A stretch of 64,000 nt of DNA, from NCBI RefSeq assembly GCF_009914755.1, contig NC_060931.1. One strand, given 5' to 3'. The translations under genes and the position numbers were made by a program. This document shows, one piece after another, positions 1 through 64,000 of the stretch; within the stretch, counting starts at the first letter, position 1, and each line of letters begins with the position of its first letter. The notes under the pieces were generated by a model that was not told where the DNA came from, did no database searches, and saw only the letters and a list, made by a program, of their open reading frames with translations. This DNA comes from the human T2T-CHM13v2.0 reference genome, Homo sapiens.

Positions 1-999
1 ATATGTTCTGATTCAAAGTAATAAATCTGTGTGTTGTGCGTTTTGGAACTTTTGGGTTTCCAAAAAGGTGATGTTTCTGAACATTGAGAAGAGATCATTC
101 TGGTGGTAAGAAATAGAGCAGCAATGAACAGGCATCCAGGAAAAACAAAACAAAAAAGAGACTATTTTAATGAAGTTTGCCTTGTTCCACTTGCCCTCAA
201 CTTCTTTTTTATCTCATTGCCTCCCAGTTATTTGGGTAGTTTCTCTTAATAGAAATAGAGAAAGAAAAGCAGTAAAACAAAGAAAGCAGAAGGAGTAAAG
301 TCTTTATGGTAGGTGAGCAAGTAAAGTTAGAAATAAATGGAGAGAAAAAAATGAAAAGACTAACTAATAGAGCAAATATAATTGTTGAGATCCAGTGGAC
401 CCAGCCAAAATTAAATCAAGCCAATCTATGTTTTCTGAGATCCAATCATGTGCAAGGTCTCAAGTATATTCAAATGTTTTAAAGATTGTGTTTTTAGGTC
501 CTCATGAAAAACACAAATACACCTAAGAGTGAGGTTAGGGAACAGTATATGAGGTTGTGATTGACACAAAGTAGAATAGCATATTTTAACATTTTATCCA
601 CAAAGACATACTGATTCCAATAGATGATGCATGCTTTCTTTCATGAGGTAAGTGAAAGAATAAAATTTCATTTACAAAACTTAATTTATCAAACTTTTCA
701 AGACTATGCCTATTGTAATCATACTGAAAGCTACCTCTATATATTACTTTAAATCTATTATAGTTTGTACAACTGAAAATTTATTTTAAGCAAGTATTTT
801 GGAGGCAAGAATAGCAGATGAAATAACTACATACTACTAGGAGTAATGATGACACTTAAGAGGCTGAAATTTTATATAAATACAGCTAGAATTTTTAATT
901 TAAGAAACATTAAAAATGAATAGTGGAGCAGGTTTACTAAAATGTTGGAAAAGAATAATTTATTATAATCATACAAAAATAAATGATTCTATACAAATG

Positions 1000-1500
1000 G
1001 TATATGTGTTTATAATTATCTATTTATATGTGGTATATATATTATTGTATACACCAAATTAAAGGAAATGTGTTTATAGTTTGTATCATGTATCATTTCA
1101 TGCTTATTATTTTTTGAAGATAATCTTTAATGGTTAGATAGCAATTCATCAAATGGACATAGTGTCTTTTAATCAATTTCCTATTCTTAGACATTTTGGT
1201 TATTTCAAACCTTATACTATTACAAACTTTGAACATAAATCTTGATTATATCTCCATTATTTCTGTAAAGATGAATTCAGGGAGAAATACTCAGGTAGAG
1301 ATTATAATCATTTTTAAAATAACTGTTCATGAAATAGTATTCTAGGTGGTTATTCTAAAATCCCACTTTATGAAAGTGATAATTTCTGTATACTCTAGCC
1401 AATGCTGATTTTTTTCCTATTATTTTAATATTTTGGCCAATTTAGTAGGTGAAAATTGTATTTTATTGTTTAGATTTGTATGTGTTTGATAACTTGTGAG
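1000..1500 (-). mobile_element. Ancient L1M(E) 3' fragment
   Basis: Degenerate L1M antisense motifs such as aatcaatttcctattcttagacattttggttatttc and ttggccaatttagtaggtgaaaatt. Boundaries approximate. Confidence 0.5.
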
Positions 1501-1783
1501 GCTACATATCAATCCATATGTTACAGATACAATCAGAATAATTTTGTCATTACTCCTAATACCCTATCTGCCACACACAGAAATAACTATAATTTGAATT
1601 CAAATTTGAATTATAGTAACTTTATTTTTTTTCTTTTTAGGAACATGCTATGTCTCTCACTTTATTTGCTTTTATTTACTTCCCATTTATAAAACTAGAA
1701 AGCTTAAACTATAATTCCAGTTTTATTTTTAAATTTTATTATTGTCTCATGAATTTTATCAATAAAATTGACTTGTATTATAC

Positions 1784-1966
1784 CTGCTCCTGTTGAAAAA
1801 CTTGGATCACAGGAAATAGGATCATCTACATTCTCCACAAAAACTGTAAACGTATAGCTGCTGGTATTATTCCCATTATCTGTTGCCTCAGTTTCCAAAG
1901 AGTAGATTTTGGAGTTACTTGGGTTGTCAAGATTCAAAGGCTGAAGAAGAGTGATTGTTCCTGTGA
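1784..1966 (-). pseudogene. Cadherin exon A (second half of EC3)
   Basis: Acceptor tttctttttattag|TC, donor CAG|gtataa; 183 nt, phase 1-1. Reads TGTITLLQPLNLD...YSLETEATDNG...VENVDDPISC; overlaps ORF 1704..1937. Confidence 0.92.
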
Positions 1967-2144
1967 CTAATAAAAAGAAATAAAATGAAGAAAAATGACC
2001 AAACTAAGATAATCAAGCCTATGTTAGCTTATTTATGTTAATGATGTTTTAATTCACTTAACAATATACTTTTTTCATACATGAGAAAAGCAATATTTCG
2101 CAATTCTATGTCCATTGGAAATATTTTCTTAAAAGCTTCTGTTT

Positions 2145-2444
<300 letters not shown>

Positions 2445-3032
2445 AAGCTTCTGTTTGCTTTATGGTTACATTGTAAATATAATTAAATATTAAAAATGGT
2501 TGCATCATATTTTTCAAGTTTCTAAATTATCATTCATTTACTAAGCATAGATAGCATCCCTACTTAAAAAATATCAAACACAAACCAGAATATTTTACTT
2601 TAATTACAACAATAAATGCTGTTTTTCAGCCTGAAAAATTAGTCAAACCATATTAAAATCTTAATCATTCATTGCTTCTGCCTTCTATCTTAACTCAATC
2701 TTATTGTGTACAAAAATGAAAAATGAGCTCAAATGTCAAACTTATAAAAAAATGGCAATAACAGAACTCTTTATTTCTGGTACCATCACCTATCTTCCCT
2801 CCCAGAATTTCTCCTTTCTTGTTCAAAAATCTTCTACCTTGACCCTACCCTGAATGTCTTCATAATTTCCACAAGGCCTTGTGGAATCTCTTCCAAATTT
2901 TCTCTTGCTAGTACATCATTATTTATTAAATGGACTTCTTCTCCCACTGATATTTGCATCTTGAAGTTAAATGCATAAGTTGCCAACGACTTTCAGGATT
3001 CAAATAAATTATCTCAAATATTGAATGATTAG

Positions 3033-3910
<878 letters not shown>

Positions 3911-4356
3911 AACCAGCTAGTGTGACAACCCATAAGAGAGAAATATTTCAGAACAGCAATCCTGTTCACACAGGCAGAAATCTGTTCATAATAAATATCC
4001 AAAACCTAGTCATTCTGGAAAAGTCCCAATTTTCTCAAATCAAATTGAGATAGATATGACATTTCATCCTATAATTTATAAGGATGCACAGAAGCATTTG
4101 TATTGAGTGCCTCTGAAAAATGATAGTCAGTTATAAAAGCAAGGTATTACATCACCCATTATTTCACAAGAATGTCATTTTCAGAAATAGGAAAGCAGCA
4201 ACTGTCAAATACCACATGTTTGGGGAATGTTTTATTCTTCAGATTTCATTTAATTTTGAAAGGGCAGTTTTACCAGCCTAAGATCTAATGGAAGTGCAGA
4301 GATTAGATAGTGAATGTTTAGCCAAAGTAGGCTAAAAGTATTTATTTAAAACTTAC

Positions 4357-4502
4357 AGGGGTCCAAACAAAACATTTTCTGCTGAGTCTTAAAGGAATAA
4401 ATGATACTGCTATCTTCATCTCGATCTGTTGCTTTTACTCTTGCTATAATTTCTCCAACAGATTTCTTCTCAGTCACATTAATAGAATCCAAAGGAAATG
4501 GC
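4357..4502 (-). pseudogene. Cadherin exon B (first half of EC3)
   Basis: Acceptor ttttttcttaag|G, donor CCT|gtaagt; 146 nt, phase 2-1. Reads INVTEKKSVGEIIARVKATDRDED...FCLDP; lies within ORF 4346..4561. Confidence 0.92.
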
Positions 4503-6275
4503 CTTAAGAAAAAATGGCGATAAAAAATTTTGAGGATACAAATTTGAGAATTCTTACACACATAATTGCCAAGTTATGATAAGCTGTAAATAATCTTTTG
4601 GATTTATAATATCACCTTCCTCTTGTCAAGAATTTAACAAGTCCCAAAGCTATTCAAATATTGAACAAATCAATTTGTGGCACAAAGTTATTTAACTTTT
4701 TGCAAAAGCACTAATTTTTAATCACATAGTCTCTAGCACCATGTACGTGAAAGACATGACATAAGAGAGATGGAAAATGAAAAACAAAATGGAACAGTGC
4801 ACCTCCATTATTCCAGATATTCAATTTATGGAATAATTGGCAACTGAACATAAAGGACTAAATATATTCGTTTTCATCTTGTTATCTGATATGATGAAAT
4901 TCTGTCCAAAGTCATCACTTACTAGGGCAAGTTTCCAGATAGTTCTCATAAATATATTGCTTAACCTCTTCAAGTCGTACGGAAAAGTCCTTGATCAATT
5001 TCCAAAACATTTCTGAGAGTTACATTTAGTTCTTATTCAGCCTTTCATTCAGGCATCAGACATTTATTGATAACCTACCATGTGTCACTCCAGTTAATGT
5101 ACATGACTAAGTCTTAGTACTTGTTTAGATCTCACTGCTACTGGGAAACACAAGGATAAACAGCTATAATACTAGGTAATAGATGCTGTCAGTTTGCTGC
5201 AAATTTTAAAAAGAGAGAAGACTAATTCTGGGGATAGAAGAGAGGTTCAAGGAAGTCCTCAAAGGAATGTAAATTCAAAGGAAAAGTGAGTGATGCCATC
5301 CCTTGGGAAACTTTCTTGATCACAGTAATCTAATGTGGTTTCTCTTCTACAAAGTGTTTTCTCCTTTGTGCCATAATACAATGTAAATTATAATATTTAT
5401 ATTCTGGACCACATTAAATCTTTCTCTTAATTAATTGTTACTTAACATGCAGTATCACTTGAGAGATGAAAAAGGTAGTTCAGGGCAATATTTCAATAAT
5501 TTTTGCATTGTTTATAATATCTAGCATTAAATTCTACAAAAAAGTAAAATCAATAAGTTCATGCTTATTGAAGACATGAAGGCAGCAGAAAATTTTTCCA
5601 AAAAGTTGATGGCAACTCTATTACAAACACAGTTAGGAAAGTGATTCCTACAAATAAAGGATAAACTAAGCTCCAAATTACCTTAAGTTGTTCACATAAT
5701 ATAACTTAAAATGAATTTGGGGAATCAAACAATGAATTACTCTCCTTAGTCATCTGTAGAGATACAACTTAGTGATATAAGGAAAGTAACTTGAAAACTA
5801 TTTTTCTTTTTCTCTTTCATAATCTAAGAAGTATTTGATTCCTCTTAGATTGTAGTAATACATTTCATTACTACATTTTGAAGTATAGAAAAACATCTAA
5901 CATTCATTGCGTTCATTATCTGCAAACAGTTTTGAATGCTACAACTGTACCTCCAGAGTATGAAAGTAAAATATTTTAAATTAAATACTTTAAGCTTAAG
6001 GTCTACCTTTCTCTTTATTTAAAATTAATGTAATTATTAAAAAAGCAATGTAGCAACTATGAATAATCTTCAGCAAAGGAAAAAAAAGATACACCAAGAT
6101 CTTTTACCATATTACAATGTTGGTAACTTCTAAATTTGCTTTCCAGTATTTTCTAATACATAGTTTACTTTTTATCTGTGTATACCTTAATCATTGATAT
6201 ATAGTCATATATTTTAACAACATCAAAAAAAAATTCTGAGTAGCTACATAATCTTTATTATCATTATTTATAACA

Positions 6276-6879
6276 CAGTCATCCTTGGTATCCATGGGTT
6301 TTATTTTCATAGACTTAACCAACCATGGGGGACAAAAATATTCCCTAAATATGGTATAACAACTACTTACATAGCATTTATACTATATTAGGTATTATAA
6401 GTAATACAGAGATGATTTAAAGTATACAAGAGGATGTACATAGGTTATATGAAAATAAAACTACCGGTGTGGTGGCTCACACCTCTAATCCCAGCACTTT
6501 GGGAGGCCGAGGTGGGCGGATTGGAACATTTGAGGTCAGTAGTTCGAGACCAGCCTGGCCAACATGGTGAAACCCCATCTCTACTAAAAATACAAAAATT
6601 AGCCTGGTGTGGTGGCACACACCTGTAGTCCCAGCTACTCCACTTGGGAGGCTGAGGCAATTGCTTGAACCCAAGAGGTGGAGGTTGCAGTGAGCCAAGA
6701 TCGCGTCACTGCACTCCAGCCTGGGCGACAGAGTGAGAATCTGTCTCAAATAAATAAATAAATAAATAAATGAAAAGAAAAAAATAATACACCATTATAA
6801 AAGATTCTTGAGCATCCATAGCTTTTGGTATTCAGGGGAGTCCTGGAATGCATGCCCCACAGATACCAAGGGCCGACTG
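6276..6879. mobile_element. Tigger3-like non-autonomous DNA transposon with a nested Alu
   Basis: Terminal inverted repeats cagtcatccttggtatc / gataccaagggccgactg; internal atagcatttatactatattaggtattataagtaat motif. Confidence 0.75.
6466..6783 (+). mobile_element. AluS
   Basis: Dimeric Alu with a (TAAA)n tail. Confidence 0.93.
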
Positions 6880-6942
6880 TATATGTGAAAAGTTTATTTT
6901 AACCATTCTCCTATGTATACACTTTGAAATAAATATGCTCAC

Positions 6943-7046
6943 TCAAATTGAGGCTTCTCATCATTTATGTTTCTAATCAAGATAATTAGTGTCCCTTGAC
7001 AGAACAGACCTGTTGTATCTGTTGCTTTCAGTATAAGGTGGAAAAC
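6943..7046 (-). pseudogene. Cadherin exon C (end of EC2)
   Basis: Acceptor ctcttttccag|GTT, donor TGA|gtgagc; 104 nt, phase 0-2. Reads VFHLILKATDTTGLFCQGTLIILIRNINDEKPQF. Not in the ORF track. Confidence 0.92.
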
Positions 7047-8915
7047 CTGGAAAAGAGTTTTTTAAAACTTTAAAAATACTATTTTATAATACATATATAC
7101 TTTCACAATATGCATCCTGTTAGGTTTTTGTTTTGTTTTGTTTTCTCCACCTAAATATAGCTTCTTATTTTTCTTCTCATTAGTTAAAAGAAATACAAGT
7201 GCTTTCTTATTTGTATTTACTTATCTTTCCTACTTAGTTAGATTCATTATAAGTTGCTTCATTTCATATGGAATTAAATTTCACACAAAAGTCTGTGTAG
7301 CTTGGCTATATACCTCAATCCAGAAAAAAATCAAAACCCCTCCCAAATGAACAAATTCTAGATTTAATCTTAAACCAAAATATGATGCACTGGAACTACT
7401 GACAAAGCAAGCTGATTGATGTTAAACCCTAGAAATAGGAAGATGGGCTACTCTTTGGGATCCATGACACAAGGAATTTCTGAAGAATTGAGAATGTCAT
7501 CAAACATTGAATATTCTTCTCCTCAGCCTGTCACTCATCTCACCCCTTAGAAACCATTTACTCATATCAGGAAATGCCCTTTTGAAAACAAAAACAAAAA
7601 CCAAACACCATGGAGGCGGTAAGTATCCACTAAAAACCCTTTTTGAGCAGATATTCAATAAAACTCTACAGCGTATAAGACTCCATGCTGAGGAAAGGGC
7701 TGACAATGATTCTACCAAATTTCAGTCCCTTGGATAAGTAATTACATGTCAGATGTCATATAATGAATTGATCAGTTATTCAGTGGAAAGATGAAAGTGA
7801 TCTTAAAGGACTTGGTAGAAGATAGGTTGAATGTCGGTCAAGGCAGGAGGTGAAGAGGCCCAGGAAGAGTCAGAGATACGGAGCTGAACTGTTTACATGC
7901 ATGATGTCCATTTATCTTCCAGCTAACCTATCTCATATTGTAGTCCTAATACTCAAGCTGCTTAAAAGATATGTATCATTGACTTCTCCACCATCCTCTA
8001 ACATACAGCACATCAAATTGAAATTTAAATGGAATTCATTGACTTTCTTCCACCATTTATGTTCTTTCAGGCCAGAAAGTTAGTATCTTCAAATATTAAC
8101 TCTTCCCTCGAATTATCTTATCAGCAGCAAATTCTCTATTTTTACTCCAATCTCTTGCATTTTCCCCTTCTTGCTATTTTCTCAATTACCTTATTGAAAT
8201 AATAAATTTGAAGACACTTCTGAAAACAGAAATTTTTTTACAATATTGTAAAACATTATTTTACGATCATAATAATACCAACCTTTATTTCTCGAACTAC
8301 ACACTTCATTTCTATGTGGACAGACTATCTCCAATAGCTGGTTTCTTTCCAGTCAGTTGTTCATACTTACATATCCTTCATTTTCCACTCAGAAAAATCA
8401 TCCCTGAATGCTTTCCTTAAATTATATTTCTCATGTAAATACCATCTAATGTTCTTCTTTCTTACCATGTTAGTTTCAAATTCACCTATAAGGTTTATGC
8501 CCAATCTTACATTGGCTACCTAAGTGAGTTAACACTCTAAGTGGGGTAGGGTGTATGAATCATAATAGTTTCAATATGAAAACTTGACTGATTTAAGTTT
8601 CTTTCATTTCTTTGATGTTCAGAAAGATTTAAATTTTAATGATTTACTGATTTGGTTTTCCCAGATTAAAATGACAATTTTTTTCATAAACTTTTTTTGG
8701 TAGAACTAAAATGTTAAGACATAATCTCTATATTTGGAGTAACCATAATGATTGGATGTAGGATTTTGGTTAACTGCACAAATCCTCAGAAATGAATGAC
8801 ACAAAATATTAATCTTCCTTCAAAATAACAAGGTGTCTAATTTTTCATGAAGAGCTCAAAGTGATAAAAATTCTGTTTCACTCTGCATGGAAAAATAAAT
8901 AAACATTTTAATTAC

Positions 8916-9038
8916 ATGATATCCAGTATCCAAATCCAGGGGATCTTCACCTCTTAATCTAACAACATCACTTATAGGATCCGTTCCAAAAGAGTTTGCT
9001 CCTTTCTTTGGTCCAGATAACTGTGTCTCAATGGTGTA
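8916..9038 (-). pseudogene. Cadherin exon D (middle of EC2)
   Basis: Acceptor ttattcttcaag|TAC, donor CAT|gtaatt; 123 nt, phase 0-0. Reads YTIE...FGTDPISDVVRLRGEDPLDLD; lies within ORF 8856..9059. Confidence 0.88.
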
Positions 9039-9329
9039 CTTGAAGAATAAAATATGCATTACTCAAAACTGAATAAATGAGAAGGCATGGAAGATCATTA
9101 AGACATGATATTGGGGCAAATATATAGAAAGTTCCCTATTTTCACACTGATTAATTTCAGTTTTTCTTTATGATCTACTAGTATTAGAACCACTGACATC
9201 ATCTTTTTCAGAATAAAGGAAAAACAATATGGTTGTTTAGCCTATGAACATAACCAAAATGTTTGCTATTTTTTAAATAGAACTGCACAACCCTTTACAG
9301 TTTTCTCACATAAGTTTTTAAAAGCTTAA

Positions 9330-9624
<295 letters not shown>

Positions 9625-11034
9625 AAAAGCTTAACTTTTATTAAGTATTTGTTTAATATTAATTTAATTCTGCAAATTAATATAACACTGAAAGAGTGTA
9701 CAGAATAAACTCACTATCACTATCATTATCATTAAAAGTATACAAAATAAACTCATTATCAGTTTTAAGAAACAAAAGAATTATAATGGTATAAACCCGT
9801 TTCAAGTGTTACCATTTCAAATATTAATGTAGTTTATAATTTATCTTATGCTCTTAATATTCCTTTTTATTTATTTGCTACCACTTCTTAGAATAGGTAA
9901 AAGTAGGTAAATATAGCCTCAAAAGTATCTGAAAACTATTTAGTTTGGAAGGAGGTAAAATTTCACTGAGGAAAAGTTTAATTACTTCTGTGTGCTTCTT
10001 TGTAATCTGATATGATTTCTAGGCTCTAAAAATAGAACTATTTCTCAAAACATTGAATTTTAAAACAATCACCTGTTTGGTTCCTATTATGTTTCTGAAA
10101 ATGACAGAAGTGGTAATAATTACTGTCAGCTGGAGCACAGCGTTTTAAAAAATTTATTGAAAAGACATCATGTAATGGGAAAGATCTTGTGTTTCTAAAC
10201 AATTTAATTTTGGCTCGTCCACAACAAAATATTTTTGGAGTATCCCACAGGGATTTTAAATACTTTGACAACGGCACATGTATCACTGAAGGTTAATGGA
10301 AGGAAAAATTATCTCTTATAATTGCGAAAATCAAACACCAGGGGTATTAAGTGACTTCCCCAGTATTACAGCTCTAGTTGGTGGTAAAGCCATACGTAGC
10401 CCAAGTCATCTGACAACCCCACCGCCATTTGGTGGTGCTCCATTACTTTATACTGTGAGTTACTACATTAGAAGTAGTAAACTATTTCAATGCATGTTCA
10501 GAAAGAACAGCTGCAGAGCAAGCATGCTGACTTTTGTAGTCCATTGCATTGCTAAAGTCTCCAAAACAAACTTTATAGATTCTTTTCATTTTGCCAAATC
10601 TCTAAGAGACTTCACATCCATGAATCAATTAAGAGAAAAAGCGAGTCTCTTAGGGTTAAATACTTAGTAATTAGGATACTGAAACATCAAAAAATATATA
10701 ATCACATTCATATGTGTCATTGAAATAGCTAGGAAAGAGAAATAGTTCTGATTAGTTCCAAAAGGCAAAGCCCCAGTTTTGTCTCAGCATTGACATCTTC
10801 CTCCCAGTCCCCCACCTCAATTAGAAGTCATGTAATTTTCCTGTATGCCTCAAGAAAATAGCTTCTTCTAAAAATGCCATTTCCAACATTAACATGAATA
10901 TTGCATCATGGTGGTTGTAAACTTCATACAATCTTTAATTATCAAATTATATTAACTGTCCTTGAAAATTTTTTGAAAAGATTACACTTTACGTTGAAGT
11001 GATAAATGCACCTGGCACAATGATCGCCACCTAC

Positions 11035-11129
11035 ATTCAGCCTATCACCATTTGCGAAGACCTCATCTGTGGCCGTCACTCTATAAATGGACTGAAATAA
11101 TGGATAGTCCTCATCAATTTCTAAGGTAG
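11035..11129 (-). pseudogene. Cadherin exon E (start of EC2)
   Basis: Acceptor tttctgcttcacag|CT, donor AAT|gtaggt; 95 nt, phase 1-0. Reads TLEIDEDYPLFQSIYRVTATDEVFANGDRLN. Not in the ORF track. Confidence 0.9.
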
Positions 11130-12126
11130 CTGTGAAGCAGAAATCAAGTTGTATCAGAAAATTAAAGTATACTAGGCATTCACTATCTCTTTATATAATA
11201 AAAACAGAACAATATTAATTTCAGATTGGATTCTGAGTCTGGGACAATATTTTAATATTTTAAGATAGTAATTTATTTTTTCTCACTTTTGTGTTTTTCC
11301 CCCTGGCTTTGGATCATCCTTCCTGCCCTCACCCAGTGCCTTTTCCTTACTTCCTGGCACTATTTGAGGCAACTATAGCTTAATGAAAAAGAACATGATA
11401 CATATGCTGACAAACTGTCCTATGGGAAGCCAGAGTGGTAGCTTCATAAAATATTTCTGTACAATTTCTAGACCTGATTGGGTCATAATGGGGAGGAACT
11501 CTGTTTCTTACAAAAGCACATGTGTGAACAGCTGATTAACATCCAGCTCTCACACACCTCCTAACATCTTCTCAGCCTTGACCATGGGTGAAAAGCTCAA
11601 TCTAAAATATAACATGGATGCAGTGACTTCAGGAAAGAAGTGGGTAAAATTGTTCCATAAGGAGTAATAAGACATTTTAAAATTTCTTATTTCTTACATA
11701 CAGAAATGTGTAGACCAAATGTATATGTTGTTATAAAAATAAATTTTAACAACTTGCTCAACTAAATTTAATTTTTTCACATGTAGTTATATTTAAAGTT
11801 AATGACTAGGTGATTTTTGAGTAGCTAAAGATAATGGTGGTTACCTAGAACCATGTCTCCCAGTATTTTCTCCAAAAACAATACAGAAAAAAAGAAGAAA
11901 TAATATTAGACAAAAGCCATGCCCTCAGCATAAATTGAAGACAGAATATGACCAAACTTCATCATAACTTTAAGTAAATTTTAACATGTCACGTTTCTAT
12001 CCCACCATGAGCCCTCGTGGCAAGTCAAGAATGGCCCAGAAAACTACAGGTATGAGAAGAAGAGAAAGCTAACAACAAGCCTAAGATTGATGGGATGTAA
12101 AATTATTTCCAGAAAGAGTAAGTCTA

Positions 12127-12447
<321 letters not shown>

Positions 12448-15265
12448 CTATGATGTTAAAAGTATTATCCATGCTTAGTACTGTGACAGATACATAAATG
12501 AATAAAAGCAAGTTTATCATACACCAATTTATATTTTTCTTAAGGACAAATAAATAATAACAAAATTGATTTTAAGATAATAAGCATTTTAAACAAAATA
12601 ATGAATTAGCTAAAACATCTATTAGAGGTATAAAAACATCTAGAAAAGATTTTGACTCAAATAATCAGAACAGTGAACTTAAATTTAAAAAAATTTCCAA
12701 TAATTAGATAAATGTCAGATTTTGTGATACTTCATAAACATAGGCCTGAGCTATTGGTTGCAAAGAGAATTATTAGAGGAATAATTAGAATAACTCAGTG
12801 CCCTTAATTAAGTCTCTGTTCTGTTACTCTTCAACTTTCTACAATAGTTGTTTCAAACCTTGCCTTTTTGACTAAAACCTCTTACACCTACCCTTCCCCT
12901 CTATCTCACTCTTCATAGAGGATCTCTCATCTTACTGCATAGAAAACAGATACCATTAGATCAGTGGTAGCTCACTTTTTCTCATGGGATCTACAAACTC
13001 ACTTCTGTTGGTACCTTCTTTACTATAAAAGGCAAGAACTTGTTACTAAAGATAATCCTTGTTCATTGGGTGGTAACACACCCTATACTTTCTCAAGGAC
13101 TTGTCTCTTTACCTCCCATCTTCAGTCACTCCCTCACTTTCTGGGTACTCTCTATTAGCACTTAAACATGCTCAAGTCTCTTTCATTTTAAAAGAAACAC
13201 CCTTGACCCTAAGCTTACCCTTACAATGTCCATATCTCTCTCTTACCCTTCAGGGGCAGAGTCTGTACATTTCTTTACCCCCTGTTCAGTCCTTAGTTCA
13301 CACTATTAGAGGTTCTGCCTCTACAAACAGAGGCTATTTCCAGCAAGTCATCAAAGTCTTCCATGCTGCCAGACCCACTGGACACTCAGTGTCCACCTTA
13401 CTTAACCTCTCTTCAACATTTACACAGTTGACTCTTCCTTCTACTCTTGGCAGAAAAGGAGAATTGCACATCTATAGGAATCACCCCTAAACTTCTGAGT
13501 ACCTTTGGAAAAACTGCCTGTGAAAATCAAAGTTGGCAAGTTTCTCAAACAGCCATTAAGTTCCCCGATCAGGCAAAGTCCTTATTACAGCTTTCCAAAT
13601 CTTAACTAACAATTTCTTAATAATCTGCAGTCCTCTCTAGCTACTGCCCTATTCTCTCATCCTTGAGTGTATTTTTTACCTTTTCTTTGACTGGACAGAG
13701 TCAGCAGTGGGAATGGAAAACAGGAAGCAGAAGCAGGTGGTTATAAGACTCAAGGGCCCTCAGTGACCCTTGAGGTTTGACAAAAGAAAGGGGCTAGGAA
13801 TTCAGGAGAGCTCAGAAGAGATGACCTGGAGTCTAACCCCTTGACCAAGAGAGTAAGAAAAAACATGAAGAGATTTCAGTTGCTTATTCATATTCATAGG
13901 CAATATCATTAGTGAAAGTGGCTGTGTATGCGTCCATGTTAGTTTTGAAAAATAACTGCACATGGTTATGAGACAACACTGCCTTTAGTAGTGAAAATTT
14001 AATAAATAATGACTTTATATCAACAAAATGGAGTAAACATTACATTTCTGAATGTAATCAATGTTCCTGCTGTAGCTTTTAAGGTGATAAATGTAACATT
14101 TGAGCACAATGTAATAGAGATGTATTCATGAAAATCCTAGTTTATTTTATAATCAACTTAAAATGTTCTTAATATGGCTCATTTAATGAAATAATTGGTT
14201 TTTGTTAGTATGGTCCAAATTTAAAAATGGTAAGTTTTTATTCATTTATATTTTCAAAAGAAATTGATAGTTTACATTCATGATCTTTCAGAGCATGTTT
14301 TCAGAGTATTATATATTTTAACTGCAATGATAAAGAGAATTTCTTTTAAGCATACACTCAAATTGAGACTCCCAACTCACTAGTACTTTTCCAGAGATTC
14401 AGCTGCAAGTAAAATCTGAATAGAAAAATCTTAAAGCTTCAAGGCATTTCAAATTTATTAAACATAAAAAATTGAAATTGTAAATAGAGACATGTAAGTG
14501 TTTAGGAGATACATAGATGGGTAGACAAGATTGACAGATGATTGATTGACTGATTGCACCTGTGCTTTGTTCCCATTTCTCACCTACTTTATTTGTCTTC
14601 AGCCTCCTCATCAAATGGATTCTCCATGTTGTAAAATTACTCATGTCTCCCTTTAAAAAGAAATCCAGCAGACTCAACTCTTGCAATCCCATATGATTTT
14701 GTTTCTTCATTCTCTCCAACTTTATGTGCAAATTAAAAAAAAAAAAGATGTTTTCTGTTTTTACAATCTCACTAATCAATCTGCTCCATTCTGGCTCCCA
14801 TCCCTATAACACCCATAAAATAGTTCTCAAACTCATTAGTTGTCACTTTCCTGATATTGTTAACTCAATGCATTTTACTTGTTGTGGAATATAAGACTGC
14901 TAACCACTGGCACTCTTGAAACACTATTCTCCTTTGCCATTCATGACATAATTCCCCTTTTTCTACCACCACTTTAGCAGCTCCTTCTTTGTCTCCTTGG
15001 CAGGCTGAGTTTCTTCCCCACGTCATTAAGTGTAGGAGTTCCTCAGGGTTGGCCCTCTGCCCTCCTTTCTTCTAATTCTCTACTCTTGGGTTAAGTAATC
15101 TCATCCAAATCCATGGTTTCAATTACAAAACATTAATAGCCCTGGGTAAGACCTCCAAGCCCAACTGCTTACACAAATCTATCCTTTGATATAACAAAGG
15201 CATATCAAAAAGGACCTTTGCAAAAGTGAACTCTTGATTTTTCTCTCCAAATTTGGTATATTTCT

Positions 15266-15565
15266 TTCTTTTTTTTTTTTTTTTTTGAGATGGAGTCTCA
15301 CTCTGTCACCCAGGCTGGAGTACAGTGGCACCATCTCGGTTCACTGCAACCTCCACCTCCCGGGTTCAAGCAATTCTCTGCATCAGCCTCCCAAGTGGCT
15401 AGGATTACAGGCGCCCGCCACCACGCCCGGCTAATTTTTGTATTTTTAGTAGAGATGAGGTTTCACCATCTTGGCCAGGTTGGTCTTGAACTCGTGACCT
15501 CGTGATCCACCCGCCTTGGCCTCCCAAAGTGTTGGGATTACAGGTGTGAGCCACCGCGCCTGGCC
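15266..15565 (-). mobile_element. AluS
   Basis: Perfect 17-bp TSD aaatttggtatatttct at 15249-15265 and 15566-15582. Confidence 0.95.
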
Positions 15566-15814
15566 AAATTTGGTATATTTCTAAGTTTTCCTATATTTCT
15601 TGAGGATTTCCACACCAGTTACACAGATTAGAAAACCCAGTCCCTTCTCTCCTTCATTCTACTAAATTCATCACCAGCTATATTATTAAAATGTCCTAAG
15701 ATTATCCTTTTCTCATCTCTATCATCTTCCTAGGCCAAACTATACCATTCCTTGCCTAGATGACTGAAATGAATGTCTTCTTTTTTCTACTCTATGGGTC
15801 TTCAAACCACCACC

Positions 15815-16776
15815 CTTCAGCCAAATCTAGACTATTGCCTGGTTTTGTATGCTCTGTAAGCTAAGAATAGTTTTTGTACTTTAAATAAAAATGGTTTAAA
15901 AATAGTTTAAACAATCAAAAGAAGTCTAATATTTTGTGACACATGAAATTTATATAGAGTTCAAATTTCAGTATTTATAAAGTTTTAACAAGACATATAT
16001 ACTCATTTATTTATAGATCATATATTGTTGCATTCTTGCTACTGAGTTGAGTGATGGAAATATATGGTGTTCTCATCACCTCAAATACCATGAATTCCAA
16101 TAATCCAGTTATAACAGCATTCTGAGTACCATATTCTTTTTAATTATCATATCTACCCACCATGGCAAAACAAGAAAAGAAGAGAAAAATAAACTGAATG
16201 ACACACTTTTAAGGCATGATGCAGTGTGGATTGTTTTGTTTTTAAGTTATGTGTCCAAAAACTGTTTTTATTATGTAATAACATTATAACTTTGATATTA
16301 ATAAAAGAATACAATACATGTCTGAAAAAAAAGACTAAGTACTCATCCCAGTATTCCCACTTGACAGAAAAACAATGATCAGAAAAAGTAGAAAATTTAA
16401 AATAAAATATTTCATGAAGACAGACTTTATTCACAAAAATAATTACCAATGAAACTGCAGTAAAAAAAGATTCTAAGCAGTTCATTAGTTAGCTAAGTAA
16501 GGAAAGAGATTTGCTGATGGTATTTAATGTCCCATCCAATAAAGAGAAACTCCAACCCCTCCCAAATGAAAATTCACTCCTCTCATTAGCAGAGCTGTAG
16601 TACAAAATTATACCCAATTGTTACTGTTATTATCTTTTAAAAATTTATCAATAAAAATTGTAGATATTTATTTCCTTGCTTATAAGTACTACCTAAATAA
16701 TAGACTCAATTTATCTTTTGGCTTGCAAGGCCTAAAATATTTACTTTCTGGCCTTTTACAATGCTTGCTGACACCT
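15815..16776. mobile_element. hAT-Charlie/MER58-type DNA transposon fossil
   Basis: MER58-like ends (gccaaatc...gcctggttttgta; gcctaaaatatttactttctggccttttaca...tgctgacacct) around AT-rich internal sequence. Confidence 0.6.
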
Positions 16777-17716
16777 AAACTAACTTTGTCCCCTTCTCAT
16801 CTTTCTCTATACTCAACAAGATGGATATATTTGAAACATCTATCAGCTTAAAATACTTCATAGCATTCCCACTACCCTTAGAACCAAGACTGACATTCTT
16901 AAAATACTCTTCATTACTTTTCAATTATCATTTTGTACCATATTACTTAGTGCCCTATTTCAATTATACTAGACTTCCCATTATTCTTAGTCAACATGTT
17001 CTATGCTGCCTCAGGGAACTTATAGTTCCTTCTGCATGAAATGCTATTCTCCCTCCTCTTGCTTATTTACTATTATCAGAGTTTAGAACTAAAGTAAACT
17101 GCCAAAACTTTAGAGAAAACTTTTCTGATATCTCTGACTTGGTCAACCGCTCCACAATCCTACACAGTATTTGATTTTGTAATACAAATGTCTCTTATTT
17201 CTATGATCATATTATAATTAAAATTCACATTTATTTTTGTGCATTTTTGATTGATGGCTATCATCCTTACTTTTTTGGAAAACTAAAATACCATTTGAAC
17301 CTTAAGCGTATTAAAACTAAATTATTCTTTGTAGCATTTTTACAAGTGAAGGTTTAACTTTGTGTATTAAGTTATGAAAACCTTTTATTCATTTTGTTTC
17401 TCTCCTGCCTTGCTTCTCTTACGGCAAGTCTTTTGTAGAATCTCTATTGCTGTTTTTAATGTATTTGCTCTCCTACCTCATAATTGTGGCATGAAAATTT
17501 TTATAGGGTAAACATGTTTTTCAAATTATTCCTTAGAGAGATTATGTTTTCTTACAAACATGAAGGTCTGCACATATTTTTGTGTATTTATATAAACACA
17601 CATTATATGCATAATTTAAAGAATCACTGAATCATCTCTCACTGAGGGAGTATGCCTGGCCTCTTTCATTATACATAGCTTTTAGAAGTAAACTATAGGA
17701 AGATAACGCATCATAC

Positions 17717-17887
17717 CTGTGCCTGAAGAAAATTTGGGATCAGCAGTACAGTTTGGAGATTCGGGAACATCAATAATATTAATGGTCAAAACATGTCTAT
17801 AGAGCCTCCCAGTATCAACAATCAGAAGAAACCTTATTGGATCTGTTTCATAATTAAAAATTTTGGTAGCAGTGATTACACCAGAAC
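17717..17887 (-). pseudogene. Cadherin exon F (second half of EC1)
   Basis: Acceptor atctctttcatag|GT, donor CAG|gtatga; 171 nt, phase 1-1. Reads SGVITATKIFNYETDP...IIDVPESPNC; lies within ORF 17682..17909. Confidence 0.92.
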
Positions 17888-18855
17888 CTATGAAAGAGAT
17901 AAGCCACAATTATAATTACCATCAGTACTTAGAAACATAACTTTTATATCTTAAAAGATTTTGGCATTACGGGTTTTAACTCCTTAAAAAAGAACTTAAA
18001 TTGGAGATTATGTTGGCAACCCAAAGTCACACAATTAACAAGCATCATCTGAATCTTTAGTTGAAGAAAAGGAAAAAAAAAAAAAGGAAGTAGTTCTAAA
18101 TATATTTCAGTTGCCTCACAAGGAAAATATTCAAAATATGCAAATGATAGAAAATATTAAATATTGACTTATTTTCTTTTCAAAATGTTTCATGATTCAG
18201 ACTTCTATTATTAGTAAACCATATATGTCTCTTGAAAGTTTTCATCGAAAATCATTTCCAAAGATCACAGCACCATCAGTGACAGAGATCATATTATCAT
18301 CACAGTACATGCCTACTTTTTATTGAGAGGAAAAAAATTGTCATTTGTTTCTGTTCAATCTCATTAATTATTATGAGTTTATCCCAAAGTCATAAAATAG
18401 ATTTGACATCATTTTTTTGCTGGCACCTAGATAAACCGTATCACTGAGAATTCTGTTGTCAAAAGTGGCATATTGCCTTAAAAAGGATACTTTTATATGG
18501 TACTTATTGTAACAATAATCAATTCCCTACTAGGCCAGACTAAGACCTGGGTGTAAAATAATTAGCTGATTTAAGTGAAGATAAGAAAAGAAAGTAAGGT
18601 TGTGCCCCATTATCCATATAGAATATGCTTCAAGACCCCCAGTGGATTTGTAAAACCACAAGGGGTACAGAACCCTGTATATACTATGTTTTTTCCTGTA
18701 CATACATACCTATTATAAAGTTAAATTTATAAATTAGGCATGGTAAGAGATTAACAACAATAATAATAAAATACAACAATTATAACCGTATACTCTAATA
18801 AACATCATGAGAATGTGCTCTGTCTCTCTGAAAATAACTTATATTAATGAAAATA

Positions 18856-19364
<509 letters not shown>

Positions 19365-19414
19365 TTAAAGAATTTATATCAAGTTGTAGCAAAGAAACAA
19401 ATGTAATCATTGAG

Positions 19415-19714
19415 ATTTTTTTTTTTTTTTTGAGATGACATTTAGCTCTTGTTGCCCAGGCTGGAGTACAATGGTGCGATCTCAGCTCACCACAACCTCC
19501 CCCTCCTGAGTTCAAGTGATTCTCCTGCCTCAGTCTCCCCAGTAGCTGGGATTACACAGGCATGCACCACCATGCCTGGCTAATTTTGTATTTTTAGTAG
19601 AGACGGGATTTCTCCATGTTGGTGAGGCTGATCTTGAACTCCCGACCTCAGGTAATCCACCCACCTCAGCCTCCCAAAGTGCTGGGATTACAGACATGAG
19701 CCACTGCGCCTGGT
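19415..19714 (-). mobile_element. AluSp-like
   Basis: Antisense Alu with gctcttgttgccc, tctccatgttgg and cccgacctcagg diagnostics. Confidence 0.93.
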
Positions 19715-20350
19715 GAGATTCTTTTAGAAAGTCCTGAGTCACAAAAGCTACTGATTAGAGGAAGAATAAAAATATTCTTAATTTTGAGAAAGCCAGTAAT
19801 ATGCATAGGCAATACTTTATAAAACTATATATACTAACTTGTCTTAGCTAATGGATTTAATAGAGACAAAATGTGAGTCTCACTGGAACAAATACATTTC
19901 TTACACATTTTTGTAGAGTTTCTTTTTCAATCTTACAAAATAAGAATCAAGCAAAATCAAATCATAACAAAATGAATAGCCCAATGCTGAATTTCTTCCA
20001 AACTGAAGTGCAGCTTATATATCCCTTCTTATAGCACAAGAAATAATCTCAAAACGCAATGTTGGATCAAAGCTGGAAGAAAGAGAATAGGTTCAACCAC
20101 TGAATGGTTATTGATTATGACGTCTTCTATTAAATCTCCTCCAGCCAGATTAAAAGAACTAAAACTTGACTGAATAATCCTGTGGGCCTCCCTTCACTCC
20201 CAAGAAAGATTTTTTACCCCTTATATTTAGTGTCAAGAATACTAATTTACTGACAATGTATCAAACAACTTGCGGCACAGCATAAACAGCTGGATTCATC
20301 TAGGGAATAGAGGAATAGGCTAACAAGGGAAGAATTTTCTACAATGTGAT

Positions 20351-20746
20351 TGATATGATTTGTGTTCCCACCCAAATCTCATGTCGAATTATAATCCCCA
20401 ATATTGATGGTGGGGCCTGGTAGGAGGTGATTGGATTATGGGGGCTGATTTTTCCTTTTGGTGCTGTTGTCATAATAGAGTTCTCAGGAGATCTGGTTGT
20501 TTAAAAGTGTGTGGCACCTCCCCCTCTCTCTTCCTCTTCTTCGTGCTCTGGCCAGGTAAGACGTGCCTGCTTCCCCTTCACCTTCTGCAGGGATTTTAAG
20601 TTTCCTGAGGCCTCCCCCGAAGCCAAGCAGATGCTGCTATGCTTCCTGTACAACCTGTGGAACCATGAGCCAATTAAACCTCTTTGATTTATGAATTACC
20701 CAGTCTCAGGTCTTTATTCATAGAAATGTGAGAATGGACTAATACA
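20351..20746 (+). mobile_element. MSTA-like MaLR solo LTR
   Basis: tgatatg...ccacccaaatctcatgtcgaatt...ggactaataca; 5-bp TSD gtgat on both sides. Confidence 0.88.
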
Positions 20747-20899
20747 GTGATACTAACTGGAACATGTCTCTCCAGTGCTATATAGCACTATGACTTTGTA
20801 GATGAGTCACCAGGAATAGCATCGGAAGGCTTTGGCATCTTAAAGAAGCCAAAGATAGACTTTGGTTAATTTAGACAACATTGCTAGATTAGGTTTCAG

Positions 20900-21088
20900 A
20901 GGTTAACATAGACTTCCATTGGAATAGACATGAACAAGCCTTTGGAATGCAGCCCTATGAATGAACTCAAGTAATAACAGTAGAATAATTATTCAGCCAA
21001 CCCACAGAATTTTAAGAGATAAAACAGCGTTGTTTGAAGCCACTATGTTTTGAGGTGGTTTGTTATGCAGCACCAGAAAACAGATACA
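20900..21088 (+). mobile_element. MLT1 LTR 3' portion
   Basis: ccaacccacagaa...ttgtttgaagccactatgttttgaggtggtttgttatgcagca...gataca. Confidence 0.65.
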
Positions 21089-21099
21089 GGAGGCATGCA

Positions 21100-24000
21100 G
21101 ATCTGGAGTTGGGTGAAGAATTAGAAATACAACTAAGAATTTATTAGCATAGGGACATCCACGTGTATATTACATCAAGAGGACCAACAACTAAATCAGG
21201 CATAGTCCTTGTGCTCAAGGGATTCAATCAGGGAAATAAAATTATTAAAGAAAAATGGTTTAAAAATACATAAGAGGAGCATATTCCCTGATGCTGAGAA
21301 CAGGGTAGATGCTGAACTAATGACACTATTTCTGAACTAATACAGGAAAGATGTGAATGAGTTGGTCAGGAGAAGAATAGAGGAGGCAGAAGACATGCTA
21401 TGTGCAAAGGCTCAGGGGAGAAGAAAGTTTTGCATTGGGAGATGCATATTTGGACTAAAATATAGAACATACAATGGGGAATAGTAACTTTTCAGTCTAC
21501 AAAGATAAACAAGAGCCACATTTTAAAAAGAATTGTGTGTCAGTTTAAAGAACTTGGATTTTACTTTGGGGGAAAATAGAAAGTTAGCAAAGAATTATAG
21601 GTGGTATCACCTATATAGAGACAGCAAAAAACTGTGGGAATATGATCCTGTATGTACATTAGTAAAATTACTTTCAGTGAAGAGAAAATTGTGAAGGAAT
21701 TCTGAAAGGAAGGGATCAAGTGAGAACGTTGGTGCAAAAATCTAGAAGAGGGGTGCTATGGTTTGGATGTTGTTTGTTCCCACCAAATCTCATGTTGAAA
21801 TTGATCCCCAGTGTGGTGGTGTTGGGAGGTGGGGCCTAGTGGGAGGTACTGGGGTCATTGGGGTAGGTCTCTCATGCATGGCTTGGTGCCTTCTGTGTGT
21901 GAGCTGTCCCTCCCATGAGACTGGATTGGTTTTGAGGGAATGGATTAGTTTCCAGAGGGTAGGTTGTTATAAAGCCAGGATGCCACTCAGATTTTGTTCC
22001 TCTTCACACATGCCTGCTTCCCCTTTGACTTTCTCTGCCATGATTTGATGCAGCATAAAAGCCCTCAGCAGATGCCAAGCAGATGCTGGTGTCATACCTC
22101 TTGCACAGCCTCCATAAGCATGAGCCAAACTAACCTCTTTTCTTTATGAATAGCCTAACCTCAGGTACTCCTTCACAGCAACACAAAATACACTAAGACA
22201 AGAGCTTATAAGGATGTGACATGAGATAGTAATCATGGACATGAGATAAACATACCAAGGATTTAAAATCTATAGAATTTGGTGAATGACTGGAAGCAGA
22301 AGGTGTGATAGAAGGAGTCAGTAAGGCATGCCTGTCACAGAGTTTTCTGAAGGGTAGATGGCAGCAAGGCTACCATACATGATGGTGTTTATGATGTCCT
22401 GCAAAATAGTAGATGACGACTGGGGGCAAGAGTAGCTGAGGACTACATACCTTAGTGCTTGACTGCATCTGCTCCGGAGAGAGCTGTTTTACATAATTTA
22501 CACAGAGGTTATATTAGAGGCAGGTTTTTGGAGAAAATAATCTGTGCAGATTTGAATAATTCAATTTAAAATATTTAAGAATATGTCTATAAAGTAGATA
22601 TATTGGTCTGAAGTTAAGTCATAGTGTTTGAGCTTTGTGTGTGTGTGTATATATACATATTTATGTAATTGAGATCATCAGAATATATATTTTAATTGTA
22701 GTTAATGGATACATAGATGGGTTTGTAGTCAAGGGATAAATGCAAGGTAAACTGTGTAGAATATGGATAGAAGAAAACCTAAGTAGACCTGAATAACACA
22801 AATATGTACAGAATAAACAGAGGAAAAATTTAGGAGGAAGAAGAGGAGGGAAGGAAGAAGAGATATATGGGGAAAACTAGCAGAGTATATAGTGCCATGA
22901 GCATGTTTAAAAAACTAAAGAGTGGTTTTCACCTCTAAATTTTAAAGAGAGGTTATATATAAGATGAAGACTTAAATATGGCATTGTTTTTAACAATAAA
23001 AATATTGCTATGTATGGTGGCATGTCTTGTTGAAGTGACCTGTCACAACTCTGTTCAAAAATAAATGGAAAGTGCAGGAGTAAGAAAAATGTAGAGAACT
23101 CTAAAAATATTTAACCAGTTAGATGAAATGCCAGATGTTCTATAAAACGTCAAAAAAAAGACAAGACAGTAAAAGAAAAGAGACATAGGGCAAGAGTGAA
23201 TTTTGTTAAGATAGGGAAGGCTTATAAGATCAGTTGAAAGTTATTGAAAATAATCGGGAGAGAAGAATAGAAAATATAGGAAAAGGGGATAATCAGTGTA
23301 GAAAGAAATATGAGGAGTGGGGATATGGAACTCAACCAAACTGAAAGGAATGAAAGTAGACAAAGGAAGGCATGAATCTTCTTTTGCAACAGAAGAGTAA
23401 AAAGAAGGAATTCATTGCAAAGAACTAACTATAGGAAATAGCCTAAGGAATTTCCCTCTTGATTGCTTATAATTTTCCTCAAATTTGTAAGCTGATTTTA
23501 TCTGTTAAGAGAAAAAGGTTTCAGGTGAGTAAGAGATTTAAGATGAGACTGGAGAAATTCTATCATAACCAACTTGGCAAATTAAAGAGAGATCTAACTA
23601 GAGAAATATTGAAGAACTACCAAAAAGCATTTAGGGCCAAGCAAAATCTAGAGTGCAGAAGCTGGCTCATGTGATTTTTTTTCCAACAGTATTCATAAGC
23701 TTAGGCACATCAATAATTGGGTCTCAAATTGGAGTTTTCATGGGTAAAGGTTACAGAAGAAGTACAGGCCAAATTATCTGAAGATATTGTCCAGGAAGGG
23801 TTGAAAGATGGATTATACTGCCAGATTCAGAAGTAAAGAGAAGTGGTAATGACAGAGAGCAAAAGAATAAATCAATGGATTGTTGACGTCAGAGATGAAG
23901 CATCTATCCCTTGACTACAATTAAAATGTAGAGATGATAAAATGCATAGTAAGGGTAACTGAATAAAAGAATTGAAAAAGCATTAGGAGTGGGATTCTAA

Positions 24001-24700
24001 AATTAAGAACATGAAGTAATATTGTTCTGGGTGCTGATGAAGTTCTGACTGCAGCCATGGGAGTGTATGGATGGAAGTAAATGTTCAAGTCACAGAGCTT
24101 TAAGTAAGCTTTACACCAAATAAAGTAAAGGACCTGAGAATTTGGAGGGCTGGATAGGCCAAAATGTGAGTATCAAAGAATCCTAAAAGATGGCGGCCGG
24201 ATCTGAGACAGGGAGAAACACTGTGAGTGATATATTCAAGTCCTTAGGACTCAACGGAGAGTGATTAGTACGGTTTGGTAAGGAGCCAAATATCCTGAGC
24301 TTCAATTGAGCAAGGGAGTTTCCAAAGAGGATCGGGGCAATGGTCAAGAATCAGCTCTGCGGAGTGAAAAGAATGCCGACTTCCCACTTCCTGACCCAGA
24401 GATATGAGATGTGTGGGAGAATGAATAACATGAGTTTGAGGCATGCTGCGGTCATCCCATAGGACAGCAAATTTCAGTTAATGCCGAGAGGTAGGGAAAT
24501 GTCACAAAATAGGTTGAGAAAGTAAGGGATTTTATTTGTCTATTTATTTACCATATAAAAGCCATGACCATTTCACAGGACACCACTGAAAGGCATGAGA
24601 ACGTAAGAAGCTTGAGAGGTTAGTTTAGGGGGCACATATTTTCCATGTAATCAGATTCAGATATTTCAATACTATTAGGTAAGTGTTATGTAAAGAGGAT
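21100..24700 (-). mobile_element. Degraded L2 (antisense, purine-rich), interrupted by an MSTB LTR
   Basis: Typical antisense L2 motifs such as atgtgcaaaggc, aagaacttggattttact and atagaatttggtgaatgactgga. Approximate. Confidence 0.55.
21754..22200 (+). mobile_element. MSTB-like MaLR solo LTR
   Basis: tgctatggtttggatg...ccaccaaatctcatgttgaaa...cactaagaca. Confidence 0.85.
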
Positions 24701-26337
24701 GGGAGGTTCATCTGGGAGTCAGGCCAAGGTTTGCAGTATCACTTCTAGCAGAGGACAAATAGGAAAAAATAAAATAAAAAAATAAAAAGCCCTGGGTCAG
24801 AATGGCAGGCAATCAGCCGCCTGAGACGATGGGCCTTATTGCAGTCTAACTATCAGAAATCAGCAACTCTCCTACTAAAGGAAGGTTTCCAGTATCTGAC
24901 CCTAGTCAGAAGGAAACAGTTGTTCAGATTTTACTCAAAATTTGAGGTTTCGAGCACAGTCCTGTAGACTGAGAGAAAAGGGAGCAGGTGAATCAACAGA
25001 AGTTGGAATTGATTTCTGTGGAAAAGACTGAGCTTGTTCTATGTGTGTGGAGTTGTGTTCAGCCACTGGTAAATCATTCAAGTGAGGTGACACTGGGTGG
25101 TGAGTAAGATATCAAATTCTTTTTGTTTTAAAAGCCATTTTCTTAAATTTATAAAAATCACGTCCAGCAATATTTTGACATTTTCTGAGAATGCCACACA
25201 AATAAACACACACACATTTTTAGAAATATCTGAAATGTAAATAAAACAGCTATGCTACCTTATATCTCATTTCAGAATTAACATCTAATTAAAATTGTAT
25301 ATAACTGTAGAAATCATACACTGAGTAAAAAACATCATAGTAAGGAAATAGGTTGATCCTATGTCAGAGGACATCAGAAACATCATTTGCCTTTGCAATT
25401 TAGCATTGGTTGGATTCTTAATTGTGAAAACAAATACTTTTGTGTTTTGTTTTTTTTTTAAATGCGAGACACTGTCCCACTTTTTCATTGAACCTACTGA
25501 GAGTCTACCATCCAGCCACCTGGTTAGGCACAGGGTGATGTGAGGAGTACGATGTATTTTCTGCCTTCACGGACTAATGTATTAATACTTCTTCTTGGGA
25601 AAAATTCCACTCCACAGTCAGTTCTCAAGCACTGACAATATCAGGGTTGGTAGTCAGCAGACCAGGATTTGTTCTGGAGAAAACTAATGGAGAACTTCAC
25701 CATCTTTCGCTGTGTTCACAGATCGAATTCGGTTGATGCAACTATCCATCCTAAAGTGTCATCTCTCACTACCATGGGCACTGCAATTCCCCACAAGCAC
25801 TTTGGAAGAAAACAGGCAAAGTCAACCTAAAATTGGCTCTAGAATTTTGGCTAGGGGTTCTTTTAAAAAGGGGCACAATCTTAGCATTTAATTAGTTAAT
25901 TTTTAATGTAATTTCAAACAATTAGATTATGAGCCAAGGATGGTAAACAATGCAAGGTAAACAGAGCTACCATATCGTGATTTTATTTAGTGATACTTAT
26001 CTAGTTTTTAAGCCACATGGATGTAAAACTTAATAAATGATATTATTTATTTTGTTTATCTTCACTGTACCGAAACGAAAACATTTTAAAACAAAAAATA
26101 AGTATTAATTATTTTTCTTGAAATTAGTACAAACATATCTGTCTTCACTCTATTATCTTTTTTGCCATAAAGGAACAATTTTTGGTCAACCTTTTCAGAG
26201 CTTGAATTTAGGACTATTAAGAAATAACTTTGAAATGTGATGATGCTTAAATTAATTTTTGAAATTCAGTGATGGGGTAGAACTAGGTCAGGAAATTGAA
26301 ATTTTTCCAATGGTATGAGACCTAGGAGACACGGTGA

Positions 26338-26421
26338 TTCACTTTATTATTTAAACCAAGGTTAATTTTTAGTTTTTAGTTCACTTTATTTATTTAAGCC
26401 AAGGTTAATTTTTAGTTTTTA
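26338..26421. repeat. Two-copy tandem duplication of about 42 bp
   Basis: ttcactttat(t)tatttaa(a/g)ccaaggttaatttttagttttta occurs twice. Confidence 0.9.
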
Positions 26422-27104
26422 TTGTTTAAATGCACTAGAAAGTTAAGTTTGCACAGGGATTGTTTTAAAATAAATAAAAGAGCTATGCTAACCCACAGAT
26501 GAGCTTTGTTGGTAGTATCCCTTTATTTTCATATAAATGTTTAAAATGTTATCATTGTTATAAAGCAAAATTATCTCTTCCTATTCTAATATTATTATCA
26601 TATATTTCAGGCATGTATTGGAAAACAAGTGTAAGAGAGGATATAAGAAAATCCTACAGATAATGCATTTGCTTGATTGATTTACATAATCACTGTGTTT
26701 CATAATAACTGCTTATGGAATAATGGGAAGTTTTATAAAATGCTGGCCTTGCATATATCTTAGAATGCCAATTTAATAAAGTGTGTTTACATGCATTATA
26801 TACATAGATAGATGATAGATAGAAAATGGATATGTCCTCTTTCCTATTTTTCAAAGAATATCTTTTTTCGTAAAAAGAATGAGATGACTCTCACGTCATT
26901 TTTATGAACAAAAATTTTATGTTTTCAGGAAACAACACTTGTGACAATGTTGTGATATCACAAATATGGGGCAAGGCGGGAATGGGAAGCCCCCTGAGAA
27001 ATTGTGTTGAATTTATGTGACTATCTGCAGCAAATTTTGACCAAGAAATCTAATGTACCACTTGGGTTCAACAAAATAATTTTCTTCAAAGTCTAAACTT
27101 TAAA

Positions 27105-27500
27105 TATGTTCTCACTCATATGTGGAAGCTAAAAAACAGTGATCTCATGGAAGTAATAAGTACAACAGAGGATACTAGAGACTGGGAGGGATAGGAGGAA
27201 GGGAAGGAAGGATAGGGAGAGACTTGTTAAAAGCTACAAAATTGCAGCTAGGTGGAAGGAATAAGTTCTGGTGTTAAGCACTGTAGTATGACTATAGTTA
27301 ACAATAATATATAGTTTCAAAAAGCTAGAAGGAGGATATTGAATATTCCAGACACAAAGAAGTGATAAAGGTGTGAGATGATAAATATGCTAATTATTCT
27401 GATCTGATCACTATACATTATATGTGTGGAAACAACATTATGTACCCCATAAATATGTACAATTATTATCTGTCCATTTTAAAAGTAAAATTAAAAAGTA
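27105..27500 (+). mobile_element. L1MA 3' end
   Basis: atgttctcactcatatgtggaagctaaaaaa...ggaataagttctggtgtt...tgtaccccataaatatgtacaattatta. Confidence 0.85.
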
Positions 27501-27544
27501 ATAACTATAAAGCAAATAAAAATATAAATGTCACAATTACTTAC

Positions 27545-27712
27545 TTGCATCGATGGCAAAATCTTATGTTTTATTCAGAAAACGGTAGACATCTCCCTTT
27601 CCAGCCACATCTTTATCATAAGCACGACTTAGTTGTGTTCCAGGGAGCATATTTTCAGGCAAATTCACTGGGTTAATTAAAATCTGAATTTCTGTTTTAA
27701 TGTGTGAAAACA
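27545..27712 (-). pseudogene. Cadherin exon G (signal-peptide end plus first half of EC1), carries the premature TAA at 27564-27566
   Basis: Acceptor tctttctgtgttatctcttcag|TG, donor GCAA|gtaagt; 168 nt, phase 1-1. Reads ...VNLPENMLPGT...AYDKD...KT*DFAIDA. Not in the ORF track. Alternative acceptors at 27691 and 27683 are possible. Confidence 0.85.
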
Positions 27713-27820
27713 CTGAAGAGATAACACAGAAAGACTTCTTAATATCAAGAAAAATATAAAAATGAACAATTTTATCAATATCAATATTTTATCAATATTT
27801 CCATTTATTTGTCTTGATAC

Positions 27821-27853
27821 GTTTCAAGCTGAAACTGGAGTAAAAAGTTTCAT
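27821..27853 (-). pseudogene. Candidate degraded initiator/signal-peptide exon of the cadherin gene
   Basis: ttttag|ATGAAACTTTTTACTCCAGTTTCAGCTTGAAAC|gtatc, separated from exon G by a 108-nt gap. At 33 nt it is phase 0 and contains TGA, so it fits only if one base was lost. Confidence 0.25.
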
Positions 27854-30779
27854 CTAAAACTGAGTAAGTTTTTTTTTTCTTTAACATATCAATATTGTTT
27901 TTCAGTGATGAATTGTGTAGAACAAACTCGCAGGAAAGTACAAGTTTAGATCCCAGCTTTAATATATCTTTAGTTTATTCCTGTGTTCAACATGAATTTA
28001 ACAATTATCATGCAGAATGGTTATTTCACAAGCAAATTTTGCTAATTTCTTCCTTCAGTTTATTGACCATTTCAGTGAAATCATTTCACATGCTCACACA
28101 AGCTGTATTTTTAAATATGAAGTTTGTTGTATTACAATTTAAAATGCTAATTGAAAAAAATCAAGGAAAACACATCTCTTCTTTAATTTGCTTAATTATT
28201 TTCATTGCTTTTCTTTTTATTAGAAAGAAAAGATCTGTTTTTGGTTTAGTTGTGAGTCATTGTAAATTACATTATGCTGTACCTCTGTAGTGGAAAACAG
28301 AAATAGGCATATTCTGAAACTCATTCCCAGAATATGTAATATGACTAAAAGGAAATAATATATATAAGAAATATCTAAAACAATAATTTAAATGTTAAAA
28401 ATATTAATAAACTGATAAATAATATTTTTATGACTTTTTGTTATATAATAAATATTTTTACATAGCAAATTACTCTACAAAAAGAAGACCCTTACAGAAA
28501 AAAAATACCAAAAGTAGAATCCTGTCTAAAATAATCCAAGATTAAGAGTTGAGTTTTTTGTTCATTATTTAATATCACTTTCTCTCTCTCTCTCACACAC
28601 ACCAATACACACACACAAACAAAAGAATGAAAATGAGAAAGAAATATTCAATGAATTAAAAGGATCTCAGCAGGGATTCAAATTCCATAACTAACAATTA
28701 AACTTAATTTCCTTAAAAACGAATGAAATATCAAATTTGTATAAACCTGTGCATATTAAAATATCTTGACGATGTTCATATTTAGACCAGCTCCCCATTT
28801 GCCCTTAGCAACGTCTACAAACATATGCATGGCTTTGGCTATTAATACAAATTCAATCTTTACACAAATTAAGCCAACAAGTCACTACGTTGTTACTCAA
28901 TATTGAAGTCAATAGTTTTATTCTATTTAATTGAGTGATTATGCACGTAGGTCATATTTCAGCTTCTGTGTCTGTTTCCCGTTTGTACCTGGTGAGAAGA
29001 TTATCAGCAAGGCTAGGATCATTATATATCAACAATTTAAAATGTAAGTCTTTAGAGTTGACGTGGAGTAACCTATGGATAATTTTTGGCAAGTAGTTCA
29101 GGTGATTTAATTTTTAATCCCTGTTTACCTAATAGAAGCTGTTCTGCAAGTAGAATAAAGAATTATTTTTAATATGACTGCATAAATATTTGCAAACCCT
29201 GAGATGATTCAGTATTATTTCTGAGTGGGACTAGTTGTATACTCACCGCTCTACTGTTGGCTGAGTAACTCCAAAGTTAAGCAAGACCCACTCTTAGGTA
29301 ATTTGTAACCTAGCAAAGATAATGGCTGGATAAAAATGGCTATACCACAACAGAGTGGGTAACATGTTTCAGTAAAATAACATGAAAGTTCAGAAGAGTA
29401 AGGAAACACTTCCAAAAGAGGACGAAAAGGAGAAACCTTCAAAGAAGTGGTGGCTTTTCAAAAATGAGGCTTTGATGCTTTGAAGCACCAAAGTCTTGAT
29501 AACAGCATCCTATTAGAAAAATAGTTTTCAGCCTGTTTCTCTCAATATATGTGCATTTCTATATTCATAAATTATTTAAATGCACCACAGCATGGTATAT
29601 TTTATATGCTCATGAAATACACATGAAAACGAGAATAAATGCAAAAGAATGATATAAATGTGGAAAATATTGTATTACATTATGTTATACCTATCACATC
29701 ATATTATATTGCAAATGATATAAATATACTACAGTAAATGTTTTTCTATTTCTAAAATGTTACTAATAACATTTTAGATAGTACTTATTACTACATTACT
29801 AATTTTCATAATGAGATGACAAAGATAAATCAGTTTTAAAACTCATTTTATTAATTAATTATACAATAAATGTTAAATATTAATCATACATGTATAATAA
29901 AGTACTTAATATTTATTTCATAATACTTGGAGTGGAAAAAATTAATATGCTTTATTCTTGTTGAAAACATGATTTTACATTATATGATATTACATGTTCA
30001 TAGCAAAGATCAAAGTTCAGTTTATGTTCATACTCAGAGGATCTTAAAGATACAAAGGATCCCAAACATCCCTCACAAATATATGTATAAGTAAATAGGA
30101 GTGCATCATTTTATACTTAATAAATCATAAACTCATTTTTCGGTTTTATCTATCAACACTGAAAAGTATTGAATATAGCCAGCTGTAAAATATTCTTCAT
30201 CGTTGATGTCAATCCGATTTTATTTCAAATCAATTGGATAGTATTTCATTTTACATTTTTACTAGTTTAAAACCTACTGACATTTTTTATGTGGAAGATT
30301 TTTACACTGATTAGAAAATTCTGTTTTCCAGTACAAGTAGGCAGACAAGTGTTTACGTAGGTGACACAACTGTAGTGGTCTCAAGTCTAGAATGATGGAA
30401 ACATTTTCAAATAAGCCTCTCCATACTATGAGTTTCTTTCAGATGACAATTGCTTTCTTATTCATCAGTAAATGCCAGAATTATCTTTATGGGACTGATA
30501 AAGTACTTATTATTGTCTTTCATGAAGCAATTGTATATTATAAAATATTTTAAATAAATTTCATAGTCTTTATTGTATTATTAAATTGTATTTGTTTAAT
30601 AATAAATTAACAAAGTTGGAAAACTTGACCTTTTCTAACGGAAAAATATGTAGCTCATCCTTAAATTTGACAATTCTATAAACACGATGCCAGGGAAATA
30701 AATATGTAGGGTACAAAATATTTTTATTATTATGCCTGATCTCTTTATAAAACTGTATGATTCTTAGGGATCTGGGTTT

Positions 30780-31478
30780 TTGTTTTGTTTCCCAAGTATA
30801 AATACTTCTGATTTTATTAAAGAAAGTATAAAACATTGAATTCTACATCTTTAAACACTGGTGTTTTAATAAATAGTCGAATCAGTTTGGTCTCTTCATA
30901 GTGCCGGTATGTCCAATACTTCTCCGACTAAGTTTTTCTTCATTGGTGGTAAATCAAGTCTGCATTCCGAATTGTAGTTTTCTTCTGGCTTTTTAATAAA
31001 ATTATCTATCGCTGCTTTCGCTTTTGTTTGCATTGCCTTGCCGCTAAAATTTTTGAGTAATGATTCTAATTGTTCTTGTATTGTTTAGATTGCGGTGTTT
31101 GTTGTACTTTGTATATTCTTTATTTTTGACCCACCGCGCGCGACCCATCACCACACCGACAAAGTGGTTCCTCAAAGCAAAACACTGCGGCAGTTCCCGG
31201 TAACCAGCAGCCAACCGCCTCCTGGAGCCTATAGGGGCCTCTCCAGCCGCCACCACCTCAGCCGTCCCTATGTCCCTCAGGACCTCTTCGATTCACCTCC
31301 TCCGCCGGCCTCCTCTCCGGTGCCCGGGACACTGTCGAGCCTCACCAGCTAGCAACGACCCATGTAGAGGCCTGGGAGGCTTCTCCTTGGAGAGACTTTG
31401 TTCCAAAAATAGGCGCGTCCGACTTCGTTCCCGTCCGGCTCTGCACCATCTGACGGTGCCGTTGTAAGACTAGAGTGC
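30780..31478 (-). pseudogene. DDX43P3: Processed pseudogene of DDX43 (HAGE), N-terminus plus KH domain only, joined to a 3'UTR-like segment and poly(A) remnant
   Basis: Minus-strand peptides match DDX43 as I recall it: ASTWVVAS..STVSRAPERRPAEE, AAGYRELPQCFALRNHFVGVVMGR, GGSKIKNIQSTTNT, IQEQLESLLK..KAMQTKAKAAIDNFIKKPEENYNSEC, DLPPMKKN. Intronless. Lesions: start codon is AAG (31398-31396), TGA at 31344-31342, further stops and two frameshifts. AATAAA at 30818-30813, A-rich tail at 30790-30777, degenerate TSD AAAC(A/C)CAGATC at 31489-31479 and 30779-30769. The parent call is strong; the P3 numbering is from memory. Confidence 0.93.
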
Positions 31479-31505
31479 GATCTGTGTTTGATGACTGCTT
31501 TCCGC
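31090..31505. promoter_or_regulatory. Small CpG-rich island derived from the DDX43 5' end
   Basis: About 28 CpG counted by eye in about 420 bp of GC-rich sequence, in an otherwise CpG-poor AT-rich window. Promoter activity is not demonstrated. Confidence 0.5.
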
Positions 31506-33289
31506 TTCTGGCTTAAATTTTCCCATCTTTTCTGTAATAAACTTTATTATGAATATTGCAAATGAATGTATTTCATATATAATGCTATTTCTATAAGTAA
31601 TTCTTAAACTCTTCGTTTGCTTGCATTAATTCTGGGCAAACAGCCATTATATAAAAATTACCCTTCAATTTTCCCCCATGAATTATCAATTATATTTTCT
31701 TTCCAGTAGTCACTTTTTGATGAGACCACGTTTTGCTTAGCGAATGTTTCCTTTAGTAGTTCAAAGAAAGTGATTCTTTAAGTTTTTCATTATTAAAATA
31801 GAATATTGCAGATATCATAAACTAAGACATGTTTAAAAACCTGAACTTTCATTCAACTGTAGAGCAAATTTTTCACTCTAAATGATTAATTCTAATCAAT
31901 TTCTTTATATCCGTAACATTTCTTTACATCTTACAAAAATGTGATAACAAGCAATACATTTTACTTTGTCTTTTATTTCACATCATCTCTTTTAGCCAAT
32001 TTCCACTGTAGGAAGAAAATTTATTACCTCAGTCAAATGTGAACTTCTGTCTTTTGCTATTTATTTATTGCTGAATTGGTAAAATTTTGTCAGATTCAAA
32101 ATGTACACATAATTTATAACATTGCTAAAATATTGTATAATTTTGACTTCTTCATGTTCTGGGTGCTAAATTTTAACATTTTGCCACCTGGGATGTATTC
32201 ATGCTACCATGAGCAAAAAATCTCCAGTGAAAATGTACACTACAGTTAAAATTCATTATTAACAATAGTGCATGTAAATATTTACTGCAACGATTTCTTC
32301 TGAATAATTCTGAATGTTGTTTGGCTGACTTCTGGGCAGATCAATTTTTAGCTCCTAACCCTAGAGGTAAGCATGCCCAGTGTCATTTATTTGCCTCAAC
32401 TGCCTCCGCGCAAACCTTTTTATCCTCATTCTGGCCTCATTGAATTTAAATTTCTTTTTTATTTAGTGAAGAGAGATTTAGTTTAAACAAGATTATATAA
32501 TACATAAATCCAGTTCAACTGCATTTATATGAAGTCTAAATGATTGCAATATGCTGAACATGAACAAGTCTGGGAGAATTTCTTTGTCCGTGCAGAACTC
32601 CTACCCTGCCTTCTACTTGTGAATGTTTGACATGAGAACGCCATAAGAATGCCAATACCTACTTAAATATTAAAGCTGAGTTTTTTCTTGTATTTGAGAT
32701 TTTAAAAGAATAAATGTAAATAGAAGTTCTAATATTTCCTTCTAGCACCAAAATAGATCATTTAACACATTGCCTTGTGTATAAGAATCACATTTTGGAA
32801 AATGCTAATTGATTTAATGTTTATGAACTATTACACCAGTAAATATTTGCTAATTTATTCATTTATGAATGTATATATTCATATAATAAATGGAAGATGA
32901 AAAGGGGGAAACGAGGCATTGGTGGAGACGGTAGCACGACCAAAGTAGGATAGCAGGAAAATATTTGTTGTTTAATAAAATTCACAGGCAGTTTTCATTA
33001 TTCGTTTTTGAGAAAGGCTGCAACATGACCACAAATGCATTTCAGAAAGATTCACATGGAAGGACACTGAGGGTTGATTAGCAAGATGAGAAAATGGAGG
33101 AGCAAATAGTAGATTTATAACTTTCTATGTGAGAGGTAATGAGTACCAAAAGCAAGATGTTGTCAGGAACATATAAAGATACTTAAACACTTTATACTTG
33201 TAAAACAATCTCTGGCATGTGAAATATGTACTTATATCATAAATAATCATATATACATATAAAGTACTTGCTTTATATAGTATTGCAGT

Positions 33290-34430
33290 ACTATAAAAAT
33301 GCCTGTGTAAGCTGAAATTGTGTAAATCAATATTAATAATCCATAGGAAAAATCATAATTGTTACAGTATTTTAAAAAAATTTGTCAAAACATACAAATT
33401 TTATTATAGCTTAGAAATTGATAGAGGTGATAGAAATAGTATAACAAATATTTAGTTGATACACTGTAAATGAGAATTAAAATGTTTTATTTCTTTGTTA
33501 AGAAGGATATTTCAGGAGTAGTTTAAACAGTGCTTGCTGTCCGCTATGGAGCAAGGATCTTTTCTGGGCCTTAGCAAATTATCCTGTTCCTTTCTAGGTT
33601 TGGATCAGCTTCCCACATTTTATTATTTGCACTTTCAGTGTTGTAAAATATCTTTGAGATTTCCTTTAATGTGAAGTTTTTTCACAATGTCATTTCCTCC
33701 AGGACATCATCATCCTTTGAAGCACAACCACTTACTTAATTTTGGTTAATGTCACCTTCACTAAGTTCTTCTGGCTGCATACATGTTGTTTCTCAAATAG
33801 TGGCAGTGCCAATATTCCCATGATCAGGGATTTTTTTTACCTGTTAACTCCATTTATGTTAACTTAGAATCCTGAAAAGTTATTTTCACAGTGTGGCAAA
33901 TGTTTCTGCAATACTTCATGAATATTACTCAGTTTACTTTCTGAATGTCTTCATGATTTCTAATGCTTGCTTTAAGTGATATTTATCCAGAGATGAGCTA
34001 AGGTTAATTGCCTGATCTTCAGTTGTAGTGTCAATGGCTTGTCTGAAAATTCATCTAAAGTTATAGGCTCTAAAAGTTGAAATAATTCCTTGGTCTGTCC
34101 ACTGACTGACTTAATAAAGTTGCATTTGGTGATAAAATACAATTTTTACATCATAACCTTAAGAAATTCAGGGTGACCTGGAGCATTATCCAGCCATAAT
34201 AGTTCGTTAAAAGTTAAATTATTTTGGCAACAGTATCTCTCTACTGCTTAGAAAAAGAAGGGTGTATATGATTCAAGGAGTCACAGTGCTAGAAAAATAT
34301 ACTTAATCATACTCACCCTTCAACTGTGGCATCACAAACTACCAAAGAGTGATAGCTTTTATACTTTGATAAAAATAAATTCCACACAGTCTTATTAAAC
34401 ATATAATAAAATAAAATAATCTTCCATATG
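33290..34430 (-). mobile_element. Tigger (pogo-like) transposase remnant
   Basis: Minus-strand peptides LLWLDNAPGHPE and Q..D-QGII.TFRAY resemble the pogo DDE motifs LDNAPxH and QPMDQGII. Confidence 0.7.
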
Positions 34431-34432
34431 GC

Positions 34433-34860
34433 AGTGGAATAGAACTTAGCTTAGATTACCCAGGTCAAGTTCTCAGAAATGTTTGCATTTCAAGAATTCC
34501 ATGGGATTTCCAGTGTGTAAAGTAGAAATGGTGGGATAAGCTCTCCTTCCTGGACAAAGATCAGGTAGACTTAATGTCCCTTATAAAACATTGGCGTTCC
34601 CTAAGCCCAAAATTCCTCTTCTCTAGCCCAACCCATGGCATGTGCAAGCATCACTTGGCCCTCTGCCTTACTTTTTAGGATTTGGGACTGAAGGAACCAG
34701 TGTGAATGCTGGCACTCTGGCTTCTGCAATTTCTGTGAATAATAATAATAATGTCCTGTGTATCTGACCCCAAAGTCTTATGTCTTGTACCAGTATACAT
34801 GAACCTGTGGGAAATCAACCTCTCAGCTTCCAAGTAAGGCAAAATTTCAGACCCTTCACA
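34433..34860 (+). mobile_element. ERV-type solo LTR (family not resolved)
   Basis: GC-richer block with a TATA-like ccttataaaa and terminal aaaatttcagacccttcaca. Confidence 0.55.
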
Positions 34861-36812
34861 TTTCTTGCCACAAGAAACTCATTATTTTTCTAGTCACCAA
34901 AACATATTTTGTGAATGCATAAACCAGCCCCAGGTCAAAACCTGTAGAAGAGAAATCATTTCAGATGTGTGCTATGCCTTGATGGCAGAATGCTACAAAC
35001 TCCAAAGTCTTACACATTTTCAGGGAAGTGGTAAAGCATCACACTTGCAATCAAAGGTACCAGATTTTTTTTAAAAAAAGCTATTTTATCTATGCACATA
35101 GTTTAACTTCCCCTGGAAATCTTTCTTCTTCATTTATAATATGTGGAAAGTTATAATAACTACCTCAGAGCTGTTATGAATATATGAGGTAATGCATAAA
35201 AGGAACTAGCCCAATACAGGATATATGAGAAACACTCAACAAATATTTTATATTACTTTAGAGTTACTTAGGATACCTCATTAAATAACTCAAAGTCTAG
35301 AATGGAATTTTGTAGACCCTCATATTGAACACCCCCATGGGATTGTGATTTGAATATTTTCGGAAGTAACCTATCCTATTCTGAGTTCTGTTCTCCATCA
35401 ACACTAGCAGTAAGATTCCTACGTAATGTTATAAAGCTTTCCCTGAAGAATTAAAGCATCTTTACACGTATATATACAGGGACCTCTCATGAATGGTTGG
35501 TAACTGGAGATGGTTGCCAGCATGGTGCAATCCATCCTCCATATCCACCATCAAATAGTTGTAATTTACAAACCTGATTATGTCATTTTTATACTAAAAC
35601 TTTCTTCCTACAGAAGAGAGAGTCCAAACCACTTAGCATGCAGTATTTCACATTTTACTCATTTCTTCTTTTCCCCCTAATGTACCATACATTCAGTGAA
35701 TTCAATGCTTTTTCATATTCTCTTCCATACTTCCATTACAGATATGATTCTATGCCCAGAAATGCATCTCTCTCATTACTTTCTTGTGAAACTTTACAAA
35801 ATCTTTAGGAGCCAGATCAAATGTCACTTCCTTAGTGAAGGCATTCATGACTTCCCCGGGATACTTAGACATTCCCTCCCTCTACTATTACCCAAAAGTG
35901 TTCTGTGTACTCTCCTATGGCATTTATTCTATGGAGTGTAACACTCTGTTTACATGAATTTTTCCCTATTTGTCTAGCTTGTGTTTGTGTTTCCAGTGCT
36001 GAGGACAAGGAAAGGCTTGTTATATATCTAATTGGCCTTTGAATGAATGAATAAACAAGATTTTGTCTATCATATTCTGGATTAAGTTCTATCACGAGTT
36101 TTACTCCCTTTGAGTCTTAAGCATGTATATTCTCTTAGAATCTAATACTAAAATCCCAAGCTCTTTGTCAAGTATGTTCTACCAGACACACTGCTGTCCC
36201 AAGTTCTTGGAAATGACCATTCTCTCTGCCTGGAAAATTCTTCCCTTAGATGTTCATATGTCTTGGGTCATCACCTCCTTCTAATTTTTGCTCAATTATC
36301 ATTTTCTCATTGAAATTTACCCGCATCATCTGATTTAAGTAGGAACTCCTCTTTTTTCCCATTCCTTTTTCCCTATCTTATTTTCTTCCATAGAATTTAT
36401 CATCCTTTAACATACTACGCAATTGTTTAAATTATAATATCTGTTGTCTATGTACACTCACTACTATGTCAACAGTTTTAGGGAAGGTTTCAGGGAAGGG
36501 TTGTAGTAGTTTTTTTTTTTTCCTTCAAGGAGGCATTTTCAGTAACTGGAAGAATGTCAGTTTCAATCATTATTGGGAAGAATAACCGTAAGGGACAAAC
36601 TATGGCAAAGATTTTACATCACATTCTTTCTGAATTCAGTCTCCTATAAAACCTGGCTCAGAGAAAAGTGTAAGGATTCGATTTATGATATTGAAATAAA
36701 TTTTGGAATGCCTCTAACACAGATTTCATAGTTCTACCTAGGACCAGACAGATAGATTTAGAGATTTGTATGTTTATATAATAGGTGTGTTTGTATGTAT
36801 GTGAGATATATA

Positions 36813-38086
36813 TGAGGGAACTTCAAAAAGTTTATGGAAAACTGGAATTAAAATACTAAAAATAAAAATATAAACTTTACTTGTCAACATAAGCTTCATC
36901 AAGTTCCAGATACTTTTGGAAGCAATAATACCAGCCATTTAGTCCATCTGTAAAGAACTGAGAATTTAACCATGTCAGTACAATCTTTTTTACATTATTA
37001 ACTGAGGAAAAAAATGAGTGCCCTTTACAGATTTTTAAGAATAGGAAACAGAAAGAAGTCAGAGGAGCCAAGTCAGAACCGTAAGGTGGATGACTAATGA
37101 TTTGTTATCGAAATTCTCACAAAATTGCTCTTGTTTGAAGAGAGGTATGAGAAGGAGCATTGTAGTGGTGAAGAAGGACTCCCTGGTGAAGTTTCCCGGG
37201 GAATTCTTCTGCTAAAGCTTCAGCTAACTTTCTCAAAACACTCTCATAACAAGCAGATGTTACTGTTCTGTGGCCCTCCAGGAAGTCAATAAGCAGAATG
37301 CCTTGAGCATCCCCCAAAAATTCTTGCATGACCTTTGCTGTTGACTGATCTGCTTTTGCTTTGACTGGACCACTGCCACCTCTTGGTAGCCATTGTTTTT
37401 ATTGTTCTTTGTCTTCAGTTCACTGGTAAAGCTATATTTTATCTCCTATTACTACTCTTTGAAGAAATGCTTCTTGATCCCAATTTTAAAAAATTTTCAT
37501 TAAAAGCGCTGTTCTTGTCTGCAGCAGATCCAGGCACAACAGTTTTAGCACCTATTGAGTGAAACTTTTGCTCAGTTTTAGTTTTTCCACAAAATGTGTG
37601 GTAAACAAATTGAGATGTCTATGGTATTGGCTATTGTTTGTGCTATTAATCATCAGTCCTCTTCAGTTAGGTCATGGACAAGATTACTTTTTTTCTTACA
37701 ATTTGATGTGGATAGTCTGCCACTTTGGGCTTCATTTTCAACATCATCTCATCACTTCTTAAAATGAGTTACCATTTGCAAACTGCTGATTTCTTTGGGG
37801 CATTGTCCCTATAAATTTTTGGAAAGCATCAATGATTTCACAATTCTTACACTAAAACTTCACCACATATTTGATGTTTTTGCTTTAATTTTGGTAGAAT
37901 TCACACTGCTCTTATAGGGGCTCTTTTCAAACTGATGTATTGTCTTTTTCGGTGCCTTAAACTAGGTCCTGTTCAGATATATTATAGCAAATTAGCATGC
38001 AATTATTTTGATGCAAAAATATTTTGAAATCCATGCATTGATTTGTCATAATATACAGTTTCCATGAACTTTTTGAAGACCCCTCG
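36813..38086 (-). mobile_element. HSMAR2 mariner transposon, near full length, with a defective transposase
   Basis: TIRs tgagggaacttcaaaaagtttatggaaa / tttccatgaactttttgaagacccctcg, about 1274 bp, TA on the left. ORFs 37117..37329 and 36877..37071 give GILLIDFLEG...VLLHHYNAPSH (catalytic D of HHDNA replaced by Y) and DLAP. Confidence 0.93.
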
Positions 38087-38114
38087 TGTGTGTGTGTGTG
38101 TGTGTCAGAACTGT

Positions 38115-38300
38115 CAGACACTTTTGTAAGCGATGAAACCAGCCATTTAGTCCATCCCTAAAGAACTGAGAGTCCTAGGAATCTAACCATGTCAGTGTAG
38201 TCTTTTTCACATTATTAACTGAGGAAAAAATGAGTGCCCTTTACAGATTTTTTAAGATTAGGAAACAAAAAGAAGCCAGGGCAGCCAAATCAGAACTGTA
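38115..38300 (-). mobile_element. Partial second copy of HSMAR2 internal sequence
   Basis: Aligns by eye to 36907-37083 in the same orientation. Confidence 0.88.
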
Positions 38301-41300
38301 TATGTGCGCATATATATACAAATTTGTACGCTTATACCAAGTATTGCAAGTATTAACATCTCTATTTAACATTATACAAATGAAATATAAGTAAATAATA
38401 TATCCAATCAAACATTAAGTCATAAAACAATATTTTTCCCTTTCATTGATTATTTGTTAGCTCCTTCTAAAATATAGCCTAGTTATAAAATAGCCATAGA
38501 TTTTTAAAGCATCTTTGAATGTCAAGAGCTAAGATAAACAACAGAAGGGCATGCTAAAAACAGTCAATTAATTTGTATTTTCTGGTGAAGCAGGAAAGAA
38601 CAGAGGAGAGAAGGGGAGGGAAAGGAGATGCCTGGCCCTATTACTCATCCTGAGTCACTGATTGCGTGCCTGAAAAAGTACAGACCTTTCATGGGGAACT
38701 CAAGCTCTTTTGAACCAAAGGCTTAAGTAACCCTTGGAGAAAATGGTAGTTTATGCTTTCTGAATTATTATATAATCTTATTACTGGGACAAATTCCCAT
38801 TCATTATATGAATTCTTTCATATAAGATATCAAACTAACAGATATAGAAAGTTTAATAAGAAACATTGTATTTCTCCCAGTTGATACGTTTATTTAGGAC
38901 CACAGTATTTTAGCAGTGCTGTAAGACCGTTCAGGTATTTGCTTGTTATTTGGTTGGTCAGTGGGTTTCAATAACTTTGTATTCTAAAATGCCCCCAAAC
39001 ACTTCAAAGAAGCGAAACTTTAAAAAATTGCTGCTAATTTGTCTCTAATGAAAAAAGGTATCCAGTTTGAAAAGCACTGTTTTTGGTTTTGTTTTTCCCT
39101 AATAGGGTGTTTATGTTGACAGATGAGGAATGAAGGGGAAAATTGAGGGTAAATGATTTTTTTTCTCTTTTTGCTTTCTTAAAATGTTCTTTTCAAGGTT
39201 TAATAATGTATGCAGTTTGGAAAAGTAGTCAGGCCTTGAATTCTTAGTTATCAAGCAGTATATGGATCACACCCAATCAATCTGTCGCAAAATGAAAATT
39301 GAACAAAGTTTTGCTGAAATTGAAGTAGGCAGTTTTAAAGGATCAAAGTTAATTATACTCGTCCCTCAAATTCCCAAGGTTATGATAACAAAATAACTCA
39401 TCAATACTCTTACAAATTAGGCCTGAACATATGAACACAATCTTTGTCAATTTGGTGTCTCTGTAACGAGTGATGAATCTAGCAGAACATGAGGCAAGGT
39501 GGCATTGTTTGGAGATGGAAAAAAGAATTATAACAGTCACTTCTAACATTCTCATTTGCACATTAAAAAATCAAGACTACAAGGAAGGTGTGTTGGACAT
39601 TTCACTCCATTCTTGGAGAACTCAATTTATATATATGGTTTGATGGGGAACAGAACAGGAAGACGGCCAGCCTCTTAGCAGCTCTATTATTTATAGCTTC
39701 TCCAAACCCCTCACTTGTCTTATTTTTAAAATGAAGATAATATCAATTTCCTCACAGGTTTTTAAATAATTTACTTATATATAAATACAAACCTATTTAC
39801 ATATTTTATACTATATGTTTATATTTTAAAATTATTCATATTTGTGTATATATATGACATAGACAACAGGCATATGACACCCTTGGCTGAGAGCTATTCA
39901 AAATTTTAAACCCCATTGTCTTTCTCTGCATTGTGAGTGAAAACTGCCTCTTTATCTTCCTTTTTATCATCTTAATCTTGCTCTTTGGAGCTACCTTTAA
40001 AAAGCTTCATTGCAATTATTTTCATTGTTTCGTGAATTTGAAAAGGAATATCACAGTTTTACTTAATTGTTCATTTGTTCTATTCTCTAGGTTAAATATT
40101 ACTAAGCCTGTAATTGTTTTTTAGCTGATATAATCTCAGATGCCCTCCAAAATATATGCATGTTTTTGAAAGGCATATCTGTAAATTTCTTAAGTGCAAT
40201 GTCCCAAACTGTACTTGGTTATTTTGCAAATGGAAGTTGATTGGTTCAGAGTAGTATATAATCCTCTTGAGGTATACATTATACTTACATGATAACAGGG
40301 TAAGATTGCATTGACCTTTTATTTTCTACTAACTTTTGTTTGGATACTTCTATAAGAAAGACAAAATGGCTACTAATAATCATATTCAGAGATACTTAGG
40401 TTTGAGTCCTAGCTACATAGTCACAAAACTTAAAATGTATCTCATAATGTCTATTATATTATTTGAATAAATGTTGACTTTAAGTCTCATTGTTCTCTTT
40501 TGTAAAATAGGTATATAGGTTGTGCTAAGTATGGTGTCTGGTACATAGCACACACATTATGTGTGATATTAGCAGGAAATTATCATTTCTTAATTTCATT
40601 TTCAACATTATAAAGTATTCTAAGAAGCCACGTCTTACAGCTAATTTGCCTTTTTCCTTCTTGAAAAGGAACTCATCTTGATAAGCATAGTTTTAAAATA
40701 CTCCCTTTCTTTTCAGTCAAGGGAATTTTAACCAGTGAAGCCTTTTCCTTGAAGATGGGGAAATCCATAATATACAGGAGATGTCTTTGATCAAACTCAA
40801 TATTTTCTGCCTTGGCCATCATATATATTAAGATGGCATGGTCACTTTTCTCCAAATGGCATTAACTTTACTTAATCCTTGTTCTTGCAGATTCAAATCC
40901 AAGATAGCAGCTCACCCTGCTTACTCCCTTTACCTTCTTGAGAATCCTCTAAGACAAAATAAATATATAATAAAGGCTCTTATTTTAGTAAAACATAATT
41001 TGTACCTATCTATATTTATTGCTATCTGAGTTGTCACATTTCCACATCACAAGTACTTCTTGTCTCTGACATAGTTTTGTGATCAAATCCTCGTCATATC
41101 CTGTAGCTCACCTTTCAACTCGTCCTTTTAAATGGCTGACACATTTACATTAATACCATACAGCCTACCGTATATTTCTATTTTCCTTCTCCTTAAAACT
41201 TCACCAAAATTTTCCCCACCATCCTATAGCTTTTTATATATGTGGATATTTTCTTGATACCAAATATAGCTATATTTGATTTTTTTGTGAGAAAATCTGC

Positions 41301-42420
41301 CCTTTCTTTTAAATATTACAGGCACGAGCCCAGTATGACTAGTGTTAGTTATTTTCTGATTTCACATTTTTCCAATGAGTATTTATAGAAACTTGTAGAT
41401 GTCTGAAACATACTTTCTGTCAATTACTGCTGTGATTATTGGTAAGATGACCATCTACTCTATCCTGGCATAATTACCAAGTGTTCTTTCACTCTCAAAA
41501 TGACTGTTTTGAAGGGTGAATTATACAGTTTCTCTTATTGGAAATATAAGTTTGCTTAGAAATGTTATATCATATTGATAAAACTATTAAAAACTCAATA
41601 TAAACTGAAGATGTTTTCAATCATATATATAAGATTTCAAGGCTAACTGTCGACATTGTATTTATACTCTGATTTTAAAAAGAGTTCGATTACATATTAA
41701 TTTTAGTATAAACATTCTAAGGCAAGCAGCCATCAGACCCATTTGCTAATATGTTAATGAGGAAGTGCATACATGTATATTAGTTGCATTATGACAATTC
41801 TCACAGTATATGAGGATGATTATTATGGTGTCTATGCATTTCAAGATGTATTTGAGGAAAATAGCCAAACATATACATATGAATGATATGCTAATAATGT
41901 GATCATATGATCAATGTTCATATTTAGCAATATAATGTGTTCTATAAGATATTCTCGTAAATCTATATATTTTGGTTTTCCACTAGTCCCAATAACATCT
42001 CTGCTCAAGCAGTATAGAACGTTTAGATTTTTTTTTAACTTCTTCCTATTGTTCTAAACCACCTAGGTTATGTATACTGCACTTTCTGTGTCTTTTTCCT
42101 GTGGCAACTCCCACTTATCATTAAATACCATCCCCAGATGGAGTTAATTATTCCTTCCATTATCACTGCACTCCCTTCAAAAGCATTTTAATTGCCTGTT
42201 GATGTATTTCTTTCCTATCTCAAATTATGAGCACCTTGAAAGCAGAGATCATTCATTTCTATCATCATATTGTATGTCTTGCATACAATATGGAATTCAG
42301 TTAATAATGGAATAATATGTGAATGTATGAATTACATGAATGAATGAGTGAATAAATGAAAGTGTGAGTGACTTACTAAATGTGTAATGGTTATGAAATT
42401 TAGAGTACAACCAAACGTGA

Positions 42421-42800
<380 letters not shown>

Positions 42801-43269
42801 ATAATTGGGTGTCAAATGGGACCATATTTTGGTATTACAGATTAGAAATCCATTTTCCTCCCAAGAAAAAAAGTGAGCAAAATGATAATAATTAAAATCA
42901 GTTTTCACATAAAAATCCAAATTCCTAGCTTCCCTTGGAAAATCATAAGATTTGGCAATACATAGTATGCATTCCTAAATGACAACCATTGGCTCGAGTT
43001 AAACAGTAGCTACTTCTTTGAGTACACAGTCCCCATCCCTATATTCTATACAGGATGTCTCATTTATTATTCGTGTATAAATTTGCCACCCAGGATTCAG
43101 TGAGTTCTATTAAAGCACTAACGTGGGATTGTTTTAAGTTAAACATCACCAATTTCAGTAAAAATGAGTGACAGACATTTTAGGGAGGAGAAAAGGAATG
43201 GAGAAATATGTAAAACTGAGGCATATTTAATGAAAATAATGTAAAAGGCCTTGTCTGAAACTTAAAGGA

Positions 43270-43470
43270 AGCAAAATAGTGCAATGTTTAAGAGCCTGAA
43301 TTTTAGATTTGGAGAACTGATCTAGAATTTTGCTAGATTGGACAAACTGCTTAATTTCATAGAGGTTAAGTTCCCTCATTAGAGAAATAGAAGCAATAAT
43401 AATTATAATAGTTTAGATCTACCTCTTAGATTTGTTGCAAGGATTAAATATAACCATATATATGTAGGCT
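43270..43470 (+). mobile_element. MIR
   Basis: ttggacaaactgcttaatttc...gttccctcatt...ctacctc...gttgcaaggattaaat core. Confidence 0.6.
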
Positions 43471-44086
43471 TGGTTGAGTGTAAAGGTTTTAGACATGCCT
43501 AGACATGCTCAGACATTTATGATAGCCTAAGACAAGTCTTATCCTAAGACAAGTCAAAGACATATATAGAGAAGGGCTACAGGAAGAAGGTGAAGGAGAA
43601 GGGGGAAGCTTTCTGAGAGACAAGCATCAATGCCTGGAGCCACATCTAACAGCTTCATCCACATTTTGCAACAGTACTTAGTGTAATCTGGACATCCCAA
43701 GGGCCTCTGCTGTCTTCCCTTCAAATGTGCATATTCTGTTTAGACACAGCAGTATCTTGCAGATGATTCATTGGGAGATGGTAGGTTTCATTGGAAGTGG
43801 TACAATAAAAAGGAGAGATAGTGATACCCAGAAGCTGCCTAGCAGACAAAAGGTAGTACGGCAATAGCAAGTGTCTTCATGAGTGCCAGTGAGACACTTT
43901 CAGAAACATGTCTGAGGGTTACTTTATTAGGCAGCTAATATCCTTTGTGATAAGAAGAGGCAAAGGCCAGTAACATTTGTAAAATAGCTACTATGACATT
44001 ATCTGACAATTGCATTATATAGGTAACAAAATACCAAGTGTGGTATTTTAATATTTGAAGAATTTTCTATGTATTCAGAATCCTCT

Positions 44087-44452
44087 GTGTAGCAGAGGTA
44101 ACTTTGCATTCACCAACACCCATATCCTATTCTTCCTGATTCACGGCTACATCTGAGTCCTTTATGTGTGGTTAGTGAATGTGGAAGTGCTGTACACAAT
44201 TCCAGGCCTGTCACCTAAAAACCTCCAGAATGAGCCTATTAACTCTCTGTGATGATCAGACACAGAACCATCTTCAGTGATCTTTGAGCCCTACTTACTG
44301 GGAGAGCCACACAATTTAAAGAACTTTGGTCCCTAAATGACAATGCTGAAAACTACCCATCAAACAGTAACATCTGCAATAGGCTTGAGTGAAAAAGAAA
44401 TGTCTGTTGTGTTAAGCCACTGGTATTTGGGGGTTACTTACCATAACAAATA
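44087..44452 (+). mobile_element. Old MLT1 LTR
   Basis: tgtgtagcagag...ttgagtgaaaaagaaatgtctgttgtgttaagccactggtatttgggg. Confidence 0.65.
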
Positions 44453-47400
44453 AATGTGGTCACCCAAATATTCTGAAATACCATCTCTTCAGGTCATTTC
44501 AGTTATCTGAGTCTATGTAAATAAGAAAAAAATAACAGCCAGAGCTAGCTAAAATCAGAAACCACAAGCAGTCTTTGTTCACAAGTAAGTAGTTATTTGA
44601 TCTGTCCCACAACCATCATTATTTCCAATTTTGCATTGTCTACCTGAGAACTATCAAAAGCACGTCTGTCCTACTCTGTTCCCCATCTGGAAGAAAGTAG
44701 ACATGTTCAAACTTCCATAGCCATTTCTGCAGTATTGTTAAAAAATCAGTGCACACTCACAAACCTGTACTTTTCTTCCTAAAATAGGGTGTTGACCTCA
44801 AACAAAAACAGGTTTAGGCTACATCTACATGGGTGACCATGTGTGGCATAAAATAGATTTTCCAGCATGCGTTTATTTGGCAATGACTTAAAAGTGCAAC
44901 CAGATGTTTTCATAGAGAACAGCTCTTTTAGCCACAAATGTTTCCAATTTAAATGCATTTGTTTTGACTCTATTTTGCTGCAGATGGAAAACATCCATTT
45001 TCTTTCTTTCCATTGGGGATAGACAGTGAACGTTGGCAAATCTCATAGAGAATGATTACCAATGTAGACAAAACTTCGGTGAGAGCTGAATCTCCAGGAG
45101 AAAATTTTTAAAAGACAAGTTTGCATTTTAAACAGGTTGGCTCTTTTAAGACCATTTTCCCCCTCTAATTTGTACCATAAGTCTTAAACATCTGTATGTG
45201 TTTGAGCCTAGGGAACTTACCTTACTTTTAAGTGATAAGTCAAACAGATCTATTCAGAATGACAGCATAGCTTCCGGGCGTGCCATTGATAGTTACTGCA
45301 AACAGATATTTCAGATTTTCTTATCAAAATGTGAATTATGTAGGTGTGCTTTACTAAATTTTCTTGCAATTAGCAGGTTGAAATATTACAGGAATTGTAA
45401 ATGTCTTTATAAAAATAACAGAAAAGCTTTTCTTATTTTTTCAAAAACAAACTAATGTGTACGTGACAGAGTATAAAATGATCTTGGCAAGAGTACAGAT
45501 TTCTGTTTTAAGAAGCTGGGAGTTATATTTTAACTCATGAAAAGTAATGTTTTCTTTAACCAAATTATCCTTAACATTTGTTGTTTTAGTTTAACTCTAT
45601 GATTTCTGAGAAGCTTTTGAAAACAAGAAGATATTTTAAAATTTTATTTCCTGTTTTAGACATTTAAATGAGTAAAAAAGGTCCAAATACTGTTTTGAGC
45701 AGTAAAAGTATTGTTTTTCCCCTGGAAGAGTAAAATCTCTGTCAGCCAGACTATAATACTTTCACAGACTGAGCACTGTGATACACATATGCTATTTTAA
45801 ATGTATAGACCCTGTAAGAAGGAGCTAGAAATGCTAAAATGAATATTAATTTTTGCAGTAGTAATTAGACTGATGCAAGAACAATTGTCTGTTTTTCTCC
45901 TATGTCTTCCCACTTGCAAGTATTTCAGTTAAGATGTCATTCTTTGTGGAAAGTATTTACATATATGTTTTCTTAGTTTTTCCTTCTAGATAATATTAAC
46001 TTTTGTTAGATATCTTTTGATTACTTTATCTGTCATAGATATTCCAATGAATTTTCAGTAAATTAAAGTTCATCTTTTAAAAAACCACTTCACCCACTCT
46101 TCAAACTACCTGAAAGAGTTAAGTATTCACCACCTACTACACATAGTCACTTTGGCCTCATTATACAGGATATTGTTCTTACCAATGATTATCTGTTGAG
46201 GGAAATCTGGGTTTCTCCTAGACCCCACTTAAAGAGAGGAACACTGTGAGATCTTGGCCCTGTTGCAAAACCTCTCCAGTCATTCTCCCAGTTTGTTATC
46301 ACTGGGGAAATAACTTATTTTGCCAGACTGCAGAGCTGGACAGGGTTCTAAGAATGTAAAGTAGTCATAGACTGTTTAAATGATCCATTGGAATTGACTG
46401 TTGGCTGGCAGAAGTTATCGAAGTTATCTGGAAAAGAAAAAAGCCATGGTTCTCCAATTTTCCCCTAATAGTACTATGTTGTTTAATTTGTAAATTATAA
46501 TGATAAATAGCAAATATTTTCACTTTACTATTATCTCAATCTGAAATACTATATATGATGTGAGTTTCTAATGGGAGAATAAAAGAGAAGACTATCTGTA
46601 TTCTACTTGGGCTACATAATTCATGCTACATTTAATTTTTAAAAATTCTACAGCTCTATATTTTTTTCTAAGTAGTTTAGCTTTTTAAAATTATAAAGCA
46701 TTTTCAGTAGGAATATTTTATACTATCATAAAACATAATTCTTTCTTTTTAAATTCGTTGATATTATATTATGCTTTTGTATGCATTTTTACATTACATT
46801 ATGCTTAAAAGCATAGTTTTTGTGTTTTATTTAAATTAAATGTCTCAATATACCCTTGCCTCTTTTAAAATACTATTGAATGTTTTCTAACGTGTAAAGA
46901 AAGACACTCTCTCCTGCATACACAGCTTGACATTTAGTTTGTCAACTTAATATATGAGAAAAGTGTAAACAGAATATGGAAATAATCACCATAAAATTTT
47001 TATTTTTTTAACTATTATTTGGAAATAAAATCAAATTTCTAAAATTATATTAACAAATTAAATATTTACAATTATTTTTCCAAGTATCAGAAGAATTAAT
47101 GTTCAAGAATTAGCCCATAGAATTAACTTATTTGGTATGGCTTATAAATCAGTTTTCAGATGAATAACATGAATTTTCCCAAGTAATCACTCTTATTGCC
47201 ATTCTTGTCTTAATGTGAAAATTTATTTTTTTGTCCACTGGTTTAAAGTCTTTAAATGTAGCTAATCTATTTGAAAATATCTTGAAAAATTGCTAGGCCA
47301 GTGAGATTCATAAATATCAAGTTACTGTCTTGTGAATTACATTTTTCTTAAAATGTTTGCTTTTACTATTTCACATGCACTTAAGGGATGAATGTTAAAG

Positions 47401-48729
47401 TTTTTGAACCTATGTATATAGCTTTCAGTTACTTTCATAAATGTATGTGTGCCTTTTTAAAAATCAGAAATTCAAGAGAATCCAATCAATACTTTCTATT
47501 ACTTTATAGTTACAGAATGTAGTCAGAGTATAGATAAATGCTACTTTGATGATTATTTGCTGCATAGACAATGAAAATCAATGTTTCGTGCTCTATGAAA
47601 GTGAAAATAACTTAATTTTAGGAATTTCAAATAAGAGTAGATTTGTGACATAATTTTCCTAAATTTAGAAAGCTATTGTTAAAATATATGGTACAAAAAG
47701 TATAAGACGATGAATGTAGTAAACAATAATTTCCTTTCATAAATGATGTCATTGACTTATGGGAATTACTAGGCTGTACATCTGGTACTTAGTGACTAAT
47801 ACTGAGCAATCGAATCAGAAGATCTTAATTCAGTAAAACTGAGTAATCATAAGGATGTTAAGACTTCCTATAACAACTCAATCTAGCCTATGAAAAACAT
47901 GGTTCTGTAAAATCAGAATACTTGTCTTTGAAATTTATTAATATATGTTTAGCACAATTTATTGAAATCTGTGGAAAACTAAAGTTCCCATTATTCTCAT
48001 CACAAATAATTACTTAAAATTTAATGTATCAGGAGCCATGAACTAAAAAATATAAAGTAGTCCCTAAAATAAATAAGGTCTGAACAGAGACTCAAGAGGA
48101 TAATCGAAGAGTCGAAACTTGGTAAACAACAGACTCTTACTTTATGACTAATCTTAGTCACTGATTTATATCTATATTTGTGTAAATTGAACTTTGGCGA
48201 AAATAGGATAAATTAATAAGGCAGTAAGGCTTCTAACAGTGACCTTGGGATATTCATTATAATTATGTTCCTTTGTATTCCTTGTCTTGAAAGGGAAGCC
48301 ACGGGAGCTTATATTCTTGAAATACAGATTTTGCCTAGTCTTTCTGAGCCTTCATTTAACTATACTTTATTCTCCACTCCTAACTCTTTATCCTATCACT
48401 TACTTCAAGAAACAAAAATAACAGACATTTCAAAAATACATTCTCAATTTAATGTACATGACATTCTATTCTTGTTTTGTTTCTGCATTAATGAGAATTA
48501 TTCACTCATAAATCTGTATCAGCTGTTGATGTGAAAATTACTAGAATTTTAAGACAAATAGAGTACCAGACAATGATATACAATTAAAATGCTTTATGAT
48601 GAAAGCCATAAAATCTTGACATTACACCTATAGATTAATTAGAAGTAATGTAGGTAGTATTCTCTGTATATGCAAATAATTTATGCTGAACATGAAAGCA
48701 AATGGTTAGAAATGAAAATGTAATCTGCA

Positions 48730-48980
48730 AATTGCTAAGGAGATTTGATTTCAAAATCAGAAAGCCTAGATGACCATACTGCTTCCAAATCTGCTCTAGT
48801 ATTTGCATACCAATTCTATGTATTTGGCAAGTTACGTGATTTCCCTAAGCTTTAGTTTCTTTTTCTGTAAAATGGATATAATAAAAATATCTACCCCAAA
48901 GTATCAGGTGAACCAAATATGAATTTATGCAAAGTTCTTACTACAGAGCTAGGCAGATAGTAAGCATTTAATAAAAGGCT
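48730..48980 (+). mobile_element. MIR
   Basis: ttggcaagttacgtgatttccctaagctttagtttctttttctgtaaaatgg core. Confidence 0.7.
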
Positions 48981-49719
48981 GGCTAATCTTAATAAAAATA
49001 ATACATTGTAAAACAATTTTAGTTATTTTATGTTTTGTACCATCTAGACATGTCAAAAATATAGATTACTATATTTGTTTTTAGATTCATGTGGTGTAAT
49101 TAGATACTAAACTGCATATGCAGACTATTGTTTATCAACTGAATCTGTCACCATATTCATGCATGTGCTGGGTCTTTTGAAAGACCAATTATAAGCAACA
49201 AAAATACAATTTCAATGCTTATGCTTGCATGTTTACAATCTTGTTAGTACTCTGTTAGCAATGAAAATTACAATATTGAATTTGTTAATATGCTGGAAAA
49301 CCACCATCCCATGTATGTTATTAAAGTCATGTTTAATTGTTTCTCTAAGTGTAAAAGACAAAACTTTTTTCAGTCATAATTTACAGTTTAAAAAGCTTTA
49401 ATTTGGTATCATGAAAATGAAAATATGGTGATATGTTTTTTAATGAGAAAAGGAGAGAAAGACATAAAATGTAACCAATATGGCTAAATGAATTGAAGTA
49501 AAATAAGTTGACATTGTGTTTCATGAATAACAATTGCATAGTAATTAAAGAAAAATAATATTGTTGGTATAATTTATCATCTAGTATGTGGAACTCATGT
49601 TTTGACCATTAATTAATTAACTTGTTTTGCTGAAAAATGATATATTAAACTAGTTTTCATTTGAATTTAATTTTGTTCTATTTGTAAATATGCTTGGGAT
49701 TTATAGTTCTATATAGCTA

Positions 49720-52700
49720 TAAACATTAAGAGTTTATTCTATTCTGACTATAAACCATTTCCAACCTAGTGGTATGTTCTGAGCCATTCCAAACTTAGTG
49801 GTGAAAAAGAACCATCATTTTATTTTGCTCATGGATTTTGCAAATCAGGAATTCATACAGGCCACAGTGGAAATTGCTTGATTCTGCAAAAGCATTGGCT
49901 TATAGCTAAAACTATCTGGAGGTTTCTTTACCCAGGTTCTAGCGCTGAGATGAAACTAAGAATGGCTTAGCTGGGATTATCAACCAAAGTGCCTGCAGGT
50001 GACCTCTCAATGTGGCTTGGGCTTTTCAGACATGAGTCTTCAGACTTCTTACATTATGACTTAGAAATCCAAGACCAAGTTATCTAGGAAACAAGGTGCC
50101 TGATCTTTTATAATGGCCACACAAGTCACGCAATATTACTTCTGGTATACTCTATCAGTTACATTGTCATGGAGCACTCAGATTCAAGTGAAAGAGACCT
50201 AGACCTGATTTCTTGATGGGAGAAATGTCAAAGAATTTGCCACCATTTTTGAAAACTACACTTGTGTGCCTTCTGACCATAAATTGTTTATGCACATAAC
50301 ACACAGGAAAAATGAACTTACTCTCTTCCAAGACCCTCAAATGACTTGTAAGATCAAGTTCATACTACATAATTTCATTATTTAAATAGAACCAGATACA
50401 GTTGAGGCTCCTCAGATGCAATTTTTTTATTATTACAGTTCATTTAGATCCATCTGTCTCCTACCACTACCACATCTGACATTCAATGGTGGGATTACTT
50501 CAACAGACATTTTTTTTTTCCTAGAGTGAAAAAGAAGGTACATAAAAGTTGCTTCTAGTTCGTAACAATTCTGTAAACCAGCCAGCCCTACCTGCCATTA
50601 TTTGATTAGGACCGAGGCCTGCTCCCTGAAAATGATTATCTGCAGCATGTGGCTCCACCTTGCCATTTGTATCATGTTCACATTTTAGTTTACTGCCCAT
50701 AGACATTTGAGGCTATAAAGGCCTCTTTTTATTTTATATTGTTCACATCCCTTTCAATCTAGGCTGGATTCTACTAAAAACTCTGTCAGTGTTTTATGCA
50801 TCAGTATAATTCAATTCATTAGGCAAAAGCCATATCTATAAATATCTTTCACTTATGCCTTTTGCTGTCTGTCTTAAGTCCCATTACTGTGTGGGACTGC
50901 TGTATGACGAAACCCTTAAGGTTCCTAGAAATCCTATTTAATAGTATCTCCAAGACTTGTTATCCTTAAAATCCTTGGGAGGTCTTATGTCTTCCTGAAA
51001 CATACTTAAGAAAAATATTTTAACTCATTTTGGGATCTTAACACAGAGTTTTTCTCCCAAACATTGGCTTCATTTTTACCCCAAAGCCATGTTTTCTTGA
51101 CAGCATTCCGGATCTGATCTTCGTCTTGATGTCTTTCTTTGAGATTCCTCTGCTGGCTGGAAAGACAGTTCTGGGTTCCCTGTGTGTTTTCTCTAAATTC
51201 TACTTGAAAACGAATGGTTTGTTCTTTAGTTTATCTCTCTACTCTAAAATTTTAGTATAAGAAGCTAGAAGAAGTCAGGTGCTACCTTTTAACATCATGA
51301 CTGGAATTCTTACCCATAATAGGGATTCCATTAGGTACATTTCATTTTTTTTAATGTTACTACAATGCAGTGATGTGAAATTTTCTTCTACTGCATGACC
51401 AAAGTCCCCTTTCCTCAAGCTTCCAGCAACATTTTCCTCACTTCCATGTAAGCCTTTATGGATAGGTTCCTCAAGGACAGCAGACTTCTAAGTAATTGGT
51501 CCCCCAACTAGCATGATATAGGTTTTTTAATGAAACTCCCCTAAGATTTTTGTCCTATTCCCAAATTATCTTCCTGTTTTCTGTTTTTATATAGCAAACC
51601 CCCAAACCTTAATGACAAAAACAAACAAACAAACAAAACAAACAAACAAAAAAAACAAGCAATCTTCTCTTGCTCATGGTTCTGTGTCAAAACAGGTGCT
51701 GGAGAGGATGTGGAGAAATAGGAACACTTTTACACTGTTGGTGGGACTGTAAACTAGTTCAACCATTGTGGAAGTCAGTGTGGCGATTCCTCAGGGATCT
51801 AGAACTAGAAACACCATTTGACCCAGCCATCCCATTACTGGGTATATACCCAAAGGATTATAAATCATGCTGCTATAAAGACACATGCACACGTATGTTT
51901 ATTGCGGCACTATTCACAATAGTGGGTTGGAACCAACCCAAATGTCCAACAACGATAGACTGGATTAAGAAAATGTGGCACATATACACCATGGAATACT
52001 ATGCAGCCATAAAAAAGGATGAGTTCATGTCCTTTGTAGGGACATGGATGAAACTGGAAACCATCATTCTCAGCAAACTATCGCAAGGACAAAAAACCAA
52101 ACACCGCATGTTCTCACTTGTAGGTGAGAATTGAACAATGAGAACACATGGACACAGGAAAGGGAACATCACACTCTGGGGACTGTTGTGAGGTGGGGGG
52201 AGGGGGGAGGGATAGCATTAGGAGATATACCTAATGCTAAATGATGAGTTAATGGGTGCAGCACACCAACATGGCACATGTATACATATGTAACAAACCT
52301 GCACATTGTGCACATGTACCCTAAAACTTCAAGTATAATAATAATAATAAAATTAAATTAAATAATGAAATAATACAATTAAATTAAATTTAAAAAAAGA
52401 TTTAAAGACAGTATGGTAGAGAGAGCTTGCCTCTGCTTCATAATATATGCAATCTCAGCAGGAAAAACTGGACTATCTGGGAGTAACTTAAATGGCTGGA
52501 TTGAAATGATCTGGACCCTTTTTTGTTCATGTATCTTGTACCTGGGCTGGGAAGACTCAAAGGCTAGATTCATCCAGAATTGTTGAGCGGAACTGCTATA
52601 CAAGGTTTCTCCATTTGGCCTGGCTTTCTCACAGCATGGGATTTTTGGGGTATTCAGACTTATATGATGACTCAGTTCTTTAAAAAGCAAGAGTTCCAGC

Positions 52701-52878
52701 AAAAGGTAAAACCCACATAGCATTTCATTACCTAATTTGGAAAGCCACATAAGGTAACTTGCCACATTCTTGCATATGAATTAGTCACAAGCCTGAGCAG
52801 ATTCAAAAGAAAAGACTAGAATCCACTTCTCAATGGGATAAGTGTCAAAAATTATGGCACTATGTTCTAAAACAACCA
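49720..52878 (-). mobile_element. MLT1 MaLR element with two LTRs and an internal region; the second LTR is interrupted by L1PA
   Basis: Two homologous LTR blocks (about 49720-50260 and 51560-52878) share ccaaac(t/c)tta(g/a)tg, ttgctcatgg and atggga...tgtcaaa...aaaac.a motifs, and flank about 1.3 kb of internal sequence. Confidence 0.65.
51689..52398 (+). mobile_element. 5'-truncated L1PA (ORF2 C-terminus, 3'UTR, A-rich tail)
   Basis: ORF 51670..52134 is the L1 ORF2 C-terminal cysteine-rich region (CWRGCGEIGTLLHCWWDCKLVQPLW...HRMFSL), followed by a G-rich 3'UTR and tail. Confidence 0.96.
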
Positions 52879-53471
52879 TAATATATAAATCATACATATA
52901 AATAATAAGCAAATAATAGTGACTTCTTGTTTTTAGTATAGAAATAACTCCATGTACATATTCTTAAAATACATGCTTCACATATTTATTGTTGGAAAAC
53001 TGATCTAGATTTTTCTACAAATATCCAACTTAACATAAATATTTCTTTAGTTTATATTTGGTTTGAATATGCAACACAGTCTCCAGGAGTGAGCTGATCA
53101 AAATGTGAATATATGGAATAATGTTATACACACTTGCAAATTTATCAGAAAGCAAATTAACTTTAAAAATCCAAAACAATACCAAATATATTGCCCTTTC
53201 TTTTTATTAGTCTTTCCAATTAATAAAAGTATAGTCTTCTCTTTCTGACTTATTTAACTATTCCAGTTTTTTATATTATATCTACTTTTTAAAAATTAGA
53301 AATTCATACAAGAAATTTTGGACAAAAGTATGTAAGTTGTTTCATATTAATCTTTTAATTAAAACAGCTTTCTGAAAGCATCAGGCAGCTAGAATTTTCA
53401 GGGCCAAATACAGAAGAAGAGAAAAGAAACACAAATTGACCAGTATTTTTCTCTGCCCTTAAGATTATACC

Positions 53472-53822
53472 TAGACCAGCTCTGGTACCTCACACCTGTA
53501 ATCCCAGCACTCTGGGAGGCACAGGCAGGAAGATCATTTGGGGTCAGGAGTTCAAGACTAGCCTGGGCAACATAGCAAGACCACTTATCTACAAAATATA
53601 TATAAATAATATATATATTATAATAATATAACTTATATATTATATTATGACTCATATATAAGTGTGGTGGCACACATTTGTAGTCCCAGCTACTTGGGAG
53701 GCTTAAATGAGAGGATGGCTTGAGCACAGGAGTTCAAGCTTGCAGTTAGCTATGATCATGCCACCACATGCTAGCCTAGGCAGCAGAGCAAGACTCTATC
53801 CTGAAAAGTAAATAAATACATA
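53472..53822 (+). mobile_element. AluJ with an AT-rich expansion in the linker
   Basis: Diverged dimer with a low-complexity TA insert at about 53596-53660. Confidence 0.88.
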
Positions 53823-54116
53823 AAACCGTTTTTTATTCTGAAAGCTGGAGGTGAGAAACTAAGTAGGCAAATGTTTTAGTAGAATCAAAGATTTTGTTAA
53901 AGAAGAGGATACTAATAAATCCAACAGATTTTCCGATGAGACTCAGATGTACTACATCACAGGAGTCATAGCACTGCATTATAGAAATTTACCAGGTTTT
54001 GGAAGTACCAAAGGCCATATTTGATAAATTTTGCCAAATAAGAAAATGTTATTGCAGAATAGAAAACACAAAAAGATTACAAAACTGAAAATTAAAAATA
54101 CAAAAACTGGAAAGAC

Positions 54117-54222
54117 AGCTTGAGCTCAGGAGTTCGAAGCTGCAATGAGCTATAATGGCGACACCGCAGTCCAGCCTGGATGACAGAGCAAGACATGGTC
54201 TCTTAAAAACAAACAAACAAAT
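54117..54222 (+). mobile_element. Alu monomer fragment (FLAM/AluJ-like)
   Basis: gcttgagctcaggagttcgaagctgca...ccagcctgg...gacagagcaagac. Confidence 0.8.
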
Positions 54223-54229
54223 ATAATAC

Positions 54230-56600
54230 TATAACTGAAACTAAGAAATTAATATGTAAACAAAGTTGAAGAGAGACTTAGTAAACCGAGAGATGAGAAT
54301 ATATCCTACTAAATAAAGCTACAAAGGATGCAAAGTGTGGAAGTTACACCAAAAACTATTAAGCAAACATATAGAAGAGTTTTTAAAAGTCTAGCATACA
54401 TGTAATTCAGTTTAGAGATGGAAAGAAAGTATAAAATTGAGAAAAAACAATATTTGAAGAGATGACAGCCAAGAATTTTCCAAAACTGACAAAAGATAAC
54501 AAATTACAAATTCCAGAAGTACTACATATACCTAAGTAAGATAAATACGAAGAAAACCACATCTAGTGGCAAAATTTACATTAGCTTAAAACTAAACATA
54601 AAGAGAAACTTTTATGACAATCAGAAAAAATTACATATTAGCACCAAAGGAAAAAAGTCAAAAGCAAAAAAGTCAAATCAGTGACTTCTCAATAATAAAG
54701 GACCATCACAGGAAAAGGGAATTACTATATCTTCAAAATGCTGAAAAACATTTTTAAACTCAAAATCTATATCCATGAAGCTTATGCTAAAAAATTGGTC
54801 ATAATTTTATAATTTTTATGTAGGCAATCTTTTTGCAGAAAACAAAAACCTCAACAATAAAATAGAAAAATATATAAAAGATGACCTTAACAAAAATTAT
54901 GAATTTCTGTTAATCAAAAGCTATCATTAGATAAACAGACAAGCTATACAGATCAATAGAAAATGTTTGTAATACTCATACCTTAAAAAAGACTTTTATG
55001 AATACCCTAAAAATACTCCTAATAGTCAGTGATAGAAAAACAAGCAACACAACCAAAAATGGTTAAAAGACTTGAATAAACACTTCATAAAAAAATATTT
55101 TTGGTTGGCCAAAAGCTCATGAAAATGTGCTAACATTATAAGCATCAGGTCAATGCAAATTAAAATTACTACGAGATTTCATTTTACACACAATAAAAGG
55201 CTAAACAAACAAAAAGACTGATATTGCCAAATGTGGAGAGGATGTGGAGCAGCTAGAGTTGAAGTGTAAATGTTACACCACCTTTGGAAGACTGGCAGTT
55301 TCCTATATGTTAAATAGACACATGACTAAATAATTCATTTCTGGGTATTCACCCAATAAAAACATATGTTCACACAAAGACTTGTGCAAGACAGCCATAG
55401 CCATCTTATTTATAATATATATAAAATGGAAACAACTCAAATGTCAATTAATAGAAAATGGATAAATGGTGATATATTCATTTAATGGAATAATATTAAG
55501 TGATTAACAAGGAACAAACCATTTATGCAACACTGAGGATACATCTCAAAAACATTATATTGAGAGAGAGAAGGTAAATACAAAAGAATATATACTATGT
55601 GATTTCACTTATATGAAGTTCATAAAACAGGTGAAATTAGCCTAAATGGATAGAAATAAGAAAATTTCAGTATTCAGACCTGAAGGAGGATTAGATTATC
55701 CTAATCTAAATAAAGATTAGAAACTTTATTTCTTCTTCATCACCCCCCTTTTCCATTTTTAATCAAGTTAGAGATTTTAAAGTATTGCTAAAGTCAGCTG
55801 TCCTTTCACCATTCTGTTATCTAATAATAAAGTAGAGCAATAAACCAATTTTTTTTCAAATCCAGTTTCAGAGTGATTAGACAAACTGATCTCACACTAG
55901 GAAACAGCTTGAAGTGATGTAAAGTTGGGTATGTAAAGTAGTTTGAACTTAAAAAATTTTTTGTTACATAAATATATTTTAATGAATAAAAAATACAGAT
56001 AAATGTATAGTCTTTAATCATTACAGAAATTGAATAGGCGGTTAATCCTCCCCTCACTCCCCAGCAAAGAAAACTGCAATTTATACATACTGACACAGAA
56101 GTGAAAGTAATGTTTTCCAACTTAGTTTAAGAATGTAGCTTTAATACCAAAACCTGACAAGGACAACACAAGTTCCAAGCCATTCCTCTCGTGAATATAA
56201 CTTTTTAAAATTATAAGTGAAATATTAGCAATTCACTGATGGTATGTGGGGGCTGAGAGGAGGTATAAAACTACAACTAAGCTGGGTTTATCCCAGGAAT
56301 ATAAGGTTTGTTTAATATTTAAAGATCCTTCAATATAATTCACTGTATTAAAAGAACATAACAGAAAACTCATATTTTAGGTATTCAAAAAGAATCTGGT
56401 AATATCTTTTTCATGACATAAAAGTCTTTGTAAACTAGAAATATAAAGGAACTTCCTACAAATGATCTGTAGAAAATGTAAGATTAATGGTGAAATAGTG
56501 GAAACTTATTCTTTAAAGTTAGGAAGGAGACAATGCTATCTGATATCATTGCTTCTTATTTGAACATTACTAGATACTTTTCCTAGTCAGTTAAAAAAAA
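54230..56600 (+). mobile_element. Fragmented ancient L1M (ORF1/ORF2 remnants)
   Basis: tttgaagagatgacagccaagaattttccaaaactga, aaagacttgaataaacacttca, gaggatgtggagcagctag and gggtttatcccaggaatataagg motifs. Approximate. Confidence 0.7.
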
Positions 56601-56614
56601 AAGAGAGGTGGTCA

Positions 56615-57010
56615 AGTGACCATTGTTTCTCTATAGTGTCAAAGCTTTTCTGCAGTATCACAGAAAAATATCCACAATTATCTGAAAATGACATTAAAAC
56701 AAACTTTCCTTCCAACTACATAAGATTAAACTTCCTTAAAGTATTCAACCAAACAAATGTAGCAACAGATTGAATTAAGGAGCTGATGTAAATATTTCAA
56801 ATTTCTTCTATTACTTCTATTAAAGAGATTTGCAAAAATGTTAACAATGCCATTCGGCTATTTTTGTTTTGGAAAATATTGTTATTTTCCATAAAATATT
56901 TATGAAATATTTATGATAACATATGATTTCATTATTATATTAAATAAACATTTTTAAATAGTTTCTATTTAATTTCTAATACCTTCAATATAAATGAATA
57001 TAGATATTCA
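56615..57010. mobile_element. Charlie-type hAT fragment
   Basis: gcaacagattgaat...agctgat...taaagagatttgcaaaaatgt motif. Confidence 0.55.
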
Positions 57011-59651
57011 TTTAGTAATAATTTGTTGCTTTATACACTTATGATGTGTATATATTTATATGTGTATATTTTATTTCAATATAGTGTGGTAAAATATAAA
57101 AATATTCAATGTGGAAATTATGATTTTATGTCACAGAAGAGGATATTCTAGCTTTTCCCATTAAAATATCTTACTTTTAGATTATACTAAAAATTTTTGA
57201 TTACCATTTTCGAAAATGAATAGGGCCTTTACCTCTAAGACTAGAAACTGGATTTCTTCTTCATTATTCCTCTTTTCTATATTTAATCAGAGGTAGGGAT
57301 TTAAAAGTATTGCTAAAGTTCTCATAATTTTTAATGAGGTAATTATTTGGCTACCCTTTAAGCATTCTGTTATCTTCATAAGAGAGTAATAAACCAATTT
57401 TTTAAAAATCCAATTTCAGAGTGGTTGGACAAATGGATCTCACTTGAGATGATTACCAGCAGGGGAGATATTATTTCAATACAATCAAAGACTACCAATG
57501 GAACACATGGAAATATACCCTGCAATTCTTTTAGGTCCTAGTCCTAAGATGTCAAGCAAAATGAGCCAAAGTCTTGAAGAAAAAGAAAAGATGGATTGTG
57601 CATGGAGAACACATATTTATTTCCTACCATAAACTAGGAACTGTCCATATGTATATTAATATTGTCAATAACATTATGAAATAGGTGGGGATTTTTCCTG
57701 CTGCTGTTAAACAGCAGAGAGTCTGTCACATAACTATTAATGATCCAGCCAGAGAGCAAATAAAAATCTGCCTATTGCTAAGGCTGGTGGCCTTCTAGTT
57801 TATCATAAATGCATCATGGTCACAAGAAGTGTTTTAAAGATGGCAAATCCCTAATCATGACACAGTTATTATTCTGCTGTCACTGGAATTATAAACTTAG
57901 AAAAGTAGTAACCAGGTTGACACGCCACCTGAAAAAAAATTCAATGTCAGTCAACACTGAGGATCCTTGGTGCCCTCAAAATGATCCATAGACTAAAATA
58001 TATGAGAACTAGTATTCTAGAAGATATTTCCTTAGCCAAATTCTTGTCTTCTTTCATATAATCACATTTCAGTAAATTTATCCTTCAGATGATCTAATTC
58101 TCTCTGGATATATGTGACTTTTCACTTGGGTCTGCAGATTTGGACAAACTTATAAGGGTCATATAATATATTTCCTTTTTAGTTTGTAGCAACTTGGTCA
58201 GATTAAATATCTAGAGGTAGAAAATAAAACTAGAAAGGCTTTTTTTTTACTTTTTAAAAAATTTTTTATACTTCGAACATTTTCTCTCATGATTCAGTAT
58301 TAACTTTCACTTAACAGCAATCTCAAAAGTATGCCTCTTAGTCAGTTCCCTAGGGAAAATGGTAAACCAATAAAAACAGAGACAGTATAATCATTTTTGG
58401 CACGAGAGCATAACTTATTTGAACAGATCAGGAAGCATCAATAAAATATAGTGACGCACAAGATAAATGGAAATGTGATATACTGTAGAGTTATAGACTA
58501 ACAAGTGTCTCTTCTCCTAATATACATGTCAATCTAGCAAGGCGATGGTCTAAAGCTCTCTGATGTCTATCAGGTCATGGGGTCATCCTGGGAAAACATG
58601 GTGCAGATTATGTAGAAATCTGTAAATAGAACAGTGCAAATAAAGAGAGGGATTTATATCTTCATGTGTTTCAAGAGATAATGTTTCAATTGGAAAATTA
58701 TAGTATTTGGGCCTTGTGGGGAATGTCACAGTTTCCGGATTTAAAAAATACCTTTGTTGAAACAGCCATTTATGAAATACCCAAATCCTTGATTTAAAAA
58801 CAAAAAATAGAAAAACAGAAAGAAGAAAGGAGAGAAAACCCCAGATTTTGTACTGCATTTTTCAGAACATAAAGTAAGAGAAAAATTAACTACACCTTCT
58901 GAGATAATATCTGTGTGAAATGTTAAGCCTCAAACCAATTGATTTCTAGCAAAAGGATTAATAGTTGATATGTTAAATTTTCTCTCTATTTCAAATGCTT
59001 AAATGTGAAAACATTCATTAATCTTATCTTTGGCAAGTAGATGAATTAAATATATAGATTGATAAATAATGTTTGGCAGGCTCCAATTTTATTTGATTAC
59101 CATATCATTACCCACAAGACAAATTATATGCTACCATTAAAATATCTGTAATCAAAAAACTTAATAAGTATAAAGTTTATTACATTTATCAGACTTTTTT
59201 AAGAAGAAAATCTAAGCCTGAAAACTTTTTAATTATGCATCTTTCCTGAGGCAATATATTATATATATGGTTTTTCAGTTCAAAATGTAAACCCACATCA
59301 AGGAACTCTTACTGACTTCACTTCTGAACCAGGCATTTCTCGGCACTAGGAAAGAAAGATAAACAGGATACCATGCCTGCCAGAAGAAAACTTACAGTGT
59401 CATAGGAAAATGAGGAAGCAAAAGTAATTTAAATTTACTATGGTAATTTAGGTGAGAGAGATTTGCACTGAAGAAATGTAGTTAATTAAGTTTTTAAATA
59501 ATTAGAAAGCTCTTCCTTGCGGAAGTAATACAACAGCTGAGTCTAAATGTATTATACTGACTCATCGAATTAGAAATGAAGTCCCTTCCAGGGAAAGAAA
59601 ACAGCATGAACAAAAGCAGAGAAGTGTGAAATAGCATAGTGCGTGCACTAA

Positions 59652-59652
<1 letters not shown>

Positions 59653-59708
<56 letters not shown>
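59653..59708. repeat. Compound (TG)n(AG)n microsatellite
   Basis: Seen directly. Confidence 0.96.
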
Positions 59709-59711
<3 letters not shown>

Positions 59712-60723
59712 TCCAAGTATGAGGGAAGAGGAAGGGAATAACAGATGATGCAGCTGAAATAGCAGATCATGATGATCTTACGTGATTTTTGTTAATGGAT
59801 GATACAATCAGACTTATGTTTTAGACTCACTCATTTGTGTGTATTGCAAAATTTTGAGAGGTACAAGCTGATGCATGAATCACATGGGACTCTGCAGTTA
59901 CTCAGGGATAGGTAATAAGAATCCAAGATAAAGCAATATATATACAAATGGAACAAAATGGGACCTTTTTTTTTCATCATATGCAAGTGATGAAAAGTGT
60001 AAGACTTGATACTTAATTAGATGTAACTAGTAAGAGCGAGGGGTAGCCTGGTTAGCTCCCCAATCCCTATCTTAGGTGTTATATAGATGGAGGTATCACT
60101 AAATGAGATGGAAAATACAGGAAGAATACTAAGACTTGTGATTTAAAGGAGGAGAGAACAGTGAATAATGATGTGAGCGTGGGTTACATGTGAGACATCC
60201 AAGTGATATGCACTGGGTAATTTTATATATTTTTTCTAAAGGTCAAAATAGAGATAAGGTCAAGAAATAAATATCTGGCATAAAAATAAGCCCAGGATTG
60301 TTAGCTACAATTTAGAATATAATTAAGATGGTCTAAGAAAAAAAGAAAACTTTTTCTTAAAAAGCTAGTATTTGAAAGGGAGTTCTAGAATGACAACACT
60401 GCAATGGAGAATGGGAAAAAATATACATATATATATAAAGCAACCAAGAGAAAGGGTTTCAGAAAACTAAAAATACAGAGTTCAGCCATTGATTTTACAT
60501 CATGAAAGTTATTGGCTCATGTTCCTTTACCAGGATAGAGTGACTGGGCTTGAAAACAGTTAACAGTTGGTTAAAAAATTGGTAAGAGGTGAAGAACCTT
60601 GAAGAATGACTACTGGTCCTCTCTCAAAAGAACTATTCTAAAAAGGGAGGGAGGCAGAGAAAAGAGGAATCCCCTACACCTCCACTGTAGAGGAGGGGAA
60701 GAGAGAGAGAATTAGAATTACTT

Positions 60724-60793
60724 AGAATTTAAGAATAAAAAGAAGTTATTTAGAATAGGATTTAAGAATAGAAAGAAGTTATTTAGATTAGGA
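60724..60793. repeat. Two-copy tandem duplication of about 33 bp
   Basis: atttaagaata(a/g)aaagaagttatttaga(a/t)tagg occurs twice. Confidence 0.85.
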
Positions 60794-61107
60794 GAAACTG
60801 TCAATGAAGCTGATAAAGAAGAGAACGGATAAGCAATGGTTTAAGCTCCCTGAGAAGAAAGGACATGGAACCAAGAGCTTGAACACAGAAACTGGCCTCC
60901 GTGGGGAAGGCCCCTCAAATTCTGAGAAGAAAAGAAAATATTACAGTAGAGTAACATAGATAACTTGGGCTGTGGGATGGGATTGAATTTGAGTCATATG
61001 TGACTGTGCATCTCAATTTTTTAAAGGAAAACAGGAGAGGAGATTAAAGAGAATAGATTTGATTTGGGAGCTTAAAGAAACCAGTGAAAACTATGACAAA
61101 GTATGAC

Positions 61108-61669
61108 TGTAGGAAAGAGTTTTCCTTTACCCTCTTAGGCTCTATGGCTGGGCAAGAGAAATAAACTGACAAAAGACAAAATAACAGGAAAGAAGTGTAG
61201 ACATTTATTTAATGTCTTTACTTGCATATGAAGGGCTGTATATATAAAAAATGAAGAGCCCAAAAGTAGATATGCCTGAGACAGCTTATATACCATTTTA
61301 ACAAAGAGTGATAAGTTGTGGAGACATGAGAAAACAAATTAAAAGAGAGAGAGATTTAGCTAGGAGCAGTAAATTGGAGGAAAATGACTGGGAAATATAT
61401 AAGGAAAACTAATTGAAGATAAGGGTTATTTTACTAGATTTGTTTGTACAGATTCATCTTAGCACCAACTCCCCAGCTCCAGTGATAAAACAAATATTCT
61501 CTCCTTGGTACAAGGACTTCTTTTTCAGAAACTCATGCCCTACTTTTCGGTAAAAAGGGAGAAGTAAGAAACCCTTTCCTGCATCTATCTTTTCTCAATT
61601 GCCTTCAGCTCAAAATAATAAATATACCAAAATGGCATATTTTGGGGTAACATATTCTGATTCCCTTCA
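61108..61669 (-). mobile_element. MER34/MER39-like ERV1 solo LTR
   Basis: The minus strand starts tgaagggaatcagaatatgttaccccaaaatatgccattttgg and ends ...cctaca. Confidence 0.75.
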
Positions 61670-62936
61670 GAGCTAAAAGTAAAAAAGGTAAAGAAACATA
61701 GAGGCTATAGTGGAAGTGAACTTTTCTATTCTACATTTTTAATTAGAACTTTCAATCCCAATGTCAAATTCAGCATAATTTCAGCACATCTCCCCATTCA
61801 AAGGATAATTTAAATAACTCAAAAATGTAAATAAATGACAAGAACTATAAAGATGTTGGTAGAAAAAGAAAACACAAGGCAGTCCAGAGACTATGAGAAC
61901 TCTTGGAATATCTAAAACAAATGGAATTATGAGAGAAATAGAAAAAGGAATACTACAGTCCTGAAATTAAGAGCAACAGGGCCTGTAAGAAGTTTCATGC
62001 TGAGAGTCAATAAACTTAAGATCCTTGAGTAAGGTTTCTCGACTACTAATCATAGTCATTAAATGGAACTTCATTTTGAACAGCTCAACCAGATAGGTCC
62101 AGGGGGTTTTACCCTCAGCCTAGAAACCAAGAACTGCTATGAAAGCAAAATGAAACATCTGCCCTGGGAGTTATGCAAATATGGGTGTTGCAGACTAGGA
62201 ATCATTTGGAAACTCACCTTGAAGTAGCTCTAGAGTCTTGACCAACATACTCCGAGATAAATAAAAGCAAAGATAGCTTTACCCAAGAGTGAAATACAAT
62301 GAGTACAAAACTCTTCTTGGATTGGTAATGGTGGAGACCATAGCTTTCCAACTTGCTGCACATGTACACACACTGAATCCTAACCAACAGTAAGCACTGA
62401 TGTAGAGCCCTCAGATGTGCTCCTCTACAGAACATGCCTATTGGAGAAATTTACCTGAACCAAAGCAGAGGAAAATTATAGCAGCTACCTAGATAATTAA
62501 CCCAGCCCTTCATTTTCAAATATAAATTAGTAAGTAGACAAGGATCATCAGATGAAGAAAAGGACAAAACTAAATGAAAGGAAGCAAGATAAACTGAACT
62601 GGAAAACAAAAATAATTCAACAAAGAAAAAAGAAACTTGTTTCAAATTTGTGATTAGTGTAACAATAGATAATTAAAATAATATTAACATTAATATTAAT
62701 TAAAGGTGTACTATAAATTCTTAATATGTAATTAATATCTAATTTTATAAATAAGAATAAAATGTAATTTTCATAGGCGTCCTTTTATAGATACCATTTG
62801 GTAGATAAATAAATTTTGCTACAAGTTCAAAGTGAATTTTTTCTAATGCAAATGGTATTTAAGTATAGTTGAAGCCAAAATATTAATACCTACCTTAGGC
62901 AAGATTAGATGTAGGCAGAGAAAGATCATTTATTCT

Positions 62937-63271
<335 letters not shown>

Positions 63272-63689
63272 TTATCAATATAAAAAAGTCATTAAGATGT
63301 GTCCATTTAAATATGAGACTTTTATTACAAGAAAATTTTAGAAGTGAGCAACAACTAATGAGATTAGAAAAACTTAATTTTATTGAAGTATAGATTTTGT
63401 GCCCACTTAAAAGAAAGGAAAATGTTTTTAACTTGTGTTTTTTAACAGCAGTTTTAGTTCTATGATAGTTAAGCTCACTTGGAGTAGTAAAATATGAAGC
63501 AGGCTGGAATATGAAGATGCCACACTGTCCTGGGTGCTTTTTTAATTTAATTTTATTTATTTTTATTTTTTGCAACACAGAGCGGGCAACCTATGCTACA
63601 TGTTTTGGCAATGCTATTTTTTGTTACATCTCATCAGGAGGCACATAACATAAGGTTGTTCCATTTTTACTGATGTTAAGATTGATGAT

Positions 63690-63828
63690 GGGGCCTGGGA
63701 AAATTCCTGAGACCCAGGTGCAAGCTATACCAATTAAATCTGAATATCCAGAGTTGGTGGTCAGGCATAGTAATTTTTAAAAGATACTCAGGTGATGCCA
63801 ATATGTGTGTGGCAAAGTTTGGAAAACA
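63690..63828. mobile_element. MER5A-like hAT fragment
   Basis: accaattaaatctgaatatccagag...ggcatagtaatttttaa...caggtgatgccaatatg...aaagtttggaaaac. Confidence 0.6.
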
Positions 63829-64000
63829 AAAGGTCAAAGTGATTCTAGCCTCATCTATTCATTTATATAAATCGCCATTAACATTTAATTCATGGTTTCA
63901 GTGTAATGATTAATGCTTAGATTCAATATTCATTAGGGTTTATAAATGATGACTTATCAAAGTTCTATCTATTTCTGAACTCATTAGCTGGACTTCTATA

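What the first reader, a model, noticed from the sequence alone, without database searches (positions are those of the whole stretch)
27564..27566. Single nonsense codon in 330 codons: possible recent or lineage-specific gene loss
Seen: one TAA (NKT*DFAID) and no frameshift over 990 coding nt, whereas the neighbouring DDX43 retrocopy has several stops and frameshifts in about 470 nt. TAA is one substitution from TAT, TAC, AAA, GAA or CAA. Inference: inactivation may be recent, possibly within apes or still polymorphic. The stop lies far upstream of six junctions, so NMD is predicted. Caveat: other lesions may exist in exons outside the window or in the initiator exon.
Basis: partly seen in the sequence, partly recalled or inferred. 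Interest (0 to 1): 0.7.

Follow-up and report, generated by a model that had tools for sequence, protein, structure and literature searches.

The report
Known dead cadherin gene, CDHR17
The stop codon is one of twelve breaks in an already catalogued dead human cadherin gene that other mammals such as mice and bats keep whole, and the gene likely died in an ape ancestor rather than recently.

Summary
The TAA at 27564-27566 (minus strand) is real and replaces a conserved Lys; exons 2-8 (990 nt) hold no other lesion. But it is not the gene's only or first break. The locus is the human remnant of cadherin-related family member 17 (mouse Gm28710), 24 exons over 119 kb. Exons outside the window add six more frameshifts, three more stops and a lost splice acceptor: 12 disabling lesions. 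14 of 244 residues invariant in 32 intact mammals are also changed (intact species: 1.3%). Both counts fit a loss in the ape or late catarrhine stem and reject a human-specific one. Macaque and marmoset keep Lys here, so this TAA arose on the ape line. Mudge et al. 2019 (PMC6886504, Supplemental Data S3) already list the locus as a transcribed unitary pseudogene, lost in 'apes', with multiple frameshifts and stops. Verdict: already known; the recent or polymorphic single-stop reading is refuted. Side lead: broken-looking models in other simians, whales, ruminants, sea cows and a carnivoran suggest repeated loss.

The parts
27564..27566 (-). TAA nonsense codon in exon 2, at Lys61 of the orthologue (first cadherin repeat)
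28747..28779 (-). Exon 1 coding part (ATG at 28779, signal peptide); 33 nt where orthologues need 34; not among the RefSeq exons
   Evidence: hg38 model end of ENSG00000233491 fits here
28756..28761 (-). 1-nt deletion at codon 7 (about 28760-28761) and the resulting TAA at codon 8 (28758-28756): the most 5-prime lesion
27545..27712 (-). Exon 2 (168 nt)
17717..17887 (-). Exon 3 (171 nt), frame open
11035..11129 (-). Exon 4 (95 nt), frame open; not among the RefSeq exons
8916..9038 (-). Exon 5 (123 nt), frame open; three changes at invariant residues (G180D, S183R, F192L)
6943..7046 (-). Exon 6 (104 nt), frame open; RefSeq lists only a shorter 7010-7046 form
4357..4502 (-). Exon 7 (146 nt), frame open
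1784..1966 (-). Exon 8 (183 nt), frame open; last exon inside the window. Exons 9-24 follow outside it (places -1430 to -90390; lesions listed in the full report)
44442..44512 (-). lncRNA exon spliced to exon 2 in NR_126025.1; holds an in-frame ATG giving a 63-codon frame that ends at the TAA
14584..14719 (-). lncRNA-only exon with no match to the orthologues; closes the cadherin frame again in the RefSeq chain

Best explanation
The TAA is one of twelve disabling lesions in the single human copy of the cadherin gene CDHR17, a transcribed unitary pseudogene that likely lost its function in the ape stem (or just before it) and has likely decayed neutrally since. Shown: exon structure, lesions, orthology tree, single copy. 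Inferred: the intact gene encoded a single-pass cell-surface cadherin (signal peptide, about eight cadherin repeats, membrane segment, short tail conserved to frogs) that would act in calcium-dependent adhesion at an epithelial surface, like CDHR3/CDHR4. Inferred: no such protein can be made now, because translation from the true ATG ends at codon 8, the two alternative in-frame ATGs give 63-66-residue frames ending at this TAA, and the spliced RNA is predicted to be an NMD target. Inferred: the TAA arose after the split from Old World monkeys; whether it was the first hit cannot be told.
For: Exon 8 finds 39 proteins among 141 candidates, 70-92% identical, among them mouse LOC102640594 and two named Gm28710; a full-length query finds one named 'Cadherin related family member 17'. 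The human read-through nests with siamang, macaque, marmoset and lemur in a tree that follows the species tree. In the human genome only chr7 matches at 70-79%; the other 69 of 71 matches are 23-39%. Lesions: 7 frameshifts, 4 stops, 1 acceptor. 14 of 244 invariant residues changed against 100 of 7940 in leave-one-out counts of 32 intact species (Fisher P = 7e-6). With recalled neutral branch lengths, 12 lesions have P 6e-6 to 3e-4 for a loss at the human-chimp split, fit the orangutan, gibbon and Old World monkey nodes, and are too few for the New World monkey node (P 1e-4 to 0.03). Siamang shares F192L, A194T and Q200H with human. Mudge et al. 2019, Suppl. [quoted passage not shown]
Against: No primate DNA was available, so no lesion could be placed on a branch directly. 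No full-length simian protein was found: macaque 200 aa, marmoset 445/404 aa, so the loss may be older than the apes. G95R is shared with macaque and R204K with marmoset at invariant sites. Overall human protein divergence from macaque (15 of 180) and marmoset (55 of 424) is only about 0.6 of the neutral expectation. Counting only exons 1-21 (9 lesions), a loss at the gorilla node is not excluded under the higher indel rate (P = 0.09). The clocks rest on recalled branch lengths and indel ratios. The genome search ran with a stricter first look. The protein's job is inferred from its family only.
Confidence: 0.78

Rival explanations
1. The gene died earlier, in the catarrhine or simian ancestor; the TAA is a late passenger and GENCODE's 'apes' is too recent.
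For: All simian models found are short and lack the signal peptide: macaque 200 aa starting at a Met in exon 2 and running into intron 5; marmoset 445 aa skipping exon 3 and ending after exon 12, just before the exon where human has a 2-nt deletion; siamang 204 aa. G95R shared with macaque, R204K with marmoset. Both clocks allow the Old World monkey node (P 0.06-0.5 and 0.07-0.2).
Against: Both clocks reject the New World monkey node (lesions P 1e-4 to 0.03; invariant sites P 4e-4 to 2e-3). Neither testable human stop is shared: Lys61 in macaque and marmoset, Glu491 in marmoset. Short predicted models can come from thin RNA evidence or from separate losses. Mudge et al. give 'apes', though the passages read do not say how that was set.
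Confidence: 0.17
2. One reading: this single stop recently killed an otherwise intact gene and may still be polymorphic in people.
For: Exons 2-8 are open apart from the TAA, with canonical splice ends; the stop is absent from macaque and marmoset models.
Against: Eleven other disabling lesions, one of them 5-prime of the TAA; P of 12 lesions since the human-chimp split 6e-6 to 3e-4, or 4e-4 to 6e-3 counting only 9 in exons 1-21; excess change at invariant residues. A read-through allele at this codon would restore nothing. The siamang model omits exons 2-3, as expected if the stop is old, though this is not proof.
Confidence: 0.02
3. The locus still does something: a short peptide from the 63-codon frame ending at the TAA, or an RNA function, keeps exons 2-8 under some constraint.
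For: The locus is transcribed and spliced (RefSeq table); only 1 of 12 lesions lies in exons 2-8 (P = 0.06); splice ends of exons 2-8 are intact.
Against: 7 of the 14 changed invariant residues lie in exons 3-6. The RefSeq chain skips exons 4 and 6, adds two foreign exons and closes the frame again. The 63- and 66-residue frames cover about half a cadherin repeat and have less hydrophobic starts (1.96-2.03 against 2.3-2.9 in three orthologues).
Confidence: 0.05

Closest known systems
ENSG00000233491 / NR_126025.1, GENCODE unitary pseudogene (Mudge et al. 2019, PMC6886504, Supplemental Data S3, row 23); symbol CDHR17P is recalled, not from a call
   Same: Same locus: model ends and all ten PhyloCSF regions map on my exons; transcribed; multiple frameshifts and stops; loss in 'apes'.
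   Different: Nothing in kind. The table row does not list single lesions; the exon 1 deletion, the lesion list and the dating are added here.
Mouse Cdhr17 / Gm28710 / LOC102640594 (ENSMUSG00000109903 in the table; that these are one gene is inferred from names and from recall)
   Same: Orthologue; 83% identical over exon 8; same exon blocks (with rat and others).
   Different: Intact 962-aa frame; the mouse model lacks exon 10 and the conserved tail; 21 exons against 24 here.
CDHR3 / CDHR4 cadherin-related proteins
   Same: Signal peptide, tandem cadherin repeats, one membrane segment (family architecture recalled); automatic names of most orthologues; top Atlas clusters for the mouse protein (0.97, 0.96).
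   Different: Separate genes; CDHR17 orthologues give 6-7 Pfam cadherin stretches. No CDHR3 chain is among the best 60 of 151 PDB matches. No functional study of CDHR17 was found.
Single-lesion human gene losses (CMAH, CASP12, MYH16 type; recalled)
   Same: Unitary loss of a gene kept in other mammals.
   Different: Those rest on one recent or polymorphic lesion; here twelve lesions and an older date.

Membership tests
Unitary pseudogene | Intact orthologue in other species | tested here: met
   Full-length frames in rodents, lagomorphs, bats, pangolin, elephant shrew, marsupials, crocodilians, frogs
Unitary pseudogene | Disabling lesions in the coding sequence | tested here: met
   7 frameshifts, 4 stops, 1 acceptor
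Unitary pseudogene | No working copy elsewhere in the genome | tested here: met
   Only chr7 matches at 70-79% among 71 matches (stricter first look); exon 8 matches once
Unitary pseudogene | Introns kept (not a retrocopy) | tested here: met
   24 exons over 119 kb; all listed ends AG/GT except the exon 22 acceptor
Unitary pseudogene | Synteny with the intact orthologue | not testable with these tools
   No mammalian genomes other than the window's own; GENCODE pairs it with ENSMUSG00000109903
CDHR17 (Gm28710) orthologues | Nests among orthologues as the species tree predicts | tested here: met
   Human with simians (SH-aLRT 99) and primates (88) in a 26-row tree; no paralogue was in the tree
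CDHR17 (Gm28710) orthologues | Signal peptide, cadherin repeats, membrane segment, conserved tail | tested here: met
   All parts present as remnants; Pfam cadherin x7 in two orthologues, x6 in mouse; signal peptide and membrane segment judged by eye and hydropathy only
CDHR3/CDHR4 subfamily | Closest paralogue by phylogeny | tested here: inconclusive
   Atlas top clusters named CDHR3 and CDHR4 (the first may be the protein's own cluster); the tail query found nothing in the human genome, not even this locus
Recent single-lesion human gene loss | One disabling lesion in an otherwise intact frame | tested here: not met
   12 lesions
Recent single-lesion human gene loss | Lesion human-specific or polymorphic | not testable with these tools
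   No variant data or ape DNA; Lys in macaque and marmoset

The most novel reading that the evidence does not exclude
CDHR17, a cadherin kept from frogs to bats and rodents, has been lost independently at least four times in placental mammals (apes, with further losses in other simians; whales and ruminants; sea cows; carnivorans), so its presence pattern points to an unstudied epithelial adhesion function that humans and most large mammals do without, testable by a mouse knockout.
Probability: 0.5. Interest if true: 0.45.

Novelty: already known. Interest (0 to 1): 0.2.

Why it matters
As found, it matters little: the pseudogene and its ape-level date are already catalogued, and the stop is one lesion among twelve. 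What is of use: a lesion map including the overlooked exon 1 frameshift, the point that RefSeq still labels the locus an uncharacterized lncRNA, and a lead that this unstudied cadherin may have been lost repeatedly in mammals. The mouse gene is intact, so its function can be tested directly.

Tried and rejected
Pfam on single exons was weak: 2 of 6 gave a cadherin match, both under the cut-off. PDB search with exon 8 gave only chance or weak hits. The lncRNA exon 44442-44512 was considered as the decayed exon 1 (score 13.9) and dropped: 28779-28747 matches the orthologue leader on both sides of a 1-nt gap, its upstream bases match the longer bat leader, and the GENCODE model end fits there. 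The ungapped profile scan ranked the true exon low because of the frameshift. A tail-motif search of the human genome returned nothing and shows nothing. DDX43P3 was rejected as a clock (14% from its parent). True dN/dS could not be computed without orthologue DNA; protein-based stand-ins were used. Raw invariant-site counts for siamang, macaque, marmoset and lemur included non-homologous ends and were redone on homologous exons only; columns beside the exon 18 frameshifts were dropped, one human change (D800S) with them (15 of 246 became 14 of 244). Counts for raccoon dog, reindeer, whale and sirenians were not cleaned and are rough. A link of the loss pattern to vomeronasal or aquatic traits was considered from recall and dropped: bats and crocodilians keep the gene, and terrestrial ruminants seem to lack it. 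Paper searches: LOC100128317, 4 papers; CDHR17/Gm28710/CDHR17P, 0, 6 general reviews or unrelated (listing only); gene ids, 6 (listing only), 1 unrelated; (9 listed), none of the listed with 'cadherin-related'. Supplements of the sirenian genome paper PMC11219930 gave no hit (3 files not searched). These searches do not cover supplements of other papers, which may list the gene's loss in other mammals.

Full report
Observation. Bases 27564-27566 read TAA on the minus strand, in frame within a 168-nt exon annotated as part of the lncRNA LOC100128317. Several exons of that lncRNA translate to cadherin-like text; two of six gave weak Pfam cadherin matches.

Identity. Exon 8 as query found 39 proteins among 141 candidates, 70-92% identical, including mouse LOC102640594 and two records named Gm28710. 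A full-length pangolin query returned 70 proteins, one named 'Cadherin related family member 17', with whole frames in rodents, lagomorphs, bats, pangolins, an elephant shrew, marsupials, crocodilians and frogs. Orthologues carry 6-7 Pfam cadherin stretches, and a tail motif is kept from frogs to bats. In a 26-row protein tree the human read-through groups with siamang, macaque and marmoset (SH-aLRT 99) and then mouse lemur (88) (no paralogue included). In the human genome only this locus matches at 70-79%; the other 69 of 71 matches are 23-39% (stricter first look). It is the single human copy.

Exon map and lesions. With 100 kb downstream and 60 kb upstream added, tblastn and splice-end inspection gave 24 exons from 28779 to -90390 (window places; those under 1 lie outside). 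Exon 1 lies 1.0 kb upstream of exon 2, at 28779-28747. It starts like the orthologue signal peptide, is one base short, and reaches TAA at codon 8; the shifted frame resumes the orthologue's ILICT before a GT donor. Further lesions: TAA in exon 12 (-5895..-5897), -2 nt in exon 13 (about -9610), -2 and -1 nt in exon 18 (about -64190, -64212), two -1 nt in exon 19 (about -64489, -64590), +1 nt in exon 21 (about -82705), acceptor AG>GG at exon 22 (-83859), TGA in exon 23 (-87039..-87041) and TAA in exon 24 (-90343..-90345), plus an in-frame 6-nt loss in the membrane-spanning exon 20 (about -80875). That is 7 frameshifts, 4 stops and 1 acceptor. The exon 22 acceptor could be bypassed in frame by an AG a few bases on, and some orthologue models lack exons 23-24, so a cautious count for exons 1-21 is 9.

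What the RNA can make. From the true ATG: 7 residues. From an upstream ATG at 28798: 66 residues ending at the TAA. From the ATG in the lncRNA exon 44442-44512: 63 residues ending at the TAA. The RefSeq exon chain skips exons 4 and 6, adds two exons foreign to the cadherin, and closes the frame again in 14584-14719. NMD is predicted from the junction rule (established knowledge) and was not tested.

Dating. No primate DNA was on hand; predicted proteins were. Macaque (200 aa) and marmoset (445 aa) have Lys at the stop codon, and marmoset and lemur have Glu at the exon 12 stop. So the TAA arose on the ape line. The siamang model (204 aa) omits exons 2-3 and shares F192L, A194T and Q200H with human. 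At 244 columns invariant in 32 intact mammals, human differs at 14; leave-one-out counts for the intact species give 100 of 7940 (range 0-3.9%; Fisher P = 7e-6). I compared both counts with neutral expectations, using branch lengths and an indel ratio of 1/7 to 1/14 that are recalled, not from a call. Twelve lesions: P 6e-6 to 3e-4 at the human-chimp split, 6e-4 to 0.015 at the gorilla node, compatible with the orangutan, gibbon and Old World monkey nodes, too few for the New World monkey node (P 1e-4 to 0.03). Invariant sites give the same window. With only 9 lesions the gorilla node is not excluded under the higher indel rate (P = 0.09). Against a clean ape-stem date: every simian model found is short and lacks the signal peptide, G95R is shared with macaque and R204K with marmoset, and overall divergence from macaque and marmoset is about 0.6 of neutral. 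Relaxation may thus have begun earlier, or monkeys lost the gene separately.

The comparator. It is likely several times older than this gene's death and says nothing about recency.

What is known. Mudge et al. [quoted passage not shown] Anchoring the model end on my exon 1 ATG puts all ten of its PhyloCSF regions on my exons and its other end 69 nt past my last exon. No paper in the library holds CDHR17, Gm28710 or CDHR17P in its main text; four mention LOC100128317 (listing; PMC8832811 passages read, an unreplicated GWAS hit).

How it worked. By architecture the intact product is a single-pass cadherin whose nearest named clusters are CDHR3 and CDHR4. A role in calcium-dependent adhesion at an epithelial surface is inferred from the family; no study of it was found.

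Side lead. Humpback whale, manatee and dugong models are flagged LOW QUALITY and differ at 17 of 237, 17 of 217 and 26 of 233 invariant columns, ten changes being shared by the two sirenians; raccoon dog, reindeer and wild yak give only fragments; no whole carnivoran or ruminant protein was returned (only the best ~8000 candidates were scored). This suggests repeated loss but rests on predicted proteins. My searches found no paper on it; supplements of other gene-loss screens were not seen.

Verdict. Observation partly confirmed; interpretation partly supported. Known unitary pseudogene; the TAA is not a lone recent lesion. Interest 0.2.

Noticed in passing
proteins P0039, P0037, P0050, P0079, P0084, P0030: CDHR17 models look broken in humpback whale, manatee, dugong, raccoon dog, reindeer and wild yak; the two sirenians share ten changes at invariant residues, suggesting a loss in their common ancestor.
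   Followed up: partly
proteins P0004, P0006, P0080, P0082, P0010: All five primate models are truncated. The marmoset model starts with MHS, close to the out-of-frame reading of the end of human exon 1; the siamang model reads through the exon 6 donor; the mouse lemur model skips the membrane-spanning exon and reads exon 21 in a shifted frame, yet only 2 of 164 invariant residues are changed in lemur.
   Followed up: partly
window 30953-31476: DDX43P3 retrocopy sits 2.2 kb upstream of the CDHR17 start codon on the same strand, about 14% diverged from its parent, so it likely inserted near the promoter while the gene was still working.
   Followed up: partly
window 28798-28747: An upstream ATG, out of frame with the true start, is put in frame with exon 2 by the 1-nt deletion; it gives a 66-residue frame with a weaker hydrophobic start that ends at the TAA.
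   Followed up: yes
window places -19804 to -64121 (outside the window): A 44-kb intron between exons 17 and 18; the neighbouring lncRNA LOC105369146 (-64146..-18105) spans exons 15-18, which fits the 'two lincRNA' note in the GENCODE table.
   Followed up: no
window about 17932: GWAS variant rs12113394 (CA15-3 level, PMC8832811, not replicated in that paper) maps about 45 nt upstream of exon 3 if its position is hg38.
   Followed up: no
exon 10, window places -3604 to -3491 (outside the window): This 114-nt exon is absent from many orthologue models (mouse, ground squirrel, opossum, elephant shrew), suggesting a conserved skipped exon within a cadherin repeat.
   Followed up: no
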